This document shows, piece after piece, positions 1 to 64,000 of a stretch of DNA of 64,000 nucleotides; positions within the stretch are counted from its first letter, which is position 1; the number at the start of each line of letters is the position of its first letter. Under the pieces are notes generated by a model that saw nothing but the letters and a program-made list of their open reading frames with translations, did not search any database and was not told where the DNA came from. A program made the translations under genes and the position numbers. The stretch is from assembly GCA_000965745.1 (NCBI GenBank), contig CP009479.1, positions 896,001-960,000 on the forward strand, read 5' to 3'. The DNA is from an uncultured archaeon. Lineage in GTDB: Archaea; Thermoplasmatota; Thermoplasmata; Thermoplasmatales; Thermoplasmataceae.

Positions 1-104
1 GTATTCTGTCTAAAATGTGTGCTGATACCCCTATATTGTACATGTTATTTCACACGTGCAGGCATATGCCCAAGCGTTATTAGCGACTTTCTGCTAGTCT
101 AATC

Positions 105-422
105 ATGGCATCACGAATGAACCAGGCTCAAATGGAAATACTTGAGGAGTACTACAGGGCAGTCGAGAAGACCGGGCTCACGGATGAGGAGCTCAGGCGC
201 TATGTCAGAAGGGAGTTCGGGGTGACCCTGTCCAAGTCATATATCCCGGACCTCAGAACCCGCCTCAAGAATGGCAAGAAGATGCGTGCCAGCCCGCACA
301 CTGCTGATTCCGCAATCGACATAACCGAGTTCCTGGCAGAACCCCTGACAGACTGGAAGCCTCCCTACTGCTCACTGCCAGAATCCAGAAATCCCCTTAA
401 TCACATTATTATCAACCACTAA
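105..422 (+). CDS. Small hypothetical protein, possible helix-turn-helix DNA-binding protein of the integrated element
   Basis: 105 aa ORF converging on the integrase; the segment TDEELRRYVRREFGVTLSKSYI resembles winged-HTH helices. Confidence 0.5.
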   Translation: MASRMNQAQMEILEEYYRAVEKTGLTDEELRRYVRREFGVTLSKSYIPDLRTRLKNGKKMRASPHTADSAIDITEFLAEPLTDWKPPYCSLPESRNPLNHIIINH

Positions 423-575
423 TTTTATAATTCACTCGTTTAGAACTGATTTAAGGCTATTGAAATAACCTACCTTGAGTATTTGTCATACGATTCTGTA
501 AGCAAACGAACCTGAATGGCAGGGTTGGATGTACTGGTATCTCAGTGGGTCACCTATCCTGAATTTGATGAGGGT

Positions 576-631
576 GTGAACCCGTGAACCAGTTTGTGAA
601 CTTTGTGAACCTTTTTCGTGAACCTGTGAAC
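576..631 (+). repeat. Six direct copies of GTGAAC
   Basis: GTGAAC starts at 576, 584, 596, 605, 618 and 626, between the 3' ends of the small ORF and the integrase. Confidence 0.85.
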
Positions 632-730
632 TGGAGCCAAAGAGAGGCAACAGGGTTGTTTTGTTGGCCTGCCTTGAGTGATTACACGTTCAGAGGGAGT
701 TTCAATCAAAATAGAGCGATTTGGAGGGTA

Positions 731-2035
731 TCAGTTGCCCTCCTTACTCAACCTCCTTCTGATTTCATCCTGGAGCGATTCAAATGACCCGGACTCCTTA
801 GCGCCCTTCAGAATTATCCTAACAAACTCTGATCTTGCTTCAGGATTATCAAGCACGGTCTCAAGCAGTTCCTTTTCGGCCCCGCTCACATTGTCAGACT
901 GTCTGAGGGTCTCAACTGTTAGGGCCTCTTTCTCCAGGAATTCCTGCAGTACAGCATGGTCCAGGGGCAGCCAGCACCTTCTGCAAACCTTTGAATTTGA
1001 AGGGTTCTCAGTTTCACACCTGGGGCACATAATGGGCCTCTCCTCTTCAAGCGGCTTATCCTCATCCTCCATTTTAACCCCATACGCACATAGAATAGCT
1101 CCATCTACGTCCTTACCAGAAAGGTGAACATAGGTCTGACTCATCTTTGATCCATGCACCCATCCCATGTGTTTTTCTAGTGGGGCTTCTCCTATCTTAC
1201 TCGCAAGCAGGGTTGCCCTTGTATGCCTGAACAGATGAGGATAGACCCTTCTTGTGATTCCTACTCTCTCGGCTGCTTTCTTCAGCATGTTCCGAACTTC
1301 AGGATAATCCATCTGGTTGTTGAAGTTCACAAGTTCGGTGAATAGCCAGGCATTCTCATCAGTACTCTTTGGGTGATTGCTCAACCAGGACCTGATATAA
1401 GCTATGCTGTTTCCAACTACCCTGACTTTCCTAAAACCAGTTTTTCCGGTCACGCTTATCATAGCCCCATATTTGTCAAACGCAAGGTCCTTAATCCTCA
1501 TTGAGAGAAGTTCCGAAATCCTGCACCCCGAATCATATAGGAGTGATATGAGTGCCTTATCTCTAGCGTTTCTGCAACCTTCCAGGAGCTTGTCAACTTC
1601 TTTTGCAGTTATGTTTGTTTCTGGTTTCTTCTCTCTGCTTTTATGTCCAACAGTGGTTTTCAACCATTCAACACACTCAGGGTACTTCCTATCATCTGTA
1701 AGGAGCCATTTATAGAACCTCTTTAGAGTAACAGAATAAGCCTGAATGGCATTATCTGAAGGTTCGTGGAGTTCCCCGCCTCCCCATCTTACCTTCGTTG
1801 TGCTAACTGTCCTAACTACCTTCTTTATGTCCTTGGTTTCCGGGTTAAGAAATTCATTTGGGATGATCTCTGCTATTTTCCTCAGTCTCAGAATATATGC
1901 GTATCTCCTTCCAGCAGATATTTTCTGAAGTGATAAGTCATCAATGAACTCAAGGATTTTCTCCTTTGAGTCTTCAGATAGACTTGATTCTGTAAGTTTC
2001 CGCCTTTCCCTCTCCAGCCCATCTTCGTAAGTCAT
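731..2035 (-). CDS. Tyrosine recombinase/integrase with C-terminal zinc ribbon
   Basis: Catalytic motifs SGCRISE (R), GKTG (K), HLFRH (HxxR), MGW (W) and TYVH (Y); C-terminal CPRC...CRRC. Confidence 0.93.
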   Translation of the reverse strand: MTYEDGLERERRKLTESSLSEDSKEKILEFIDDLSLQKISAGRRYAYILRLRKIAEIIPNEFLNPETKDIKKVVRTVSTTKVRWGGGELHEPSDNAIQAYSVTLKRFYKWLLTDDRKYPECVEWLKTTVGHKSREKKPETNITAKEVDKLLEGCRNARDKALISLLYDSGCRISELLSMRIKDLAFDKYGAMISVTGKTGFRKVRVVGNSIAYIRSWLSNHPKSTDENAWLFTELVNFNNQMDYPEVRNMLKKAAERVGITRRVYPHLFRHTRATLLASKIGEAPLEKHMGWVHGSKMSQTYVHLSGKDVDGAILCAYGVKMEDEDKPLEEERPIMCPRCETENPSNSKVCRRCWLPLDHAVLQEFLEKEALTVETLRQSDNVSGAEKELLETVLDNPEARSEFVRIILKGAKESGSFESLQDEIRRRLSKEGN

Positions 2036-2457
2036 TGTTAGATTAATTGTTGAAAGTTAATAACTGTTTTGAACCTTTATAATAGTGCACATCCCCTGCA
2101 TTCCAAATTTAGCCAGAACTGTTTTTCCATTCGATTTTTAGGCCTTGTGAAAAATAGGTGTTACCTTGTTATGATTAGAGAATACTTCAGTTGCTCCCTT
2201 TATTCCAACGCAGTTGCAATGGAATACCAGGAGTTCTATTCTGGTGCAGAGACAGGTGGTCAGGCCCAAGGCAGAGAGTGACCGAGAGCAAATCTATCTG
2301 ACCATTATTGAAGTATGTCATTTTGAATCGGTTCATTTATGGAGCGATTGAAACTCTATTCTTGCAGAAAAGGCAGTGCTACCATTGCATGCAACTTAGA
2401 AAATGAAAACAGACAATCAATCAAAGAACTGGCATAATAATGGAAATATCACATATC

Positions 2458-2910
2458 TCACTGAATCTCCCGGAATGAAGACAAAGTGAGCGTCCTTGCC
2501 ACGCCAGGTATGAGATGCATCTTATCCACTACGGACTCACCGACATCCTCGATCGATTTTGCCCTTATTTTTACAAGAATGTCATATTCGCCTGAAATTA
2601 TGTGGACTTCCTCAACGTTTCTTATTTTGGAGAGGGATTTTGCCACCTCATTCTCACTTACTCCCCGTGACGAGTCAAAAGAGATCAGGATAAACGCAGT
2701 GGTAGGAAGGCCAAGTTTGGCGTAATCTTTCCTGATCTCAAAACCCTTGATAAGACCAAGTTCAACCATCCTGTCTATTCTTGATTTTATTGTGGTCCTC
2801 GGGACATTGAGAATTCTTGAAAGCAAAGTGGGCGTGAGCCTGGAATCATCCTCAAGGTGGGCCAATATGTCTTTATCTAGATTGTCAAGTTTTATTCTAG
2901 CCGATGTCAA
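2458..2910 (-). CDS. Lrp/AsnC family transcriptional regulator
   Basis: N-terminal HTH (LDNLDKDILAHLEDDSR) and RAM domain (VHIISGEYDILVKI). Confidence 0.93.
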   Translation of the reverse strand: MTSARIKLDNLDKDILAHLEDDSRLTPTLLSRILNVPRTTIKSRIDRMVELGLIKGFEIRKDYAKLGLPTTAFILISFDSSRGVSENEVAKSLSKIRNVEEVHIISGEYDILVKIRAKSIEDVGESVVDKMHLIPGVARTLTLSSFREIQ

Positions 2911-2965
2911 TATGCCAGGAATATAATTAATTATTAATCACTTTGCGTCAAACTGACAATATACG

Positions 2966-3964
2966 TTGACTAACGGTTCTATATTAGAAATTCCTACTGG
3001 CCTCATGGCATTTGTGAACGAGATATCTCCGGAGGAGAGGGAAGGGCTTTCCAACCTTTACAGCAAGATTTCAAGTGAGAGATCAAGAAGGATTCTGCAT
3101 GTAAACTCAGAAGTGAGAAAGAGCCTTCGGGACTTTTTCATAGGGGAAGGCTTTTACGAACTGTCCCCTGTAATATTGGGACCAGTCACCGACCCTCTGA
3201 ATCACCCAGTCTCAGATGCCAGCATTAACTATTACGGCCACAAATACGGGCTTACACAGAGCATGATTTTCCACAAGCAGATTGCGTTGCTCTCATACGA
3301 GAAGCTTTTCATTTTCTCACCGAACGTCAGGCTCGAGCCGTTGGATAGGCAGGCTACCGGGAGGCATCTTGCAGAATTCTCTCAGCTCGACGTTGAAGTG
3401 AGGGACTTCTCAAAAGATGATGCAATCTCTCTTGCAGAAAGGATGTACTGCTTTGTCATAGAACAAGTCAGGAAATCCTGCGCCGAAGACCTGGAATTTT
3501 TTGGAAGAGCTCTTTCTGTTCCACACATCCCGTTCAGGAGGTATGATTACAGCCTTGCCAAGGAGAGGTACGGGGAAGAGTTTGAAGCAAGTTTATCAGA
3601 AAACCACAAGGATCCATTCTTCATTGAAAATGTAGCCCTCCTGGACAGGGAGTTTTATGACAGGGAAATGGAAGAAAGGCCGGGAATACTCAGTGACATG
3701 GACATGGTTTATCCGGAAGGCTTCGGCGAAGCACTGTCAGGTGGAGAAAGGGAATATCAGCTTGAAAGGATTATTGACAGAATAAAGAAGAAGGGCCAGA
3801 CCTTTGAGCAGTTCAAGTACTACCTGGAAGTGGCTAGAATGGGCCTTCCTAGATCAGCAGGCTTTGGGATAGGGATAGAGCGGCTTGTGAGGTATGTGCT
3901 CGGTCTCAGGAACATTGAAGACGCCACGCTGTTTCCGAAGGTCATAGGGAAGTTCAGCCTCTGA
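2966..3964 (+). CDS. asnA: Archaeal asparagine synthetase A (AspRS/AsnRS catalytic-core paralog); likely start ATG 3005
   Basis: LTQSMIFHKQ, SPNVRLE, RHLAEFSQLDVE, SGGERE and GFGIGIERL motifs; no anticodon-binding domain. Confidence 0.88.
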   Translation: MTNGSILEIPTGLMAFVNEISPEEREGLSNLYSKISSERSRRILHVNSEVRKSLRDFFIGEGFYELSPVILGPVTDPLNHPVSDASINYYGHKYGLTQSMIFHKQIALLSYEKLFIFSPNVRLEPLDRQATGRHLAEFSQLDVEVRDFSKDDAISLAERMYCFVIEQVRKSCAEDLEFFGRALSVPHIPFRRYDYSLAKERYGEEFEASLSENHKDPFFIENVALLDREFYDREMEERPGILSDMDMVYPEGFGEALSGGEREYQLERIIDRIKKKGQTFEQFKYYLEVARMGLPRSAGFGIGIERLVRYVLGLRNIEDATLFPKVIGKFSL

Positions 3965-4034
3965 ACCTCTTCGAAATATTTTCCTTTTTGTATTGTAGTA
4001 AAATATATCTACACATGAAGTAACCAAATAATGG

Positions 4035-4967
4035 ATGAAGGAGTCCATTATAAGAACAGTTGCCCTCAGACGGAACTTAAGGACTTTTCTTAAAGGATTC
4101 TTCAAAAGCACCCTCAACGATTCTCTGGTAGTAGCCATGATTGCTGGAATATTCATGATCAGCATATCCGGCACAATGCACCCGATGGAGTCAAGCGTGC
4201 TATCTCAGAATAACCATTACTATGTTACTCCGAACGTAACAAGTCAACCTGCATTTACTCTTTTCTCCAACAAAATAACATATGTGAAGTTCCAGATGCC
4301 TCAGAGCCAGGAGGTAAATTATTCACTACTTACTCTTACAGAGGAGCACGTGAAATCCAGCCTGGCAAATCCGGGAGGCATAAAGCTGGTTTGGAAACAT
4401 GTGGTGAATGGAACAGCATCTGATGGAACCATAATCGCGATACCTCCTCCGGCATGGCTTTATAATTAGAATATTGGGTACATAATTTCATCTCCCACCC
4501 ACATGATTTTCTTTGACTCCATAATAAACCACGATCCGGAAGTTGCACTGAGCTCCCTGATGCATCTTATTCTCCCTGTTGTAACACTGACGTATGCAAT
4601 TCTCGCGATGATCGTCAGAACAATGAGATCAGGGATGGTAGACGCTTCCACTCAGGAATACATACGGACTGCAAAGGCAAAGGGGGTGCCATTCAAGGCC
4701 ATTGTGAAGAAACATACCAGAAGGGACGCACTCATCCCTACCATAACAATAATGGGAATAGTGATGAGCTATCTTCTCACCGGCCTGATAGTTGTTGAGA
4801 CTATTTTTTCATACCAGGGGCTCGGTTGGCTGATGGCAGAGTCGGTTCTTCACGCTGAGATATACTCAATAATATACTCGTCCCTCCTTTTCGGGGTGTT
4901 CATAGTTATTTCAACGCTTGCAGCGGACGTTATTTATGCCTACATTGACCCACGCATAAGATACTGA
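4035..4967 (+). pseudogene. Chimeric/interrupted locus: unknown membrane-protein N-terminus joined to the C-terminal half of a DppB/OppB permease, with in-frame TAG at 4467-4469
   Basis: ORFs 4035-4469 and 4503-4967 are in the same frame, separated by one TAG. The second has HLILPVVTL, YIRTAKAKG and IDPRIRY permease motifs but lacks the permease N-terminus. Confidence 0.65.
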
Positions 4968-5192
4968 ATGAGCCGTCTCTTATTTGTTAGGGTAGCCGGT
5001 TATTAATCCGGCTTGAATAAAAAGGTATGACGTTTTTCTCGCCAGCCCGGAAAATGGGGAACTCATGCATGGGGGCGGATATCTGCACGGGTACTACCGG
5101 TCATTATCAGGACATCATGAAATACCCTCCATCCCTGGCGGGAATGAATTCAGGGGCAGAAATGGACATCACGTTGCAGGAGGCCTGAAGCT

Positions 5193-6935
5193 GTGAAAAC
5201 CGATGTAACATTCGTCCACCCTCCAAGTATTTACAACTTCAGATCGAGGAATCTACGTCCCGGGCCCATAAGTGACGTAGTACCATCGACACCTGTCTTT
5301 GAAATGTACCCCATAGGCCTCATAAGCATGCTCAACTACCTGACGACTAGGGGGTACGATGCGAGAATCAGTAATCTAGCTGTCCTTATGCTGTCATCCA
5401 GCACTTTTGACGAAGAGGCATACCTCAAGGGGCTGGATTCGGACGTTTTCGGTGTGGACCTTCACTGGCTTCCCCATGTTCATGGCGCCATAAATGTTGT
5501 TAGAACACTCAAGAGGCTCCACCCGGAATCAAAAGTTGTCCTTGGGGGGTATTCGGCTTCATATTTCGCTGAGGAGATAATGCAAACATACCCCGAAGTT
5601 GACTATGTGCTGAAGGGAGACCTCCAGGAGAGGCCCATGCTCGACCTGGTCGAATACACGCAAGGGAAGGGGGATGTAGAGGACATAGAAAATCTGCTTT
5701 ACAGGCAGAATGGTGCTGTCAAGTCAAACAAAAGGTCAAATGACCTCAAGAGAATGGATGATGTGTTCCTCAACTACGAACTTCTTCTGAAGAACGCCTT
5801 GAAATACCACGACATAAAGGGGCACCTCCCATTCCTTTCCTGGATATACAACCCAATGGCCATGACGCTTATCCAGCATGGCTGCAACATGAACTGTGCT
5901 TTCTGCGGGGGCTCGTATTATTCCTACAAGAAGAACTTCTTCCCGCATTCTCCCATAGTCCGTGATGTCAGCAGAGTGGTGGACGAGGTGGAACTGGTGC
6001 ACCAGAAACTGGGTGCCCCCATCTTCATTGCCGGAGACATAAACTACTCAGGCGAAAAATTCTATACCCGCTTCTTTAAGGAGATAAGGGAAAGGGGGAT
6101 AGACATACCATTGCTCACGGAGTACTTCACGCCTCCGGGGCTCGATTACTATCTGGAACTGAAAAAGGCATTCCCCGAGTATACTTCTGAGATTTCTCCT
6201 GAATCTTCCGTGGAGAACATAAGGGCTAGAACAGGGAAGGTGTACTCCAACAAAGACCTTGAAAAAAGCGTAAGGCATGCGGCCGAAAATGGATGCAGAA
6301 AATTTGACATATATTTCTCGATCGGTGTTCCCGGCCAGGAACCGGATGACGTCTTCGCGGATGTAAAGTACTCTGAAAAGCTCTTCAGGGACTTCCATGA
6401 CACTAGAATGCAGCTTTCTGCCTTCATATCGCCATTGACTCCATTCCTTGATCCGGGATCTCTAATATACGAATTCCCCGATAGGTACGGATACAGGATT
6501 AGGGCAACCGGGATACAGGACTATTACGATCTTCTTGATTTCGGATCAGGCTGGGAGGATTTCCTCAACTATGAGACAGACCGGATGAACAGAAAGACCA
6601 TTGAGGAGACTACATACATCGCTGCCAAGATGATGGCAGACCTGAGATTCAGGATGGAATACATAAGCGAAGCAGAACACTCAAGAATAGTAGAGAGCAT
6701 TCAGGAGTATGTTGAGGGAAAGCCTGTGGAACACAAAGGGCGCCTTGACCACCATCTGACTTACATGAGCAAGGAAATACAGTGGTCAAGGAAACACCAC
6801 CTGACGCTGTCGTCATTCATGATCTTCCTGTACCGCCAATACTACGGGCTGGAAAACTCCAGGATGGTCCGGAAACTAATTGCAGGATTTGCGGCTCCGT
6901 CCAAGAAGAAGGAAAGCACCAACGTCCAGCCTTAG
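5193..6935 (+). CDS. B12-binding domain radical SAM protein (TIGR04190/Ta0216-like)
   Basis: CNMNCAFC (CxxxCxxC) motif; N-terminal cobalamin-binding region (DLHWLPHVHG, VVLGG); GGAGG RBS at 5179-5183. Confidence 0.85.
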   Translation: MKTDVTFVHPPSIYNFRSRNLRPGPISDVVPSTPVFEMYPIGLISMLNYLTTRGYDARISNLAVLMLSSSTFDEEAYLKGLDSDVFGVDLHWLPHVHGAINVVRTLKRLHPESKVVLGGYSASYFAEEIMQTYPEVDYVLKGDLQERPMLDLVEYTQGKGDVEDIENLLYRQNGAVKSNKRSNDLKRMDDVFLNYELLLKNALKYHDIKGHLPFLSWIYNPMAMTLIQHGCNMNCAFCGGSYYSYKKNFFPHSPIVRDVSRVVDEVELVHQKLGAPIFIAGDINYSGEKFYTRFFKEIRERGIDIPLLTEYFTPPGLDYYLELKKAFPEYTSEISPESSVENIRARTGKVYSNKDLEKSVRHAAENGCRKFDIYFSIGVPGQEPDDVFADVKYSEKLFRDFHDTRMQLSAFISPLTPFLDPGSLIYEFPDRYGYRIRATGIQDYYDLLDFGSGWEDFLNYETDRMNRKTIEETTYIAAKMMADLRFRMEYISEAEHSRIVESIQEYVEGKPVEHKGRLDHHLTYMSKEIQWSRKHHLTLSSFMIFLYRQYYGLENSRMVRKLIAGFAAPSKKKESTNVQP

Positions 6936-6964
6936 TTAAGCCGGGAATATGTCCTGTCCCCCCT

Positions 6965-7432
6965 CTATTTTCTTTTGTAATTTCCCATGTAGGAAACCAC
7001 TTCTATTATTCTCCCGCCTATTTCACCGTCAAATTCTTTCCTGCTTATGCCTGCTTCAATACGCCCGGCAGGCTTAAGCGCAAAAAGCCTGAAATAATAC
7101 CTGTGGGATCTTCCGCGAGGCGGGCAAGGGCCCCCGTAGCCGATATTTCCGAAGTCGTTCTTCCCCTGCCTTGCACCCGATTCAAGTTTCCCATCAGAAG
7201 GGAGGCTGGCATCCAGGCCCCCATGGTTCAGGCCAATACTGTAAATGATCCAGTGCGTAAATGTGCCCATCGGAGCATCCGGATCATCCATTATAAGGGC
7301 AAGGGAGTCAGTTCCTTCGGGCAGATCTGACCACTCTATGGCCGGGGACCTGTCCGCTCCGTCGCAACTGAACCTTACAGGTATTTCTTCTCCATTCTCA
7401 AACCCCGCCACCACTATTTTCATGAATATCAT
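6965..7432 (-). CDS. YbhB/YbcL family (PEBP/RKIP-like) protein
   Basis: DDPDAP, FTHW, YGGPCPP and HRYYF motifs. Confidence 0.93.
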   Translation of the reverse strand: MIFMKIVVAGFENGEEIPVRFSCDGADRSPAIEWSDLPEGTDSLALIMDDPDAPMGTFTHWIIYSIGLNHGGLDASLPSDGKLESGARQGKNDFGNIGYGGPCPPRGRSHRYYFRLFALKPAGRIEAGISRKEFDGEIGGRIIEVVSYMGNYKRK

Positions 7433-7496
7433 CTAATAATGAATCGGGAGTGTTAAAAATATATGAATAAATTATACAGGGCCCTGACTTATCCGG

Positions 7497-8594
7497 TCAA
7501 TCCTCCTTCCAGCTGAATGTTATGAGAGTTGCGATGAAAATAACCACTGCGACCGCGATACTGACCACTATGTCCACAAGAGCCGCATTCATGTTTGAAT
7601 AGATCATTACCGAATTCAGGCCGTCAATTATGTAATAGAGTGGCAGTATGTGGGCAACAGTCTGGAGCCACCCGGGCATGATCGATACCGGGAAGAACGT
7701 CCCGGAGAGAAACATCATCGGGAAGGTTATGATGTTTCCAATAACTGAAGCCCCCTCCTCGGATTTAGACACAGATCCCGCAAGGATTCCCAGGCTCGTG
7801 AACATGAACACGCCAAGAAGTATGAAAGGAACCATGTATAACGTGAGGGAAACATGCGAGTGGAACAGGAAGTACCCAACCGCCACAATTTCAACAGCCG
7901 AGAGCGCTGATATTATCAGGTACCAGAAGAACTTGGAAATGAACCATTCACCCTTCGAGAGGGGCGTCAGGGATAGTTGCCTGAATATCTTGTTCTTTTT
8001 GTATGAACTAACAACAAAAGTCATTGAGAACATCGGGGAAGTCAGTATCACAAGACCGATAAGCCCCGGAATGAGATAGTCCGAGGTGTTTGTGGCCTTG
8101 AACGATACACTTGCAGTGGAAACTGATATATTTCCGCTGGCCGTTGACCCCTGGTTGTTGAAGGCCTGAACTACAAACTGTATGGCCTGCTGTGCAACCG
8201 CACTTGTTGATTGCGAGGGGTTAAAGTAGTAAGTGAGATTTACCTGCATCCCCTGGACGTAATCCTGCGAGAAACCTTGAGGTATCAGCAGGGCTGAGCT
8301 GATTGAGTTCTCGGATATGTATTTTGTAATGTTCACAGATGCAGGTATCGTCCTTATGCTCACAATATGTGTATCATTAAGGGCTGCTATGAACTGGGAA
8401 GCAAGGGTGCTGTTGCCGTCAAGATTCTGCACATAAAGCGGAGTCGGGCTTGAATTTCCTCCGGAAAAGATGGAACCGAAAATGAGCATGAACAGTAGGG
8501 GAAAAATGAATACAAAGAACAGCGCGGTCCTGCTTCTCATGTAGTTCTTGCCGTATATTTTCAGCTCAGCGACTATATTCCTGATCCTCATCAT
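7497..8594 (-). CDS. ABC-2 type exporter permease
   Basis: YLIPGLIG, FLSGTFFP and ILPLYY motifs; extracellular loop and 6 TM helices. Confidence 0.9.
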   Translation of the reverse strand: MMRIRNIVAELKIYGKNYMRSRTALFFVFIFPLLFMLIFGSIFSGGNSSPTPLYVQNLDGNSTLASQFIAALNDTHIVSIRTIPASVNITKYISENSISSALLIPQGFSQDYVQGMQVNLTYYFNPSQSTSAVAQQAIQFVVQAFNNQGSTASGNISVSTASVSFKATNTSDYLIPGLIGLVILTSPMFSMTFVVSSYKKNKIFRQLSLTPLSKGEWFISKFFWYLIISALSAVEIVAVGYFLFHSHVSLTLYMVPFILLGVFMFTSLGILAGSVSKSEEGASVIGNIITFPMMFLSGTFFPVSIMPGWLQTVAHILPLYYIIDGLNSVMIYSNMNAALVDIVVSIAVAVVIFIATLITFSWKED

Positions 8595-9508
8595 TCTTCC
8601 TCCTTTCCTACCAGGTCTACGAATATGTCTTCAAGGGTGTCCTCCCTCAGCTGAAGGGTGCTTATCGGTATGTTGTTCCTGTCAACGAATGATAGAATAT
8701 CGATCACATCGCTGTTGCTGTTGACATGGGCAGATATGAGGCCGTTTTCCAGGGTGGACTCAAGCTTCAGCTCTTTTCCAATGTATTCTGAAAGTTTTTC
8801 GTCTCTGCTTACAAGAAGGCGCTTCCCTTTTCCCATCTTTTCTATTATCTCCTTTGGAGTCCCCTCCACAATCATTTTTCCGCGTGACACTATTCCGACC
8901 CTGTCTGCCAGCATTTCTGCTTCTTCAAGGTAGTGTGTTGTGAGAATGATCGTCCTCCCCTCTTCCTTCAACTGCCTTATGAGTTTCCAGATTCTTCTTC
9001 TTGCCCTGGGATCAAGCCCCGTAGTGGGCTCATCGAGAAATACTACCTTTGGATTGTTGACAAGGGCGAGGCATATTCCAAGCTTCTGCTTCTGCCCTCC
9101 TGAAAGGTTCTGGAAATAAACATTCCTGACATCATCCAGTTCAACAAGTTCAAGAAGCTCTTTGCTCCTGTCCGCAACTCCAAAGATTGTGCAATAGAAC
9201 CTGATGGCCTCCTCAGGGTTTATACGCTCAACGAACCTGAAGTCCTGCGGCATTATCCCGACCGTTTGCCGTATATCAGCCTGTGAATGCCATGGATCCA
9301 TTCCCAGGACCCTGACCCGGCCGCCATCGGGCTTTCTCAACCCCTCAACTATTTCCACCGTTGTGGTTTTGCCGGCACCGTTTGGGCCGAGAAGGCTGTA
9401 GACCTCTCCTTCATATACCTTGAATGAAAGGCCGTCCACTGCTTTTATGCTCCCATAACTCTTTCGCAGGTTTTCCACCAGAATTGTGACGCCGTCCCCG
9501 TTCATCAA
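8591..9508 (-). CDS. ABC exporter ATP-binding protein
   Basis: GPNGAGKT, LSGGQ, LDEPT and TTH motifs. Confidence 0.95.
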   Translation of the reverse strand: MMNGDGVTILVENLRKSYGSIKAVDGLSFKVYEGEVYSLLGPNGAGKTTTVEIVEGLRKPDGGRVRVLGMDPWHSQADIRQTVGIMPQDFRFVERINPEEAIRFYCTIFGVADRSKELLELVELDDVRNVYFQNLSGGQKQKLGICLALVNNPKVVFLDEPTTGLDPRARRRIWKLIRQLKEEGRTIILTTHYLEEAEMLADRVGIVSRGKMIVEGTPKEIIEKMGKGKRLLVSRDEKLSEYIGKELKLESTLENGLISAHVNSNSDVIDILSFVDRNNIPISTLQLREDTLEDIFVDLVGKEEE

Positions 9509-9725
9509 AGAAGCAACTCCACAGAGTCAGATTTTCCCCTATTGCAAGATTCAACCAAGAAAAGACATGATGCCAAAGACACTTGGAACTACCTATTAGT
9601 GTAAAGAATGAATGGCTATATAAGATATGCAGGAAACTTATTAGGCATCCGGGAGCAGATTGCCCCGAGACTGATCGGGCACTTGAAACCAACCCAATTG
9701 TTATGTCCTTGGCAGCCATCCACAT

Positions 9726-10829
9726 GTGAGAGTGCTTCTAACTATGTCCGACTACAGGGAAAGATTAGGTGAATTAAGGAAAAAACTGGCCGAAGAAGAA
9801 CTGCAGCAGGCAGTAATACTTTCAAGGGAAAATATCTGCTACCTCACAGGATTCTGTGTTGGAAGTAATGAGAGGTTGACTGCGCTTATTGTAAACGGGA
9901 AGGAAACATCGCTGGTTGTGCCAAAGCTCAGCCAGGGGCAGGTGAGGGATATCGGGGTCGATAAGACAGTAACCTGGGATGACAGGGATGACCCATATGC
10001 AATTGCAAAGGAAATCATTGGATCAGGGGGAAAAGGAAGGATTGCACTGGAATCCCAGACACCTCTTTCGCTGTACATGAGGTTTAAGGATATGTTTGGC
10101 CCTGATCCTGTTTTTGCAGATCAGTTGATGGTGGCCCTCAGGCAGAGGAAACGAGGCGAAGAGGTGGAATTCATAAGAAAAGCTGTCGAAATAAGTGAGA
10201 AAGCCCTTGAAGAAACAACACAGGAAATCAAACCTGGAATGACTGAGAAGGAAGTCGCGGGGATACTTGAGTACAATATGAGGCGGAACGGATCTGACGG
10301 AAATGCATTCTCCACCACGGTCGCATCCGGAAAAAACAGCGCCAACCCTCACCACGTCACGTCTGACAGCAGAATTGAAGCCGGAAGCTCCCTGGTTATC
10401 GACTTTGGGGCATCCTACAGGAATTACTCATCAGACACAACCAGAACCTTTGTAGTGGGTAGCATTCCAGAGGGGTTCAAGGACGTGTACGAAACAGTCA
10501 GAAAGGCCCAGCAGACAGGCATAGACTGCGCTAATCCGGGAATTCCTGCAGGAGATATCGACATAGAGGTAAGAAAAGTGATTGAAAACGCGGGATATGG
10601 GGAATATTTCACCCACAGGACAGGTCATGGTATCGGCCTGGAGACCCACGAGCCTCCGTACATCAATGAAAGCAACAGATCTCCGCTCCAGCCTCCGGCC
10701 ACATTTACCATAGAGCCCGGAATTTACATTCAGGGGAAGTACGGCGTCCGTATAGAGGATACAGTGCTGATGGACGAAAAAGGGACCCGGGCAGTCAACT
10801 CATTTTCGAAGGAACTTCGGATACTGTAG
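9726..10829 (+). CDS. Xaa-Pro peptidase (M24B, prolidase/aminopeptidase P)
   Basis: IDFG, SDTTRT, HRTGHGIGLETHE, IEPG and RIED metal-ligand motifs. Confidence 0.93.
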   Translation: MRVLLTMSDYRERLGELRKKLAEEELQQAVILSRENICYLTGFCVGSNERLTALIVNGKETSLVVPKLSQGQVRDIGVDKTVTWDDRDDPYAIAKEIIGSGGKGRIALESQTPLSLYMRFKDMFGPDPVFADQLMVALRQRKRGEEVEFIRKAVEISEKALEETTQEIKPGMTEKEVAGILEYNMRRNGSDGNAFSTTVASGKNSANPHHVTSDSRIEAGSSLVIDFGASYRNYSSDTTRTFVVGSIPEGFKDVYETVRKAQQTGIDCANPGIPAGDIDIEVRKVIENAGYGEYFTHRTGHGIGLETHEPPYINESNRSPLQPPATFTIEPGIYIQGKYGVRIEDTVLMDEKGTRAVNSFSKELRIL

Positions 10830-10874
10830 GAAAAATGTGGAAGAATGCCCGATGGGAGCAGTTTGGGCCTGTTC

Positions 10875-11696
10875 TCATCTCACATTTATTTTTGGCGCAA
10901 GCCCTTCCGCCCACTGTGCTGAAATACCACCATCAATAACATGTGTTGCCCCGGTGATGAATGATGCAGCATCCGATGCGAGGAATACAACAAGTTTCGC
11001 AATCTCCTCAGGTTTCGCAATCCTGCCCATTGGATACAGCTCGTTGTATGCTTTTCTTGCCTTCTCCGCATCTCCGAAATGAGCGAAATCCCTCTCCACC
11101 ATGGATGTTTCAACGGAGCCGGGGGCGATGCAGTTTACCCTTATGCCGTATTTTGCAAGGTCCATGGCAGAAGCCCTGGTGAGCCCTATTATGGCACTCT
11201 TTGATGCACAATAGGCAACGGATTCAGTTGAGCCCTGCAGGCCCAGGGCGGAAGAAGTGTTGACAATAACTCCCCTTGTTTTTATGAGGTGCGGTATGGA
11301 ATTTTTTGTGCAATAAAAGGCACCTCCCAGATTTGTGTTGAGTATCCTGTCCCATGTCTCCGTGGAAATATCTTCTATTGAAAACCACTCGTAAATTCCG
11401 GCATTGTTGAACAGAATGTCGATACGGCCAAATCTCACAGCGGCAAAGGATATGAGCATCTGAACCTCATCTTCGCTGCTTACATCGACCTTGAAGGGCT
11501 CAACCTCGCAACCCCTGACTTCTTTCCTGATCAGGTCAACTGTTTCTTTTGCCTTCTCTTCAGATATATCTGCAACGCATACACTGGCTCCGTTCCTTGC
11601 CATTTCCAGTGCAGTTGCCCTACCTATTCCTGAACCGGCCCCAGTGACAATTGCCACTTTTTCGCCTAGTACTCCTGAGTCATTCCCTGCGGACAT
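10875..11696 (-). CDS. Short-chain dehydrogenase/reductase
   Basis: TGAGSGIG, NNAG and YCASK motifs. Confidence 0.95.
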   Translation of the reverse strand: MSAGNDSGVLGEKVAIVTGAGSGIGRATALEMARNGASVCVADISEEKAKETVDLIRKEVRGCEVEPFKVDVSSEDEVQMLISFAAVRFGRIDILFNNAGIYEWFSIEDISTETWDRILNTNLGGAFYCTKNSIPHLIKTRGVIVNTSSALGLQGSTESVAYCASKSAIIGLTRASAMDLAKYGIRVNCIAPGSVETSMVERDFAHFGDAEKARKAYNELYPMGRIAKPEEIAKLVVFLASDAASFITGATHVIDGGISAQWAEGLAPKINVR

Positions 11697-11862
11697 AGTA
11701 CATCTAGACTTTGACAGCTTGTCTGTATATATTCATTTCGTGAGGGGCAGAATAAGAACTGAAGTTTTGCCGCTTCATTCCCCAATATCCGGCAAAACAC
11801 GGTCTCCTGTGTAAGTATGGTTAGGCGCCACGCTTAAATACGATGAGTATCTGCACCACGAG

Positions 11863-13230
11863 ATGAGTCACTACGGTTCTGAAACAACGCTGATGCAGGG
11901 GAGCAGCAGCTCAGTCCGCAAGAAAGTTTCGAACTACTGGTTCATCAGCTATCTTTTTTCCAACACTGCCTATGGCCTTACAATACCGCTCATCCCACTG
12001 TTTGTTGTCATGTTCCTGAAGAGTGGGGTAGTGTGGGACGGGATAGTATATTCCCTGGCATCGGCGGCATCGGTTCCGGCCCTTCTATTCTGGGGAAACC
12101 TGTCGGATTCAATCAAAAAAAGGAAAATTTTCGTGATAATCGGGTTCCTGGGTGCCGGAATAGCATTAATCCCAATATTTCTCGTTCACACACTTGGCGT
12201 CTACATCCTGTTCCTGATCGTCGCTCAGGTCGTAGGAATGGCGAGTGTCCCTGTTTCCAACCTTCTGATTTTCGAAAGCACACAGCAGTCCCAATGGCCA
12301 AACGTCATGGCTACATTTAACATGATCGCATCAACAGGCACAGTTCTTGGACTCGCCATAGGTGCCGTAATGGTGGTCCTGTACGGATCCGGAGTGGATT
12401 CTGTTATCCCTCTCTTTTACCTTGTAGCAGGTGCAATATACATTCTTGCGGTGATCAGTGCAATGATTATACTGAAAGAGCCATCCAGGAACATTAACAG
12501 GGCAAAGCTGGGGCCATTTTACTCATTGAGGGTCATTGAAAGGGTCAGGTATTTTCCAAGCAGCGTCATACACATCATTTCCGACAGGAAGATGAAGGCC
12601 CTGAACAAGCTGTCTCCTCCCCTGAGGCATTACATATACGCATCCTCTTTCCTGATGTTCGGCTTTCAGCTCTTTATACTGGCATTTCCAGTCTACGTCA
12701 TTCAGAATGTTGGCGGAACAACAGAGGACATATTCTACCTCTACCTCATCAACGCCATCTTTTCAACCCTCACTTTCAGGTTTGCAGGGAATTACATCCG
12801 ACTTAAAGGAGGAAAGAAGACCCTCACTATGTCGCTTGCGTCAAGGTTCATCACGTTCGGCGCAGCGGCTTTCCTTCCGTACATTGTGATGCAAAGCACT
12901 CAAGCCCTGATGGTTTCAATGATCATATACGCAGTGGTGGGAGCTTTCTGGGGGTTTATAAGCATAGGCCAGATCTCTTTTGTCTCTGATAACGCTCAGC
13001 CGAAGCAGAGGGGAAGGGCAGTAGGCTACTACAACTCATTTTTTGGATTCGGACAGATAGGCGGATCATTCATTTCAGGAGTAATATCCGAATATGTAGG
13101 CTACAGTGCTGATTTTGCCGTTTCGTCCCTGATAGTGCTTGCAGGCACAGTCCTGATACTCAGATACTACCCGCACATAAGGATCATAACTTCTGATCCT
13201 GACAGTGTAGCCTCTACTGACAGTCTTTAA
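11863..13230 (+). CDS. MFS transporter
   Basis: About 12 TM helices; motif A WGNLSDSIKKRK. Confidence 0.88.
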   Translation: MSHYGSETTLMQGSSSSVRKKVSNYWFISYLFSNTAYGLTIPLIPLFVVMFLKSGVVWDGIVYSLASAASVPALLFWGNLSDSIKKRKIFVIIGFLGAGIALIPIFLVHTLGVYILFLIVAQVVGMASVPVSNLLIFESTQQSQWPNVMATFNMIASTGTVLGLAIGAVMVVLYGSGVDSVIPLFYLVAGAIYILAVISAMIILKEPSRNINRAKLGPFYSLRVIERVRYFPSSVIHIISDRKMKALNKLSPPLRHYIYASSFLMFGFQLFILAFPVYVIQNVGGTTEDIFYLYLINAIFSTLTFRFAGNYIRLKGGKKTLTMSLASRFITFGAAAFLPYIVMQSTQALMVSMIIYAVVGAFWGFISIGQISFVSDNAQPKQRGRAVGYYNSFFGFGQIGGSFISGVISEYVGYSADFAVSSLIVLAGTVLILRYYPHIRIITSDPDSVASTDSL

Positions 13231-13287
13231 TAATCCATATCCTGTTTATCAGAAAATAGTTGACTAGAATGAGTTGAACGAAGGAAT

Positions 13288-14625
13288 ATGAGGTGGAGAG
13301 AGATGGAAAACATTACAAAAAGTGATGGAGGCAATGCCATGCCCGGTGCTGGCAGCAAATGGTTCGCCAGTTATCTTCTTTCAAATATTGCAGCAGGAAT
13401 CATTTCGCCTCTGATCCCGCTTTATATTGTAATATACCTGAACTCAAACGTATTTTACGTTGGCCTGGTATCATCACTTGCTTCTGCAGCTGCAGTGCCT
13501 TCCCTAATTTTCTGGGGGAATCTGTCAGACTATGCCGGCAGGAGAAAGATATTCATACTCGTTGGATTCTTTGGCTCCTTCCTGACACTGCTTCAGATCA
13601 TGTTCGTTCGCGATCTTTCCGCTTACATCCTGATGCTGGTATCTTTTCAGGCCATTGCAATGGCTGCAGTCCCTGTGTCCACCCTTATTATACTGGAAAC
13701 CCGGCAGGAGGCAGAATGGCCCCAGGTGATGTCTACCTTCAGCCTGGTTTCGGCTGCAGGCACAGTAACGGGCCTGATTGCAGGATCCGGGATCATCGTG
13801 TACTGGCATTCCCCAAGTGTTCTTCCTGCAATGTATCTCATTGCATCCTTCATATATCTCACCGCAGCTATAGGGGCAATTGCGCTTCTGCCGGAACCGG
13901 GGAGGAAGCTTATAAGAGCGAGGCTGCACAACCTGTTCTCCTACCGAATCGTTGAAAGGGGACGGCACTTTCCGAGCTACGTGCTTCATGTCATACCGTT
14001 TGGCAGAAACAAGGGCGAAACACATGCTTTCTCCCCAACAATGAGGAAGTATCTTTTCACAACAACTTTTCTCATGTTCGGGTTCCAGATTTTCTTCGTG
14101 CCTTTTCCAGTTTTCCTTATAGATTATTTTCACGCTGCAGAATCTCAGATCTTCATTCTTTATCTGTTGAACAGCGCATTATCCATGGTTACGTTCAGAA
14201 TAGCAGGCATCCTTGTGCGAAAAGGGGGCATCCGAAAGACAATTTCCTTCGGCATATTTCCCAGAATAGCAATATTCTCACTGGCTGGGATCCTGCCGCT
14301 CTTGGCAGCCTACGGCAGAGTGGTCCTGATAACCGCAATCATAATGTACGGAATCTTGGGAGCACTGTGGAGCCTCATAAGCATCAGCGAGGTGACAAGC
14401 ATAACAAAGCTTGCGGTCAAGGCCAACAGGGGGAAGGCTATCGGATACTACAACTCTCTCCTGGGCGTGGGGCAGATAGGTGGTGCAAGCATATCCGGTG
14501 TTATTGCGTATGACCTTGGATACACCGTTGACTTTGTTACCGCTGCAGCGGTTGTCCTCATCGGAGCGTACATGATACTCAGGTTCTACCCTGAAAACAG
14601 AGGTGTTCCTGCCCTAAAAACTTAA
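13288..14625 (+). CDS. MFS transporter, paralog of the upstream gene
   Basis: WGNLSDYAGRRK; shares FLMFGFQ and GYYNS..G.GQIGG with the previous ORF. Confidence 0.88.
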   Translation: MRWREMENITKSDGGNAMPGAGSKWFASYLLSNIAAGIISPLIPLYIVIYLNSNVFYVGLVSSLASAAAVPSLIFWGNLSDYAGRRKIFILVGFFGSFLTLLQIMFVRDLSAYILMLVSFQAIAMAAVPVSTLIILETRQEAEWPQVMSTFSLVSAAGTVTGLIAGSGIIVYWHSPSVLPAMYLIASFIYLTAAIGAIALLPEPGRKLIRARLHNLFSYRIVERGRHFPSYVLHVIPFGRNKGETHAFSPTMRKYLFTTTFLMFGFQIFFVPFPVFLIDYFHAAESQIFILYLLNSALSMVTFRIAGILVRKGGIRKTISFGIFPRIAIFSLAGILPLLAAYGRVVLITAIIMYGILGALWSLISISEVTSITKLAVKANRGKAIGYYNSLLGVGQIGGASISGVIAYDLGYTVDFVTAAAVVLIGAYMILRFYPENRGVPALKT

Positions 14626-14638
14626 ATTCCCATCTGTA

Positions 14639-15013
14639 CTAGAATGACCCTCTGATCCTGTTTCTGTCGATGGCCATGCCTCTCGGGGTTATGGCTATGA
14701 GGTTCTTCGTTATTCCGGCCACGTCACCGTCTACATCCTTGCCTATTGTCCGGACTTCCTGAATTATTCTTCTCATCTGGAGCTCGTCTCCTGCCACAGG
14801 GGTGCAGTCCAGAATCAGTATGTCGCCGTTATAAACAAAATCGCTGATTCTCATGAGATCCTCAAATCTCTGTATTTCCGCAACTTTCAGATGTTTTCTC
14901 TCAACATCTGGGACGTCCGGCAACTTGAAGTCGGCCAGATCAATAAATTTTCTTTCAGGCCTCTCCTTTCCCCTGTCTCCCTCCGGATTTTTTTTCTTCA
15001 GTAACGGCGCCAT
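14639..15013 (-). CDS. sepF: Cell division protein SepF (archaeal type)
   Basis: VYNGDILILD, GDVAG and ITP...IDR motifs. Confidence 0.85.
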   Translation of the reverse strand: MAPLLKKKNPEGDRGKERPERKFIDLADFKLPDVPDVERKHLKVAEIQRFEDLMRISDFVYNGDILILDCTPVAGDELQMRRIIQEVRTIGKDVDGDVAGITKNLIAITPRGMAIDRNRIRGSF

Positions 15014-15114
15014 CGGAACTCTGAGTCAACTATGATCATACACGATAAAAATCTTTTGGGTTGAGCAGCAATATTCCTACCTGCCGTGCAAATTGAGCAG
15101 AAGTATGAGGCAAT

Positions 15115-15774
15115 TTATCTTTCAACCCTCTTTATGAAGAGGTAGAACAGATTGTTGAACCCGTCTCTCCAGGTCTTCAGCTTTGGTTTTGTAATCCTAA
15201 CACCGTATTTCACAGGAATTTCCATGAATTTTCCCCTCCTCACGGCCTCTATCTTTATGTCCTGGGAGAATGACATTCCATCACTGAGCGGCCCCATGGA
15301 ATCATAAAGGGATTTCCTGAATATCCACATGCCGCTTTGGGAATCATTCATCCTTACCTTGAAAAGTATGCTGATTGTCCTGTTCAGGATGCTGTTTCCA
15401 ACATAGTGAAGCGTTGTGTAATTGAGTGAAGTCCTCAAGGTCATCCTGTCGCAGGAAATGAAATCGACCTCATTTATCTCCAGGATATTGATTAGCGGCT
15501 CGACAATCTCCGGAGGATATGTGCCGTCACCATCAAGGCACACCACTATGTCGCCGGTAACTTCAGAGAGGCCGGTCTTGTACGCCTTTCCATACCCTCT
15601 CTCAGGCTGGTTGATGACCTTTGCACCTTTTTCCTGCGCGATTTTCTTCGTGCCGTCTGTTGAGTTTGTGTCTACGACTATGACCTCTACATTGCTCATC
15701 TTCTTGAGTCCGTCTATAACCATCCCAATGGTCTTCTCTTCGTTTATCGTAGGAATCACTGCGCTTATCTTCAA
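15115..15774 (-). CDS. GT2 glycosyltransferase (polyprenol-phosphate glycosyltransferase-like)
   Basis: IPTINEE, VVD..STDGT, DGDGTYP and DSQSGM motifs. Confidence 0.9.
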   Translation of the reverse strand: MKISAVIPTINEEKTIGMVIDGLKKMSNVEVIVVDTNSTDGTKKIAQEKGAKVINQPERGYGKAYKTGLSEVTGDIVVCLDGDGTYPPEIVEPLINILEINEVDFISCDRMTLRTSLNYTTLHYVGNSILNRTISILFKVRMNDSQSGMWIFRKSLYDSMGPLSDGMSFSQDIKIEAVRRGKFMEIPVKYGVRITKPKLKTWRDGFNNLFYLFIKRVER

Positions 15775-15907
15775 TCAGCCACATCCTGTTGTATTGTTCA
15801 GGGTAACAGTGTCGAAACTATTAAACCATAATCTTAAACCATTATTAAATTCCGATTGTTTAATCACATGTTAATTTAGGCAAGTATGGATATATTTGTA
15901 ATAATGG

Positions 15908-16909
15908 GTGGTCGCGTTGAATGGTGAGATGGGTGAGAAGATAGTAAGATGGGACTTGGATGATATAGAGATGGAGGCAACAGTCACATTTCCTGGAGAC
16001 GGGAAAGAATACCCGGGTATAGTCATGATTGCAGGAAGTGGTCCGACTGACAGGGACTGGTGTTCCCCACTAATCCCGGGAAGCAACGGTACCGGGAAAC
16101 TGTTGGCTGAAGCTCTCACGAAATCGGGATATGCGACCATCAGGTTTGACAAAAGGGCTTCAGGCCCTTATATACAGGAGAACGTTCAGAAGCTGATGGG
16201 AAGGATCAGCATGAAGGGGCATGCTGAAGAGGTGGAGTCCGCCGTCAAGGCACTCGTTGAAAATACAAACGTGTCCCGGGAAAACTTATGTGCACTAACA
16301 AACAGTGAAGGTGCGATTCATGCCCTGAATTACCAGGCAGGGGCAAGCGAGAACAAGTTCAGTGGGCTCGTTCTTACAGGAGTTCCCGGAAGATCTGTTG
16401 GTGATGTGGCAAGGGAGCAGATATTCAACCAGCTTAAGGGTGCAGAAAATCCGGAATATCTCATGGGTCTTTACGACAAGGCTGTTTCAGATTTTGAGAT
16501 AGGCAAGCCTTATATTCCAGATCCCAAAATCCCTGAAAGCATGGATCTGCTTCTTAGAAGCATAACTTCTCCTGCTAATCAGCCCTTCAGCCTGGAACTC
16601 TGGAAAATGAACCCCGCCGACCTGATAAATGAAGTACCTGATCCGATGCTTCTGCTGATTGGCAAGAAAGATATTCAGGTGAACTGGGAGGTTGACGGTG
16701 CAATTCTTAGAAGAAGACTCTCCGGGAGGCAGAACATAACGATCTCATTTCCTGAAAATGCGGATCATGTCCTGAAATACGAGCCTATGCCAAGGGACCA
16801 GATAGTTCCGGGACTGGCTGGGCAGAACTACAATCAGGCTTCCAGAGACCTTGACGATGAGACCCTTGGAATCATGCTGGGCTGGCTTCGTGAGAACTGC
16901 AGCCGATGA
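15908..16909 (+). CDS. Alpha/beta hydrolase
   Basis: GSGPTDRD, RFDKR, nucleophile elbow TNSEG, GKKDIQV and ADHVL. Confidence 0.85.
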   Translation: MVALNGEMGEKIVRWDLDDIEMEATVTFPGDGKEYPGIVMIAGSGPTDRDWCSPLIPGSNGTGKLLAEALTKSGYATIRFDKRASGPYIQENVQKLMGRISMKGHAEEVESAVKALVENTNVSRENLCALTNSEGAIHALNYQAGASENKFSGLVLTGVPGRSVGDVAREQIFNQLKGAENPEYLMGLYDKAVSDFEIGKPYIPDPKIPESMDLLLRSITSPANQPFSLELWKMNPADLINEVPDPMLLLIGKKDIQVNWEVDGAILRRRLSGRQNITISFPENADHVLKYEPMPRDQIVPGLAGQNYNQASRDLDDETLGIMLGWLRENCSR

Positions 16910-16913
16910 AGTT

Positions 16914-19601
16914 TCAACCCTGATACACGGATGATACGCCATTCACCTTTGTAACCTCGAATGATGCATCGGCAGCTGAGGTCAACTCAGTGTGGTGTGT
17001 GATCATTATCATCTGCTGAACCATGTTTTCATCCTTCAGGGAGTACTGTATGATCTCCTTCAGGTTGTTCCTCCTGTCCTCGTCAAGGAAATTTGTGGGC
17101 TCATCCATAATAACAGTGCTGACCCTTCCTGTCAGATATTTGGCGATGGCGAGTCGCACCGCGATAGCCAAGGAGATTCTCTCCCCGCCACTTAAGGAAT
17201 CAAGTGGCTCTTCAACGCCATTGTTTATCACTTTTATGTCAAAATTCTCGTCTATCCTGACATCGTCAAACTCGAAGTTGAACGACGAAAGGTAATTCCT
17301 TGTCATGTTGTTAATTGAAACGGACGAATCCTTTCTTATGAGGGCCTGAATCCCGTTTCTTTCAAAGGCACTTCTCAGTTTCTCGAGTTTTGCGGAAGCA
17401 GCCTTTATCTTATCCAGTTTCAGTTTGTCCTTCTCCAGGGATGACAATTCGAGTTCTAGCTTTTCAATTGTTGACCTGAAGGTCTTCATCCTTTCAGAAT
17501 ATGCGGTTACATTCTGCCTTATCCCATCCAGCTCTTTCTTCTGCCTGTTGTACAGTTCAACTGCCCTCTCAAGTTCCTGCCTGACATCTCCGAGGGATAT
17601 GATTTCATTACTCTTCTTCTCAAGGTCAGAATCGATCTCGGCCAATGCCCTCCTGTCGTTTTCGAGCTCATTCAGGACCCTGTTGTACTCTGCTTCTGCA
17701 TTCCTTATCCTCTCGTATTTTTCCACCAGGGCCTCAAGCCGGTTCCGGTCCTCATCAGAGGGCTCCATCCCTATGCTGATTACCAGGCTCTCCAGCAACT
17801 CGCTCTTTTCCCTCTCCTCATTTTCGTACCTGGCCAGTTTTTCCCGCAATGTCTCAATGGGGATTCTGCTCACTGCATATGTTATGGAATTGAATTCATT
17901 CTCCTGTTGCTTAAGGGCCTCCTTTTCTTTCATAGCCTCTCCGAGTTTCCCCTCCACGTGTGAAAGTTCTGCAAATTTCGACTTCAACTCATCCATTCTC
18001 TCCTCCTTTTCGGCTATGGAGTCCTTCAGCCTTGAGAGTTCGTCCCTTGCAAGCATGAATCTCTCTATGCCAGGTCTTCTCAGCCGGGCAAGTTCCTCCT
18101 CTCTCTTTCTGTAGGCATTATTGAGGCCGGAAACTTCTGCGCCGGACTCGGCTATTTCCTTCAGAAACTCTTCTTCTCTTGCCTGGTAGGCAGAGTGAAT
18201 CTCCCCGAGGTGAAAATCATCGAGGTCACTTCCGCAAACAGGGCATTTCCTGTTGTCACCAAGCGTCTCCTTATTCTTCCTGAGTTCTGTGAGCTGTCTA
18301 TTGATTCCCCCGACACGCTCTTTCAGGGCATTTCTCTGCCCTTCTATTTCCCTGAGCCCCTTCTCTAGCTCTCCAATTGACCGGGCAACACTGTTCCTGT
18401 CAAGGCTCATCAGGTCGGCAAATTCAGGGGAAGAAAGGGTTCCGGAAAGTTCCATGGCTTTCCTCTTCTCCGCTTTGACTTCTTCATCGGCAGAGTCTTT
18501 CAGCGCTTTATAGCTGTGTAGCGACTTTGCCTTCTCCTCAAGGTCTTTAACAAGGGATTCAACCTCCCTGTACCTTCTGTGGCTTTCTGCAAGTGCCCCT
18601 AGCTTCTTCTTCTCTGCCTCATAGTCACTTATGGCAGTTCTTACATTTTCAAGAGAGACTTCGAGAGTCCTGAACTCGCTCTTGAGGTTGAAAAATCTGG
18701 TAACTTCCGACTTCCTGGCGAACAACGTTTCCTTCTCTATCCTCTCCTTTTCAGCTGCAGAGAACGAGATACCCTTGATGAGCTGCTGGCTCTTCCCGAT
18801 ATTATTCTTGACAGCTTCCGCCTTGGCCTTCAGTTCGTCAATCCTGGTTCTTACCGCATCAAAACCTGCCTTTTTCTGCATTGCGTCGTCTCTTCTTATT
18901 TCGAGCTCCTGCATTGCCTCGTGCGCCTTCTTCTCTCTCCCGGCTTCTTCTGATAAGAGAACTTCAGCCTTTTCTAACTCCTCTTTAGCTTCAGACCTGT
19001 CACCGGATATCCTGTCAAGCCTGTCCTGAATGTTTGAAAAGCGCGCTTCTTCCAAGCGCAGTGCATCCCTTATGCTCTTTATCTTCTGCGCATTCTCCGA
19101 CAGCACATCAATTCCAATGATTTTGCTGAACAGTTTCTCCCTGTTGGCAGGCGTTTCAGAAATGAGCGCGTCCATCTCGCCCTGCCTGACAAAAACAGAA
19201 TTCAGGAATATGTCCTTCGGGATCCTTAGCCCGTCCTTTATCTCCTTGTTTACTCCCTCGGCAGTCTCTGCTATCATCACATTGTCAAGCTTGATCCAGG
19301 AATTTCTTCCGGTTATGCTGCTCTTCCCAAGGGTAAGGCTCCTGAACAGCTCGTAATATCTGTCGTTAAGCCTGAAGCCGATGGTGACTGCACACTCCCT
19401 TGCGCCGCTCCTTATGAGCTCGGCAATCTTGTCGCCGCGCTTCTCGCCGAAAAGGGCGAACCTGATTGCATCAACAATGCTGGATTTTCCCGCACCATTT
19501 TTTCCATAAATGATGTTGATGCCATTCTCGAAGCGAATCAGCGTGTCAGAATGAGACAGGAAATTGTTAAGCTGGATATAGTCAATTATCATAGTTACCA
19601 A
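16914..19601 (-). CDS. rad50: DNA double-strand break repair ATPase Rad50
   Basis: GKNGAGKS, long coiled coil, zinc hook CPVC, LSGGE and MDEPT. Confidence 0.95.
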   Translation of the reverse strand: MVTMIIDYIQLNNFLSHSDTLIRFENGINIIYGKNGAGKSSIVDAIRFALFGEKRGDKIAELIRSGARECAVTIGFRLNDRYYELFRSLTLGKSSITGRNSWIKLDNVMIAETAEGVNKEIKDGLRIPKDIFLNSVFVRQGEMDALISETPANREKLFSKIIGIDVLSENAQKIKSIRDALRLEEARFSNIQDRLDRISGDRSEAKEELEKAEVLLSEEAGREKKAHEAMQELEIRRDDAMQKKAGFDAVRTRIDELKAKAEAVKNNIGKSQQLIKGISFSAAEKERIEKETLFARKSEVTRFFNLKSEFRTLEVSLENVRTAISDYEAEKKKLGALAESHRRYREVESLVKDLEEKAKSLHSYKALKDSADEEVKAEKRKAMELSGTLSSPEFADLMSLDRNSVARSIGELEKGLREIEGQRNALKERVGGINRQLTELRKNKETLGDNRKCPVCGSDLDDFHLGEIHSAYQAREEEFLKEIAESGAEVSGLNNAYRKREEELARLRRPGIERFMLARDELSRLKDSIAEKEERMDELKSKFAELSHVEGKLGEAMKEKEALKQQENEFNSITYAVSRIPIETLREKLARYENEEREKSELLESLVISIGMEPSDEDRNRLEALVEKYERIRNAEAEYNRVLNELENDRRALAEIDSDLEKKSNEIISLGDVRQELERAVELYNRQKKELDGIRQNVTAYSERMKTFRSTIEKLELELSSLEKDKLKLDKIKAASAKLEKLRSAFERNGIQALIRKDSSVSINNMTRNYLSSFNFEFDDVRIDENFDIKVINNGVEEPLDSLSGGERISLAIAVRLAIAKYLTGRVSTVIMDEPTNFLDEDRRNNLKEIIQYSLKDENMVQQMIMITHHTELTSAADASFEVTKVNGVSSVYQG

Positions 19602-20745
19602 CTTCGAAATCTATTCCAAGTTTCTCGAGTATTACCCGCCGTGCCTTTTCGAATTCATCATCCCTTAGTGTCTCATAGACCTCATTCGCAAGGGAGGACA
19701 TGCTATCATCACCAAAATACGCTTTGAAGTAATCGATAAGGCTGTTCATGTTGGGTTCTTCAACCGACACCTCTTTTTGAGGGTCGAACCTCACTCTTCT
19801 GAAGAAATACTGGTCTGATAGCTTCTTGAGGGAATTCTTGACCTCTTCCCTGTCGGACTCACCAGTTATCGTGAGAAGCACCATTGGCTTCTTTTCCCCG
19901 AACCTGTCAGCATACCTGCTGTGCATTTTCTCGAGTTCATCAATATAGTTTTCCTGCCTCGCGGTGACTTCGACCTGAAACCTTGTGCTCTTGAGCCTGA
20001 CTCTTTCAACTGATACCTCCCCTCCCTTTACTTCAACGAGATTGACGCCCTTGCCCCCTTTCAGGAACCTTGCGATCTCGCTGGAACTGGTCATGTCGGT
20101 GGACCCTGCGTATGAGAATACTGGATATTCCTTGTCCCTCACCACATGATCGTGGATATGCCCGAATGCAAGGTACGAGAAGGTTTTCGGGAGATCGTCA
20201 TACCTGGCCTCACATGCTTCAGGGTGCAGGTAAGGTGAAACAGCCTGGTGTGAGAGGAGTACTGAGGATCTATAATCTGTTGCCATGGATTCTGCTTTCC
20301 TGTACTCTTCAACAAGCAGATCCTTCCTGAGCCCTTTCATATTTGAAATTCCGTAAAGAAGCATGCTTTCACCGTCGTAGCTGAGCTCAACATTTCTCCG
20401 GGCATCCGGAGCCCCGTCATCGAGCAGCTTAACACCGAGAAAATCAAATATCTTGGAAGCCGGGTCATCCCTTCTTTTAGGCCTGTCGTGGTCGCCCATT
20501 ATTATGTACATGCCCCTGTTTGCATCAGATATCTGCCTGGCGAAATCCTTGAACTTGAGCAGTGCGTGGTTTCCAGGATTCCATGTGTCAAACAGGTCTC
20601 CAGTGTGGATGAAGAAGTCTACATGCTCCGAAAGACCAATATTTATGGCTTCCTGGAAAGCCTCGTAGAAATCCTCTTCCCTGAAAGATTCTCCATATTC
20701 CCTGTTTCCAAGGTGTGTGTCCGAGAAGTGAAGGAACTTGACCAT
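19582..20745 (-). CDS. mre11: DNA repair nuclease Mre11
   Basis: SDTHLG, GDLFD, GDHD and FGHIH phosphoesterase motifs; directly upstream of rad50. Confidence 0.93.
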   Translation of the reverse strand: MVKFLHFSDTHLGNREYGESFREEDFYEAFQEAINIGLSEHVDFFIHTGDLFDTWNPGNHALLKFKDFARQISDANRGMYIIMGDHDRPKRRDDPASKIFDFLGVKLLDDGAPDARRNVELSYDGESMLLYGISNMKGLRKDLLVEEYRKAESMATDYRSSVLLSHQAVSPYLHPEACEARYDDLPKTFSYLAFGHIHDHVVRDKEYPVFSYAGSTDMTSSSEIARFLKGGKGVNLVEVKGGEVSVERVRLKSTRFQVEVTARQENYIDELEKMHSRYADRFGEKKPMVLLTITGESDREEVKNSLKKLSDQYFFRRVRFDPQKEVSVEEPNMNSLIDYFKAYFGDDSMSSLANEVYETLRDDEFEKARRVILEKLGIDFEVGNYDN

Positions 20746-22284
20746 TTAATCACCCAGAAGGTTCCTGATCCTTTTGTTGTCCTCAGCTGGATCGGTCTTC
20801 TTTCTTCGGTCCTCCCTGGCCTCACGGAGGAGCGAAACCAGATCAACATCCCCTCCTCCCTCTCGCGTCTTTCTTTCCCTTATCTTTGTCACGACAGGAA
20901 GTTTCACGAATTCCCCAACAAGGACTGCTTCACCGACATTAAGCGATGGAAGGTCGTCTATGACGGCCTGGCTTATGCTTTCTCCACTCTCGAGGACAGC
21001 ATTCTGGTCAAGGGGATTTGTTATCCTGAGAATTATTTCGGAATTGCACTGGCTCAGCACATCCTGGTCAATCTTTCCCGGCCTCTGTGTGATAACCACA
21101 AGGAAAATGCCGAATTTTCTGCCTTCTGAAGCTATCTTCTTGATCATGGCTGATATCTGGGTGTTCTGCTTCGGAGGGACAAAGTTGTGTGCCTCCTCAA
21201 TAAACACAAAAACTGGGTACTTGTAGTCCGATGTTGCCTTTATTTCGTAAATCTCGTTCAGGACCCGGAACGAGAAATAGTTTGCAAGGAACTGGTCCAT
21301 CCCTGAGAGGTCGAGAATGCTCATCTGTCCCGGTGCCAGATACTCTCCTATGCCAGTGGTCCTTTCCCCGAAAATTGACTTTATCTTGGACAGGAACCTG
21401 AGCCTTCCTGCAATCTTTCTCTGGTCTTCCTGCTGCAGCTTGTCCGCACTTTTTATGAAGTCATCAAGGTCCTTTCTTCCGGACATCTGCTTCATCATCT
21501 CATCAACAATTCTGTTAAGGTTCGTCCATGACTCTTTTATTCCCATTATTCCCGAGACATCTTCAGTTTCCATGTCCTGGAACCTCAATGAAAAGTCTTC
21601 GGCAAAGAAGCTTGAGGGGGAATATCTGCCAGTGCTAAGGGGAGTCCTGAATACCTTCACAGAATCCGCGAACTCCTTATCTTCCGAGCCACGCTGCATC
21701 AGCACATAGTCGGCGTGGGGGTCAAGAACTATTATCGTTGCACCCTTCTTCAGGAGCTCTTCCATCAGGACTCCTGCAGTATGGCTTTTTCCCGCGCCTG
21801 TCTGTGCCACAATTGCCAGATGCCTTCTCAGCCCGTTCACGTTTACAGCCACTCTGACATCGGATCTGTCGGCAAGGTACCCTATATGGAGGGATTCCTG
21901 CTCCCCATAACCGAAAATTCCTTCCAGAAGGCCGGTTTCCGCCCTGTACACTTCGGTTCCTGGCTTGATAAGTTCCCTGGTCAGATTCAGCCCATCACCA
22001 TTCAAGGTTCCGAGGGTTCTAGTATAGCATATTATGTTATTGTCGCCTATCTCGCTCGTCACGTATTTCGAGACACTCTCGAAATCGAGGCCCGTATTCA
22101 GCAGCTCGCTCCGGGAGACGATCCTCTCAACTCTTCCTATTATCCTGTCTTTCCCGCTGTTTATGTAAACATACTCCCACTTCTTGACTTCAGCATCGGG
22201 GTTCAGCACAAACATGAACGAGTCTGACGAGTTGTCACCTACTGTAAAACCCAGGTTAGATTCTGATTCTGGCACGTCTTTCAC
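20746..22284 (-). CDS. herA: Bipolar helicase HerA
   Basis: HAS barrel, RHLAIVAQTGAGKS, DPHADY, IEEAH, EGRKFG and TQRP. Confidence 0.93.
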   Translation of the reverse strand: MKDVPESESNLGFTVGDNSSDSFMFVLNPDAEVKKWEYVYINSGKDRIIGRVERIVSRSELLNTGLDFESVSKYVTSEIGDNNIICYTRTLGTLNGDGLNLTRELIKPGTEVYRAETGLLEGIFGYGEQESLHIGYLADRSDVRVAVNVNGLRRHLAIVAQTGAGKSHTAGVLMEELLKKGATIIVLDPHADYVLMQRGSEDKEFADSVKVFRTPLSTGRYSPSSFFAEDFSLRFQDMETEDVSGIMGIKESWTNLNRIVDEMMKQMSGRKDLDDFIKSADKLQQEDQRKIAGRLRFLSKIKSIFGERTTGIGEYLAPGQMSILDLSGMDQFLANYFSFRVLNEIYEIKATSDYKYPVFVFIEEAHNFVPPKQNTQISAMIKKIASEGRKFGIFLVVITQRPGKIDQDVLSQCNSEIILRITNPLDQNAVLESGESISQAVIDDLPSLNVGEAVLVGEFVKLPVVTKIRERKTREGGGDVDLVSLLREAREDRRKKTDPAEDNKRIRNLLGD

Positions 22285-23350
22285 CTCTTGTCTCGTAAAA
22301 CGGGACTCCTACAACACTTTCGAATGTTCTCATGTATAACCCTTCAATTTCTTTCTGCCTGAACTTGACGTCCCTGTCCACGTCAGCAAGCCAGATATTG
22401 TGGGTTTTCAGGCCACCATATCCCCAGAAGATCATCTCCATAATATCGCCGTCCAGGTCGTATGCTGCAGTCCTGGCATCAGCGGAATCCTGTGCTTCAG
22501 GCAGTACAAGGTCAACCTTGATGGGCAGATCATTATGATCAGGCAGGGCATGTAGGGTTACTACATTAAGCCTTGACTGGCCAAGCTCATTCCTGTCAGC
22601 CGGGAATGACACCTTCAGAGGCACGGTGTAGCCACTTGCTTTGGCGAACGATTTGATAAGAAGATGATCGGTTCTCCTGTACTCACGCTCGCTTTTGATC
22701 ATATCTTCGGTGTGCACACTCCTGTCCAGGTTATCAAGCAGGTAATTCCTGAAAAGCAAACTTTCCGAGCTTTTTGCTACGAATGCCATCGGTATCCCGT
22801 TCTCTATGCAGTACCGGAGCAGTGCGTAGAGTTCCCTGAAGTAAATTTCGATGAAGTTTTCATAGTTTTCAGCATCTATCCTGTTTCTCTTATGCCTGAG
22901 CCTTCCAGCCAGAGATCCATCCATGAGGACATAATCGGGCTTCTCCTCCTTCAGGAGATTGAGTGTTGCAACATGTTCTGTGTGCTCCATCAGAAGTATG
23001 GTGAAATTTCTTATTTCGTCCCTGTTCACGTCCATTACCTCGCAGATGAAATCTTTGGCAGTTCTGTTCTTTGTCTTGGCATAAGCCCTTATGAGGATCA
23101 GCTTCTTTCCGTTGTACAGTTCACGGACAAATTCGCTGCTGTCTGTGGCAGAGATCGAACCCGGATTGAACCTGCTGTCTGCTTTCTCTATGAAATTCTT
23201 GCCGAAAGCTTCATCATACAGGCGCCTGAGAGGAGAATCGCTGTCTATCAGCAATGACTCCCTTACCCTCTCCAGATTATCGTTAAGAAACTTAAGGTAG
23301 TCCTCATAGGTATCATTCATAATCAAACACTTGATGGCTGATGTTCCCAT
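22256..23350 (-). CDS. nurA: NurA nuclease (likely start near 23320)
   Basis: ATDSS, MDGSL and VAKSS acidic motifs; position in the herA-mre11-rad50 operon. Confidence 0.88.
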   Translation of the reverse strand: MGTSAIKCLIMNDTYEDYLKFLNDNLERVRESLLIDSDSPLRRLYDEAFGKNFIEKADSRFNPGSISATDSSEFVRELYNGKKLILIRAYAKTKNRTAKDFICEVMDVNRDEIRNFTILLMEHTEHVATLNLLKEEKPDYVLMDGSLAGRLRHKRNRIDAENYENFIEIYFRELYALLRYCIENGIPMAFVAKSSESLLFRNYLLDNLDRSVHTEDMIKSEREYRRTDHLLIKSFAKASGYTVPLKVSFPADRNELGQSRLNVVTLHALPDHNDLPIKVDLVLPEAQDSADARTAAYDLDGDIMEMIFWGYGGLKTHNIWLADVDRDVKFRQKEIEGLYMRTFESVVGVPFYETRGERRARIRI

Positions 23351-23394
23351 GAGATTGTGTGATTAAAAATTTTGTTGTATTGCCTGCTGAACAA

Positions 23395-24480
23395 TCAGGA
23401 AACGGATAATGGCACTATTGTGAAGCTGAGGATGAACATTACAAGCGCAGCTACACCAAGAAGGATATCCCGTGACGGAATGCCTGAATAGTCATCAAGG
23501 GCAGGGGGATGATTGAGGCCCATGAACACGACGAACATGGCAAGGAACCACCACCCGTTGTACCTGAAGCCTATGAGGAAGAGGAAAGCGACAAATATGT
23601 AGTCAACAACTGAAGCCCTTTTCCCCAGAAGCCCCCTGACAACATGCCCGCCGTCAAGCTGTCCCACAGGAATCAGATTCATCGCTGTTGCGAATATGCC
23701 AACCCAAACAGAAAACACCATTGGAAATACCGGTCCCTGAAATTCTGTTGTGAGTCCAAGGAACTGATAGAGCAATGGAAAGTTGATCACGAACGGCATG
23801 TAATTGCCCGTGGCAGGGAAGAAGCCCTGCACGTACTCCGCGACAAACAGGAGTGGAAGTGCTGTCAGGAACCCGGCAATAGGGCCTGCTGCACCGATCT
23901 CCAACATTACTTTCTTGTTTGGAATCGGATCACGCAGGGAAATGAAGGCTCCAAATGTTCCTATCCCCACCGGGAACGGGATGAAAAAGGGGAGGGACGC
24001 TTTCACCTTGTGCCTTCTGGCAACTATATAATGCCCGGTTTCATGCACTCCGAGTATCAGCATGAGTGGGGCCGAAAAGAACACGAACCCGTATATGTAT
24101 TTGAGAGCGCCTCCCCATGCACCGGGCTGGACAAAATTTGCAGCATATATTGACCCCACGTATATGGTTGAAGCCAGAGTTAGGACAAGCATCACGAGAT
24201 TAACGTAATTGCTCCTGTAGGTAGTGGCTGGCCTCCTTGACACCTCTATGAAATTTTCAACGTCCTTGACAAGAAAAGGGACATATCCTTCAGGCACAAG
24301 CTCTGTCCTCAGTTTGTCGAACTCATTTGTAAGATCTGGATTGTCGCTCAGGAAAAAGAAGAATCGGATACTCAGAGGGTTGACATCAGTCTCGTATACA
24401 TTGATGTAGGATCTTACTGTCCTGACCACCTTTTCAAGGTCTTCGCTCTGAATCCTAACAGTCCTCGAGGTATTCTCCAT
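23395..24480 (-). CDS. Site-2 (M50) intramembrane metalloprotease; true start ATG 24480
   Basis: HETGH, GTFGAFI, AGPIAG and NLIPVGQLDGGH; GGTGA RBS just before ATG 24480. The longer ORF start overlaps the ncRNA. Confidence 0.9.
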   Translation of the reverse strand: MENTSRTVRIQSEDLEKVVRTVRSYINVYETDVNPLSIRFFFFLSDNPDLTNEFDKLRTELVPEGYVPFLVKDVENFIEVSRRPATTYRSNYVNLVMLVLTLASTIYVGSIYAANFVQPGAWGGALKYIYGFVFFSAPLMLILGVHETGHYIVARRHKVKASLPFFIPFPVGIGTFGAFISLRDPIPNKKVMLEIGAAGPIAGFLTALPLLFVAEYVQGFFPATGNYMPFVINFPLLYQFLGLTTEFQGPVFPMVFSVWVGIFATAMNLIPVGQLDGGHVVRGLLGKRASVVDYIFVAFLFLIGFRYNGWWFLAMFVVFMGLNHPPALDDYSGIPSRDILLGVAALVMFILSFTIVPLSVS

Positions 24481-24494
24481 AAGGTTCACCGTTA

Positions 24495-24692
24495 AACTGT
24501 TCCCCAGGTTAACGAAGTTATTCACGTTTCGTAACTCTCTGACCCACTGGGGATTTTGTTGCCAGCCGCTGATCGAACCTACATAGCATGAACTTATCAT
24601 ACGCTCAGTCCGAGGCCCATGGCGTGGCAAATTATTGTCTCATGTCGTCATACATGTTCATCAGATCACATGTACTATTTTTTGAGACAACC
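24495..24692 (-). ncRNA. Three-hairpin box H/ACA pseudouridylation guide RNA
   Basis: Three stem-pocket-stem hairpins, each with a GA...UGA K-loop. Each is followed immediately by ATA (24635-24633), ACA (24559-24557) or ACA (24500-24498). TATA box upstream. Pocket 3 is complementary to 23S H69. Confidence 0.8.
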
Positions 24693-24710
24693 TAATAGGT
24701 AATACTCTCT

Positions 24711-24726
24711 CTTAAAGTTTTTATCT
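24711..24726 (-). promoter_or_regulatory. BRE/TATA promoter for the H/ACA RNA
   Basis: Minus strand GATAAAAAC-TTTAAG, with TTTAAG at 24716-24711, about 20-25 nt before hairpin 1. Confidence 0.6.
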
Positions 24727-24856
24727 CAAATGTGTTAAATTAACTGAAATTGCTGAGCTGCCAGTATGAATTATGCATGGTCACTCAGAACATAATATAT
24801 CAACTCTGCTCCATGAACCGCTTCTCTTCCGGCAAAAACGGCAAAAAAAGTGTGGT

Positions 24857-25840
24857 TTAATCTCTCCAGACTTTCCTTACAGAAGCTATTCTGGGAGATT
24901 CCTCGAGGCTCATCCTGGTCCTGTACGTGATCCTGCCCCTCGTGAACAGGATCTCGACTGAACCACCTATGTTCTCATTTGCCATGTATTCGATGAGTTC
25001 CTTCATCCCGTTTATGTTCTTGTCTCCCATTGCAGTAATGACATCACCGGGTTGGAGCCCAGCATAATAGGCCGGGCTGTCCTGGGAGACCCTGGCAACA
25101 AGAACTCCGCTGTCATTGCTCAGGTTGTATGCGCAGGCAACACTGGAGTTGAGCTCCATTCCAGATATTCCCAGCCAGGGCCTGATGACTCTGCCGTTCT
25201 CCAGAATATCATTCATGATCCTCTTCACTGTGTTGACGGGTATTGCGAAACCCACTCCCTGTGCAAACGGGATCATCGCGGTGTTTATTCCTATCACTTT
25301 GCCTGAAAGGTTTGCAAGAGGCCCTCCACTGTTGCCAGGGTTGATCGCTGCATCAGTCTGGATCAGCCCTTCAAAAATGAAGTCCGCCCATGGGAGGGGC
25401 CTTCCCACTGCACTTACAAGCCCAAGCGATACTGTGGGGTCTCCAGGTAGCCCCAGTGCATTTCCTATTGCAAGCGCCATTTGCCCCGGCCTGACCTTGT
25501 CTGAATCGGCGAGATCTGCAACAGGAAGGCCATGCCCCTCGATCCCGACCAAAGCTATATCTGTGGCAGGATCTGTCCCAAGAACCTCTCCAGGCCTGCT
25601 CTCCCCATTTGGAAGTACTACTTCCACATTTTCAGCCCCCTCAAGCACATGGTTATTGGTGACGATGTGCCCCTCTTGGTCAACAATAATGCCGGATGCT
25701 GAACCAATTGAAGGGGACAGACCGTACATGAAGTTGCGCGAAACCCTTGTAGTGTTGATTGTGACAACACTGTTCCTCAATCTCTCCACAGACTTCTCTA
25801 TCTCACTTTGAAATTTCTCCAGCTCGGACATTAGTTTCAC
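24857..25840 (-). CDS. HtrA/DegP-family serine protease with one PDZ domain
   Basis: TNNHV, TDIA, QTDAAINPGNSGGPL, and PDZ motifs WLGI and GDVI. Confidence 0.93.
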   Translation of the reverse strand: MKLMSELEKFQSEIEKSVERLRNSVVTINTTRVSRNFMYGLSPSIGSASGIIVDQEGHIVTNNHVLEGAENVEVVLPNGESRPGEVLGTDPATDIALVGIEGHGLPVADLADSDKVRPGQMALAIGNALGLPGDPTVSLGLVSAVGRPLPWADFIFEGLIQTDAAINPGNSGGPLANLSGKVIGINTAMIPFAQGVGFAIPVNTVKRIMNDILENGRVIRPWLGISGMELNSSVACAYNLSNDSGVLVARVSQDSPAYYAGLQPGDVITAMGDKNINGMKELIEYMANENIGGSVEILFTRGRITYRTRMSLEESPRIASVRKVWRD

Positions 25841-25885
25841 CTTTTTCCGGAACTTCTCTGTTGTGCACCTTTATTCCTGATCAGG

Positions 25886-26311
25886 TTGCACTCAGCTCCT
25901 TCGTCAGAAATAACGGACAAATTAATATATGAGGCAGTATTTGAAAGACTATCTGGTGATTGTAACATGTCAAGGTCTGCTACACTTGACCTGGTAAGGT
26001 TGGAAAAAAAGAGCTCCGAGCAGAAGATCCTTCATGTCTTCAGGACTTGGACAATTCCTGTTGTAAGAGCACTCGGAGAGAAATCACCATCCAGGTTCAA
26101 TGAACTCAAGAGAAAAATAAGGGGAGTAAGTTCAACAAGCCTTTCTGAAAGGCTTTCGAGCCTTGAAAAAGAGGGAATTCTGCAAAGAGTCGTTGTGCCA
26201 GATAACCCTCCAAGTGTTGAATATTCTCTTACTGCCAAGGGCATGGAACTCCACACAATACTCGTTGAACTGGGAGACTGGGCTGAAAAGTGGAACGAAA
26301 ACATCAGGTGA
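25886..26311 (+). CDS. HxlR family transcriptional regulator (likely start 25967)
   Basis: RFNELK, LSERL..LE and PPSVEYSLT.KG motifs. Confidence 0.9.
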   Translation: MHSAPSSEITDKLIYEAVFERLSGDCNMSRSATLDLVRLEKKSSEQKILHVFRTWTIPVVRALGEKSPSRFNELKRKIRGVSSTSLSERLSSLEKEGILQRVVVPDNPPSVEYSLTAKGMELHTILVELGDWAEKWNENIR

Positions 26312-26353
26312 AGTGTCAAATTAAAAATACACAGTTTCACTCACCTTAACTAC

Positions 26354-26426
26354 GGGCTTGTAGTCTAGCGGTCATGACGTCGCTCTCACACAGCGGAGGT
26401 CGCCGGTTCAAATCCGGCCAGGCCCA
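26354..26426 (+). tRNA. tRNA-Val(CAC)
   Basis: Acceptor stem GGGCTTG/CAGGCCC-A; anticodon arm TCGCT-CT CAC AC-AGCGG; T arm GCCGG-TTCAAAT-CCGGC. No encoded CCA and no intron. Confidence 0.96.
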
Positions 26427-26791
26427 TCTAGATTGACGTGATGCTGTAAGGTCTTTTTATTCTCACAGGCAGGGAAAGGGCGTGTACCCAACAATCCAGT
26501 ATTACCTGGAATACACTGTCCGTATGCCATCGGGTCTTTTACAAGGCATGTTCCACAATGGAACAGAGTTGGGAGGTCTGGCAGTCCTTCTTTTCAGGGA
26601 TTTTTCGAGTCTAGAAGCTTGGGGCGCTAACTGAGCTTCATCTATTGATCAATAAGCAACAGTAGATCTGGACGCACTAGTGCAAGTCATTTTCTAGGTC
26701 TGCCTAATAAATATTGAGTGAGTGTTATAAGTTACGCATTAGGTTTAAAAACATATTTGTCATTACTGTCAGTCCGTCTGGATAGATACAA

Positions 26792-27643
26792 ATGGCTGAT
26801 TACAGACATCTTGCTAAATTATTTGCAGGTCGCTGGATTCCCGGTCCCAAGGTGGAAGATGGGATGAGGTTTGCAAACTACCTGAATGGAAAGGGAATCA
26901 CTACAATCCTCAATTATCTCGGGGAAGGCTTCAAGGAGACGAAGGACATGGATCACACTTTTGAGGTGTATGATGAAATCCTAAAGGGCCTTCGGAATTC
27001 TATCAACTACCAAATCTCGATCAAGCCCACTCAGATTGGAATACCTGATTATCCCGAACTTGCCGCTTCTTATTATGACAAGCTGGTAGAAGAAGCAGGC
27101 AGGTACGGAATTTTTGTCTGGGTAGACATGGAAGAATCAAACACTGTCGATGCCACCATTGACTTGTACCTTCGCAAAATAGACAGGCCAAATACAGGCC
27201 TCTGCATACAATCTTACCTTAAGAGGAGTTTTGACGACGTCAAGAACCTCGTGGAGAAGGGAGGAAGGATCAGGCTTGTCAAGGGAGCTTACAATGAGGC
27301 CGAATCAATTGCCTACAAAGAACGGTCGGAAACTACAAAGAACTTCAGCAAGATAATGGATTATCTCTTTGAACACGAGAATTACTTTATGGTGGCTACA
27401 CACGATCTGAACCTTGTGAACGAGGCTATTGAAAAGAACAGGAAATACAACAGGAATTTCCATATTGCAATGCTTAACGGAATAAGGAACAAAGAGGTCC
27501 AGAGACTGGGTTTGCACGGGGCCAGGGTAGCACTTTATGTGCCCTTCGGCGAAGCCTGGATGAGCTATGCTGTCAGGAGACTCAAGGAAACCAGCAATTT
27601 GAGGCTTGTCATGAGATCACTCCTGCAGAGCCAGAAAATATAA
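26792..27643 (+). CDS. Monofunctional proline dehydrogenase
   Basis: YLGE, SIKPTQ, VDME, QSYLKR, RLVKGAYNE, ATHD and YAVRRLKE motifs. Confidence 0.92.
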   Translation: MADYRHLAKLFAGRWIPGPKVEDGMRFANYLNGKGITTILNYLGEGFKETKDMDHTFEVYDEILKGLRNSINYQISIKPTQIGIPDYPELAASYYDKLVEEAGRYGIFVWVDMEESNTVDATIDLYLRKIDRPNTGLCIQSYLKRSFDDVKNLVEKGGRIRLVKGAYNEAESIAYKERSETTKNFSKIMDYLFEHENYFMVATHDLNLVNEAIEKNRKYNRNFHIAMLNGIRNKEVQRLGLHGARVALYVPFGEAWMSYAVRRLKETSNLRLVMRSLLQSQKI

Positions 27644-27722
27644 TAAACAACCATCAGAAGGACAGCTATTGAGACTTGCAACATTTTTTCGGAATTCTCA
27701 ATAACAAAGATTTTAATATTGC

Positions 27723-28832
27723 TTGTTAGTAGCAATTTTTATGCTGCTAATTGAGGACAATTTCGTCCCACAGTCAATCAACATGGACAATTTAATTGAA
27801 CTGATGGAGAAAGTATTCAGGGAAGAGGCGGAAGGAAAAGCTGCAAATGCCCCAAGACTAAGATACAGGCTCCCCAAAGAGGAAAGTGAAAGAGTTTTCA
27901 TGTCAAACATCATCTGTGGTGCTTCTGAAGGGCTTGGAGTGGCCGCAGTCAGATATGATGCTACAGTGATGCATGAATACACTTACTCGGGAGGAACAAA
28001 GAGGACAGATTTCGAATATTCTGCAGGCAGGAGCTGGGGGTTCGTAATTCTTTCGAGCCTCAAGACGGGAGAACCGCTTTCAATAATACACGACTTTAGC
28101 TTATCGCCGATCAGGGTCGCTGCCACCACAGCAATCGCAATAAGAAAACTTTCCAGAACCAATTCCAAAATTGTAGGGCTATTTGGGTCAGGCAATGAGG
28201 CAAAGAGAAATATAGAAGCAATATGCAAGGTGAGAGAAGTGGATGAAGTGAGAGTATACAGCCCAAACTTGTCGCACAGGGAAAAATTCTCCAAGCAAAT
28301 GACTGAAGAAATGGGTTTACCATTTCTCCCCGTAGACAATCCGGAAAGTGTAGTCAAGGGCTCAGACATAATAATGTGTGCCACCAATTCCAGTGAACCA
28401 GTTTTCAACGGAGATTTATTGGAAGAAGGACAGACGGTTGCCACGATAGGGGCTTCGGATGTAGTCCACAAAAGAAGAGAGGCTGATGATACAACTTTTA
28501 TGAGAAGTAGAAGATTAGTCTTGAACAGTTATCAGACAGCTGTAACTAACAGACAGTCAGAGATTACAGATCTAATAGATTCAGGAAAGATTAGGCGGGA
28601 GGATGTTCATGACCTTGGCGATGTACTGATCGGAAAATCTGAAGGCAGGAAAAATGATAGAGAGATAGTATATTACAACTCAAATGCTGGGGTCGGCATA
28701 CAATTTGCAGCCACCTGCTATCAGATATTCCAGGCATGCAAGAAAAATGGAACAGGAAGGGAAATTCCAACTGAATGGTTTGGTGCAGATGTATCTGAAT
28801 GGACTGAAAAGGGATACTCACCATCCCCATAA
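27723..28832 (+). CDS. Ornithine cyclodeaminase/mu-crystallin family protein
   Basis: IRVAATT, FGSGNEA, CATNS and GVGIQF; the usual G..xD is replaced, so this member is divergent. Confidence 0.85.
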   Translation: MLVAIFMLLIEDNFVPQSINMDNLIELMEKVFREEAEGKAANAPRLRYRLPKEESERVFMSNIICGASEGLGVAAVRYDATVMHEYTYSGGTKRTDFEYSAGRSWGFVILSSLKTGEPLSIIHDFSLSPIRVAATTAIAIRKLSRTNSKIVGLFGSGNEAKRNIEAICKVREVDEVRVYSPNLSHREKFSKQMTEEMGLPFLPVDNPESVVKGSDIIMCATNSSEPVFNGDLLEEGQTVATIGASDVVHKRREADDTTFMRSRRLVLNSYQTAVTNRQSEITDLIDSGKIRREDVHDLGDVLIGKSEGRKNDREIVYYNSNAGVGIQFAATCYQIFQACKKNGTGREIPTEWFGADVSEWTEKGYSPSP

Positions 28833-28917
28833 TCATTCACAGGAGAATCTGCATGTATGTAAAAACAAATATCCTGATCTTTATATCAGGAAAAAGGTAT
28901 GAATTGAAGAGCATAGC

Positions 28918-30567
28918 TTGGAACTTTTTTACCCGGGGTGCTCCTATTTGAAAGCAACTTCACTGAGGGGTTTCATTGAGCGCTACGGATCATCCTATCC
29001 GGAGGATGTTTTCACCGAACAGTCTGAAGTTGATATTTTCTATGAGCCAACAGCTTATTACAAGCTTATGGAAACTGAAAACCCCCTGCTATTTTTTACA
29101 AAAATCAGAAAGTTCAGAGATTTCAATCTAGTCACTAATACCTTGGGCAGCAGAAGAAGAATGGCATTTGCCATAGGTACCGAAGAGGAAAACCTATATC
29201 AACAGTGGGACGAGGTCATTTCGAACGATGCTGAACCGAAAGTAATTGAAGGGCACAGCCCGGTCAAGGAAACACTTCAGACTGGCGATGGGCTGGACCT
29301 GTTCGGACTGCCTGCGCCGGCCCACTTTTCCATGGACGGTGAAATAAAGGGTTTCATGAGATACATAACAGGCGGACTTGCCGTGGCAAGGGACCCTTTG
29401 AACCCGGAAACGGTGAATCTGAGTTTCACTCGGATTCAGATAATCGGCAAGGACAGGTATGCATTTGATATGGGGAGCCATGGTCATCTCTGGAATTATG
29501 TTTATAACGCTAGAAAAGAAAGCAAACCAATGCCTTTAACAATATTGATTGGGCCTCACCCCGTTTTCTATATGCTTGCGGCGTCTTTTATCGAGAATGA
29601 ATACTCTCACGCCTCATATTTGGCCGACTTCAGGTATACTCCGGGAGAATTCAATGATATTCCTATTCCCGCTGATACTGAAATTGCAATAGAGGCAGAA
29701 GTCATGTTAAACGAAAACTTCAGTGAGGGTCCGTTCAGTGAATTCACTGGATATATGTCCTCAAGGAGTACTGGCAATGTAGCCAGAGTCAAATCAATAA
29801 TGAGGAAGCGCAATCCTATTTTCTACGATATAGCCGCATCCAATTCGCATGAACACGTTGGCTTGTTCAGCATACCGAGAAACGCCTCGATAATCCGGGG
29901 CATAAAACAATACCTGCCGCCTTCAGGGGGTTATCAGATTGACTGGCCATTCAGTTCTTCACACATGGTGGCTTTGTGCAACGTCAGGAATCCTGAGCCA
30001 GGGCTGTCTAAACAGCTGGGGCTTGCAATAATAGGTCTTGACGCGCTATTTACTAAGATAGTCTTTATTTCTGAGGGCGGACAAAAAGTCCCGAGCCTGG
30101 AAGAAGCTCTGCTAAGTCTCGCAGGTTCCGAAATTATTGAAGGGCATAACCTATTGCTTATTCCGGAAGTCTTCACCATAAAGCTTGATCCTTCCTCATC
30201 AAAGGAAGGGACTAACGGTAAGGCAGTGTTCCTCTTTCATAATTCGGTCACCTCATTCGAAAGAGAAATTCTAGAGAATGCTGTCAGGATCACCAGTGAC
30301 TCAAAAAGTGTGGTATTTTCCCATGAAGAAAACGATGCCTGCAGAGTCAATGTATTGGTAGACCATGATATAGATCTGGATAACACAGACGCAGTGATGT
30401 GGGCGATTGCAACACGAACAAGACCCGACAAGGATATCAGGTTAAATAAAGGAAGACTCGTAATCAATGCAAGATCAAAAACCCGCTTGATAGTTCCTGA
30501 ACTGCCCCCTGAGATTGTTGAGAGGATAAAGAAAAGGCTGAATAGTGCGTCCAGCATAAAAAAATAG
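28918..30567 (+). CDS. UbiD family prFMN-dependent decarboxylase
   Basis: YITGG, NLSFTR, EGPFSEFTGY and DHDIDL...VMWAIATR motifs. Confidence 0.88.
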   Translation: MELFYPGCSYLKATSLRGFIERYGSSYPEDVFTEQSEVDIFYEPTAYYKLMETENPLLFFTKIRKFRDFNLVTNTLGSRRRMAFAIGTEEENLYQQWDEVISNDAEPKVIEGHSPVKETLQTGDGLDLFGLPAPAHFSMDGEIKGFMRYITGGLAVARDPLNPETVNLSFTRIQIIGKDRYAFDMGSHGHLWNYVYNARKESKPMPLTILIGPHPVFYMLAASFIENEYSHASYLADFRYTPGEFNDIPIPADTEIAIEAEVMLNENFSEGPFSEFTGYMSSRSTGNVARVKSIMRKRNPIFYDIAASNSHEHVGLFSIPRNASIIRGIKQYLPPSGGYQIDWPFSSSHMVALCNVRNPEPGLSKQLGLAIIGLDALFTKIVFISEGGQKVPSLEEALLSLAGSEIIEGHNLLLIPEVFTIKLDPSSSKEGTNGKAVFLFHNSVTSFEREILENAVRITSDSKSVVFSHEENDACRVNVLVDHDIDLDNTDAVMWAIATRTRPDKDIRLNKGRLVINARSKTRLIVPELPPEIVERIKKRLNSASSIKK

Positions 30568-30572
30568 AAAGG

Positions 30573-30596
30573 TTGAAGGGGTTCAAACCCCTCCAA
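30573..30596. terminator. Hairpin between convergent ubiD-like and MFS genes
   Basis: TTGAAGGGG-TTCAAA-CCCCTCCAA, with one mismatch. Confidence 0.45.
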
Positions 30597-30619
30597 TAAT
30601 CAATTACACACCCCCTGTT

Positions 30620-31945
30620 TTACTCTATTCTAACATGTCTTGTTTCTTTCACAAACATAAGTGCGATTATGGATGCAATGACGACTATTATCCCAACCGT
30701 TTCTACATACGGCCACGAATTCAGAAGGCCACCGGATAGAACGATAATTGCCGGTAGAACGAATACAGTAATCAGTCCTGCAATAAGTCCGCCAAATGTG
30801 TATGCAAGGCCAGAACCTGAAGCTCTATATCTGGTGGGAAATGATTCCGCGAAAAGCGTGTTTTGTGACGCAATAGTAAATACCGTGGGACCAAACAGCA
30901 TCATGTCTGCAAAAATGACTAGTCCATGATTCATGGTGTTTACCAGCGGGAAAAATATTATAACACTTACCAGAGCCCAACTTGCACCCAAAACAAGCAT
31001 ATTCCTTCTCCCAAGTCTGCTTCCAAGCACGAATCCAAGCATAAGTGTGAATATTCCAAAGGCAAAAGATATGGATGTTGCGTAGGTGAGAAACACGGGG
31101 GGCAGTCCCTTTGTAGCCAGATATCTCACTGAAAATGGAACTTCTATTGCTGATACAAGGGTGATCATGAATCCTATGGCAAAAGCAAGGAGTATTATTT
31201 TCTTCCAGTAGAGTTTAAGAGTCTGGGAGGCAGGGGAGGCCTCAACAGCTTTTCTATCAATCAAATCTCTCATGAATGGGCTCTCTGCAACTTTGTACCT
31301 GATTACAACACCAATTACAACAAGTGCAGCTCCAAACACGAATGGAATTCTCCACCCTACTGTGACAAAGCTTGCCTTGTAGAATGACGCAAGGGCTGCA
31401 AAGCTTAACGAGGCTGCCAACAACCCAAGAGGCACAGGGGTCGCCCATAGATTCCAAAAAGGTCTCCATTTTGAATTCTTTGATGTTTCTGTTATCCATG
31501 ATACGGCCCCGCCAAATTCTCCTCCTATTCCTATTCCGAAAAGGAGCCTGAAGATGAACAGCAGGGCTATAGATGTAACACCGATTGAAGCATACGGGGG
31601 CGCAAGCCCTATACCTAAAAGTCCAACGCCCATTGCCGTCATGGTCAGCAGAAGGGTAGTTCTTCTTCCGGCTCTATCGGCAACCTGCCCAAAGATGAAC
31701 GCTCCGACTGGGCGTGCCAGAAACACTACTCCAAAGGATGCGAAAGAGAGAGCTGAGGCTAATGATGCATTATGAACCCCCGAAAAGAACACTGCAGGCC
31801 AAACACTTGCCGCAGCAAATGATGCAATAAAAAAATCAAAGTATTCCACAAATCCCCCGAAACCTGCCGCAAGGGTAACCTTCGCAAGTGCATTGGTTGA
31901 ATTCTTCGGTTGTGTCTCTAAATTAACATCGACTGTGGTATCCAC
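30620..31945 (-). CDS. MFS transporter, MHS (ProP/ShiA-like) family
   Basis: EYFDFFI, ARPVGAFIFG, GGEFGGA, GWRIPF and ESFPTRYR motifs. Confidence 0.9.
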   Translation of the reverse strand: MDTTVDVNLETQPKNSTNALAKVTLAAGFGGFVEYFDFFIASFAAASVWPAVFFSGVHNASLASALSFASFGVVFLARPVGAFIFGQVADRAGRRTTLLLTMTAMGVGLLGIGLAPPYASIGVTSIALLFIFRLLFGIGIGGEFGGAVSWITETSKNSKWRPFWNLWATPVPLGLLAASLSFAALASFYKASFVTVGWRIPFVFGAALVVIGVVIRYKVAESPFMRDLIDRKAVEASPASQTLKLYWKKIILLAFAIGFMITLVSAIEVPFSVRYLATKGLPPVFLTYATSISFAFGIFTLMLGFVLGSRLGRRNMLVLGASWALVSVIIFFPLVNTMNHGLVIFADMMLFGPTVFTIASQNTLFAESFPTRYRASGSGLAYTFGGLIAGLITVFVLPAIIVLSGGLLNSWPYVETVGIIVVIASIIALMFVKETRHVRIE

Positions 31946-32155
31946 GACTGATCAACATGATTCACTCGCTTGAAATATTTAAATGTTTACTATTGAAAAC
32001 ATCTACATTCGATATATTTTTATATGAATGTGGGAAGATTTCGGGTCGATAGTATATTTATAGGTAACCAATGATGGAAATCCAGCTAACCATTATGCTT
32101 ATGATGTTGGATACTATCACCATCGGCCGCAATATGGCTGTATGGTGAACTCGAT

Positions 32156-33583
32156 ATGCCTGGAAATGGGAATGATGAAAGAGTTGATTTTAAGGGAAAA
32201 TATGTCGTGCTTTCGGTCACGACTCTTGCCCAGTTTATGGCTGCAATAGATGCAACCATTGTTTTCCTTGCAGTCCCATCTATGGGCCGATATTTCCACA
32301 CAAACGCCTCATACATGACCATTCTTGTTGTTGCATACATAATATCCACAACCTCACTACTTCTTCCCAGCGGAGCTATTGGCCAGAGGTTCGGCAGAAA
32401 GTTTCCATTCCTCATTGGATTTGCTATTTTTGCTATATCTTCTCTTGGAATAGCCCTATCTCCAGGAATTCTGTGGGCTATCGTCCTCAGGGCAATAGAA
32501 GGATCCGGGGCAGCTCTTATGCTTACACTGGGCATACCGATACTTCTCAAGGCATTTCCACCGGAGGAAAGGGGGAAAGCAGTAGGCATAAGCTCCACCT
32601 CGTGGTCAATCGGGGCTCTTCTTGGGCCAATCGTGGGTGGTTATCTCGTGACGTTTGCCTGGCAGTATATTTTCCTGATAAACGTCCCCATAGGCATCAT
32701 AGCAATGGTAATGGGATTCTACAGAATCCCTAAGGAGGAAGGGCTTTCTACAGTCAAAATCAACAAGATGAACGTTGCCGGTTTTCTTGCTTTTCTCGTG
32801 CCTCTTGTAATAGGTATCGCATTCATCAGCATTTACTGGATCGTCGCTTCATTAGTTCTTCTTCCTGTATTTCTGCTCACGCAAAGGGGTCACCCGCTCA
32901 TTCCGGTCGAGCTCTTTTCCAACAGGAAATACTATCCAATTATTCTTTCAGCTGCATTGCAGGGCATAGGCTTCATGGGCATACTTTACGTTCTGAGCGT
33001 ATTCTTCCAGAGTGATCTGGGCCTCTCATCAATCGAAGCTGGACTCGCGGTATCCGCTTTTCCGGCCGCATCGATTCTCGGAACTCCTCTGGGGGGATAC
33101 CTGTTGGACAAAACTGGAAGAGGGGGGTCGCTTATGTTTCTAAGCATGGCATTGCAGGGTGTTGCCATCTTCATGATGGTTTTTTTCATCAGGGATCTGC
33201 ACACTATGATTATTCCCCTGCTGATAGCGGGTTTTGGGGGATCTGTGTTCTGGTCAGTCTCCACAACGCTAAGTGTGGATGTTGCAGGAGACAGGTTCAG
33301 GAACATGGCCAGCGGGACCCTGTTTACTGTGAGAAACGGAGCCCTTATAGTGGGCATAGCGCTTCTGCCGGTATTCATAAGCTTCTTCTCCAGTTCGGGT
33401 GCTTCAGGAACGCTTCTGATTTTCGGGACAGGTGTGAGTATATTAGAACCTGTGCGGGCATACATTATCTTCCTGGCAGCCATATCTTTAGTTTCTTCTG
33501 CTATCCTTGCCGCCACTAGGAAAAGATGGGACGTTCCCGGTGAAAAAGTGAGTTCAGCAAAAGAGAACCCTTCCGAAAGTTGA
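32156..33583 (+). CDS. MFS efflux transporter (DHA2-like)
   Basis: DATIVFLAVP, FPPEERGKA, GPIVGG and WQYIFLINVPIG motifs. Confidence 0.9.
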   Translation: MPGNGNDERVDFKGKYVVLSVTTLAQFMAAIDATIVFLAVPSMGRYFHTNASYMTILVVAYIISTTSLLLPSGAIGQRFGRKFPFLIGFAIFAISSLGIALSPGILWAIVLRAIEGSGAALMLTLGIPILLKAFPPEERGKAVGISSTSWSIGALLGPIVGGYLVTFAWQYIFLINVPIGIIAMVMGFYRIPKEEGLSTVKINKMNVAGFLAFLVPLVIGIAFISIYWIVASLVLLPVFLLTQRGHPLIPVELFSNRKYYPIILSAALQGIGFMGILYVLSVFFQSDLGLSSIEAGLAVSAFPAASILGTPLGGYLLDKTGRGGSLMFLSMALQGVAIFMMVFFIRDLHTMIIPLLIAGFGGSVFWSVSTTLSVDVAGDRFRNMASGTLFTVRNGALIVGIALLPVFISFFSSSGASGTLLIFGTGVSILEPVRAYIIFLAAISLVSSAILAATRKRWDVPGEKVSSAKENPSES

Positions 33584-33704
33584 TCCTAATGATTACGCGC
33601 ATCCTGTGCCAGAGGAATGTTTCTGCGAAAAACAGTGCGGCATTTCGCCCTATCGGGTAAAGTTTAATATCGGATGGGGAACATTTTGTTAGAAGGGGTA
33701 AATA

Positions 33705-34298
33705 ATGGACGATCACGATCCATTGAGGGCCCGGATCAGTAATGCCAGAAGGTACAGCGAACTGCTGGGCCTTAGGGATTCTGTCTGGAATCTCAGTGGG
33801 AAGATCGATTTTTCATCGTACGTAGATCTAAGGAAAAGAGTAGATGATAGGATCAGGGATTTCGAAACCCCCGAATGCGAAGACATTGAGATAAGGATAC
33901 TTTTTCCCGACAGGGACCCTTCTTTGCTTGACCTTAGGGAATGCAGGATAGCAATGGGAAAGAATGCGTCTCTGCCGAAATACATCTTCTCAAAATATGA
34001 CAATGCTGAGGACATCGAGATCAGACCTCTGGGAATATCAATGGAGGGTGAAAACTCAAACAGCACTGCGTTTGATCCACAGAAGGCGGGAGATTCAAAC
34101 GCACATTTCAACCCAAAACTGGGAATTCTCCAGAACAGGATCGAGAAAGTCATCAAGCTTGCCAACTATATGAATGAGACTTATTCCACGGTAATTCCGA
34201 AGATATCTTCCGATCTGAATGATATTGTTTCAAAACTTGAAGAACTCTACAAGAGAGTTTCCAATAATGAATATGAATTGAGAGACGGTGGCATTTAG
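33705..34298 (+). CDS. Hypothetical protein with C-terminal coiled coil
   Basis: 197 aa ORF with an ATG start and purine-rich RBS, filling the gap; no recognised motif. Confidence 0.6.
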   Translation: MDDHDPLRARISNARRYSELLGLRDSVWNLSGKIDFSSYVDLRKRVDDRIRDFETPECEDIEIRILFPDRDPSLLDLRECRIAMGKNASLPKYIFSKYDNAEDIEIRPLGISMEGENSNSTAFDPQKAGDSNAHFNPKLGILQNRIEKVIKLANYMNETYSTVIPKISSDLNDIVSKLEELYKRVSNNEYELRDGGI

Positions 34299-34304
34299 CT
34301 GCAT

Positions 34305-34973
34305 TCAATGCAGGACAGTCTTCTTGGCCACAAGATTTTCAAGGAACCAGTCTCTTGCCAAGTCTGCCACTTTTTCCAGCGTGCCGGGCTCTTCAAAGAG
34401 ATGTGTTGCCTCGGGAACTAGTTCCATCCTTTTTCTGCACTTCAGCTTGTTGTATGCGCTCTCATTAAGCTCCACGACTCCGTAGTCGCTGGAACCAACT
34501 ATCAGCATAGTTGGCGAGTCCACTTTTTCGAGGATCTCCCAGGCAAGGTCCGGGCGCCCGCCTCTTGATACAACAGCACCCACCTCTGTTTTGCCGGAGG
34601 TTGATGCCCTAAGGGCAGCCGCTGCACCGGTGCTCGCGCCGAAATAACCGATTGGCAAACCCGCGGTCTCAACGTTTTTCATTATCCAGTTTGTTGCCAT
34701 AACAAGCCTTCCGGAGAGAAGCTCGATATCAAAAACGTTTGCCCTTTCCATGGACTCATCGGGTGTAAGAAGGTCGAAAAGCAGCGTTGCAGCTCCAGCC
34801 TTGTTCAGCAATCTCGCAACGAATTGATTTCTCCTGCTGAATCTGCTGCTTCCAGACCCATGTGCAAAAATCACAATACAGCTGGCTTCTGCGGGAATTG
34901 CCAGAAATCCGGGGAGATCAACGCCTTTTCCGGAAATTGTGACTTCTTTAACGATGGCAGAATTGCTTTTCAT
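34305..34973 (-). CDS. Dienelactone hydrolase-like alpha/beta hydrolase
   Basis: HGSGSSR, GASTG, SRGGRPDL and ATHLFEE motifs. Confidence 0.88.
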   Translation of the reverse strand: MKSNSAIVKEVTISGKGVDLPGFLAIPAEASCIVIFAHGSGSSRFSRRNQFVARLLNKAGAATLLFDLLTPDESMERANVFDIELLSGRLVMATNWIMKNVETAGLPIGYFGASTGAAAALRASTSGKTEVGAVVSRGGRPDLAWEILEKVDSPTMLIVGSSDYGVVELNESAYNKLKCRKRMELVPEATHLFEEPGTLEKVADLARDWFLENLVAKKTVLH

Positions 34974-35242
34974 CTCATGTCCCCAAATTAAACAATCTTA
35001 CGTAAAATATTAACGTAGTACCGTCATAGTAACACTTCAGCTTACAAAGTGTCAAACCCATAAAACTCGATCAGGTCACATATTGCCGCTTATGGAAGGG
35101 GTTTGGCTCTCATTCCGGTATGGCAGTTAGCCATGTTCAGGCCACGGTGGCTGGAAGTGTATATGTCTAAATAACCGGAAACGATATTCGGTTGCATGAA
35201 GAACCATAAACCACGGTCCTTGCCACTGCCGCAGGTGCATTT

Positions 35243-36160
35243 ATGATATCAATTGAGAACGTTTCAAAATCCTATTCCCCAAAATCTCCGCTTGCTGTTG
35301 ATGAAGTTACATTAGAGATAAAAGATGGGGAAATTCTGGGCCTTGTAGGCCTTAACGGTGCAGGAAAGACAACTACTATCAGGATGGCATCTGGAATAAT
35401 ACTTCCAACAACGGGAAGCATTAAGGTCGATGGCTTTGATATCGTTGAGGATAAGCTCAAGGCATCTTCCAGAGTGGGATGGATACCGGAATTTCCAAAC
35501 TTCGAGCCAAATGCAAAACCCCTCCCCCTCATGAAATATTTCGCCGGCTTTTACGATCTGGGCAGGAAGGATGTAGATACATTGATCAATGAGCGTCTGG
35601 ACAGTGTGGGTCTTGCACCATACCTCAACCGGAAACTCAGGACCTATTCCCAGGGAATGAAAAAGAGGTTTTCAATTGCCGAATCCCTTATAGGCGATCC
35701 TCAGAACGTGATGTTTGACGAGACCCTTAATGGGCTTGATCCCGAAGGTGTGGTATTCGTAAGGAAGTTGATAATGAGCCTTAAATCAGAAGGAAAGGCT
35801 ATACTCCTGTCATCGCATATTCTGACGGAAGTTCAGAACATAGCAGACAGGGTTGCGATAATAAGCCACGGCAAACTGATCAAGACTCTCACGAAGGACG
35901 ATATGAAGAGCCTTGGAAAGGAGGCAATACACATTACTGTTGATAATCCGGACGGAAACCTGTCCGGCCTGCTTGATCAATATGGAACAGTGTCAGTGTC
36001 GGCAGGGGAGATCACAATAACAGACCTGTCAGTGCAAAAATCCGATTATCCCGAAATCCCGGCACTGCTCATAAGCAAAGGATACAGGGTCAGGAATTTC
36101 AGCAGTACAGGAGTAAGCCTTGAGGAGTATTTCTTCACACTGGTTGGTGATAAGCTTTGA
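35243..36160 (+). CDS. ABC transporter ATP-binding protein
   Basis: GLNGAGKT, YSQGM, FDE and SSH motifs. Confidence 0.93.
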   Translation: MISIENVSKSYSPKSPLAVDEVTLEIKDGEILGLVGLNGAGKTTTIRMASGIILPTTGSIKVDGFDIVEDKLKASSRVGWIPEFPNFEPNAKPLPLMKYFAGFYDLGRKDVDTLINERLDSVGLAPYLNRKLRTYSQGMKKRFSIAESLIGDPQNVMFDETLNGLDPEGVVFVRKLIMSLKSEGKAILLSSHILTEVQNIADRVAIISHGKLIKTLTKDDMKSLGKEAIHITVDNPDGNLSGLLDQYGTVSVSAGEITITDLSVQKSDYPEIPALLISKGYRVRNFSSTGVSLEEYFFTLVGDKL

Positions 36161-37617
36161 GGCCAATTACTTATGAAATAAGACGTACTCTTACCAGCAA
36201 ATTTGTCATTCTCATGATTGTGGCAATTGTGGGGCTTTCCACGCTGCTTGCCTATGAGTCAGCGGCTACATTCCAGTCGTCCCCTCTCGTGTCGAGCACT
36301 CCGTCTGTAAATTACGGTTATTACATCTCCAGCGAAAATATCACTGTGGTCACCTACTCCTATGAACCATCCGGCTCACCATACAACGGACTGCATATTT
36401 ATGTCAACTCCCAGAACGATACTTCTTATCCTCTTGTGTCAAACAATGCCGGATTCGCCAATGTAACAATGCCATATAATCAGACAAGCAAGCAGCCCCT
36501 GTCATTCAATTACACTTACAACATATTCGGCAGAACAATATCAGTTCCAAAGACCCAGATTGCTGTAAATCCGCTAATCATGTTCTCCGGATATACTATA
36601 GTTCCGAGACTGGTAGATAACCACAATACCTCGAACTTTGGGTTCCAGGTCCTTTATGTGGGGGCAAATGGTTCCAAGGCTCCTTTGACTCACATCAGCG
36701 TTGCGACTTACCAGCAAGGCGAGACGAGCTCTGAAGTGGTATCAAACGCAACCTATTCCACAAACGTTTCAGGCTTCTCAGTCATAAACGTCTTCCCGAA
36801 AATACCGGACCACCTTTACAACCAGACTTTCGGGCTCGCAGTGATAAGCAATGGCCAGAATGTCACCACGTCAGGCCCATATGCATTTCCACTTGGAAGG
36901 CTGTCGACATATTCGCCCATGACTCAGGAAAGGCTTCAGACCCTTGTATTCAGTGGCATTGGCCCAATCCTGGGATTCCTGATTCCAATCCTGGGAGTTT
37001 TCGCAGCCTACCTGACATATGGAAAGGACCGTACCACGGGAGTTCTTGAATCGGTGCTGAAACGTCCGGTCACAAGGCAGGGCCTAATATCTTCAAGATT
37101 CGTTGCAAACTCGGTCTCGATAGTAGCTTCAGTGATTGTTTCAATGATATTCGCAGACCTGATAATCATGCATTACTTTTCACTTGGTCTTTCAACCTAT
37201 TTCTCACTCTTCTTTATCTGGACATATATTGTCGAGGGGCTGTCATTCCTGGCTCTGATCTACATGTTTGCCCATGTCGTCAAGTCTCAGGGCGCATTGC
37301 TTGGTGTCTCGATCGCGGTCTTTGTGGTCATGGCACTTTTCTGGTCAATAATTCCGTTCACAATTCTGGCGGCCCTGAATATTGCACCGGCAAGCTCGAC
37401 CTATATCTTTGCATCAGTTGTGTTCAACTATGCCAGCCCATCAGGTTATTCCAGCCTGGTGCAGTTTCTGTTCACAAACCACATTGGGCTTCTGAGCACA
37501 TTAAGTGCAAACCCGGCAGCTTATGCTGTTACTGAGCCTCTGCTGATTGCAGCCGGTATACTCTGGATAGCAGTTCCATTCGGCATTGCTTACTATCTTT
37601 CCAAGAAGTACGACTAG
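36157..37617 (+). CDS. ABC-2 type permease with large extracellular domain
   Basis: GKDRTTGVLESVLKRPVTR motif; N-terminal TM, Asn/Ser/Thr-rich ectodomain and C-terminal TMs. Confidence 0.85.
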   Translation: MRPITYEIRRTLTSKFVILMIVAIVGLSTLLAYESAATFQSSPLVSSTPSVNYGYYISSENITVVTYSYEPSGSPYNGLHIYVNSQNDTSYPLVSNNAGFANVTMPYNQTSKQPLSFNYTYNIFGRTISVPKTQIAVNPLIMFSGYTIVPRLVDNHNTSNFGFQVLYVGANGSKAPLTHISVATYQQGETSSEVVSNATYSTNVSGFSVINVFPKIPDHLYNQTFGLAVISNGQNVTTSGPYAFPLGRLSTYSPMTQERLQTLVFSGIGPILGFLIPILGVFAAYLTYGKDRTTGVLESVLKRPVTRQGLISSRFVANSVSIVASVIVSMIFADLIIMHYFSLGLSTYFSLFFIWTYIVEGLSFLALIYMFAHVVKSQGALLGVSIAVFVVMALFWSIIPFTILAALNIAPASSTYIFASVVFNYASPSGYSSLVQFLFTNHIGLLSTLSANPAAYAVTEPLLIAAGILWIAVPFGIAYYLSKKYD

Positions 37618-37669
37618 AATGAGAGGAAGCTTTTGCGGAAAGGATGCCTTCAAACATCACTTTCCCCTC

Positions 37670-38176
37670 TCATGCATTTCCTTTCTTTTTAACGAACAAT
37701 CCGAGCCCTACGACAATCAGGCCGGCAATGCCTGTCATTATGCCAAAGAGGGTCAGCAGGCTGAAGATTGAGGTATACGGGGCGTCATGTATGGCGGTGT
37801 AATGGATTGAAGGGGCTGATGAGGAAAATGCCACTATGTAATACTGTCCAGGATCATTTATGAAGGATATGATAAACGTGTTGCTTGTGTTGGAGGTCTG
37901 GTTTGGGGTCATTGAATAATGGGAGAGATCAGATTGATTTACCGCTGACAGCTCTGATGCGGGCACGAGCCCCACTGTAAAGTTTTCTGACATGGTTACA
38001 TCAATATCTGTGCTGGAAGTCGAGTTCAGCTTAACGGATATCCATTCTCCCGCGCCATGGGGGTTAGTTACTGAACCTTTGGAAACGTGGCCGTTGACAA
38101 CTGAAGCGGAGGAGAACAGCATAGTGGCTCCCAATGCAAGAATTACGACTCCTAATGCAACTACCTTCCGCCTCAT
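37670..38176 (-). CDS. Hypothetical membrane protein (two TM, small ectodomain)
   Basis: N-terminal and C-terminal hydrophobic helices with a basic tail. Confidence 0.7.
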   Translation of the reverse strand: MRRKVVALGVVILALGATMLFSSASVVNGHVSKGSVTNPHGAGEWISVKLNSTSSTDIDVTMSENFTVGLVPASELSAVNQSDLSHYSMTPNQTSNTSNTFIISFINDPGQYYIVAFSSSAPSIHYTAIHDAPYTSIFSLLTLFGIMTGIAGLIVVGLGLFVKKKGNA

Positions 38177-38385
38177 ATCACGTTTACACCCTTCTCGTCC
38201 TGTGGTTTCAGTTACTGTAGCTATATTTAATCATGCCTAATGGCTTTGTAATAATTTTATATCTGAAACAGAGGATTCCTAATAAATCTGGTCCAGACTA
38301 TCCTCACACCGACCTATAATAAGTAGACTTGAACTAAGTCCGTTTCCTGCTCGATCTTAAGCTGTGCAAATATAATAAACAGGAA

Positions 38386-39222
38386 CTAATGAGTTCCTTT
38401 TGTTTCGGTTTCTTCAAGGTTGTTCAAGAATTCAAGAGAACTCTTCTTTGCCTTATCGGCTGCAGCTTCAATGGCTTTCATGAAGGCCGTTGTGATCCTT
38501 GAATCCTCAAGTTCGTAGAGTGCCTCTATTGTAACGCCTCCGGGCGTTATGACAGTCTCCTTTAGGGCTGAAAGTGAATCTCCGCTCTCAGCAACCAGTT
38601 TTGCTGATCCCAGGATAGTCTGGTATGATGCTCTAAGTGCAAGCTCTCTTGGAAGCCCTACTTTCAGGCCGGCATATACCATTGCCTCTATGACTGTGAA
38701 AATATATGCGGGACCACTTCCGCTAATCGGCGTCAGGGCATCCATGTATCTCTCCTCTATCTTCTCGACCTCTCCGAAGCATCTCAATATATCAAGGGCC
38801 TGTTTTTCTCCTTCCTCCGAGACTTTTTCAGTTATGCTGTAAGCTGTGAACCCGCCCCCTACTCTGGATGCAACATTTGTCATCGCCCTGATGACTGTCG
38901 ATTCGGGAAGAAGCGATTCAAGTTTCGAAAGAGGCAGGCTGGCGCATATTGATATCACCAGTTTGCCCTTCAGCTCACCCTGCATCTGCTGAATCTGAAC
39001 TACAGTCTCGGCAGGCTTAAGTGAGAATATGATCGCATCAGACTTCACGATTGCTTCTCTGTTGTCGGATGTAACTTCCATTCCCATTGTCTTGAGGTCA
39101 TCCAGTTTCTCTACCGATCTCCGTGTAGCAACAACGCTGTATCCGTTGTTCTTGAGGGCAACTGCAACTGCGCTGCCCATTGTGCCAGCTCCTATTATTG
39201 CTACTGATTTATTGCTCATCAT
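38386..39222 (-). CDS. proC: Pyrroline-5-carboxylate reductase
   Basis: GAGTMG, RAMTN, SGSGPAY and TPGGVT motifs. Confidence 0.95.
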   Translation of the reverse strand: MMSNKSVAIIGAGTMGSAVAVALKNNGYSVVATRRSVEKLDDLKTMGMEVTSDNREAIVKSDAIIFSLKPAETVVQIQQMQGELKGKLVISICASLPLSKLESLLPESTVIRAMTNVASRVGGGFTAYSITEKVSEEGEKQALDILRCFGEVEKIEERYMDALTPISGSGPAYIFTVIEAMVYAGLKVGLPRELALRASYQTILGSAKLVAESGDSLSALKETVITPGGVTIEALYELEDSRITTAFMKAIEAAADKAKKSSLEFLNNLEETETKGTH

Positions 39223-39301
39223 CTATCAAATCCGTTTGCGCCAATTATACGGTTAACGTACTAAAGTTGAACGGAAAGAACTTAAATACAATGAAAAAGG
39301 G

Positions 39302-39814
39302 CTAAAAATCTTTCCAGCCGATGAACCAGTATTCATTCTCAATTGTATGGTACGAGTTCTCCCTGAAGTATTGCTTCACCACAGATTCTGATCTTTCGAG
39401 GTCCTCAGGGCTATGCGGATTGGACATCCCAGCTGAATTCCTATTCCAGTCAGCGACTATCAGCCTCCTTGATGTTACTCTCTCCATGTTTCTCAAGCCC
39501 TGTTCAGGTGAAGCGAGATGGTGCATGGATGATATAGAAATGGTGGAGTCAAACTCATTGTCCTCAAACGGCGGATCATCAATGTTCTCTCTCAGCAGCT
39601 TAAGCCTGCCGGTTGCTATCTCAGTTTCATATTTATCCTCAAGCTCACTGAAAGTCCATGCCTCAGGATCAATGCTTACAAGACTGCATCCGGTCGTTGT
39701 GAGAACCTGGTCCACTACAGCACCGAAGCCGGTTCCAACATCCAGAACGGAGTTGCCTTCAATTCTCAGGGCGGCTTCTTTTGCTATTTCCTCTAGGCTA
39801 TCATATTCTGGCAT
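39302..39814 (-). CDS. Small class I SAM-dependent methyltransferase
   Basis: VLDVGTGFG, PFEDNEFD and SMHH motifs. Confidence 0.85.
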   Translation of the reverse strand: MPEYDSLEEIAKEAALRIEGNSVLDVGTGFGAVVDQVLTTTGCSLVSIDPEAWTFSELEDKYETEIATGRLKLLRENIDDPPFEDNEFDSTISISSMHHLASPEQGLRNMERVTSRRLIVADWNRNSAGMSNPHSPEDLERSESVVKQYFRENSYHTIENEYWFIGWKDF

Positions 39815-39857
39815 AACTGGACAAATTTTTCAGGCTGATTAATTTTTTGAGACTCTG

Positions 39858-41168
39858 CTATGGAATAATCAGGAATGTCAACCACAGTGAGATCAGCGTT
39901 AAGGAAAGCACAGGCAACCCGACTGCCAGGCCAACTTTTGTGTAATAGAGCCCTGAAACCCTGGCAACCTTTTTCTTCTCCAGAGAATGGATCCAGAGTA
40001 GTGTGGCAAGGGAACCTATGACGGTGAATTTTGGGCCTATGTCGTTGGCTATGACGTTGGTGTAGATCATCATGCTGCTGGCGGAAAGGTGGCTCAGTGA
40101 CAGATTTATGATCATCACGGAGGGCATATTATTCATCAATGCAGCAACCAAGGCAAAAAAGAGCCCAGAAGAGAGGACCGACAATGGCCCTGGAAGATTC
40201 TGCAGATGGGAAACTACATTTGCGAGGACTACTGTAACACCTTCTCTGCCCATTCCGAATACTATTATGTACATTCCGAGGGAGAAGAGGACAATCTGCC
40301 AGGGAGCATTCATTATTGCGGACTTCACATCAATCTTCCTGCTCATAATAGAGATTATTGTGAGGATTGCAACTGCAGGAACAGAGATGAGTGCGACCGG
40401 GATTCCTATGGCACCGCCAAGGGCGTAAACGGTTACTAGTATTATGATGAAGGGTGCAGCAATCCTGAAAACTAGGGGATCCCGTATTTCTTCCCTGGAG
40501 AACGTCACTTCATGATCATATTCGGTAATTATGGACTTCCTGTAGAAAATCCAGAGAAAGGCTATGCTTGATAAAATTGCAACAAGGTCCGGTATCAGCA
40601 TCACAATGCTGTATTCCAGGAAAGATATGCTGAAATAGCTGGCAGTTACTATGTTGACCAGGTTGCTGACAACAAAGGGCATGCTTGCGGCGTCGGCTAT
40701 AAAGCCTGTTGCCATAATAAAAGGCAGAATACCCTCCTTTTTGGCCCCTATCCGGACAAGTATTGAATACACAATAGGGGTGAGCACCAGAGCCGTGCCG
40801 TCGTTCGCAAAAAAGGCTGATATCAGGGCGCCAAGGAGAATTATGAACACGAAAAGCCTTCTGCCGCTTCCCTTAGAGAATCTTACGAATTTAACTGCAA
40901 GATATTCAAAAAAGCCAGCCTCATCAAAGATCAGGGAAGCAATTATTATTGCCACCAAGGTGAATGTGGCATTCCACACTATGCCCCATACTATCTCGAC
41001 ATCCCTGAATGTGGTTATTCCCAATGCAAGAGTGATCCCTGCTCCCAACAGTGCAGAATATCCAATTCCTATTCCGTAAGGCCTCTTTATAACCAGGAAG
41101 AGGGTAAGTGCAAAGATTGCTAAAGAAATGAAGAGATAGGTCTGCGTAAAATCATCCCTGGCGATCAG
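39858..41168 (-). CDS. arsB: Arsenite efflux pump ArsB (start uncertain; frame open to 41168)
   Basis: VWNAT, FANDGTALVLTP, SNLVN, NNMPS and GPKFTVIGSLATLLW motifs. The first TM (LAIFALTLFLVIKRPYGIGIGYSA) lies upstream of the tracked start 41048. Confidence 0.92.
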   Translation of the reverse strand: MIARDDFTQTYLFISLAIFALTLFLVIKRPYGIGIGYSALLGAGITLALGITTFRDVEIVWGIVWNATFTLVAIIIASLIFDEAGFFEYLAVKFVRFSKGSGRRLFVFIILLGALISAFFANDGTALVLTPIVYSILVRIGAKKEGILPFIMATGFIADAASMPFVVSNLVNIVTASYFSISFLEYSIVMLIPDLVAILSSIAFLWIFYRKSIITEYDHEVTFSREEIRDPLVFRIAAPFIIILVTVYALGGAIGIPVALISVPAVAILTIISIMSRKIDVKSAIMNAPWQIVLFSLGMYIIVFGMGREGVTVVLANVVSHLQNLPGPLSVLSSGLFFALVAALMNNMPSVMIINLSLSHLSASSMMIYTNVIANDIGPKFTVIGSLATLLWIHSLEKKKVARVSGLYYTKVGLAVGLPVLSLTLISLWLTFLIIP

Positions 41169-41503
41169 TTGCCCGAAACTTCACTCTCACATTCGACACA
41201 ATTGCAGATCTTACGTATATTTTGGCCTGCCTCTTCTCCGAAATTAAGCAGAGAGACGATCGACTCATCCGACAGCCGGTATACAATATTCTTCCCCGAT
41301 CTGAAGCTGGAGACCAACCCGTTTTCGCGAAGGTCTTTCAATTTATGTGAAACCAGGGTCTGAGAAACCCCGACCTCAGACATTATATCACTAACACATT
41401 TTTCACTGCCAGAAAGTATCTTGAGTATTTTCAGCTTAGTGTCATCAGCCAGCATTTTGTAAATTGTAAGGTCGCCAATATTGCCGATGTGCATGTAAAT
41501 CAC
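41165..41503 (-). CDS. arsR: ArsR/SmtB family repressor
   Basis: EKCVSDI, SQTLVSHKL..L...GLV motifs, C-terminal CNCVEC; directly upstream of arsB. Confidence 0.88.
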   Translation of the reverse strand: MIYMHIGNIGDLTIYKMLADDTKLKILKILSGSEKCVSDIMSEVGVSQTLVSHKLKDLRENGLVSSFRSGKNIVYRLSDESIVSLLNFGEEAGQNIRKICNCVECESEVSGN

Positions 41504-41517
41504 ATTAGTTATTTTTC

Positions 41518-41537
41518 ATATGAATATAGATTCATAT
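41518..41537. promoter_or_regulatory. ArsR/SmtB-type operator palindrome
   Basis: ATATGAAT-ATAG-ATTCATAT is a perfect 8-4-8 dyad with a TGAA-N6-TTCA core. Confidence 0.7.
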
Positions 41538-41599
41538 TTAATACAATCCTATCCAGTTAAGCTACAAAACGAATATCATCATGAGCCAAATCGTAATTT

Positions 41600-42292
41600 G
41601 TGAAAGTTCTAATCATCTCAGATATTCATGGAAACTATGAAGCATTGAAGGCAGTAATGGAACTCGAATCATACGATCAGCTTGTTTTTCTTGGTGATGC
41701 TGTGGATTATGGCCCACAACCTGCAGAAGTTGTGGACTTTCTCCATGAAAACTCAACCTTCAACCTCATGGGAAACCATGATTATGCAGTTGCTTACAAC
41801 GAAGACTGCAAGTGTTCCCCGCTGATGCATGATTTAAGCGTGTTCTCACGTGAAGAGATTTCAAACAAGCTTCTAGGCCCGACGGACCTGCAGAAAATAA
41901 AGGAATTTAAAACACACATCGAGACAGAAATAGGCGGCTTGAAAATATACATGGCGCATGCCTCTCCTTACAACAACATGTATGGATATCTGTTCTCAAC
42001 TGAGGCTGAAATGGTGAGCAGGGACAAAAAACTGGCAGACTTCTCTTACATTATGGTAGGCCACACTCACTTCCCCATGTTCTACAAGGGCAGGATATTG
42101 AACCCTGGAAGCGCTGGCCAGCCGAGAGACGGTTTTTGGAAGCCATGGTATTCTGTCCTGGAGACTGAGGAAACGAGAGTGGAATTCAAGAGATTCAGGT
42201 ATGACAACCAGAAGGTCATCAATCAGCTCAAAGAACTTATAGACACCGAAAATCCCCATTTCAAGGAACTGGTAAAATTTTATTCTTCCTGA
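41600..42292 (+). CDS. Metallophosphoesterase (YfcE/calcineurin-like)
   Basis: SDIHGN, GDAVDYG, GNHD, GHTH and NPGSAGQPRDG motifs. Confidence 0.92.
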   Translation: MKVLIISDIHGNYEALKAVMELESYDQLVFLGDAVDYGPQPAEVVDFLHENSTFNLMGNHDYAVAYNEDCKCSPLMHDLSVFSREEISNKLLGPTDLQKIKEFKTHIETEIGGLKIYMAHASPYNNMYGYLFSTEAEMVSRDKKLADFSYIMVGHTHFPMFYKGRILNPGSAGQPRDGFWKPWYSVLETEETRVEFKRFRYDNQKVINQLKELIDTENPHFKELVKFYSS

Positions 42293-42463
42293 AACCAACC
42301 ACCGGCCCAACCTTTTTTCACCCAGGATTGGACAACGTGCTTAACTGGGTGTATTTAATCATTGCCAATGTAGAAAATATATAATTATATATCCAATATA
42401 GTTAGATATATAATATTTGGACATCTTATATATCATTTCCAAGAATCTTCACCTGAAAATCAC

Positions 42464-43540
42464 ATGAACACAAGAAACGTAGCAATAACAATAATTGTTG
42501 CAGTGATCGTAGTGGTTGCAGGTGTAGTAGCCTATGAGCATTTCAGCTCGGGCACCAGCGCACCAAAACAGACCATCACAGAAGCTGGATCAAGCCTGCT
42601 CTTCCCGGTATTTAATTCATGGGCAGGAAACTACACTAATGCAAGCATTCAACCCGCCGCAGGCGGCAGTGGACTTGGAATCTCACAGGCAATAACAGGA
42701 CAGACTGACATAGGAGCTTCAGATGCATATTTGCCGGAAGCTACAGCGAACGCAAACCCGTATGTTATGAACATTCCGATTCTGATATCTTATCAGTACA
42801 TAGCATACAATGTTCCCGGAATCAACAACGTTCATCTGAACCTTTCTGCTAACGTAATTGCTGGCATATACATGGGAAAAATAACCAACTGGAACGATTC
42901 TGCAATTCGGGCTGCCAACCATGGCGTGAACCTGCCAGACCATTCAATATCGCCTATACACAGGTCTGACGGAAGTGGAGATACCTTCATGTTCACATCA
43001 TTCCTGAGCAAGGGGAACTCAACCTGGAATACAACCATTGGAGCCTCCACAGCACCCAACTGGCCAAGTGTTTCAAAAGCGTTGACTGGAGACGGTAACA
43101 CTGGAATCATAGCAACAATGAAATCCAACCAATACAGCATAGGGTACATTGCAGCAACATACAACAAGACAGTGACAGCCGATGGATTCGGAATAGCACA
43201 CCTCCAGAACAGAGATGGGAAATACGTGTCACCAACAGTGCAGAATGTAATCACAGCAGCCTCAAAGTATCTCAATGACATACCTGCAAGCGGAACGATA
43301 GCACTTCAGTACGCTCCAGGGCCAACTTCCTACCCGATAGCAGACATGGAATACGTCATAGTGAAACAGAACCAGACCAGCCAGGCAAAGGCAACGGCAA
43401 TGCAGGACTTCCTGAAATGGGCAGTCAGTTCAACAGGCGGAAGCCAGTCAAAGTATCTTGATCAGCTTGATCTTGCACCACTGCCACCAGCTGTCGTGAA
43501 CAACGTGACAATACCGCTGATAAACAAGATAGCTGGTTGA
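42464..43540 (+). CDS. pstS: Phosphate ABC substrate-binding protein
   Basis: GSSLLFP, GSGLG, GASDA and HRSDGSGDT motifs. Confidence 0.93.
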   Translation: MNTRNVAITIIVAVIVVVAGVVAYEHFSSGTSAPKQTITEAGSSLLFPVFNSWAGNYTNASIQPAAGGSGLGISQAITGQTDIGASDAYLPEATANANPYVMNIPILISYQYIAYNVPGINNVHLNLSANVIAGIYMGKITNWNDSAIRAANHGVNLPDHSISPIHRSDGSGDTFMFTSFLSKGNSTWNTTIGASTAPNWPSVSKALTGDGNTGIIATMKSNQYSIGYIAATYNKTVTADGFGIAHLQNRDGKYVSPTVQNVITAASKYLNDIPASGTIALQYAPGPTSYPIADMEYVIVKQNQTSQAKATAMQDFLKWAVSSTGGSQSKYLDQLDLAPLPPAVVNNVTIPLINKIAG

Positions 43541-43553
43541 ACTGGAGGAAAAT

Positions 43554-44531
43554 ATGAATACAAAAAACAAATCTTTTAATTTTTTAACTTTTTTAATGGC
43601 CATAGTACCAGCTTTCGTGCTTCTTTCAATTGTTGGGTTTGTTTTCTACTACTCTATCCCGGCAATAAAATTCATGGGAATCAACTTCTTCACAACATTT
43701 CTTTGGAACCCTGGGATTCAGTCAAAGCCGCCTGAGGTAGTCAATGGGGTACTAGCACCGTTCGGTGCGTCATTCGGAATACTTCTCTTCCTTCTGGGAA
43801 CAGTCGTTACATCACTTCTCGCACTTCTAATAGCCTTCCCGCTCAGCTTTTTACTCGCCTTGACGATTGAACTCTATACACCACTGAGACTAAAAAGAGG
43901 ACTGATCTCATTAGTTGAGCTATTTGCAGGGATACCAAGCGTGGTTTACGGACTTTGGGGGATCGTTGTTCTTGAGCCGGTTTTACTTAACAGTGTGGAG
44001 CCATGGATGAGTGCAAACCTATCCTTTATCCCGGGATTTTCGGGTGAAGTATACACTGGGGCCGGCATAATCGCTTCCGGAATAATTCTGAGCATAATGA
44101 TCGCGCCAATTATAACATCTGTAATGGTCAACAGCTTCGACACAGCGCCTGAAGGCATCAAGAGGGGAATAATATCATTGGGGGCAACAAAATGGGAACT
44201 TGGAAAGTATCTCATTACCAATTATTCAAGATCATCAACATACGGAGGCACCCTTCTTGGACTCGGCAGAGCGCTCGGAGAGACCATGGCAGTACTGATG
44301 GTAAGCGGAGGACTGGTCAACGTATACCCGGGAAGCATATATTCGGCCATAAACACAATGGCAGCTCACATAGCGTCTTATCTCGACAGTGCATTCTTCG
44401 ACAGCACAGGGATGAATGTTGCCGCACTAGCATATCTTGGCTTGGTGCTTATGGGAATCTCCCTAGTTGTAAACATCATTGGAAGAAAGATCGCCGGAAG
44501 AGGTGTATTGAGGGGGTATGAAAGTGATTAG
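43554..44531 (+). CDS. pstC: Phosphate ABC permease PstC
   Basis: AGIPSVVYGLWG and LGRALGETMAV motifs. Confidence 0.93.
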   Translation: MNTKNKSFNFLTFLMAIVPAFVLLSIVGFVFYYSIPAIKFMGINFFTTFLWNPGIQSKPPEVVNGVLAPFGASFGILLFLLGTVVTSLLALLIAFPLSFLLALTIELYTPLRLKRGLISLVELFAGIPSVVYGLWGIVVLEPVLLNSVEPWMSANLSFIPGFSGEVYTGAGIIASGIILSIMIAPIITSVMVNSFDTAPEGIKRGIISLGATKWELGKYLITNYSRSSTYGGTLLGLGRALGETMAVLMVSGGLVNVYPGSIYSAINTMAAHIASYLDSAFFDSTGMNVAALAYLGLVLMGISLVVNIIGRKIAGRGVLRGYESD

Positions 44532-45390
44532 CAACGATGAGCGGGCGTCTGTAACGTGGAAAAACATCAAGACAAGAAGAGGCAAGGATGGTGCGGCCAG
44601 AGCTCTAGGCTACCTTGCCCTGCTGGTCATGTTTGGAATACTTGCATCTATTTTTGGCTACATAATGAGGGGTGGAGCTACCCACATAACAATTCAGATG
44701 CTTACAACTGTTGGAAACGGCTCGACCGGCGGGCTTCTTAACGCCATAGTCGGTACGTGGCTTCTCGTTGGTGTGGGCCTAGTATTCTCATTGCCTCCGG
44801 GGATACTAGGGGCCCTTTACTTTGTGCAGAGGAAATCCATGACCAGGATGGCATCAATAATGAGGATGTTTACGGATGTCCTCACAAGTGTGCCGTCAAT
44901 AGTCATAGGACTGTTCGGCTACCTTGTTCTCGTTATAAGGTTCAACATGGGCTTCTCACTGACGGCAGGGGGCATGGCCCTTGGAGTGATGATGCTACCA
45001 TATATCCTTAGAGTTTCCGAACTTTCCATGAAAGATGTGTCAAAGGAACAGGTTGCCAACGCGTATGCACTCGGAGCGGACGATATCCAGGTAGCGACGA
45101 GGATATACATACCACAGGCAATAGCCGGAGTATTATCAGGAATCCTGCTTGCAATCAGCATAGCAGCAGGAGAAACAGCACAACTTCTCTATACGGCGTC
45201 ATGGAACAATAGTTTCACGAGCGGATTTTTGCACTCTCGTGTAGCGTACCTGACCTATGTGGTGTGGTACGGAATTGATCAGCCGGGGCAGTCTGCACAC
45301 AACCTGGCGTTTGTTGCAGCGTTGATACTCATATTGACAGTAACCGCGTTGATCGTGATATCAAAATATGTTAACTACAAAAGGAGGTAA
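44518..45390 (+). CDS. pstA: Phosphate ABC permease PstA
   Basis: VPSIVIGLFG and AGETA motifs. Confidence 0.92.
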   Translation: MKVISNDERASVTWKNIKTRRGKDGAARALGYLALLVMFGILASIFGYIMRGGATHITIQMLTTVGNGSTGGLLNAIVGTWLLVGVGLVFSLPPGILGALYFVQRKSMTRMASIMRMFTDVLTSVPSIVIGLFGYLVLVIRFNMGFSLTAGGMALGVMMLPYILRVSELSMKDVSKEQVANAYALGADDIQVATRIYIPQAIAGVLSGILLAISIAAGETAQLLYTASWNNSFTSGFLHSRVAYLTYVVWYGIDQPGQSAHNLAFVAALILILTVTALIVISKYVNYKRR

Positions 45391-45395
45391 ATAAA

Positions 45396-46145
45396 ATGGA
45401 AAAGATAATAGAAATAAAGAATCTGAACGTAAAAGCAGGAAAGAAAGAGATTCTGAAGGATGTAAAACTAAACATCTACAGAAACAAAATAAACACCATA
45501 GTCGGACCCTCCGGCGGAGGCAAGAGTACGCTGTTGAGATGTCTGAACAGGCTCACTGAACTCGAACCCAACTTTGAGATCAGGGGTGAGATCCTCTTCA
45601 ACGGCAAGGAACTGAGGGAATACAGCGACATAGAAGTCAGAAGACAGATTGGAATGGTATTCCAGAGGCCGAATCCATTCCCCATGTCAATCTATGATAA
45701 TGTGGCATTCGGAGTCAGGCTGCAGGGCAACGTGAAGAAGGAGAAACTTGACGAAATGGTCAGGACATCCCTTGAAGAAGCTGGACTCTGGGATGAGGTC
45801 AAGGATGACCTTAAAAGGTCCGCGTTCACGCTTTCAGGAGGTCAGCAGCAGAGACTCTGCATTGCCAGGGCGCTCGTTCTGAGGCCGGAGATCCTCATGA
45901 TGGATGAGCCAACCAGTTCCCTGGACCCTGCGGCAAAGGCAAAAGTTGAGGACCTGATGCTTGATCTTAAAGAAAAATACACCGTAGTGCTCGTGACCCA
46001 TGACATAATACAGGCGAGAAAAGTTTCTGACTACACTGCAATGATATTCAACGGAAAAATTGTTGCAACGGGAGAAGGAAGAGACCTGTTGGAGGAATCC
46101 TCCAGTGATTCCGTGAAATCCTTTCTTGGATCAGTTATGGCATGA
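45396..46145 (+). CDS. pstB: Phosphate ABC ATP-binding protein PstB
   Basis: GPSGGGKS, GMVFQRPNPFPMSIYDNV and LSGGQQQRLCIAR motifs. Confidence 0.95.
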   Translation: MEKIIEIKNLNVKAGKKEILKDVKLNIYRNKINTIVGPSGGGKSTLLRCLNRLTELEPNFEIRGEILFNGKELREYSDIEVRRQIGMVFQRPNPFPMSIYDNVAFGVRLQGNVKKEKLDEMVRTSLEEAGLWDEVKDDLKRSAFTLSGGQQQRLCIARALVLRPEILMMDEPTSSLDPAAKAKVEDLMLDLKEKYTVVLVTHDIIQARKVSDYTAMIFNGKIVATGEGRDLLEESSSDSVKSFLGSVMA

Positions 46146-46212
46146 GCAGGGCAATGAGGACGATTTGTAGTTAAGTCCTCTACTATTTATTTCATTTAGA
46201 GATGGTGATCTT

Positions 46213-46809
46213 GTGCATTATACAGAGATTCTAGTCGCAAGACATGGAGAGACGGACTGGAACAACAGCGGAAAGTGGCAGGGAGACAGCGACATACCGC
46301 TCAATGCGAAAGGCATGGAGCAAGCGAGGGAACTCGCCGGCAGATTATTGAAAGAAGATATCAGGTATATTTATTCCAGCGACCTCAGCAGGGCCAGGAC
46401 AACTGCTGAAATTGTAAGAAAAATTATCTCTTCATACGGCGTCTACGAGGAAAAGGGGCTCAGGGAAAGAAGCCTGGGAAAATTTGAGGGGTGGTCTGCT
46501 GAGCAGGTAGCCAGATACATGGGCATCCCCGAAGAAGAAGCCTACCGTCTTGAGACCGATGAACTTATGATCGACACCTTCCCGACAGTCGAGAGATGGG
46601 CCGACTTTGTAAACAGGGTCTGGGAATCGCTGAACGACATAGCAGACAAGCATACAGGGTCCAAATGCCTGGTTGTTGCCCATGGCGGAGTGCTGAGGGC
46701 TATAACAATGAAGCTCGGCAACGGCGAAGGGACACGATTAAATTTTGAAAACACTGAATTCGTCAGGCTTTCGTTCGATGGGGAAAGGATATCCCTTATC
46801 GGGGAATAA
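46213..46809 (+). CDS. Histidine phosphatase (phosphoglycerate mutase family)
   Basis: RHGETDWN, SSDLSRA and AHGG motifs. Confidence 0.92.
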   Translation: MHYTEILVARHGETDWNNSGKWQGDSDIPLNAKGMEQARELAGRLLKEDIRYIYSSDLSRARTTAEIVRKIISSYGVYEEKGLRERSLGKFEGWSAEQVARYMGIPEEEAYRLETDELMIDTFPTVERWADFVNRVWESLNDIADKHTGSKCLVVAHGGVLRAITMKLGNGEGTRLNFENTEFVRLSFDGERISLIGE

Positions 46810-46850
46810 TTCGCTTTCCTTGTGTCCCGCCCTTCAGGGGAATTCCGGGG

Positions 46851-47624
46851 CTAAAGCCCTGTCTGGACATTCTTGTAGAGCCTCAAAGATATTACGAACA
46901 GTACCACCATTATCACTGTTATGAGCAGCATCTGGTAGGCAGTGGACAAGCCTATACCGTAAACCATTGAGTCACGCACAATATTTGCCACATAACTAAG
47001 CGGGTTTAAGGAAGAGATTATTCTGAGAGCCTCCGGGGTCTCAGAAGTGATTGGGTAGAAGGCGGTGCTCGCAAAGTCCAGTATAAAGAAAAGGAGAATG
47101 GTAAGCGTATTGTAGGCCTGCATGGTTCTGACGAGTATTGAAAGAATCAGGAACAGTGATGAAAACAGTATCGTGCCTGCCACCAGTGAAAGCACAAGGT
47201 AGAGTGAAGAAAGGACGCTGAGTGAAAAACCCCCTGCAATGAAGGTTGCAAGTACCATCATTATAGCACTTCCGCCGAGTGAGAATATTATTGAAACACT
47301 TATTATTCCCAGGAGGTAGTCCGTTCTTCTGAAAGGGCCAACCATAAGTTGTTCGAACATGCCCCATCTCCTGTCTGACCATAGCATTCCACCACCTATA
47401 TTTCCAGCAGTGAATGCCTGCATTCCCACTATTCCAGGAGCAAGGAACTTTGTGTAGGATATTGATTCGTTGTTTATCCCGATTGATGGAATGATTCCTT
47501 GAAACATGATTCCCAGCACCAGCAAATAGAACGCTGGCAATCCAAGCATGAAGAACATTGTGCCTGGGTCAGTGTTGACACTGATGTTTCTGAAGGTCAG
47601 CCTGATGAATGCCGGAATCCTCAT
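46851..47624 (-). CDS. ABC-2 permease (DrrB-like)
   Basis: FLAPGI, STAFYP and NPLSY motifs. Confidence 0.88.
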   Translation of the reverse strand: MRIPAFIRLTFRNISVNTDPGTMFFMLGLPAFYLLVLGIMFQGIIPSIGINNESISYTKFLAPGIVGMQAFTAGNIGGGMLWSDRRWGMFEQLMVGPFRRTDYLLGIISVSIIFSLGGSAIMMVLATFIAGGFSLSVLSSLYLVLSLVAGTILFSSLFLILSILVRTMQAYNTLTILLFFILDFASTAFYPITSETPEALRIISSLNPLSYVANIVRDSMVYGIGLSTAYQMLLITVIMVVLFVISLRLYKNVQTGL

Positions 47625-48574
47625 CGTTTCACAACCTCCAGAAAGACATCGTCGAGGGACGGCGCATCGAATATAATCTGATCAATCTCTATTGACATTG
47701 ATGTAATTTTCTTGATCATAAGGTTAAGTATTCTGCTCATGTTGTTTCCCACGATCCATATCGACCTGCCTCTAACCTGGAAATCCGTGACCCCGTCTGC
47801 ATTCCTGATGAAATCCGAAACATCATTCTTTTCAGCATCTTCAAGCACGTTGTGCATCGTGATTTCCAGCTTCTTTACTGATCCGAACTGGTCCTTCAGC
47901 TGGCGGGAAGTTCCTTCGGCGACGAGCTTTCCGTTGTCTATTATTCCTATGCGGTCACAAATGTAATCTGCTTCCTCAAGTATCTGCGTGGTGAACATAA
48001 CAGTCAGCCCTCCCTTGGCCTTCTCCTTGACGAAATCAAGGACCTTTCTCCTCATAATCGGGTCCATACCGACAGTAGGCTCGTCGAGAAAGAGCACATC
48101 CATGTCGTGTATGAACTCTCTGGCAACCTGGAGCCTTTTCTTCTGCCCGCCTGAAAGCTCAAAGACCCGCTTCCTCCTCAACTCGGAAAGGTTGAACAGT
48201 TCAATAAGCTGATCCATTCTCTCTTTGACAACTGCTTTTGGGACTTCCCACAGCATTCCATAAATCTTGAAATTGTTCTCTACAGTAGTGAAGTCGAAAG
48301 CCTCTTCCTGCTGAACTACTCCAACTATCTTCCGTATGCTGTTGGGCTTCTTTCTGAGATCGAGGCCTGATACGTGCACAGTTCCGGCAGAGGGGGGAAT
48401 AAGCGTCGTGAGAACTTTAATTGTAGTGCTCTTTCCAGCCCCGTTTTTTCCAAGGAGCCCGTAAATCTCGCCCTTCTCCACACTAAAACTCAGATCGTCT
48501 ACTGCATTCTTCTTACCGTCATAGGTCTTCACCAGGTTTCTAACTTCAACAGCTTTCTGAGAGTCTGTGGTCAC
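47621..48574 (-). CDS. ABC ATP-binding protein (DrrA-like)
   Basis: GKNGAGKS, LSGGQ and LDEPT motifs. Confidence 0.93.
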   Translation of the reverse strand: MTTDSQKAVEVRNLVKTYDGKKNAVDDLSFSVEKGEIYGLLGKNGAGKSTTIKVLTTLIPPSAGTVHVSGLDLRKKPNSIRKIVGVVQQEEAFDFTTVENNFKIYGMLWEVPKAVVKERMDQLIELFNLSELRRKRVFELSGGQKKRLQVAREFIHDMDVLFLDEPTVGMDPIMRRKVLDFVKEKAKGGLTVMFTTQILEEADYICDRIGIIDNGKLVAEGTSRQLKDQFGSVKKLEITMHNVLEDAEKNDVSDFIRNADGVTDFQVRGRSIWIVGNNMSRILNLMIKKITSMSIEIDQIIFDAPSLDDVFLEVVKR

Positions 48575-48678
48575 CAGCCCCTATTACAATCTCAATTAAT
48601 AGATTTGCCAGAATTCAAACGCGCAGGGCCAAATCATGCCCGCTTTGGAGGAAAAATATGTTATTTTTGAAAGTGGTT

Positions 48679-49260
48679 TTACTGCTGCTTCAGCAGCTCA
48701 ACCCTTACTTCAAACTTCACTTTGCTGCCCACAAGAACTCCTCCATTGTCAAGGGGGGTGTTCCACTTAAGGCCAAAGTCTTCTCTTACGATCTCACCAT
48801 TGACGTTGATCCCAATCCTTTCGTTCCCCCAGGGATCTTTGGCATTTCCTTCATATTCCCCATCAAGGGTGATTTCCTTTGTTACGTCCCTTACTGTCAG
48901 GTCGCCTGTTATCTTGTACTTGCTGTTTCCAACACTCTCTATTTTCTTTGACACAAAGCTCATCTTGGGGAACTTCTCAGAGTTGAAGAAGTCATCCGAC
49001 CTCAGGTGATTGTCTCTGTCGGGGTCAAGAGTCTCCACAGACGATGTCCCGATTTCTACCCTGGCCACCCCCCGTGTCAGGTCATCAACGTCCCCTTCGT
49101 ACTCCACGTTTATGTCTTTGAACCTTCCCTTTACTGTAGATATCATCATGTGCCTGACTGAAAATTCTGCAGATGAATGTGTAGCGTCCGCTTTCCATAC
49201 TGTCTTTGTCGTTTCCATTTGTTCACCTCCATCTTTCCGCCCCCATACCACTTTCACCAC
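48679..49260 (-). CDS. YceI family protein (likely start ATG 49218)
   Basis: HSSAEFSVRH, RDNHLRSDDFF, DPWG and REDFGL motifs; GGAGGTGA RBS before METTK. Confidence 0.93.
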   Translation of the reverse strand: MVKVVWGRKDGGEQMETTKTVWKADATHSSAEFSVRHMMISTVKGRFKDINVEYEGDVDDLTRGVARVEIGTSSVETLDPDRDNHLRSDDFFNSEKFPKMSFVSKKIESVGNSKYKITGDLTVRDVTKEITLDGEYEGNAKDPWGNERIGINVNGEIVREDFGLKWNTPLDNGGVLVGSKVKFEVRVELLKQQ

Positions 49261-49366
49261 ATTCAGGGTCCAGAAGTCCTGATGCGGATGGTTGTATGGG
49301 TAGTAGCAAGATGCAAGTTGATATAGTAATTATATTTAAATACCTTATGCGACTAAAAGTAATCAG

Positions 49367-49753
49367 GTGACGGCAATGAAATCGAACGGTGAAGGCTCGG
49401 GCGTTCAGGTCAAGACTGAATTCTGCCCGATAGTTGAAGCAATAAGGCAGATAGGTGGAGAGTGGAACATGATCGTGGTCAGGTATCTCCTTGACAAACC
49501 CATGGGGTTTAACGAGATCTTGAGAAATGCGAAAGGAATGAATTCCAAGACACTTTCCAGGGTATTGAAGAATCTTCAGGGAAGGAGCATAGTGGACAGG
49601 AAGATCGTAAGCACCCAGCCTTTTTCTGTTGAGTATTCCCTCACTGAAAAGGGGGCGGCACTCCACACCATAATGGATGAACTGAAGAGATGGGGAGAGG
49701 TGTGGGTTCTCTCGCAGGGGAAACAGGGTACGGGGCCGTTGATCACCGATTAG
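49367..49753 (+). CDS. HxlR family transcriptional regulator
   Basis: CPIVEAI..IGGEW, FNEI and VEYSLTEKG motifs. Confidence 0.92.
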   Translation: MTAMKSNGEGSGVQVKTEFCPIVEAIRQIGGEWNMIVVRYLLDKPMGFNEILRNAKGMNSKTLSRVLKNLQGRSIVDRKIVSTQPFSVEYSLTEKGAALHTIMDELKRWGEVWVLSQGKQGTGPLITD

Positions 49754-49804
49754 CCAGTCTACTGCCGCAAATAATACAATTACTCATAAATTCTACGGCC
49801 ATAT

Positions 49805-50107
49805 TCAGGTTTTGCCGGACCTTTTCCCTGCGGCAGTCTTTTTTGACGAAGTACTCTTTCTTCTCGAGGTGGTCCTGGCTACTATCCTGATAGCATCTTC
49901 CGTACTATTTGAACTGGAAAGCCTGTTTGCAAGATTCTTCTCCCCGATGTACCTGAGCCAGGTCGAGATATGCCCATTTAGCAGATGCCACTGAACACAA
50001 CCCTGGTCAACAGAGTTTAGCCTCCTCATCTCGCTTTCAAGCTCAATCAAATCAGTTGCCAGGCCTTTGACGCAATAGTAATAGGAGCGAAAAAGAAACG
50101 GTTCCAT
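49805..50107 (-). CDS. Small hypothetical protein (DUF5752-like) with basic tail
   Basis: MEPFLF...HLLNGHISTWLRYIGEKNLA pattern; K/R/S/T-rich C-terminus. Confidence 0.55.
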   Translation of the reverse strand: MEPFLFRSYYYCVKGLATDLIELESEMRRLNSVDQGCVQWHLLNGHISTWLRYIGEKNLANRLSSSNSTEDAIRIVARTTSRRKSTSSKKTAAGKRSGKT

Positions 50108-50173
50108 AAATTTAAAAGTAAATTCAGGTGTATTAAGATTATTGAAATTACAATATATGATACCAGCTTTCAA

Positions 50174-51169
50174 TTACCCAATCTTTTCCATGAGGCCCAT
50201 ATTTTTCAGCACTATGTATCCTGCCGCAATGTCCTCAAGGCCGATCCCCATTGATTTAAAGACTGTTCTTCCCGCGTCGGCATAATCTTCCTTCTTCAGT
50301 ATGAAGTCCTTGAGTTCAACCATTTTTCCTGATTTCTCAGTCTTTGACAGGTGTATTATTTCTCCAGATTCTATAAGTGCCTGCTGAAGATGCTCCACGA
50401 CAACCAGATCGCTTTCAGCCAGGACATCATCGGCTGCTTCCTGCCTCATTGGAAGGTTGCCTCCAGCAAGGTTGACATGATACCTGTCCCCTAGCTGGGA
50501 CCTTGAAAATATTGCATTGTTTGAATCCGTCATGGAATTTACAATAGTGGCATCCTTGAGAGCTTTTCCTACATCTTCAAAGGGCCTTATCTCCATGCCC
50601 GTTTCCCTGCTGTATTTCTGTGCAAAATTCCGGGCATGCTCAAAAGTTCTGGAATAAACACGAATCTCGCTCAAATCCGCAACCTCAAGGATTCCTTTCA
50701 GTTGTGTTTCGGCCTGGAAACCTGAACCGATGAGAGTGAATACATGACCTTTCCCATTTGCGAGATGCCTTGTAACCATTGCAGGCAGCGCACCGGTCCT
50801 GATCTGCCCAAGCTTGTTTGCCTCTATTACGGCAATGAGCCTGCTCATGTTTGAGTCGAACAGAAGAACTACAAAGTGGGCTCCATTGGGGCCCGCTATG
50901 TACGTCTTCATTCCCGCAAGTCCAAGCCTCTTTGAAATGGCGGGCATTGTATTGAAAACAACCCCGTCCTGTATGTTTCTCTCACGAGGGGATGACTGGG
51001 CCTCCCCTTTGCCGTACTCAACAAACGATTTCTCAAGCTCTTCTATGGTCTCTCCCATCGGAAGGTTTTCCTCAACTTCTTTCTCATTAATGTAAAACAT
51101 ATTTATCGGCCTCTTTTCGAAATATTCCCCGGCACTTCCCGGAGCGTACATCAACCATTCGCCCGTCAT
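50174..51169 (-). CDS. Ornithine cyclodeaminase/mu-crystallin family (alanine dehydrogenase-like)
   Basis: GMKTY, GQIRTGA, GSGFQA and FKSMGIGLED motifs. Confidence 0.9.
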   Translation of the reverse strand: MTGEWLMYAPGSAGEYFEKRPINMFYINEKEVEENLPMGETIEELEKSFVEYGKGEAQSSPRERNIQDGVVFNTMPAISKRLGLAGMKTYIAGPNGAHFVVLLFDSNMSRLIAVIEANKLGQIRTGALPAMVTRHLANGKGHVFTLIGSGFQAETQLKGILEVADLSEIRVYSRTFEHARNFAQKYSRETGMEIRPFEDVGKALKDATIVNSMTDSNNAIFSRSQLGDRYHVNLAGGNLPMRQEAADDVLAESDLVVVEHLQQALIESGEIIHLSKTEKSGKMVELKDFILKKEDYADAGRTVFKSMGIGLEDIAAGYIVLKNMGLMEKIG

Positions 51170-51260
51170 TCAAAACAGTTGCGTTCTTCTGCAGCATCGA
51201 CACACAGCATTTTTCCGGCATTTGGTGAACCAATAAGTGTAAAATAGTAAAACTGGATAC

Positions 51261-51557
51261 ATGCCTGACATGGGTCCATCAGTAGAAATAGACCGATTAA
51301 GGGACTACATTGATTCGAACAGCTCTTACTCACTCGAAGAAAACGGCGAAAAGGTTGAAGTGCATTTTTCCCCAAACTTCCCGGAAGCCAGAGCTCATAT
51401 GCCGGATAACGAGCCAGTAGAGCACGTGATGTATGGCGATAAAAAGGATGGGAAGATATACTTCTACAGGTTCACAACTTTCAGCAGCTTCGGCGAAACT
51501 TCAATGGATCTGGAAGATGAGGACGATGCCGTGATGGAGTGGCTCAAGTATATCTAA
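51261..51557 (+). CDS. Small acidic hypothetical protein
   Basis: 98 aa ORF filling the gap, converging on dhs. Confidence 0.6.
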   Translation: MPDMGPSVEIDRLRDYIDSNSSYSLEENGEKVEVHFSPNFPEARAHMPDNEPVEHVMYGDKKDGKIYFYRFTTFSSFGETSMDLEDEDDAVMEWLKYI

Positions 51558-52486
51558 AGCAGAGGTCCGATCATGATTGGAAGTAACGCGGTGGCATCAC
51601 CGTAAACATTCACGAATTCAGCATCACTTTTCATTTTTTTCCATGAAATAGCTTCTTCGAGCCTCGCGCCTGAGAGTGATCCGTCGTATTCCTGGGCGGT
51701 TGTAACATACACTGCATAGTCCAGGCCTCCTCTGAACTGGTTCCACCAGATTGTGTGGTGCTTTGATATTCCTCCCCCGATCATCAGTGCCCCGGTCTTC
51801 TTTGCCTCAAAAACAATATCAGATAGTTCATGTTCATCCTGGAGAAGGTTGACCTTGAAGTCCCGGTTTCTTTCATAGAATGACCAGAGTTGTGAACCGA
51901 AGGAACCGTCCGTCATTCCCGGAACATACACTGGAATGTTGTTCCTGGAGGCGTTATGGAGTATGGAATCATCATTGTCCAGCCTTGACCCGAATTCCTT
52001 AAGAAGTTCGGACCCTCCCCATTCTTTCTTTCTGCTGTAAAGCTCCTCAAGAATGGGCTGAACCTTGTTCTCTATGATCTCTCCATAGCTCTCGTCCGGA
52101 ACAAACACGTTACCAAGCCTGTTTATCCCGAGATCTCTGAGTTCCCGATCACTGTAGTCGAATGTTCCCGAGTAGTAATCGGTGAACGTTCTAGCTATAT
52201 CATGATCGAGTGTTCCGTTTGTGGTTATGATAACATCAACGAGTTTCTTCCTCACCATCTCATTGATTATGCCCCGGGTACCGGTGGCAATTATGTCGGC
52301 CGGAAACGATAGAAAGGTGGTATTGTCCTCCTCAAACATCTTCTTGATCACTGAATATGCCGAGAATATCTTGGCTGAGGTGAAACCGCCAGATTTTTCA
52401 AATGCATTCATCAGGTCCATGAGGGTTGTTGAACCGTTGACTTTCAAATCCTTTACCGGGGATGTAAGGAGCTCCTCCCTGTCCAT
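51554..52486 (-). CDS. dys: Deoxyhypusine synthase
   Basis: GGFT, INRLGNVFVP, TDGSFG, GGGISKH, DGSLSGA..EAISW and GDAT motifs. Confidence 0.95.
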   Translation of the reverse strand: MDREELLTSPVKDLKVNGSTTLMDLMNAFEKSGGFTSAKIFSAYSVIKKMFEEDNTTFLSFPADIIATGTRGIINEMVRKKLVDVIITTNGTLDHDIARTFTDYYSGTFDYSDRELRDLGINRLGNVFVPDESYGEIIENKVQPILEELYSRKKEWGGSELLKEFGSRLDNDDSILHNASRNNIPVYVPGMTDGSFGSQLWSFYERNRDFKVNLLQDEHELSDIVFEAKKTGALMIGGGISKHHTIWWNQFRGGLDYAVYVTTAQEYDGSLSGARLEEAISWKKMKSDAEFVNVYGDATALLPIMIGPLL

Positions 52487-52611
52487 GCTTCCATGATGGT
52501 ATTTAAGCTAAAACAGTTGCGCACATTAGAAGGGATGCAGGACAAATGAGCATCAGACATTTCTGAAGGGACCTGATCAATTTATCAGTATCTTGTCCTT
52601 ATCTTCATGAA

Positions 52612-53163
52612 ATGATAGATCTAGGCAGGAATCCGGTTCTGGTGATAATAGATGTTCAAAAGGCATGGGACGGCCTGTTTCCTGGAAAATGGAGCAGTGA
52701 GGATGCAGTCTCAAATATATCAAAGCTCCTCGGGAAGTGGAGATCAGAGGGATGGAAAGTGATTCACGTGCGTCACGATTCAAGAAAGCCACAATCTATT
52801 ATCAAGGAAGGCAAGCCGGGCTTTGCCTTCAAGGATGAGGTTAAACCCATTGAGGGGGAGGCGGTAATAACCAAACACGTAAACAGTGCCTTTATAGGCA
52901 CGAATCTCGAAGAAATGCTGAGGAACGAGGGCCCCTCAACCGTGGTAATCTGCGGCCTGGTTACCGATCACTGCGTGAGTACGACTGCGAGGATGTCGGG
53001 CAATCTGGGGTTCAACACGGTAGTTCCCGGGGACGGGTGTGCAACCTACCCAAAGAAGACGCCACAAGGCAGGGAGATTGACGCACTCACTGTGCACGAA
53101 GTCAACCTTGCATCCATCAACGGGGAGTTTGCGAATGTTGTGCCTGTTTCAGATCTGCTCTGA
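52612..53163 (+). CDS. Isochorismatase-family cysteine hydrolase
   Basis: IDVQ, TKHVNSAF and TDHCVSTT (D-K-C triad). Confidence 0.92.
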   Translation: MIDLGRNPVLVIIDVQKAWDGLFPGKWSSEDAVSNISKLLGKWRSEGWKVIHVRHDSRKPQSIIKEGKPGFAFKDEVKPIEGEAVITKHVNSAFIGTNLEEMLRNEGPSTVVICGLVTDHCVSTTARMSGNLGFNTVVPGDGCATYPKKTPQGREIDALTVHEVNLASINGEFANVVPVSDLL

Positions 53164-53166
53164 TTG

Positions 53167-54081
53167 TCAGTCAGGCTTCCTTTCATCGAACCCGGGGAAT
53201 CTTTCGGGAGTCCAGCTCCCATCCCTCTCCCTGACATATCCGGTGTCATAATTCTTCTGGAAATCATCTGCACCCATTAACTCATCAGCCTGTATAATGG
53301 CGCTCCATGCCTGCCCTCTCATGAAGACTTCCCGATGGTCAGGGTACAGGACAGTGTCTTTGGCGTTCATAGTGGTATCCGGCCACACTTCTATGTCTAG
53401 AATCTTCATGTCATCATCAGCATCCGCGATGAACTGGGAAAAATTGTCTGGCCCTACAGGTTTTGAAATCATGTCGCCCTTCTTGACAGCGACATGGCGC
53501 CTGCCGTATCTGAGTGAGCCTTTTCCCTCCAGGACCAGATAATGCTCTTCTACAGCAGAATGGCTGTGCAGCCGTGAGTAGGAACTGCCCTTCTTTATCC
53601 TGTATGTTCTCATAAAGGATTTCGCAGAGCCCAGGGCGGGCATAAAGAAAGTTGTAACGGAATCGTGGTGATCTTGTGTCATGCTTTCCATTAGGGGTCC
53701 GCCCTCAGATTCAACGTTTACCACTGGCGCCTTCCAGAGATTTTGACCAGCATCTCTCAGATCTGTGCCTTCATTCGGGGCATTTACTGCGAACACCTCG
53801 TCCGACCACATGGAACATATTCTGGTCATCAATTCCTTTGCAGATTCGGTGAGCAGAGGGGTTATAATATAGGTCACTTCTTCCGCACCCTTTCTCATGA
53901 AACCAAGCCTGTCAGATAACTCCCACCAGAGCCAGTGTGTGAACTTTGTAAGCCCCTTCCTCTCAGAGAAGGAAACATCACCCATTTTTTCAGGAAGATA
54001 GAGTTTCCAGGCAACGTCTGCCCTTACAGCATTTTCTGGCCTGACCTTTTTGTCAGGGTCTATCAGAATAACGATTGACAT
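53167..54081 (-). CDS. Cupin-domain protein with an unknown N-terminal domain
   Basis: C-terminal HSHSAVEEHYLVLEG and KKGD cupin motifs; likely start ATG 54081. Confidence 0.75.
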   Translation of the reverse strand: MSIVILIDPDKKVRPENAVRADVAWKLYLPEKMGDVSFSERKGLTKFTHWLWWELSDRLGFMRKGAEEVTYIITPLLTESAKELMTRICSMWSDEVFAVNAPNEGTDLRDAGQNLWKAPVVNVESEGGPLMESMTQDHHDSVTTFFMPALGSAKSFMRTYRIKKGSSYSRLHSHSAVEEHYLVLEGKGSLRYGRRHVAVKKGDMISKPVGPDNFSQFIADADDDMKILDIEVWPDTTMNAKDTVLYPDHREVFMRGQAWSAIIQADELMGADDFQKNYDTGYVRERDGSWTPERFPGFDERKPD

Positions 54082-54189
54082 TTCTAATCTATTCTGAGAC
54101 GCAGGATGTGAATAAATGAATTCCCATGTCCGGATGGAAGGTGTGCTATCCATTGTCAAACCTTTTTAACATGGCTGCAATTCAAGTCC

Positions 54190-55350
54190 ATGAAGAGTGC
54201 AGGAACCTCTACAGACTTTGATCCTTGGGGCGTAGCCACCAGGATTCATGAACTCAGCGAGATAGGTAGCCAGGAGTTCGAATCAGCCAACCTACTCAAG
54301 GAGGTACTTAGATCAAACGGATTCACCATAACCGAGAATTTTATGGGCATACCAACCGCATTCAGGGCGGAGAAGTTAGTTGGAAAGGGATCACACACAA
54401 TAGCGTTCCTTGCAGAATACGACGCACTTCCCGGAATAGGGCATGCATGTGGCCATAACCTGATCGCATCTTCCGCCGTTTTTTCTGCGATCAGGGCGTC
54501 GCAGAAGATCTCGGACGGTAGGATAGTTGTTTATGGCACACCGGACGAAGAAGGAACCGGCGAGTGGTCTGGCTCAAAGATCATCATGGCCGACAAGGGC
54601 GCGTTCAAGGACGTGGATCTGGTGCTCGGATCTCATCCCGGTGATGAATGGAGCGTGGGAAAACAATCCCTTGCCGTTCAGGATTTTGAGATAACCTTCA
54701 AGGGGACGGCATCGCATGAGGCTGCAAATCCAGAGCTTGGGAGAAGCGCACTTGATGCTTCCATACTCACCTACACAGCTGTTAACATGATGAGGCAGCA
54801 CGTCAGGAGGAATGCAAACTTCGTCATGCACGGAATAATCAAGGAAGGAGGAACCGCATCCAACGTTACACCTGAAAGATCCGTCCTGGTGTACGGCATC
54901 AGATCGTCAGATGTGGCCTACCATGGTGAGCTTGTGGCAAGATTCAGGGACATTATAGACGGATGCGCCAAGGCAACGGGGACAACGTACCAGATCAAGA
55001 ATATTGGCCCGCTGTTTTCAACTACAAAGATCAACCCAACCCTGTCAAACCAGATCAGGGAATTCCTGCTTGGCAGAGGAGTCGAATGTCTGCCTCTTGA
55101 AGAAACTGCATCAAGGCTGCCTGGTGGGTCCACCGATTTCGCAAACGTATCCCAGGTCGCACCCGCCCTTGAAGTGGAATTCCAGATTGCACCAGCAGGA
55201 ACGCCGTGGCACTCTAGAGAATCACTGGAAGCCGCAAAGACGGATCGCGCGAGAAAGGCACTTGAGATAATGATAGAAGTTCTCAGCGACACAGCAGAAA
55301 AATACACTGAAGACAGCGAGTTCAGGAAAAAAATTAAGAAAGATTTCTGA
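54190..55350 (+). CDS. M20 family amidohydrolase (ACY1L2/AbgB-like)
   Basis: AEYDALP, HACGHN, TPDEE and GSTDF motifs. Confidence 0.92.
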   Translation: MKSAGTSTDFDPWGVATRIHELSEIGSQEFESANLLKEVLRSNGFTITENFMGIPTAFRAEKLVGKGSHTIAFLAEYDALPGIGHACGHNLIASSAVFSAIRASQKISDGRIVVYGTPDEEGTGEWSGSKIIMADKGAFKDVDLVLGSHPGDEWSVGKQSLAVQDFEITFKGTASHEAANPELGRSALDASILTYTAVNMMRQHVRRNANFVMHGIIKEGGTASNVTPERSVLVYGIRSSDVAYHGELVARFRDIIDGCAKATGTTYQIKNIGPLFSTTKINPTLSNQIREFLLGRGVECLPLEETASRLPGGSTDFANVSQVAPALEVEFQIAPAGTPWHSRESLEAAKTDRARKALEIMIEVLSDTAEKYTEDSEFRKKIKKDF

Positions 55351-55380
55351 AAAGTGAGGAGTCCTCCGACTCTTATTTTT
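55351..55380. terminator. Hairpin between convergent genes
   Basis: AAAAGTGAGGAGTC-CTCC-GACTCTTATTTT. Confidence 0.45.
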
Positions 55381-55390
55381 CATATTTGGG

Positions 55391-56359
55391 CTAATACAGG
55401 TGACAAGCTACGTAGTGATCCTTCTTGACCTCTTTAAGTCCAGGGTCCTCTGTTGCACATTTTTCCATTGCAAACATGCATCTGTCCCTGAATTTGCATC
55501 CCGAGATGCTGGAGCTGGAAGTCTGGATATTGCCCTTTATCTCCACCTCCTTCTCCTCAATCTTCCCAAGTTTGGGCACGGACTGCACCAGGGCCTTAGT
55601 GTAAGGATGCATGGCATCATTCACAACGTCGTCCGCATTCCCGTATTCCACGATCCTGCCGAGATAGAGAACGTTTATTTTCCTGCTCAGGTAATACGCT
55701 ATCGAAATATCATGGGATATCAGGATCATCGAGATCCCGCGCTCTCTCTGTATCTCTGCAATCAGGTCTAGGAACGATACCCTCATTGAGGCGTCAAGCA
55801 TTGAGACAGGCTCGTCCGCCACGACAAATGATGGATTCACAACAAAGGACCTGGCGATGGAAACCCTCTGCCTTTGGCCACCACTGAGTTCGTGGGGGTA
55901 CCGGTTCATGTAGTCTTCCGGAGGCGTAAGGCCGACTTTTCTCAGTATATCCGTGATCCGCTCCCTGTCGAATTCAACATGATTGAGCTTCAGTGGCTCC
56001 TCTATAATCTTCTTTACAGTGAATCTTGGATTCAGGGACCCATACGGGTCCTGGAAGATTATCTGTACTTTCTTTCTCAGGTCCCTTACCTTATCCCTGG
56101 AGGAATTGAACATGTCGATGCCGTTTACGGTGACTCTTCCTTCTGTAGGCTCAACAAGCCCGGCCACTATTCTTCCCAATGTCGATTTGCCGCTGCCTGT
56201 TTCACCCACGATTGAGTGTATTTCGCCCTCAGGCACGAGGAGGTTTACCCCATCAAGCGCCTTTATGTAAGAACTCCTCGAAGCGACCCTTCCCCTGGGC
56301 TTGTAGTGTTTCTTCAGGTTCTCGATCTTAAGAACTTCCTGCATTTTTACCCTCCCCAT
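55391..56359 (-). CDS. Peptide ABC ATPase (OppF/DppF)
   Basis: GETGSGKS, YPHELSGGQ, HPYT and a C-terminal Cys cluster. Confidence 0.92.
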   Translation of the reverse strand: MGRVKMQEVLKIENLKKHYKPRGRVASRSSYIKALDGVNLLVPEGEIHSIVGETGSGKSTLGRIVAGLVEPTEGRVTVNGIDMFNSSRDKVRDLRKKVQIIFQDPYGSLNPRFTVKKIIEEPLKLNHVEFDRERITDILRKVGLTPPEDYMNRYPHELSGGQRQRVSIARSFVVNPSFVVADEPVSMLDASMRVSFLDLIAEIQRERGISMILISHDISIAYYLSRKINVLYLGRIVEYGNADDVVNDAMHPYTKALVQSVPKLGKIEEKEVEIKGNIQTSSSSISGCKFRDRCMFAMEKCATEDPGLKEVKKDHYVACHLY

Positions 56360-57296
56360 ATTTCACGCAATAGACCAGGTGCCCCTGCCCAGCTTCAACC
56401 GGTTTATAGCTGTAGGTTTCACAGCCTTCTCCTGCGAATGTGCAGCGTGGCCTGAATCTGCACCCTTCTGGCGGATCCCTTATGTTCACTGGCTCACCGG
56501 GGATTGCCTCAAGCCTCCTACCGGGTGTCATGGTTGGAACAGAATTTATGAGCCCCCTCGTGTAAGGGTGGCCGGGTTCCTCGAGAATTTTCCTGTTCGA
56601 TCCGACTTCTGAGACTTTTCCTCCATAGAGAATCATTATGCGGTCGGCCATCTCGGAGACAAGGGGAAAATCGTGGCTTATGAAAATCACGGTTATATCC
56701 ATCTCTCTTTGCAGCCTTCTCAGTATGTTCATTATCTGGACCTGGGTAATGACATCAAGGGCAGTGGATGGCTCATCCGCTATTATTGTGCCTGGATTCA
56801 TCACTATGGCTGTGGCTATAACTGCCCTCTGCTTCATGCCACCACTGAGTTCATGTGGGTACTTCTTCCACGTATACGAATCGAGCCCTATGATCTCCAG
56901 TGTTTCCCTCGCCCTTCGAAGTGCCTCTTCCCTCTTTGCCTCTCTGTGGATGAGAAGAGGCTCTGCAACCTGGTCCTCAATTTTCATCAGGGGGTTCAGT
57001 GTGTTCATAGCCCCCTGAAAAACAAGGGAAATTTTCTTCCCCCTGATCTTTCTGGCTTCTTCCGGTTTGAGCCCAATGATCTCTTTCCCGTCCACTTCGA
57101 TGCTCCCAGCCTCGATCAAGCTGTTTCTTGGAAGGAGCCCCATTATTGTCATTGCCATGGTACTTTTGCCGCTTCCAGACTCCCCCACTATGCCGAATAT
57201 TTCCCCGTTTCCTATCTCGGCATTCACGGAATCCAGCGCCCTGACTTTTCCTGTTCTTGACTTATAGCTGACTGTCAAATCTTTTATCTTAATCAT
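56328..57296 (-). CDS. Peptide ABC ATPase (OppD/DppD)
   Basis: GESGSGKS, YPHELSGGM and GCRFRPRC motifs. Confidence 0.92.
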   Translation of the reverse strand: MIKIKDLTVSYKSRTGKVRALDSVNAEIGNGEIFGIVGESGSGKSTMAMTIMGLLPRNSLIEAGSIEVDGKEIIGLKPEEARKIRGKKISLVFQGAMNTLNPLMKIEDQVAEPLLIHREAKREEALRRARETLEIIGLDSYTWKKYPHELSGGMKQRAVIATAIVMNPGTIIADEPSTALDVITQVQIMNILRRLQREMDITVIFISHDFPLVSEMADRIMILYGGKVSEVGSNRKILEEPGHPYTRGLINSVPTMTPGRRLEAIPGEPVNIRDPPEGCRFRPRCTFAGEGCETYSYKPVEAGQGHLVYCVKYGEGKNAGSS

Positions 57297-57303
57297 TTAA
57301 CCA

Positions 57304-58158
57304 CTAACCTTTGATGGTCCTGAGCCTTGGATTCATGATTTCCTCCAGCGCATATCCCATCAGAATAAACCCGAATATCAGCACGAATATGAAAATGCCA
57401 GGCGGAAGGACATATAACATGTCACCGGACGATAGTGCACCAGTGGTGTAGGCCTGCCTTATGATCTCCCCCCAGCTGATGGAAGTAACATTCCCTACAC
57501 CAAGGAAAACTAATGCTGCCTGGGTAAAGATTGCAGCAGATATTGCAAGCATTGCATTGCCGTACAGGACTGAGGTGACGTTCGGGAATATATGCCTGAA
57601 CATAATGTAGGTGTTTCCCGCATTATTTGCCTTTGCAGATTCCACAAAAGGCCATTCACGTATTGAAAGCACCATTGACCTTATGATCCTGGCAGTGGGG
57701 GCCCAGCTAAGCAACCCAATTACCATGATGATGTTTATGAGGCTCGGCCCCAGGAGCGCGGCTACAATTATCATGAACACTATTGCAGGTATCACTATGA
57801 AGAAATCAACGACTCTCATTATGATCTCGTCAATCAATCCACCCATGTATCCGCTGACAAGGCCTGCTACCAGCCCAATCGCAACAGCAACAGCTCCGGC
57901 CGCGATCCCCACTATCAGCGATATCTGTGCACCATAGACGTCCCTTGAAAACAGGTCCTGCCCGAGTGTATTGGTCCCGAAAATATGTACGGAACTGGAC
58001 GGCGCAAGGAATAATGAAGGGTTCGTTGCGTTCGGGTCATATGGGCTTATCAGAGGTGCCAGCAGCGCCATCATCGCAAAAAATCCCACTATGATGAGCC
58101 CTGCTACGCCTTTCCTGTTCGATTTGAATTCTTTCCAGAAACTGAAATCATCGTTCAT
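57304..58158 (-). CDS. Peptide ABC permease (OppC/DppC)
   Basis: FGTNTLGQDLFSR, RHIFPN and SWG motifs. Confidence 0.92.
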   Translation of the reverse strand: MNDDFSFWKEFKSNRKGVAGLIIVGFFAMMALLAPLISPYDPNATNPSLFLAPSSSVHIFGTNTLGQDLFSRDVYGAQISLIVGIAAGAVAVAIGLVAGLVSGYMGGLIDEIIMRVVDFFIVIPAIVFMIIVAALLGPSLINIIMVIGLLSWAPTARIIRSMVLSIREWPFVESAKANNAGNTYIMFRHIFPNVTSVLYGNAMLAISAAIFTQAALVFLGVGNVTSISWGEIIRQAYTTGALSSGDMLYVLPPGIFIFVLIFGFILMGYALEEIMNPRLRTIKG

Positions 58159-59129
58159 TGGTATCTTATCCTAGGATCCAGGTAGCTGTACAGTATGTCA
58201 GCTACTATGTTTGCAAGCACAATGACTACCGCAACTATCACGAATGCGGCCTGAAGAACGGGATAGTCCCTGGCATTCACTGCATTGAATATGAGAAAAC
58301 CAATGCCTGGCCAGGAGAAAACCACTTCAGTGAGTATTGCTCCCCCAACACTGAGGCCCAGGTTCACGGCTATGACCGATATCATTGGAAGCTCGGCGTT
58401 GGGCACAGCGTGCCTTGCCAGAAGGTAGTTGTCGGATGCGCCCTTGCTCTTTGCAAAATTTATGTAATCCTCTTCCAGTACGTCTATCAGTGAATTTCTC
58501 ATTATAATAGTAAACTGGCCAAAGAGCACAAGTGTCAGTGTGGTAAGCGGCAGTATCATGTGATTGAGCAGGTCTGCAAGCTGTGCCGCAAAGGACGGGA
58601 AGGAAGCACCCGTTGTGTACATGCCTGAAACGGGGAGGGACCTTGTGTAGATCGCCAGTAGAATGAACATTCCGCCAAGCCAGAATGTAGGTATGGAGTA
58701 GAGTGCCATTGAGCCTCCTGTTATTGCGCCATCAAGGGTTGTGCCTCTCCTCCACGCTGCGATCTTTCCCGTTATTATCCCGAGGAATATTGCAATTATT
58801 GTAGCCGGAATAAGCAGGATAAGGCTGTTCAAAAGGGCTGGGAAAAGCACCGATGATACGGACTGGTGATAGTAGATTGATATCCCGAAATTTCCCGAGA
58901 ATGTGTTCTTGATGAATAGAAGGTACTGCTGCCACATGGGCAGGTTCAGGCCGAACTGCTGCTCAAGAGAGGCGATCTGGGAAGGGCTCAGTGCAGGGCT
59001 TCTGTATAGTATCTGTATAGGGTTTCCGGGCATTAACCTGAATAGAAAAAAATCAAAAGTAAAAATGATAAAAATGGAAATGGCGGCAAAAATTATTCTT
59101 TTAGAAATATATTTTTGGAAGCCGCTCAT
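58155..59129 (-). CDS. Peptide ABC permease (OppB/DppB)
   Basis: MPGNP, HMILP, AKSKG, DYPVLQ and LDPRI motifs. Confidence 0.92.
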   Translation of the reverse strand: MSGFQKYISKRIIFAAISIFIIFTFDFFLFRLMPGNPIQILYRSPALSPSQIASLEQQFGLNLPMWQQYLLFIKNTFSGNFGISIYYHQSVSSVLFPALLNSLILLIPATIIAIFLGIITGKIAAWRRGTTLDGAITGGSMALYSIPTFWLGGMFILLAIYTRSLPVSGMYTTGASFPSFAAQLADLLNHMILPLTTLTLVLFGQFTIIMRNSLIDVLEEDYINFAKSKGASDNYLLARHAVPNAELPMISVIAVNLGLSVGGAILTEVVFSWPGIGFLIFNAVNARDYPVLQAAFVIVAVVIVLANIVADILYSYLDPRIRYQ

Positions 59130-60934
59130 TTATCGCGACCCCTAACTCTTACTGCAGCTACCACACCAACTATTATGAGGATGGCAGCACCTATTCCATA
59201 CAGAACGTAGTTGTTGCTTCCCGCAGGAGTCGAGTTTGCATTTGCCGGCTCAACCTGTATGAATGTCAGGTAGTCCATTCCTCCAAAGGGACCTCCAGGG
59301 AAAGACGAGTTGATGTTCGTGTATGCGGTAGACCATACATTTATCGAAGTCGGTGCTACAAGCGAGAGATACGGCAGCTGGTTGTAGAGCATCTGCTGCA
59401 TCTGGTTAGAGATGTTTTTTGCCTCGGCAGGTGTGGATGCGTTCAGGAGCTGGGTCCACAGACTGTCATAAGTCGAATTTGTAAATCCGCTGTCTGATGT
59501 TCCTGTGACAACCTGGCCCGAAAGGAACACGCTCAGAAGCTGGGGTGCAGCCTGAACATTGTCAAACCAGTCCCAGAGATCTATATCCTGCCCCAGGGTC
59601 CCATTGCTGGACCATATTGTAGCGGCCATGCTTCCGGTAGTCTCGGCCTGGACTGTGATCTTTACCCCTATCGATGAGAGGTTGGATGCAACCAGCTGCG
59701 CAAGGTTAACCGCTTCAGTATCGCCGCTTGGCACGAGCAGTGTGTAGGCAAGCTTTGCTCCCGTGGAATTCTCCCTTACTCCGTTGACGGTCTTGTTGAA
59801 ACCGGCCTGGTCAAGCATCTGTTTTGCCAGAGACACATTGTAGCTGTAAGGCTGCAGGTTGTGGTCGTAATACTGGTTTGTTGGTGCGAGCACTGATGCT
59901 AGTGTGTTTGCATATCCATGGTACACCGTGTCCGCCAGGTATGTCATGTTGAGGGCGTGAGCTATGGCCTGCCTCACCGTGAGATTGTGGAGTGTCGGAT
60001 TTCCCGTTCCATTGGGGTCAACGTTGAATGCCAGATACATGTATTCCAGGCTTGGGCTCTGTGTGACCTTGTAGTTGCTGTTGTTCTGGAACTGGCCTAT
60101 GTTGGCAGGCAGAATCCTTGAGAGCCCCTGCACTGCACCGCTCTGAAGTGCGGAAATTGCCGAACTCTGGCTGCCGAACTCCTGGAATATCACTGTGCTG
60201 ATCTTTGGCTGTTGCGAGGGTATGAACCATTTCGGGTTTTTCTCGAGTTTGGCATACTGGTTTACTACATATTTAGTGAGAACGAAGGGACCGTCTCCAA
60301 CAAAGTATGTTGTGCCGTTTGAATTGTAACCCGGGTATGTAGCAGGATCCACATTTTTCCATATGTGGTATGGAACAATGTAAACATAGGCGGCAAACAT
60401 TTCCCAGAGAACTCCGTTGAAGGCAATCATAACCTGGTGTGGCCCTAGTGCTGTTACATTCGTCACTGCGGCTGTATACTCTGATATGAACGTGTAGTTC
60501 CGCTTGGCTATGTTGTAAGTGTACACAACATCCTGTGAGGTGACATTAACTCCGTCTGACCATACTGCATTCGGGTTCAGGTTGAATATTGCAGTGTGGT
60601 TTGAGTAATTGATAGTCCATGAGCTTGCCAGCGCGGGCTGAATCGTATGGTTGGCAGGATCAAAATTCACTAGCGGAAGAAGCTGGTTGGAATTGATCCA
60701 TGATGTCAGTTGCGAATAGGACGTGAACGGATTCAACGTGTCAATGTACGTTCCAAACCATCCGGTTGTAAAGGTCTGATTCCCGCTGGAGGCAGCTGCC
60801 GGCTGGGCAACACCACCTCCCGACTGTACGATGGCCTGCCCACCCGACCCCAGAAGGATCAGGGCTGATATTACTATCGCAGAGACAATCGCGAGTCGGG
60901 TTGAATATCTATGATTTTTCATCATAAGGAGCAC
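59126..60934 (-). CDS. Peptide ABC substrate-binding protein (family 5) with C-terminal TM anchor
   Basis: WSDG..VTSQDV, GDGPF and VRQAIAHA motifs; signal peptide and C-terminal TM. Confidence 0.92.
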   Translation of the reverse strand: MLLMMKNHRYSTRLAIVSAIVISALILLGSGGQAIVQSGGGVAQPAAASSGNQTFTTGWFGTYIDTLNPFTSYSQLTSWINSNQLLPLVNFDPANHTIQPALASSWTINYSNHTAIFNLNPNAVWSDGVNVTSQDVVYTYNIAKRNYTFISEYTAAVTNVTALGPHQVMIAFNGVLWEMFAAYVYIVPYHIWKNVDPATYPGYNSNGTTYFVGDGPFVLTKYVVNQYAKLEKNPKWFIPSQQPKISTVIFQEFGSQSSAISALQSGAVQGLSRILPANIGQFQNNSNYKVTQSPSLEYMYLAFNVDPNGTGNPTLHNLTVRQAIAHALNMTYLADTVYHGYANTLASVLAPTNQYYDHNLQPYSYNVSLAKQMLDQAGFNKTVNGVRENSTGAKLAYTLLVPSGDTEAVNLAQLVASNLSSIGVKITVQAETTGSMAATIWSSNGTLGQDIDLWDWFDNVQAAPQLLSVFLSGQVVTGTSDSGFTNSTYDSLWTQLLNASTPAEAKNISNQMQQMLYNQLPYLSLVAPTSINVWSTAYTNINSSFPGGPFGGMDYLTFIQVEPANANSTPAGSNNYVLYGIGAAILIIVGVVAAVRVRGRDK

Positions 60935-61198
60935 AATTAAGGGGTCATATTTATAAGTATCGACTATCGTATAATTGAGACGAATTTCGTATGGCTATAG
61001 CTAGAAAAACAGAATACAACGAATTTGCAGAAGGACAGCTATGATTATCGAAATCGTCTATGGACAAAATTTCTATGTATGAATTTCATAGTCAGAGTGC
61101 TAGATTGTGTTATGCATAAATAGATTCCGGTCGGCTTTACGTCATTTTCGTTTATGGTTTATTGAAATGGCAAAGTAACATCAGAAAATTGCCTGTAA

Positions 61199-62083
61199 TC
61201 AGTTTTTTCTTGCAATGAATAACTCAGAAAGGTATTGTTTTGTTATGCTCCCCCCATATTCTGAGTCTATTGTCCGGGCTATGCATTCAAGGAGCCCGTC
61301 TCTGTTTCTTCTGTTCATAGTGATGATGTCTGAGTAGGTCATAAGCAATGACACGTAATCAATTGAGGTATAGGTCTCCCGCCATCTGTAGGTCTCTGAA
61401 TACCATGTTCCGAAGCAACTGGAAAGATCGTCTTCCCATTTTCTGAGCTCAACTTCTGACTCCTCCGGGAGGTGGTATTCTTCGGTTGTTCCCGGATCCC
61501 ATCTACTGTAGCATTTCTGAGAATCCCTGAAAAAGTCGGAAGTGCCTCCATTAATATGGTGTGTGCTGATTATTGCAAGAAACCCTTGGTCTTTAATGGC
61601 GGACCCGGTCCGCTGGAACCTTGTGGCGGGATTCAGCCAGTGGAATGAAGTTGCTGCTATGATGAGATCGTAGTAACCCTCAGGCAAAGGATATTCATCA
61701 AAATCTGAGGTGACTATCTCCACTTTCTCATGACCCTTCAGGTTCGATTGTGCTATCCTCGCAAGATTTCCTCCAAGCTCCACACCTACGAGGCTAAATC
61801 CGAGCTTGGCAAGTTGAAGGGTCAGCTGGCCTGTTCCGGGACCCACTTCTAGGATCCTGCTGTTTTCGTCCAGCCCAGTTTTGGCTACGAGGTCTTTAAT
61901 CAGCCACTCAGGGTATTTCGGCCTTGAAGCATCATAACGCTCAGCTGCAAGGTCAAAGGACTTTCTCCTCAAATCAGTCTCTTCATCCATTCTCGCCAGC
62001 ATTCGATACCGTACTTGCGAATAAAATTTGGCGGAGGTGTCCAGCCTCATGAAAAACGAATTAAGCATAGCTTGTATTCCCAA
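61199..62083 (-). CDS. Class I SAM-dependent methyltransferase (true start likely near 61989-62001)
   Basis: YDASRPKYP, LEVGPGTG and ATSFHW motifs. Confidence 0.88.
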   Translation of the reverse strand: MGIQAMLNSFFMRLDTSAKFYSQVRYRMLARMDEETDLRRKSFDLAAERYDASRPKYPEWLIKDLVAKTGLDENSRILEVGPGTGQLTLQLAKLGFSLVGVELGGNLARIAQSNLKGHEKVEIVTSDFDEYPLPEGYYDLIIAATSFHWLNPATRFQRTGSAIKDQGFLAIISTHHINGGTSDFFRDSQKCYSRWDPGTTEEYHLPEESEVELRKWEDDLSSCFGTWYSETYRWRETYTSIDYVSLLMTYSDIITMNRRNRDGLLECIARTIDSEYGGSITKQYLSELFIARKN

Positions 62084-62088
62084 CCCGG

Positions 62089-62577
62089 ATGTTGCTCCTT
62101 GATCTCATAGTTCTATGGATCCATCTTTTCTTTGCCATAATATTCATAGGAGGGTCATTTTTCATATGGTTTGTAGTCTGGCCAGCTTCCTATGATGTAA
62201 CTGACGACGAAAAACTCAGAACAAAAGTAGTGGGGAAGATTGCAAAGAGGTTTGCATATTTTACTCATGTTTCGCTGGTACTCCTTGTCATTACTGGACT
62301 TTATAATGTGACATGGTATCTTCCATCTGCAGGTAACTTATTTACAACAATGGCTGGCAAGCTGCTGTTCACCAAGGCTCTGCTAGTCCTCGTGGTTATA
62401 GTGATGATCTACGTGAACAACCTGTACCACGGAAAGAAAATAATGAAGCTGTCTGAAGATGGAAAATACAGTGAAATGAGGAGGATCAGAAAGCGCACCC
62501 ATCTCTTCTCATATGCATCCCTTGGCATCCTGCTCGTGATAACTATCCTTGCAGCAGCAATGCAGTTCTACGGATAG
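62089..62577 (+). CDS. Four-TM membrane protein (CopD/DUF4149-like)
   Basis: WIHL...IGG, ITGLYN and GKLLFTK pattern. Confidence 0.7.
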   Translation: MLLLDLIVLWIHLFFAIIFIGGSFFIWFVVWPASYDVTDDEKLRTKVVGKIAKRFAYFTHVSLVLLVITGLYNVTWYLPSAGNLFTTMAGKLLFTKALLVLVVIVMIYVNNLYHGKKIMKLSEDGKYSEMRRIRKRTHLFSYASLGILLVITILAAAMQFYG

Positions 62578-62618
62578 ACGCCTATCTGGAAAAATAAAGG
62601 TGGTAAGTGTCTGGAGAA

Positions 62619-63182
62619 TTATCTCGCAGACTGGGCTATTCTTTCTATTTCATCTTTCTTGCTTACTGCAAAAGAATTCTGGTCATTTCTTGCAGCATGC
62701 ATTATTTCATCTGCAAGGCAGTTTACAATTGATTTTTTGTTCTTGAACGACGCTTTTGTTGCACCGATGGCAATATTCCTGAGCGCCTCATCAACTCTTC
62801 TTGACGGGGCAACATCAACCGCTTTTGGAACAGCTATTCCGCCGTATTTAAGCCTGGTAACCTCTTCCCTCGGGGCGGCATTCTCTATCGCATCGACAAG
62901 TATCTGAACCGGGTTCTGCTTCGTCTTCTGTGCAATAATGTCAAAAGCCTCTTTCAACGCCTTGTACGCGCTGTATTTCTTGCCGGTCCACTTCTCACTC
63001 CTCATAATCTTGTTGAGAAGCCTTTCAACAGTGTTCACATTTCTTTTTCCGGCCTGGTAGCTTGAAAATCTTCCTCCAGTGTGGAGGTTCAGGTTGGCTG
63101 TCAGGTTTATGTAATTTGCAAGGCCCTGATCGTGTATCTGGACCTCGTTGATTGAATATTCTCCAAGGAGCTTCAGTTCCAC
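62619..63182 (-). CDS. rps7: 30S ribosomal protein S7
   Basis: [18 protein letters not shown] and KKDEIERIA motifs. Confidence 0.97.
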
Positions 63183-63183
63183 T

Positions 63184-63612
63184 TTATCTCACCGTTTTCT
63201 CCTTTCTTCCCTTGACAAGCTCAAGAAGCGATATCCCATTGACCTGGACGACCTTGTACCTGACTCCGGGGATATCTCCCTTGCTTCTTCCCATCCTTCC
63301 CCTGATACCTTCAACAAGGACTTCGTCGTGCTCATCAATGTAGTTTATCGCTCCGTCTCCCGGTGCAAAAGCTGTAATTTGCCGTCCGTTCTTGATGAGT
63401 TGGAGCTTGACACACTTTCGTATAGCTGAATTTGGCTGTTTTGCCTCAATTCCAATTTTCTCAATAACGATTCCCTTGGCCTGAGGGGCTCCTACCAGCG
63501 GATCGCTTTTCCTCTTGAGGTCCAGCATCCTCTTTTTATAGTCTCTATCTGACCATCGGTACTTTTTTCTCTGCGATTGAAGCTTTGACCCTGCATTTAT
63601 TCCATTTGCCAA
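63184..63612 (-). CDS. rps12: 30S ribosomal protein S12
   Basis: [12 protein letters not shown] and [10 protein letters not shown] motifs. Confidence 0.97.
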
Positions 63613-63734
63613 TTTACCACCTGTAATTTTACTCTTTGAATATGAAATTTAGAGATCGTTCTGCCCTAAACTTGTAACGACATTATAGCGTTGAAGTATA
63701 AAACCGTTACAATTTTCGGGAGTATGAAGGTGGA

Positions 63735-64000
63735 TTATTTTGTCTTTGCCACTATTCTGATCACGTCCCCTTCTTTCAGGACATGCTCCTTTGAAATGAC
63801 CATTTTCGTTCTTCCGTCTATGGCTTTGATGAAGCCCTTTCCTATTTCTGTGTGCACTCTGAAAGCCAGATCAAGGGCATTCTGCCCCTCCTTCATCATG
63901 ATGGCATCCGGAAGTATGTTCCCGTTCTTGTCTGTCCAGTGTGTTTCGTCATATACCGGGTAAACCACTATGTAGTGCAGTATTCTTACAACATGCTCCA
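63735..64000 (-). CDS. C-terminal TGS domain of a YchF/Obg-family translation-associated GTPase (truncated by the window edge)
   Basis: VYPV, GNILPDA, DLAFRVHTEIG and LKEGDVI motifs. Confidence 0.85.
   Translation of the reverse strand, partial: EHVVRILHYIVVYPVYDETHWTDKNGNILPDAIMMKEGQNALDLAFRVHTEIGKGFIKAIDGRTKMVISKEHVLKEGDVIRIVAKTK

Follow-up and report, generated by a model that had tools for sequence, protein, structure and literature searches.

The closest described relatives of the RNA analysed here are HgcG, Pab40, Pf7, Pho40 and Afu4 (RF00064; PMC2377435, PMC4652768). The 23S rRNA targets of Pab40 and Afu4 are U2496 for the first hairpin (HP1) and U2586 for the second (HP2); for motif 2 of Afu4, a position equivalent to E. 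coli 2555 had been proposed at first (PMC2377435). Productive guides of Pyrococcus have a defined geometry, with an upper stem of 10 layers and an ANA box at 14 nt (PMC4652768), and weak 5′ guides are tolerated among them (PMC2377435). In Haloferax volcanii, sR-h45 targets Psi1940 and Psi1942, which correspond to E. coli 1915 and 1917 through their equivalents in H. marismortui (PMC2584109).

Pseudouridines at another 23S position, E. coli 2511, are made by different routes. For Psi2603 of P. abyssi and Psi2607 of T. kodakarensis no guide was found, and Cbf5-Gar1 makes them without RNA (PMC2377435, PMC6138745). Psi2607 is moreover Nop10-independent in vivo, as it survives deletion of nop10 (PMC6138745). 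Among in vivo cases in which Cbf5 modifies rRNA without a guide, they are the principal one. In yeast, Psi2880 disappears on deletion of snR34 together with two C/D guides; by a constant offset of 369 from flanking positions, it is equivalent to E. coli 2511 (PMC11121408).

The window, a stretch of 64,000 nucleotides, is part of a complete 2.23-Mb Thermoplasmataceae chromosome. At 24690-24498 its minus strand almost certainly holds an unannotated gene for a three-hairpin archaeal box H/ACA sRNA (24498..24690, roughly 193 nt and a few more at the ends), the ends of which were placed from the distance to the TATA box and from the last ACA. All motifs quoted in the initial annotation occur on the minus strand at their positions: HP1 at 24690-24636 followed by ATA, HP2 at 24630-24559 followed by ACA, and HP3 at 24553-24501 followed by ACA at 24500-24498. 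A TATA-like TTTAAG (24716-24711, minus strand) precedes the first stem of HP1 by about 21-26 nt and, with an A-rich BRE, makes up a predicted promoter (24711..24722, minus strand). An A/T-rich block is present at the matching distance in all 21 aligned homologues. Further upstream of the RNA lie a gene for an HtrA-type protease with a PDZ domain (24857-25840, minus strand), a divergent gene for an HxlR-type regulator (25886-26311, plus strand) and a tRNA gene (26354-26426, plus strand).

The minus strand folds better than its shuffles (z -2.96), 3 out of 200 being equally good. In 20 of 24 family genomes the element is found just upstream of the M50/S2P protease gene (nhmmer E 4e-51 to 1e-12). 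Covariation across these upstream regions, by which the initial annotation had suggested the RNA be checked, is present: two-sided changes compensate 37 of the 51 base pairs in 21 sequences, a level reached by none of 500 shuffles. In the same alignment, from which the scored structure was partly derived, 91.5% of the cells pair, compared to about 40% in slid controls. All seven helices of the three hairpins are 81-97% paired with compensatory changes, and the stems vary with compensation while the loop sequences are fixed. With a model of the RNA, R1, it was found in 129 of 151 Thermoplasmatales genomes, nearly always as a single copy, and with a broader one, R2, in 115 of 151 genomes of the phylum; the E-values of the homemade models R1-R3 are rough.

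An Rfam scan of the window returned a tRNA only, with no match at the sRNA locus at gathering or E-value thresholds. Likewise, a search of the whole source genome with RF00064, which finds the Thermococcus genes at about 200 bits, gave no match at this locus even at E 10. The two groups are linked by a bridging model, R3, that was built only from Thermoplasmatota copies outside the Thermoplasmatales, without Thermoplasmatales or Thermococcus sequences. R3 matches the source window (E 2e-13) and, at E 8e-21 to 1e-15, five HgcG genes of Thermococcus that Rfam verifies, and it does not match two other H/ACA-like loci of Thermococcus. Its training set is not fully independent, having been collected with R2, a model that included both groups. 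The matches of R2 itself to Thermococcus HgcG are circular and were left out of the evidence. R1 alone ranks the HgcG genes top when filters are off (E 3e-6) and, with filters on, gives no match in whole genomes of Thermococcus and Hadarchaeum. Since R3 recognizes both the Thermococcus HgcG genes and the source window, the sequence comparison suggests that the sRNA is, in all likelihood, an orthologue of HgcG/Pab40/Pf7/Afu4 that is too diverged for RF00064. In other Thermoplasmatota homologues HP1 reads U2496, and the AACCC guide of HP2 fits U2586 and also, in genomes with U2551, the A-loop. Pockets 1 and 2 of the present RNA are off the ancestral U2496 and U2586, which speaks for an orthologue that was retargeted, not for a separate family. 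Thermococcus has a further H/ACA-like locus, with two hairpins (L156, L157), which scores below the HgcG cut-off and is probably a known Pab35/Pab105-type guide. The suggestion in the initial annotation that the gene may be undescribed in its lineage is consistent with the Rfam result and with an incomplete literature search, which found no report of any H/ACA RNA in Thermoplasmatales.

Matches to Cbf5, Nop10 and L7Ae in the source genome are above cut-off; Gar1 has a weak match (E 8e-5) below it. Taken together, conservation, covariation, complementarity of the three pockets to rRNA, these protein genes and the homology to HgcG/Pab40 bear out the three-hairpin box H/ACA guide that was initially proposed, and the RNA is very probably an HgcG-orthologous pseudouridylation guide with three targets in 23S rRNA. 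The analysis rests on sequence, covariation structure, homology, complementarity, guide-target covariation and the presence of protein genes, from which we infer transcription, protein binding, modification and the exact target bases of the following model. The sRNA would be transcribed from its own TATA promoter, with probable read-through into S2P. L7Ae would bind the K-loop or K-turn of each hairpin, and Cbf5, with Nop10 and Gar1, the lower stem and the ANA box. The internal loop would pair with pre-23S rRNA on both sides of a uridine that Cbf5 would then isomerise. HP3 would guide U1915 in helix 69, its ancestral target. HP2 would guide U2554 in the A-loop, its ancestral target U2586 having been lost (C in these ribosomes), and HP1, ancestrally directed at U2496, would now guide U2511 in helix 90.

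The initial annotation named no targets. They were sought in the 16S and 23S rRNA of the genome itself, and the best site of each pocket is the one named here. In domain V, the P. abyssi number equals the own number plus 66 and the E. coli number plus 92, so that the own number minus 26 gives that of E. coli. The 23S and 16S genes of the source genome (G000:C1:355487-358406 and 367220-368689) are about 9 kb apart, 23S first, and do not form one standard operon. In the literature searched, no Psi map of Thermoplasmatales rRNA was found. Reportedly, Muller et al. corrected many targets that had been purely computed.

HP3 (24498..24553, minus strand) consists of a lower stem (24553-24547 with 24507-24501), the 5′ guide GGGTCA (24545-24540), an upper stem with K-loop (GA 24530-24529 and GA 24523-24522), the 3′ guide GTTA (24513-24510) and the box ACA (24500-24498), 13 nt from the top of the pocket. 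The GA ... UGA of the K-loop is invariant, 10-11 layers above the pocket, and both guides are invariant in 59 of 59 sequences. They pair by 4+6 bp round U1951 of the own 23S rRNA, the predicted target, which is E. coli U1915 in the loop of helix 69; 3 of 300 shuffled guides reach this score, and the 3′ duplex is weak (-0.6 kcal/mol). The pocket sequence is the same as that of Thermococcus HgcG motif 3. By its sequence, HP3 thus appears, with good confidence, to address U1915 and/or U1917. Its box spacing of 13 nt is found in 53 of the 59 family members, compared to 14 nt in Thermoplasma, the sister families and Thermococcus. This is one nucleotide less than Pyrococcus guides require, among which a 13-nt spacing was non-productive (PMC2377435).

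HP2 (24555..24630, minus strand) had been drawn with a K-loop, which is not the motif conserved in this hairpin. Alignment and fold energy (-21.1 kcal/mol, versus -12.2 for the K-loop form) instead indicate a K-turn (A24605, bulge 24585-24583, G24582 and T24581, the latter being A in other genera) with a long outer stem (24604-24586). The lower stem (24630-24621 with 24567-24559) and the upper stem (24613-24607 with 24579-24573) enclose the 5′ guide ATGGGC (24620-24615) and the 3′ guide CAGC (24571-24568). The K-turn reads TGA in 53 of 59 family members and TGT or TGC in all four genomes of the source genus. There the conserved A is replaced by U or C, only one G-A pair is certain, and the box is shifted by one base. 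It can be read as ACA (24559-24557) or AAA (24557-24555), at a distance of 12-14 nt depending on box and register. The guides pair by 4+6 bp round the A-loop, leaving the three bases U2554-U2555-C2556 unpaired, a score equalled by 1 of 300 shuffled guides. The predicted target is U2580 of the own rRNA, equivalent to E. coli U2554, or alternatively U2555. ATGGGC and TCAG are invariant (59/59), as an apparent ATGGGA variant proved to be a pattern-matching artefact from the lower stem of HP1. Family f6 keeps the HP2 pocket with A at 2555 (G029, G033), which favours U2554 over U2555. In tests in Haloferax, the 5′-most unpaired U was the modified one (PMC7075261). Judged from the pairing, HP2 is likely to address U2554/2555 across the family, and we hold the same for the source genus with somewhat less assurance. 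The ancestral target U2586 is C in Thermoplasmatales 23S and U in most other genomes compared.

HP1 (24633..24690, minus strand) is built of a lower stem (24689-24683 with 24642-24636), a 5′ guide (24682-24676), a 10-layer upper stem that ends in a K-loop (24675-24666 with 24659-24650), the 3′ guide GACGAC(A) (24649-24643) and the box ATA (24635-24633). The spacing, given as 15 nt in the initial annotation, is really 14 nt since the pair G24675-T24650, which is G-U in 17 and G-C in 3 of 21 sequences, belongs to the upper stem. The initial register, with this G and T inside the pocket, yields no convincing target. The GA ... UGA of the K-loop is invariant and lies exactly 10 layers above the pocket; an ANA box stands 14 nt from the pocket top in 51 of 58 cases.

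The predicted target of HP1 is U2537 of the own 23S rRNA, or E. coli U2511. Its guides form 7 bp immediately 5′ and 1 bp 3′ of this base. In Thermoplasmataceae the canonical register leaves the 5′ guide with 1 bp, and 3 bp are reached when five bases of the substrate are looped out; the score is equalled by 16 of 300 shuffled guides here, against 4 of 300 for HP1 of two sister families. The predicted target is settled by relatives. Families f3 and f5 have a GGAA 5′ guide, by which the pocket reaches 6+4 bp (10 bp) and leaves the canonical two bases unpaired, and 56 of 59 family members retain the 3′ guide GACGAC. In addition, all of the 21 aligned sequences have the A at the top of the 5′ guide, the partner of U2513. 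A GUCGUC in 16S rRNA was dropped as a candidate, as A comes after the site. HP1 therefore has, in the pairing of its guides, a probable address at U2511 in helix 90 rather than at the ancestral U2496. The U located 15 nt after the HgcG HP1 target (Psi2588) in Thermococcus 23S is the same base, so that U2511 equals U2603 of P. abyssi and U2607 of T. kodakarensis. The incomplete literature searched held no report of an archaeal guide for U2511. We incline, by a small degree, to the combined view that U2511 of 23S has in HP1 its first archaeal RNA guide and that the HP2 pocket has also switched, to the A-loop, at least two times independently, on the change of its original target U2586 to C.

HP1 and HP2 vary further among the relatives. 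In one genus (G007, L021:2735-2790) the HP1 pocket is wholly different; scored on the rRNA of the source genome, not of G007, its best site is 16S U496/497 (6+3 bp), and a further retargeting is possible. Family f6 (L096, L097, L115-L118, L120, L121) has apparently lost HP1, leaving a two-hairpin version. In family f8 (L238, L282-L285), inspection by eye fits the HP1 pockets to neither U2496 nor U2511, and the A-loop is the only fit for HP2. Family f29 (L272, L278) has an HP1 of the U2511 type and an HP2 with an enlarged upper part.

Guides and rRNA change together. In Thermoplasmatales, with C2551 in 23S, the 3′ guide of HP2 has CAG; in 26 other Thermoplasmatota, with U2551, it has CAA. The AACCC guide of HP2 is lost in both lineages in which U2586 became C, Thermoplasmatales and, independently, family f29. 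Every HP1 of the GACGAC type with a readable 23S faces a matching GUCGUC, and genomes with GUCGGC never carry the GACGAC guide. In one genome (G154), a U2496-type HP1 carries a compensatory substitution facing an rRNA base that has changed. These counts represent only a few evolutionary events. The sRNA family offers a worked case of guide pockets following rRNA changes.

Could the RNA be an H/ACA RNA of which HP1 does not direct U2511? Psi2511 would then be made by Cbf5-Gar1 alone, the route known from Thermococcus, and all that the conserved GACGAC strand did would be to tether or chaperone helix 89/90 of pre-23S rRNA or to guide another RNA. The near absence of the HP1 5′ guide in Thermoplasmataceae and families f14, f29 and f32, the Nop10-independence of Psi2607 in T. 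kodakarensis (PMC6138745) and the occurrence of GUCGUC, then A, in 16S would agree with this. We consider it unlikely, as the geometry of HP1 is exactly canonical for U2511, with the 10-layer upper stem and the ANA box at 14 nt in 51 of 58, two sister families have the full GGAA 5′ guide, and the A that pairs with U2513 never varies. Somewhat less doubtful, yet still disfavoured, is that one or two hairpins are degenerate in the source genus or family, with HP2 inactive through its altered K-turn and box, or HP3 acting, through its 13-nt spacing, on U1917 or on U1915 and U1917. HP2 has its K-turn A replaced in four out of four genomes of the genus, and in Pab40 one change in the K-turn is enough to shift the specificity of this hairpin (PMC2377435); as to HP3, both helix-69 pseudouridines come from one hairpin in Haloferax sR-h45 (PMC7075261). 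Against degeneracy, the guide strands of HP2 and HP3 are invariant in these genomes while the stems still covary, which indicates selection on pairing.

Other explanations start from the adjacent M50 (site-2) protease gene (23395..24480, minus strand; Pfam PF02163), of which the start ATG at 24480 lies 18 nt past the last ACA of the sRNA. Ahead of it stands a Shine-Dalgarno-like GGTGA (24486..24490, minus strand), a putative ribosome-binding signal with purine-rich sites at the same place in several relatives. As there is no room for a second promoter and the neighbourhood is kept in most of the family, the RNA might be a cis-regulatory 5′ leader of the S2P mRNA through which L7Ae binding controls translation. 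This is very improbable: S2P is distant from the RNA in genera g3 and g19 as well as in every other family examined, so that the RNA is a gene in its own right, its conserved loop bases match rRNA, and it is homologous to a proven trans-acting guide. A side effect of the sRNA on S2P expression may nevertheless occur. The S2P gene is a neighbour outside the RNA and probably co-transcribed with it. Directly past S2P on the same strand (16914-23350) follow nurA (Pfam NurA) and three further ORFs that resemble herA, mre11 and rad50 by translation, and one long transcript, sRNA-S2P-nurA-herA-mre11-rad50, may start at the promoter of the sRNA. That the hairpins are incidental to a translated N-terminal extension of the protease (24630-24481) is hardly credible. 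The frame is open in the source genome, giving 50 extra codons from TTG 24630 (24481..24630, minus strand) and an open frame of 414 aa, versus 359-378 aa in those family relatives that match over the full length. The proteins of relatives, however, align from residue 1 at ATG 24480, and stops interrupt the extension frame in 6 of the 6 relatives translated, three of them congeners, including one that is 91% identical in protein. Moreover, HP1 lies outside the extension and is equally conserved. The extension is therefore spurious and not part of the S2P gene, as the initial annotation had supposed, and the finding of the sRNA corrects the protein start of S2P.

With the guide RNA as the preferred reading, a missing core RNA gene is supplied for a whole order of acid-loving archaea, cultured Thermoplasma species included, and three pseudouridines are predicted at functional centres of ribosomes whose modifications are apparently unmapped. 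No new mechanism or RNA class is involved. The RNA belongs to the known HgcG family, and it is the retargeting, especially to the guide-free site U2511, that goes beyond routine annotation. If HP1 does guide U2511, Cbf5 would make Psi2511 guide-free in Thermococcales and guided in Thermoplasmatales (in eukaryotes with snR34), the guided route having arisen by retargeting one pocket of an ancient three-hairpin RNA. A natural guide for U2511 would make guided and unguided routes comparable on one substrate.

Compared to the known systems, the sRNA is most like HgcG/Pab40/Pf7/Pho40/Afu4 (RF00064; PMC2377435, PMC4652768), with three hairpins that, aligned with Thermococcus HgcG genes, have the same order and build: HP1 with a K-loop, HP2 with a K-turn and long outer stem, and HP3 with the helix-69 pocket GGGUYA / GUUA. 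The two differ in that the pocket of HP1 fits U2511 and not U2496 (Pab Psi2588), that of HP2 fits the A-loop rather than U2586 (Pab 2678) or Pab 1932, and HP3 has a K-loop and 13-nt spacing, whereas HgcG has a K-turn and outer stem there. The sRNA is also shorter (about 195 nt versus about 220 nt) and lower in G+C. Haloferax sR-h45, likened here by description, has two hairpins, a long pseudoknotted spacer and no equivalent of HP1. Its 5′ hairpin targets Psi2605, which we take to be U2586, the ancestral HP2 target. The 23S of Thermoplasmatales lacks that uridine. The 3′ hairpin of sR-h45 acts on the helix-69 loop (PMC7075261), which HP3 is predicted to address. With the guide-free Psi2603/Psi2607 of Cbf5-Gar1 (PMC2377435, PMC6138745), HP1 shares the uridine (E. 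coli 2511) and the enzyme, whereas here an H/ACA hairpin of canonical geometry appears to address it. Finally, yeast snR34 (Psi2826, Psi2880; PMC11121408) resembles HP1 in being an RNA guide for the same uridine, E. coli 2511; it is a eukaryotic two-hairpin snoRNA without K-turn, and its likeness to HP1 is assumed to be convergence.

Follow-up and report, generated by a model that had tools for sequence, protein, structure and literature searches.

In bacteria the pseudouridines at positions 1911, 1915 and 1917 of 23S rRNA helix 69 (H69) are made by RluD, a stand-alone, protein-only synthase. In eukaryotes RNA-guided pseudouridylation at the most conserved H69 positions is directed by H/ACA snoRNAs of the yeast snR191 and vertebrate U19 type, which have two hairpins, no K-turn or K-loop, and Nhp2 in place of L7Ae. 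Archaeal guides to H69 have been described before, in Haloferax and Pyrococcus. In H. volcanii, hairpin SL2 of the sRNA sR-h45 works with Cbf5, Nop10, Gar1 and L7Ae to guide formation of Psi1940 and Psi1942 in H69, the equivalents of positions 1915 and 1917 (PMC7075261), and in P. abyssi an H/ACA sRNA that is active in vitro guides Psi2016 in 23S stem-loop 69 (PMC2377435, which for RNA-guided pseudouridylation at the most conserved H69 positions cites its reference 17). No mention of Thermoplasma was found in the H/ACA papers searched by term.

On the minus strand of the window (the whole 64,000-nt stretch of DNA analysed, G000:C1:896001-960000, from a single-contig Thermoplasmataceae genome of 2.23 Mb) the segment 24553-24498 is very probably the 3'-terminal hairpin (hairpin 3) of an archaeal box H/ACA sRNA of ~195 nt with three hairpins, and its sequence predicts the H69 uridine equivalent to E. 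coli U1915 as the target for pseudouridylation. Compared by target and architecture, hairpin 3 and SL2 are both archaeal H/ACA hairpins carried in multi-hairpin sRNAs, and both are aimed at the 1915-equivalent uridine in the H69 loop sequence UAUG. However, SL2 leaves UAUG unpaired and yields two pseudouridines, whereas hairpin 3 leaves UA only; the spacing to ACA is 17 and 19 nt in SL2 but 13-14 nt in hairpin 3; and SL2 has a K-turn whose replacement by a K-loop was inactive in vivo (PMC7075261), whereas the K-loop of hairpin 3 is natural. The geometry of hairpin 3 resembles that of the engineered 'perfect 1940 guide' of the same study. The P. abyssi guide likewise targets H69, at one or other of its two conserved pseudouridines, but it belongs to another order and has no detected sequence relation to hairpin 3 (Rfam models, E<=10), while RluD modifies the same H69 nucleotides as are predicted for hairpin 3 with no guide RNA. 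A natural comparison is between a two-base pocket with a K-loop here and the atypical four-base pocket with a required K-turn in Haloferax. Hairpin 3 brings no new mechanism, and an H69 guide would be expected by specialists in any archaeon with Cbf5. The locus has ordinary scientific interest and real value for annotation: it supplies a non-coding gene missing from the annotation of Thermoplasmata genomes and trims a spurious 5' extension off a neighbouring M50 protease gene.

The sRNA region carried no existing annotation. Hairpin 3 is the last of the three hairpins, the other two lying directly upstream in the same layout (Table 1). No Rfam 15 covariance model matches 24300-24900, even at E<=10, and tRNA is the only match of the whole window to Rfam 15 at gathering score. 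A TTA/TTT-rich motif occupies the alignment column of the TATA-like box in 30/30 homologues, and this box, judged by archaeal TATA-to-start spacing, is likely the promoter of the sRNA. Further upstream, minus-strand T-runs (CUUUUUUUGCCGUUUUUGCC, 24830-24856) lie just past the stop codon of the gene for an HtrA-like serine protease (24857-25840; Trypsin_2 and PDZ domains), and likely form an archaeal terminator between that gene and the sRNA promoter.

Table 1. Features of the three-hairpin sRNA locus and the adjoining protease gene, in window coordinates.
Feature	Coordinates	Strand	Detail
TATA-like box TTTAAG	24711..24716	-	~24 nt before hairpin 1 stem
Hairpin 1	24633..24690	-	lower stem UGUCUCA/UGAGACA, pocket, upper stem, K-loop GA-N6-GA
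Hairpin 1 AUA box	24635-24633	-
Hairpin 2	24557..24628	-	lower stem GCC-AC-GCC/GGC-U-GGC, long upper stem
Hairpin 2 conserved pocket		-	AUGGGCCU / AUCAGC
Hairpin 2 ACA box	24559-24557	-
Hairpin 3 lower stem, 5' strand UCCCCAG	24547..24553	-	pairs with 24507-24501, 7 bp
Hairpin 3 5' guide U-GGGUCA	24540..24546	-	GGGUCA = 24545-24540; preceding U unpaired
Hairpin 3 upper stem, 5' strand GAGAGUUA	24532..24539	-	pairs with 24520-24514; 7 bp; G24537 bulged
Hairpin 3 K-loop C-GA-AACGU-GA-A	24521..24531	-	putative L7Ae binding site
Hairpin 3 upper stem, 3' strand UAACUUC	24514..24520	-
Hairpin 3 3' guide GUUA-AC	24508..24513	-	GUUA = 24513-24510
Hairpin 3 lower stem, 3' strand CUGGGGA	24501..24507	-
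Hairpin 3 ACA box (ANA)	24498..24500	-	putative Cbf5 PUA-domain anchor
M50 (site-2 type) metalloprotease gene	23395..24480	-	Pfam PF02163, 78.3 bits; context, outside guide

The anatomy of hairpin 3 was compared with published rules for H/ACA guides, including a lower stem of 7-9 bp and an ANA box (PMC4652768, PMC2377435, PMC7991803). Its lower stem of 7 bp lies within the published range, the ACA directly 3' of this stem fits the ANA-box rule for archaeal H/ACA motifs, and the K-loop with its tandem G:A pairs fits the K-turn/K-loop rule. Archaeal K-turns and K-loops with tandem G:A pairs are described with a 'GA stem' of ~10 layers (PMC4652768); in hairpin 3 the stack that begins at the pocket and ends with the second G:A pair comes to 10 layers (7 Watson-Crick, a C.A and two G:A), plus one bulged G. 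In archaeal H/ACA RNAs the pocket-closing pair and the ANA box are usually 14-16 nt apart (PMC4652768). In hairpin 3 the distance is 13 nt when the G-C closing pair (G24539-C24514) is formed, one below the usual range, and 14 nt with that pair open, and the same 13/14 spacing is found in all homologues. From the top of the 3' pocket strand to ACA there are 13 nt (24513-24501). A sequence-only reading of the window had picked out the pocket strands GGGTCA and GTTA, the ACA and the 13-nt spacing, all of which were confirmed on the minus strand at the positions given in Table 1.

The same reading had noted that the 23S rRNA is not encoded in the window, and the sole 23S gene of the genome indeed lies outside it, at G000:C1:355487-358406. 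Its own H69 reads GGGG-UAAC-UA-UGACCC-UC and contains UAACUNUGACCC, the sequence on which the proposed targeting depended. GUUA of hairpin 3 pairs with U1911-C1914 (UAAC) and GGGUCA with U1917-C1922 (UGACCC), in E. coli numbering. The 4+6 Watson-Crick pairs flank U1915-A1916, left unpaired at the pocket top in the canonical Psi-N geometry. In the numbering of the genome's own 23S this dinucleotide is U1951-A1952, and the uridine selected is U1951, equivalent to E. coli U1915. The pairing of both arms, proposed earlier from an archaeal consensus, therefore holds in the cognate rRNA, and the match supports a guide geometry selecting this uridine; the unpaired dinucleotide had been given as UC and is in fact UA, which leaves the targeting argument unchanged.

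Under the canonical rule (target 5' arm with the 3' guide, target 3' arm with the 5' guide, U-N unpaired) the H69 site is the only all-Watson-Crick match, with a score of 10, across the genome's own 16S and 23S. Other rRNA sites were rejected as targets of hairpin 3, requiring several G-U pairs, as were sites in the whole genome, where matches are at noise level. The H69 12-mer, TAACTNTGACCC, has one further genomic copy only, outside the rRNA genes. Of 151 Thermoplasmata genomes searched, 77 carry the 16-mer GGTAACTATGACCCTC unchanged, and the other 74 may lack an assembled 23S or have a variant. The guide-target pairing comes to 10 bp in total, with a 3' duplex of just 4 bp, close to the minimum accepted for archaeal guides, and such a short pairing could in principle arise by chance, or be left behind in a decayed, inactive H/ACA hairpin that has no current target. 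A score of 10 somewhere in the own 16S and 23S was reached by 30/2000 shuffled pockets and by 37/2000 random 7+6-mers from the window (~1.5-1.9%), and when one bulge or mismatch is tolerated the H69 site is still the top match, with 5/150 shuffles doing as well. Single-sequence folding likewise gives some room to this reading, as hairpin 3 folds weakly but not significantly better than its shuffles (z -1.4); folding energies of this kind were not counted as support. However, the uridine selected belongs to the few rRNA positions that are pseudouridylated universally, which makes chance far less likely than the shuffle figures by themselves suggest.

Conservation argues further against chance or decay. 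By blastn, homologues of the whole three-hairpin region turn up in 34 of the 60 further Thermoplasmataceae genomes searched, and a covariance model of hairpin 3 finds it in 12/12 sampled family genomes, including genera missed by blastn, in 2/3 genomes of a sister family and, as weaker matches (E ~1e-3), in two further Thermoplasmata families. When 43 homologues from the Thermoplasmataceae and the sister family were aligned to the model, 93.3% of the cells in the stems were paired, compared with 42-60% in slid controls, and changes on both sides, i.e. compensatory, were found in 11 of 15 stem pairs, values reached by 0/500 shuffles. These comprise 4/7 pairs of the lower stem and 7/8 of the upper stem, where one homologue has A-U in place of the closing G-C. 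Against this variation GGGTCA and GTTA are invariant in 43/43 sequences, while the flanking bases vary, and the K-loop pattern N-GA-N(4-5)-(U)GA-N is retained in 43/43 with a variable inner loop. The box after hairpin 3 is ANA in 43/43, being AAA in 34 and otherwise including AUA and AGA; the canonical ACA occurs in this genome alone. In relatives with A before GGGUCA the guide gains a pair with U1923, and in some GUUAC(UUC) extends the pairing into G1910-G1907. The two distant families keep AGGGUCA...GUUAC and ACA on a longer upper stem which, by eye, resembles an internal K-turn, so that the guide seems to have survived a change in architecture. A guide that is invariant in at least four families while its stems covary leaves a chance match or a decayed hairpin extremely improbable.

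The genome encodes the protein partners Cbf5 (313.9 bits), Nop10 (61.3 bits) and L7Ae (81.6 bits), all above cut-off, and Gar1 has a weak match in a 79-aa ORF (23.4 bits vs the 29.3 Pfam cut-off). Transcription, RNP assembly and modification are modelled here entirely on the established archaeal H/ACA RNP. In such an assembly L7Ae would bind the K-loop of hairpin 3 and Cbf5-Nop10-Gar1 would dock on the lower stem and ACA box. H69 of the pre-23S rRNA would then thread into the pocket, where the 3' and 5' guides would hold its two arms with U1915-A1916 (own U1951-A1952) unpaired beneath the upper stem, and Cbf5 would isomerise U1915 to pseudouridine. Protein-only enzymes for H69 were rejected, neither a RluD/RluA-type synthase (PF00849, giving just a weak cross-hit on cbf5) nor the follow-on methylase RlmH (PF02590) being found in the genome. 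From these sequence comparisons the universally conserved H69 pseudouridine appears to be made in this lineage by an RNA-guided system and not by a bacterial-type enzyme.

The contrast with Haloferax raises the question of the route by which U1917 is modified here, if modification occurs there at all. The same hairpin might make two pseudouridines sequentially, at the U1915 and U1917 equivalents, as does SL2, which yields Psi1940 and then Psi1942 from one pocket, and modification of both positions extends to all three domains (PMC7075261). Consistent with such a dual role, a limited pattern search of the genome found no separate conserved U1917 guide, and the lack of a detectable RluD-type enzyme points the same way. 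One candidate U1917 guide, at genome positions 200170-200225 (6+6 bp, lower stem, AUA box), was rejected, having no K-loop or upper stem and being unconserved within the genus, and no plausible U1911 guide was found in a pattern search of the genome. However, hairpin 3 uses the CA of GGGUCA to pair with U1917 and G1918, and this CA is invariant in 43/43 homologues; a second modification would require the A-U1917 and C-G1918 pairs to open, leaving 4+4 bp. The 'perfect 1940 guide', which has the typical UN geometry, gave Psi1940 alone in vitro (PMC7075261), and since hairpin 3, by pairing with U1917 and G1918, resembles that guide, a single pseudouridine is predicted, at the 1915 equivalent. We therefore consider modification of both uridines by hairpin 3 unlikely.

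The M50 ATG at 24480 lies just 17 nt past the ACA box, with a GGUGA ribosome-binding site in between (24481-24497), and a T-run terminator was looked for after the ACA box and none was found. Given this lack of a terminator and a start codon so close downstream, processing or read-through must account for the 3' end of the sRNA. The M50 gene starts 4-30 nt past hairpin 3 in 33 of 37 family loci, and most Thermoplasmataceae genera share this sRNA-M50 order; it is not found in one genus or in other families. This sequence arrangement suggests that the sRNA and M50 are co-transcribed and then processed. It is also conceivable, if rather doubtful, that the guide RNA forms an obligatory 5' leader of the M50 mRNA, processed out or occupied by L7Ae/Cbf5, which would couple ribosome modification to protease expression. 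The short distance, the missing terminator and the retained gene order would equally favour a view in which hairpin 3 is chiefly a cis-acting leader of the M50 mRNA, e.g. an L7Ae-bound K-loop controlling translation, and its match to H69 is incidental. Such a view leaves unexplained the two invariant blocks exactly complementary to H69 around U-N and the ANA box with its spacing of 13-14 nt, and retention of the guide in genus g3 and other families that have no adjacent M50 gene speaks against it. A function as leader might also exist alongside the guide role instead of supplanting it. We regard a chiefly cis-acting hairpin as very unlikely, and retain the reading of hairpin 3 as an H69 guide. 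The overlap with coding sequence is only apparent. A mechanical ORF (23395-24630, TTG at 24630, 411 aa) crosses hairpins 2 and 3, but homologues align from residue 1 at the ATG at 24480, giving an M50 protein of 361 aa. Because this longest ORF spans the hairpins, an automatic pipeline could annotate a spurious N-terminal extension and so conceal the sRNA.

Hairpins 1 and 2 were scanned in the same way. No canonical contiguous target for either was found in the own 16S and 23S, and none of their best candidate sites in the whole genome is in or near a tRNA gene; with no convincing canonical rRNA target for these two hairpins, the sRNA is only partly explained. In the homologues hairpin 1 has a covarying lower stem and keeps its 3' pocket GACGAC and 5' UAG. 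UGUCGUC of the own 23S (E. coli 2504-2510) is complementary to the 3' pocket GACGACA, and CUAU (E. coli 2516-2519) to the 5' pocket AUAG. In a bulge-tolerant scan the own 23S U2539/2540 (E. coli U2513/2514) is the top site, a result equalled by 2/150 shuffles, and the geometry is atypical. This makes U2539/2540, in the peptidyl-transferase region, a candidate target of hairpin 1, to be taken as a lead; in relatives from family f6 the first hairpin does not fit this site. In the 23S A-loop, GCCCAU and GCUG(U) lie around U2555-C2556 and offer pairing to the hairpin 2 pocket AUGGGC / (A-U)CAGC, a match that is not significant in the bulge-tolerant scan (31/150 shuffles). A distant family has the rRNA change C2551U together with the guide ACAAC for CAGC, one guide-target co-change that supports the A-loop lead, and the A-loop U (E. 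coli 2555) is a candidate target of hairpin 2, as its best lead. In the K-turn of hairpin 2 the conserved UGA is replaced by UGU or UGC in this genus only.

The rRNA genes themselves offered some minor observations. The 23S and 16S (367220-368689) genes of this genome are single-copy and unlinked, lying ~9 kb apart with the 23S first, and unlinked rRNA genes are typical of Thermoplasmatales. In L065 and L067, two genomes of another Thermoplasmata family, the 23S reads CC (CUUCGCCGUCGG) at the equivalents of E. coli A2503-U2504, usually AU, in a by-eye alignment, an unusual change at a normally conserved peptidyl-transferase site.
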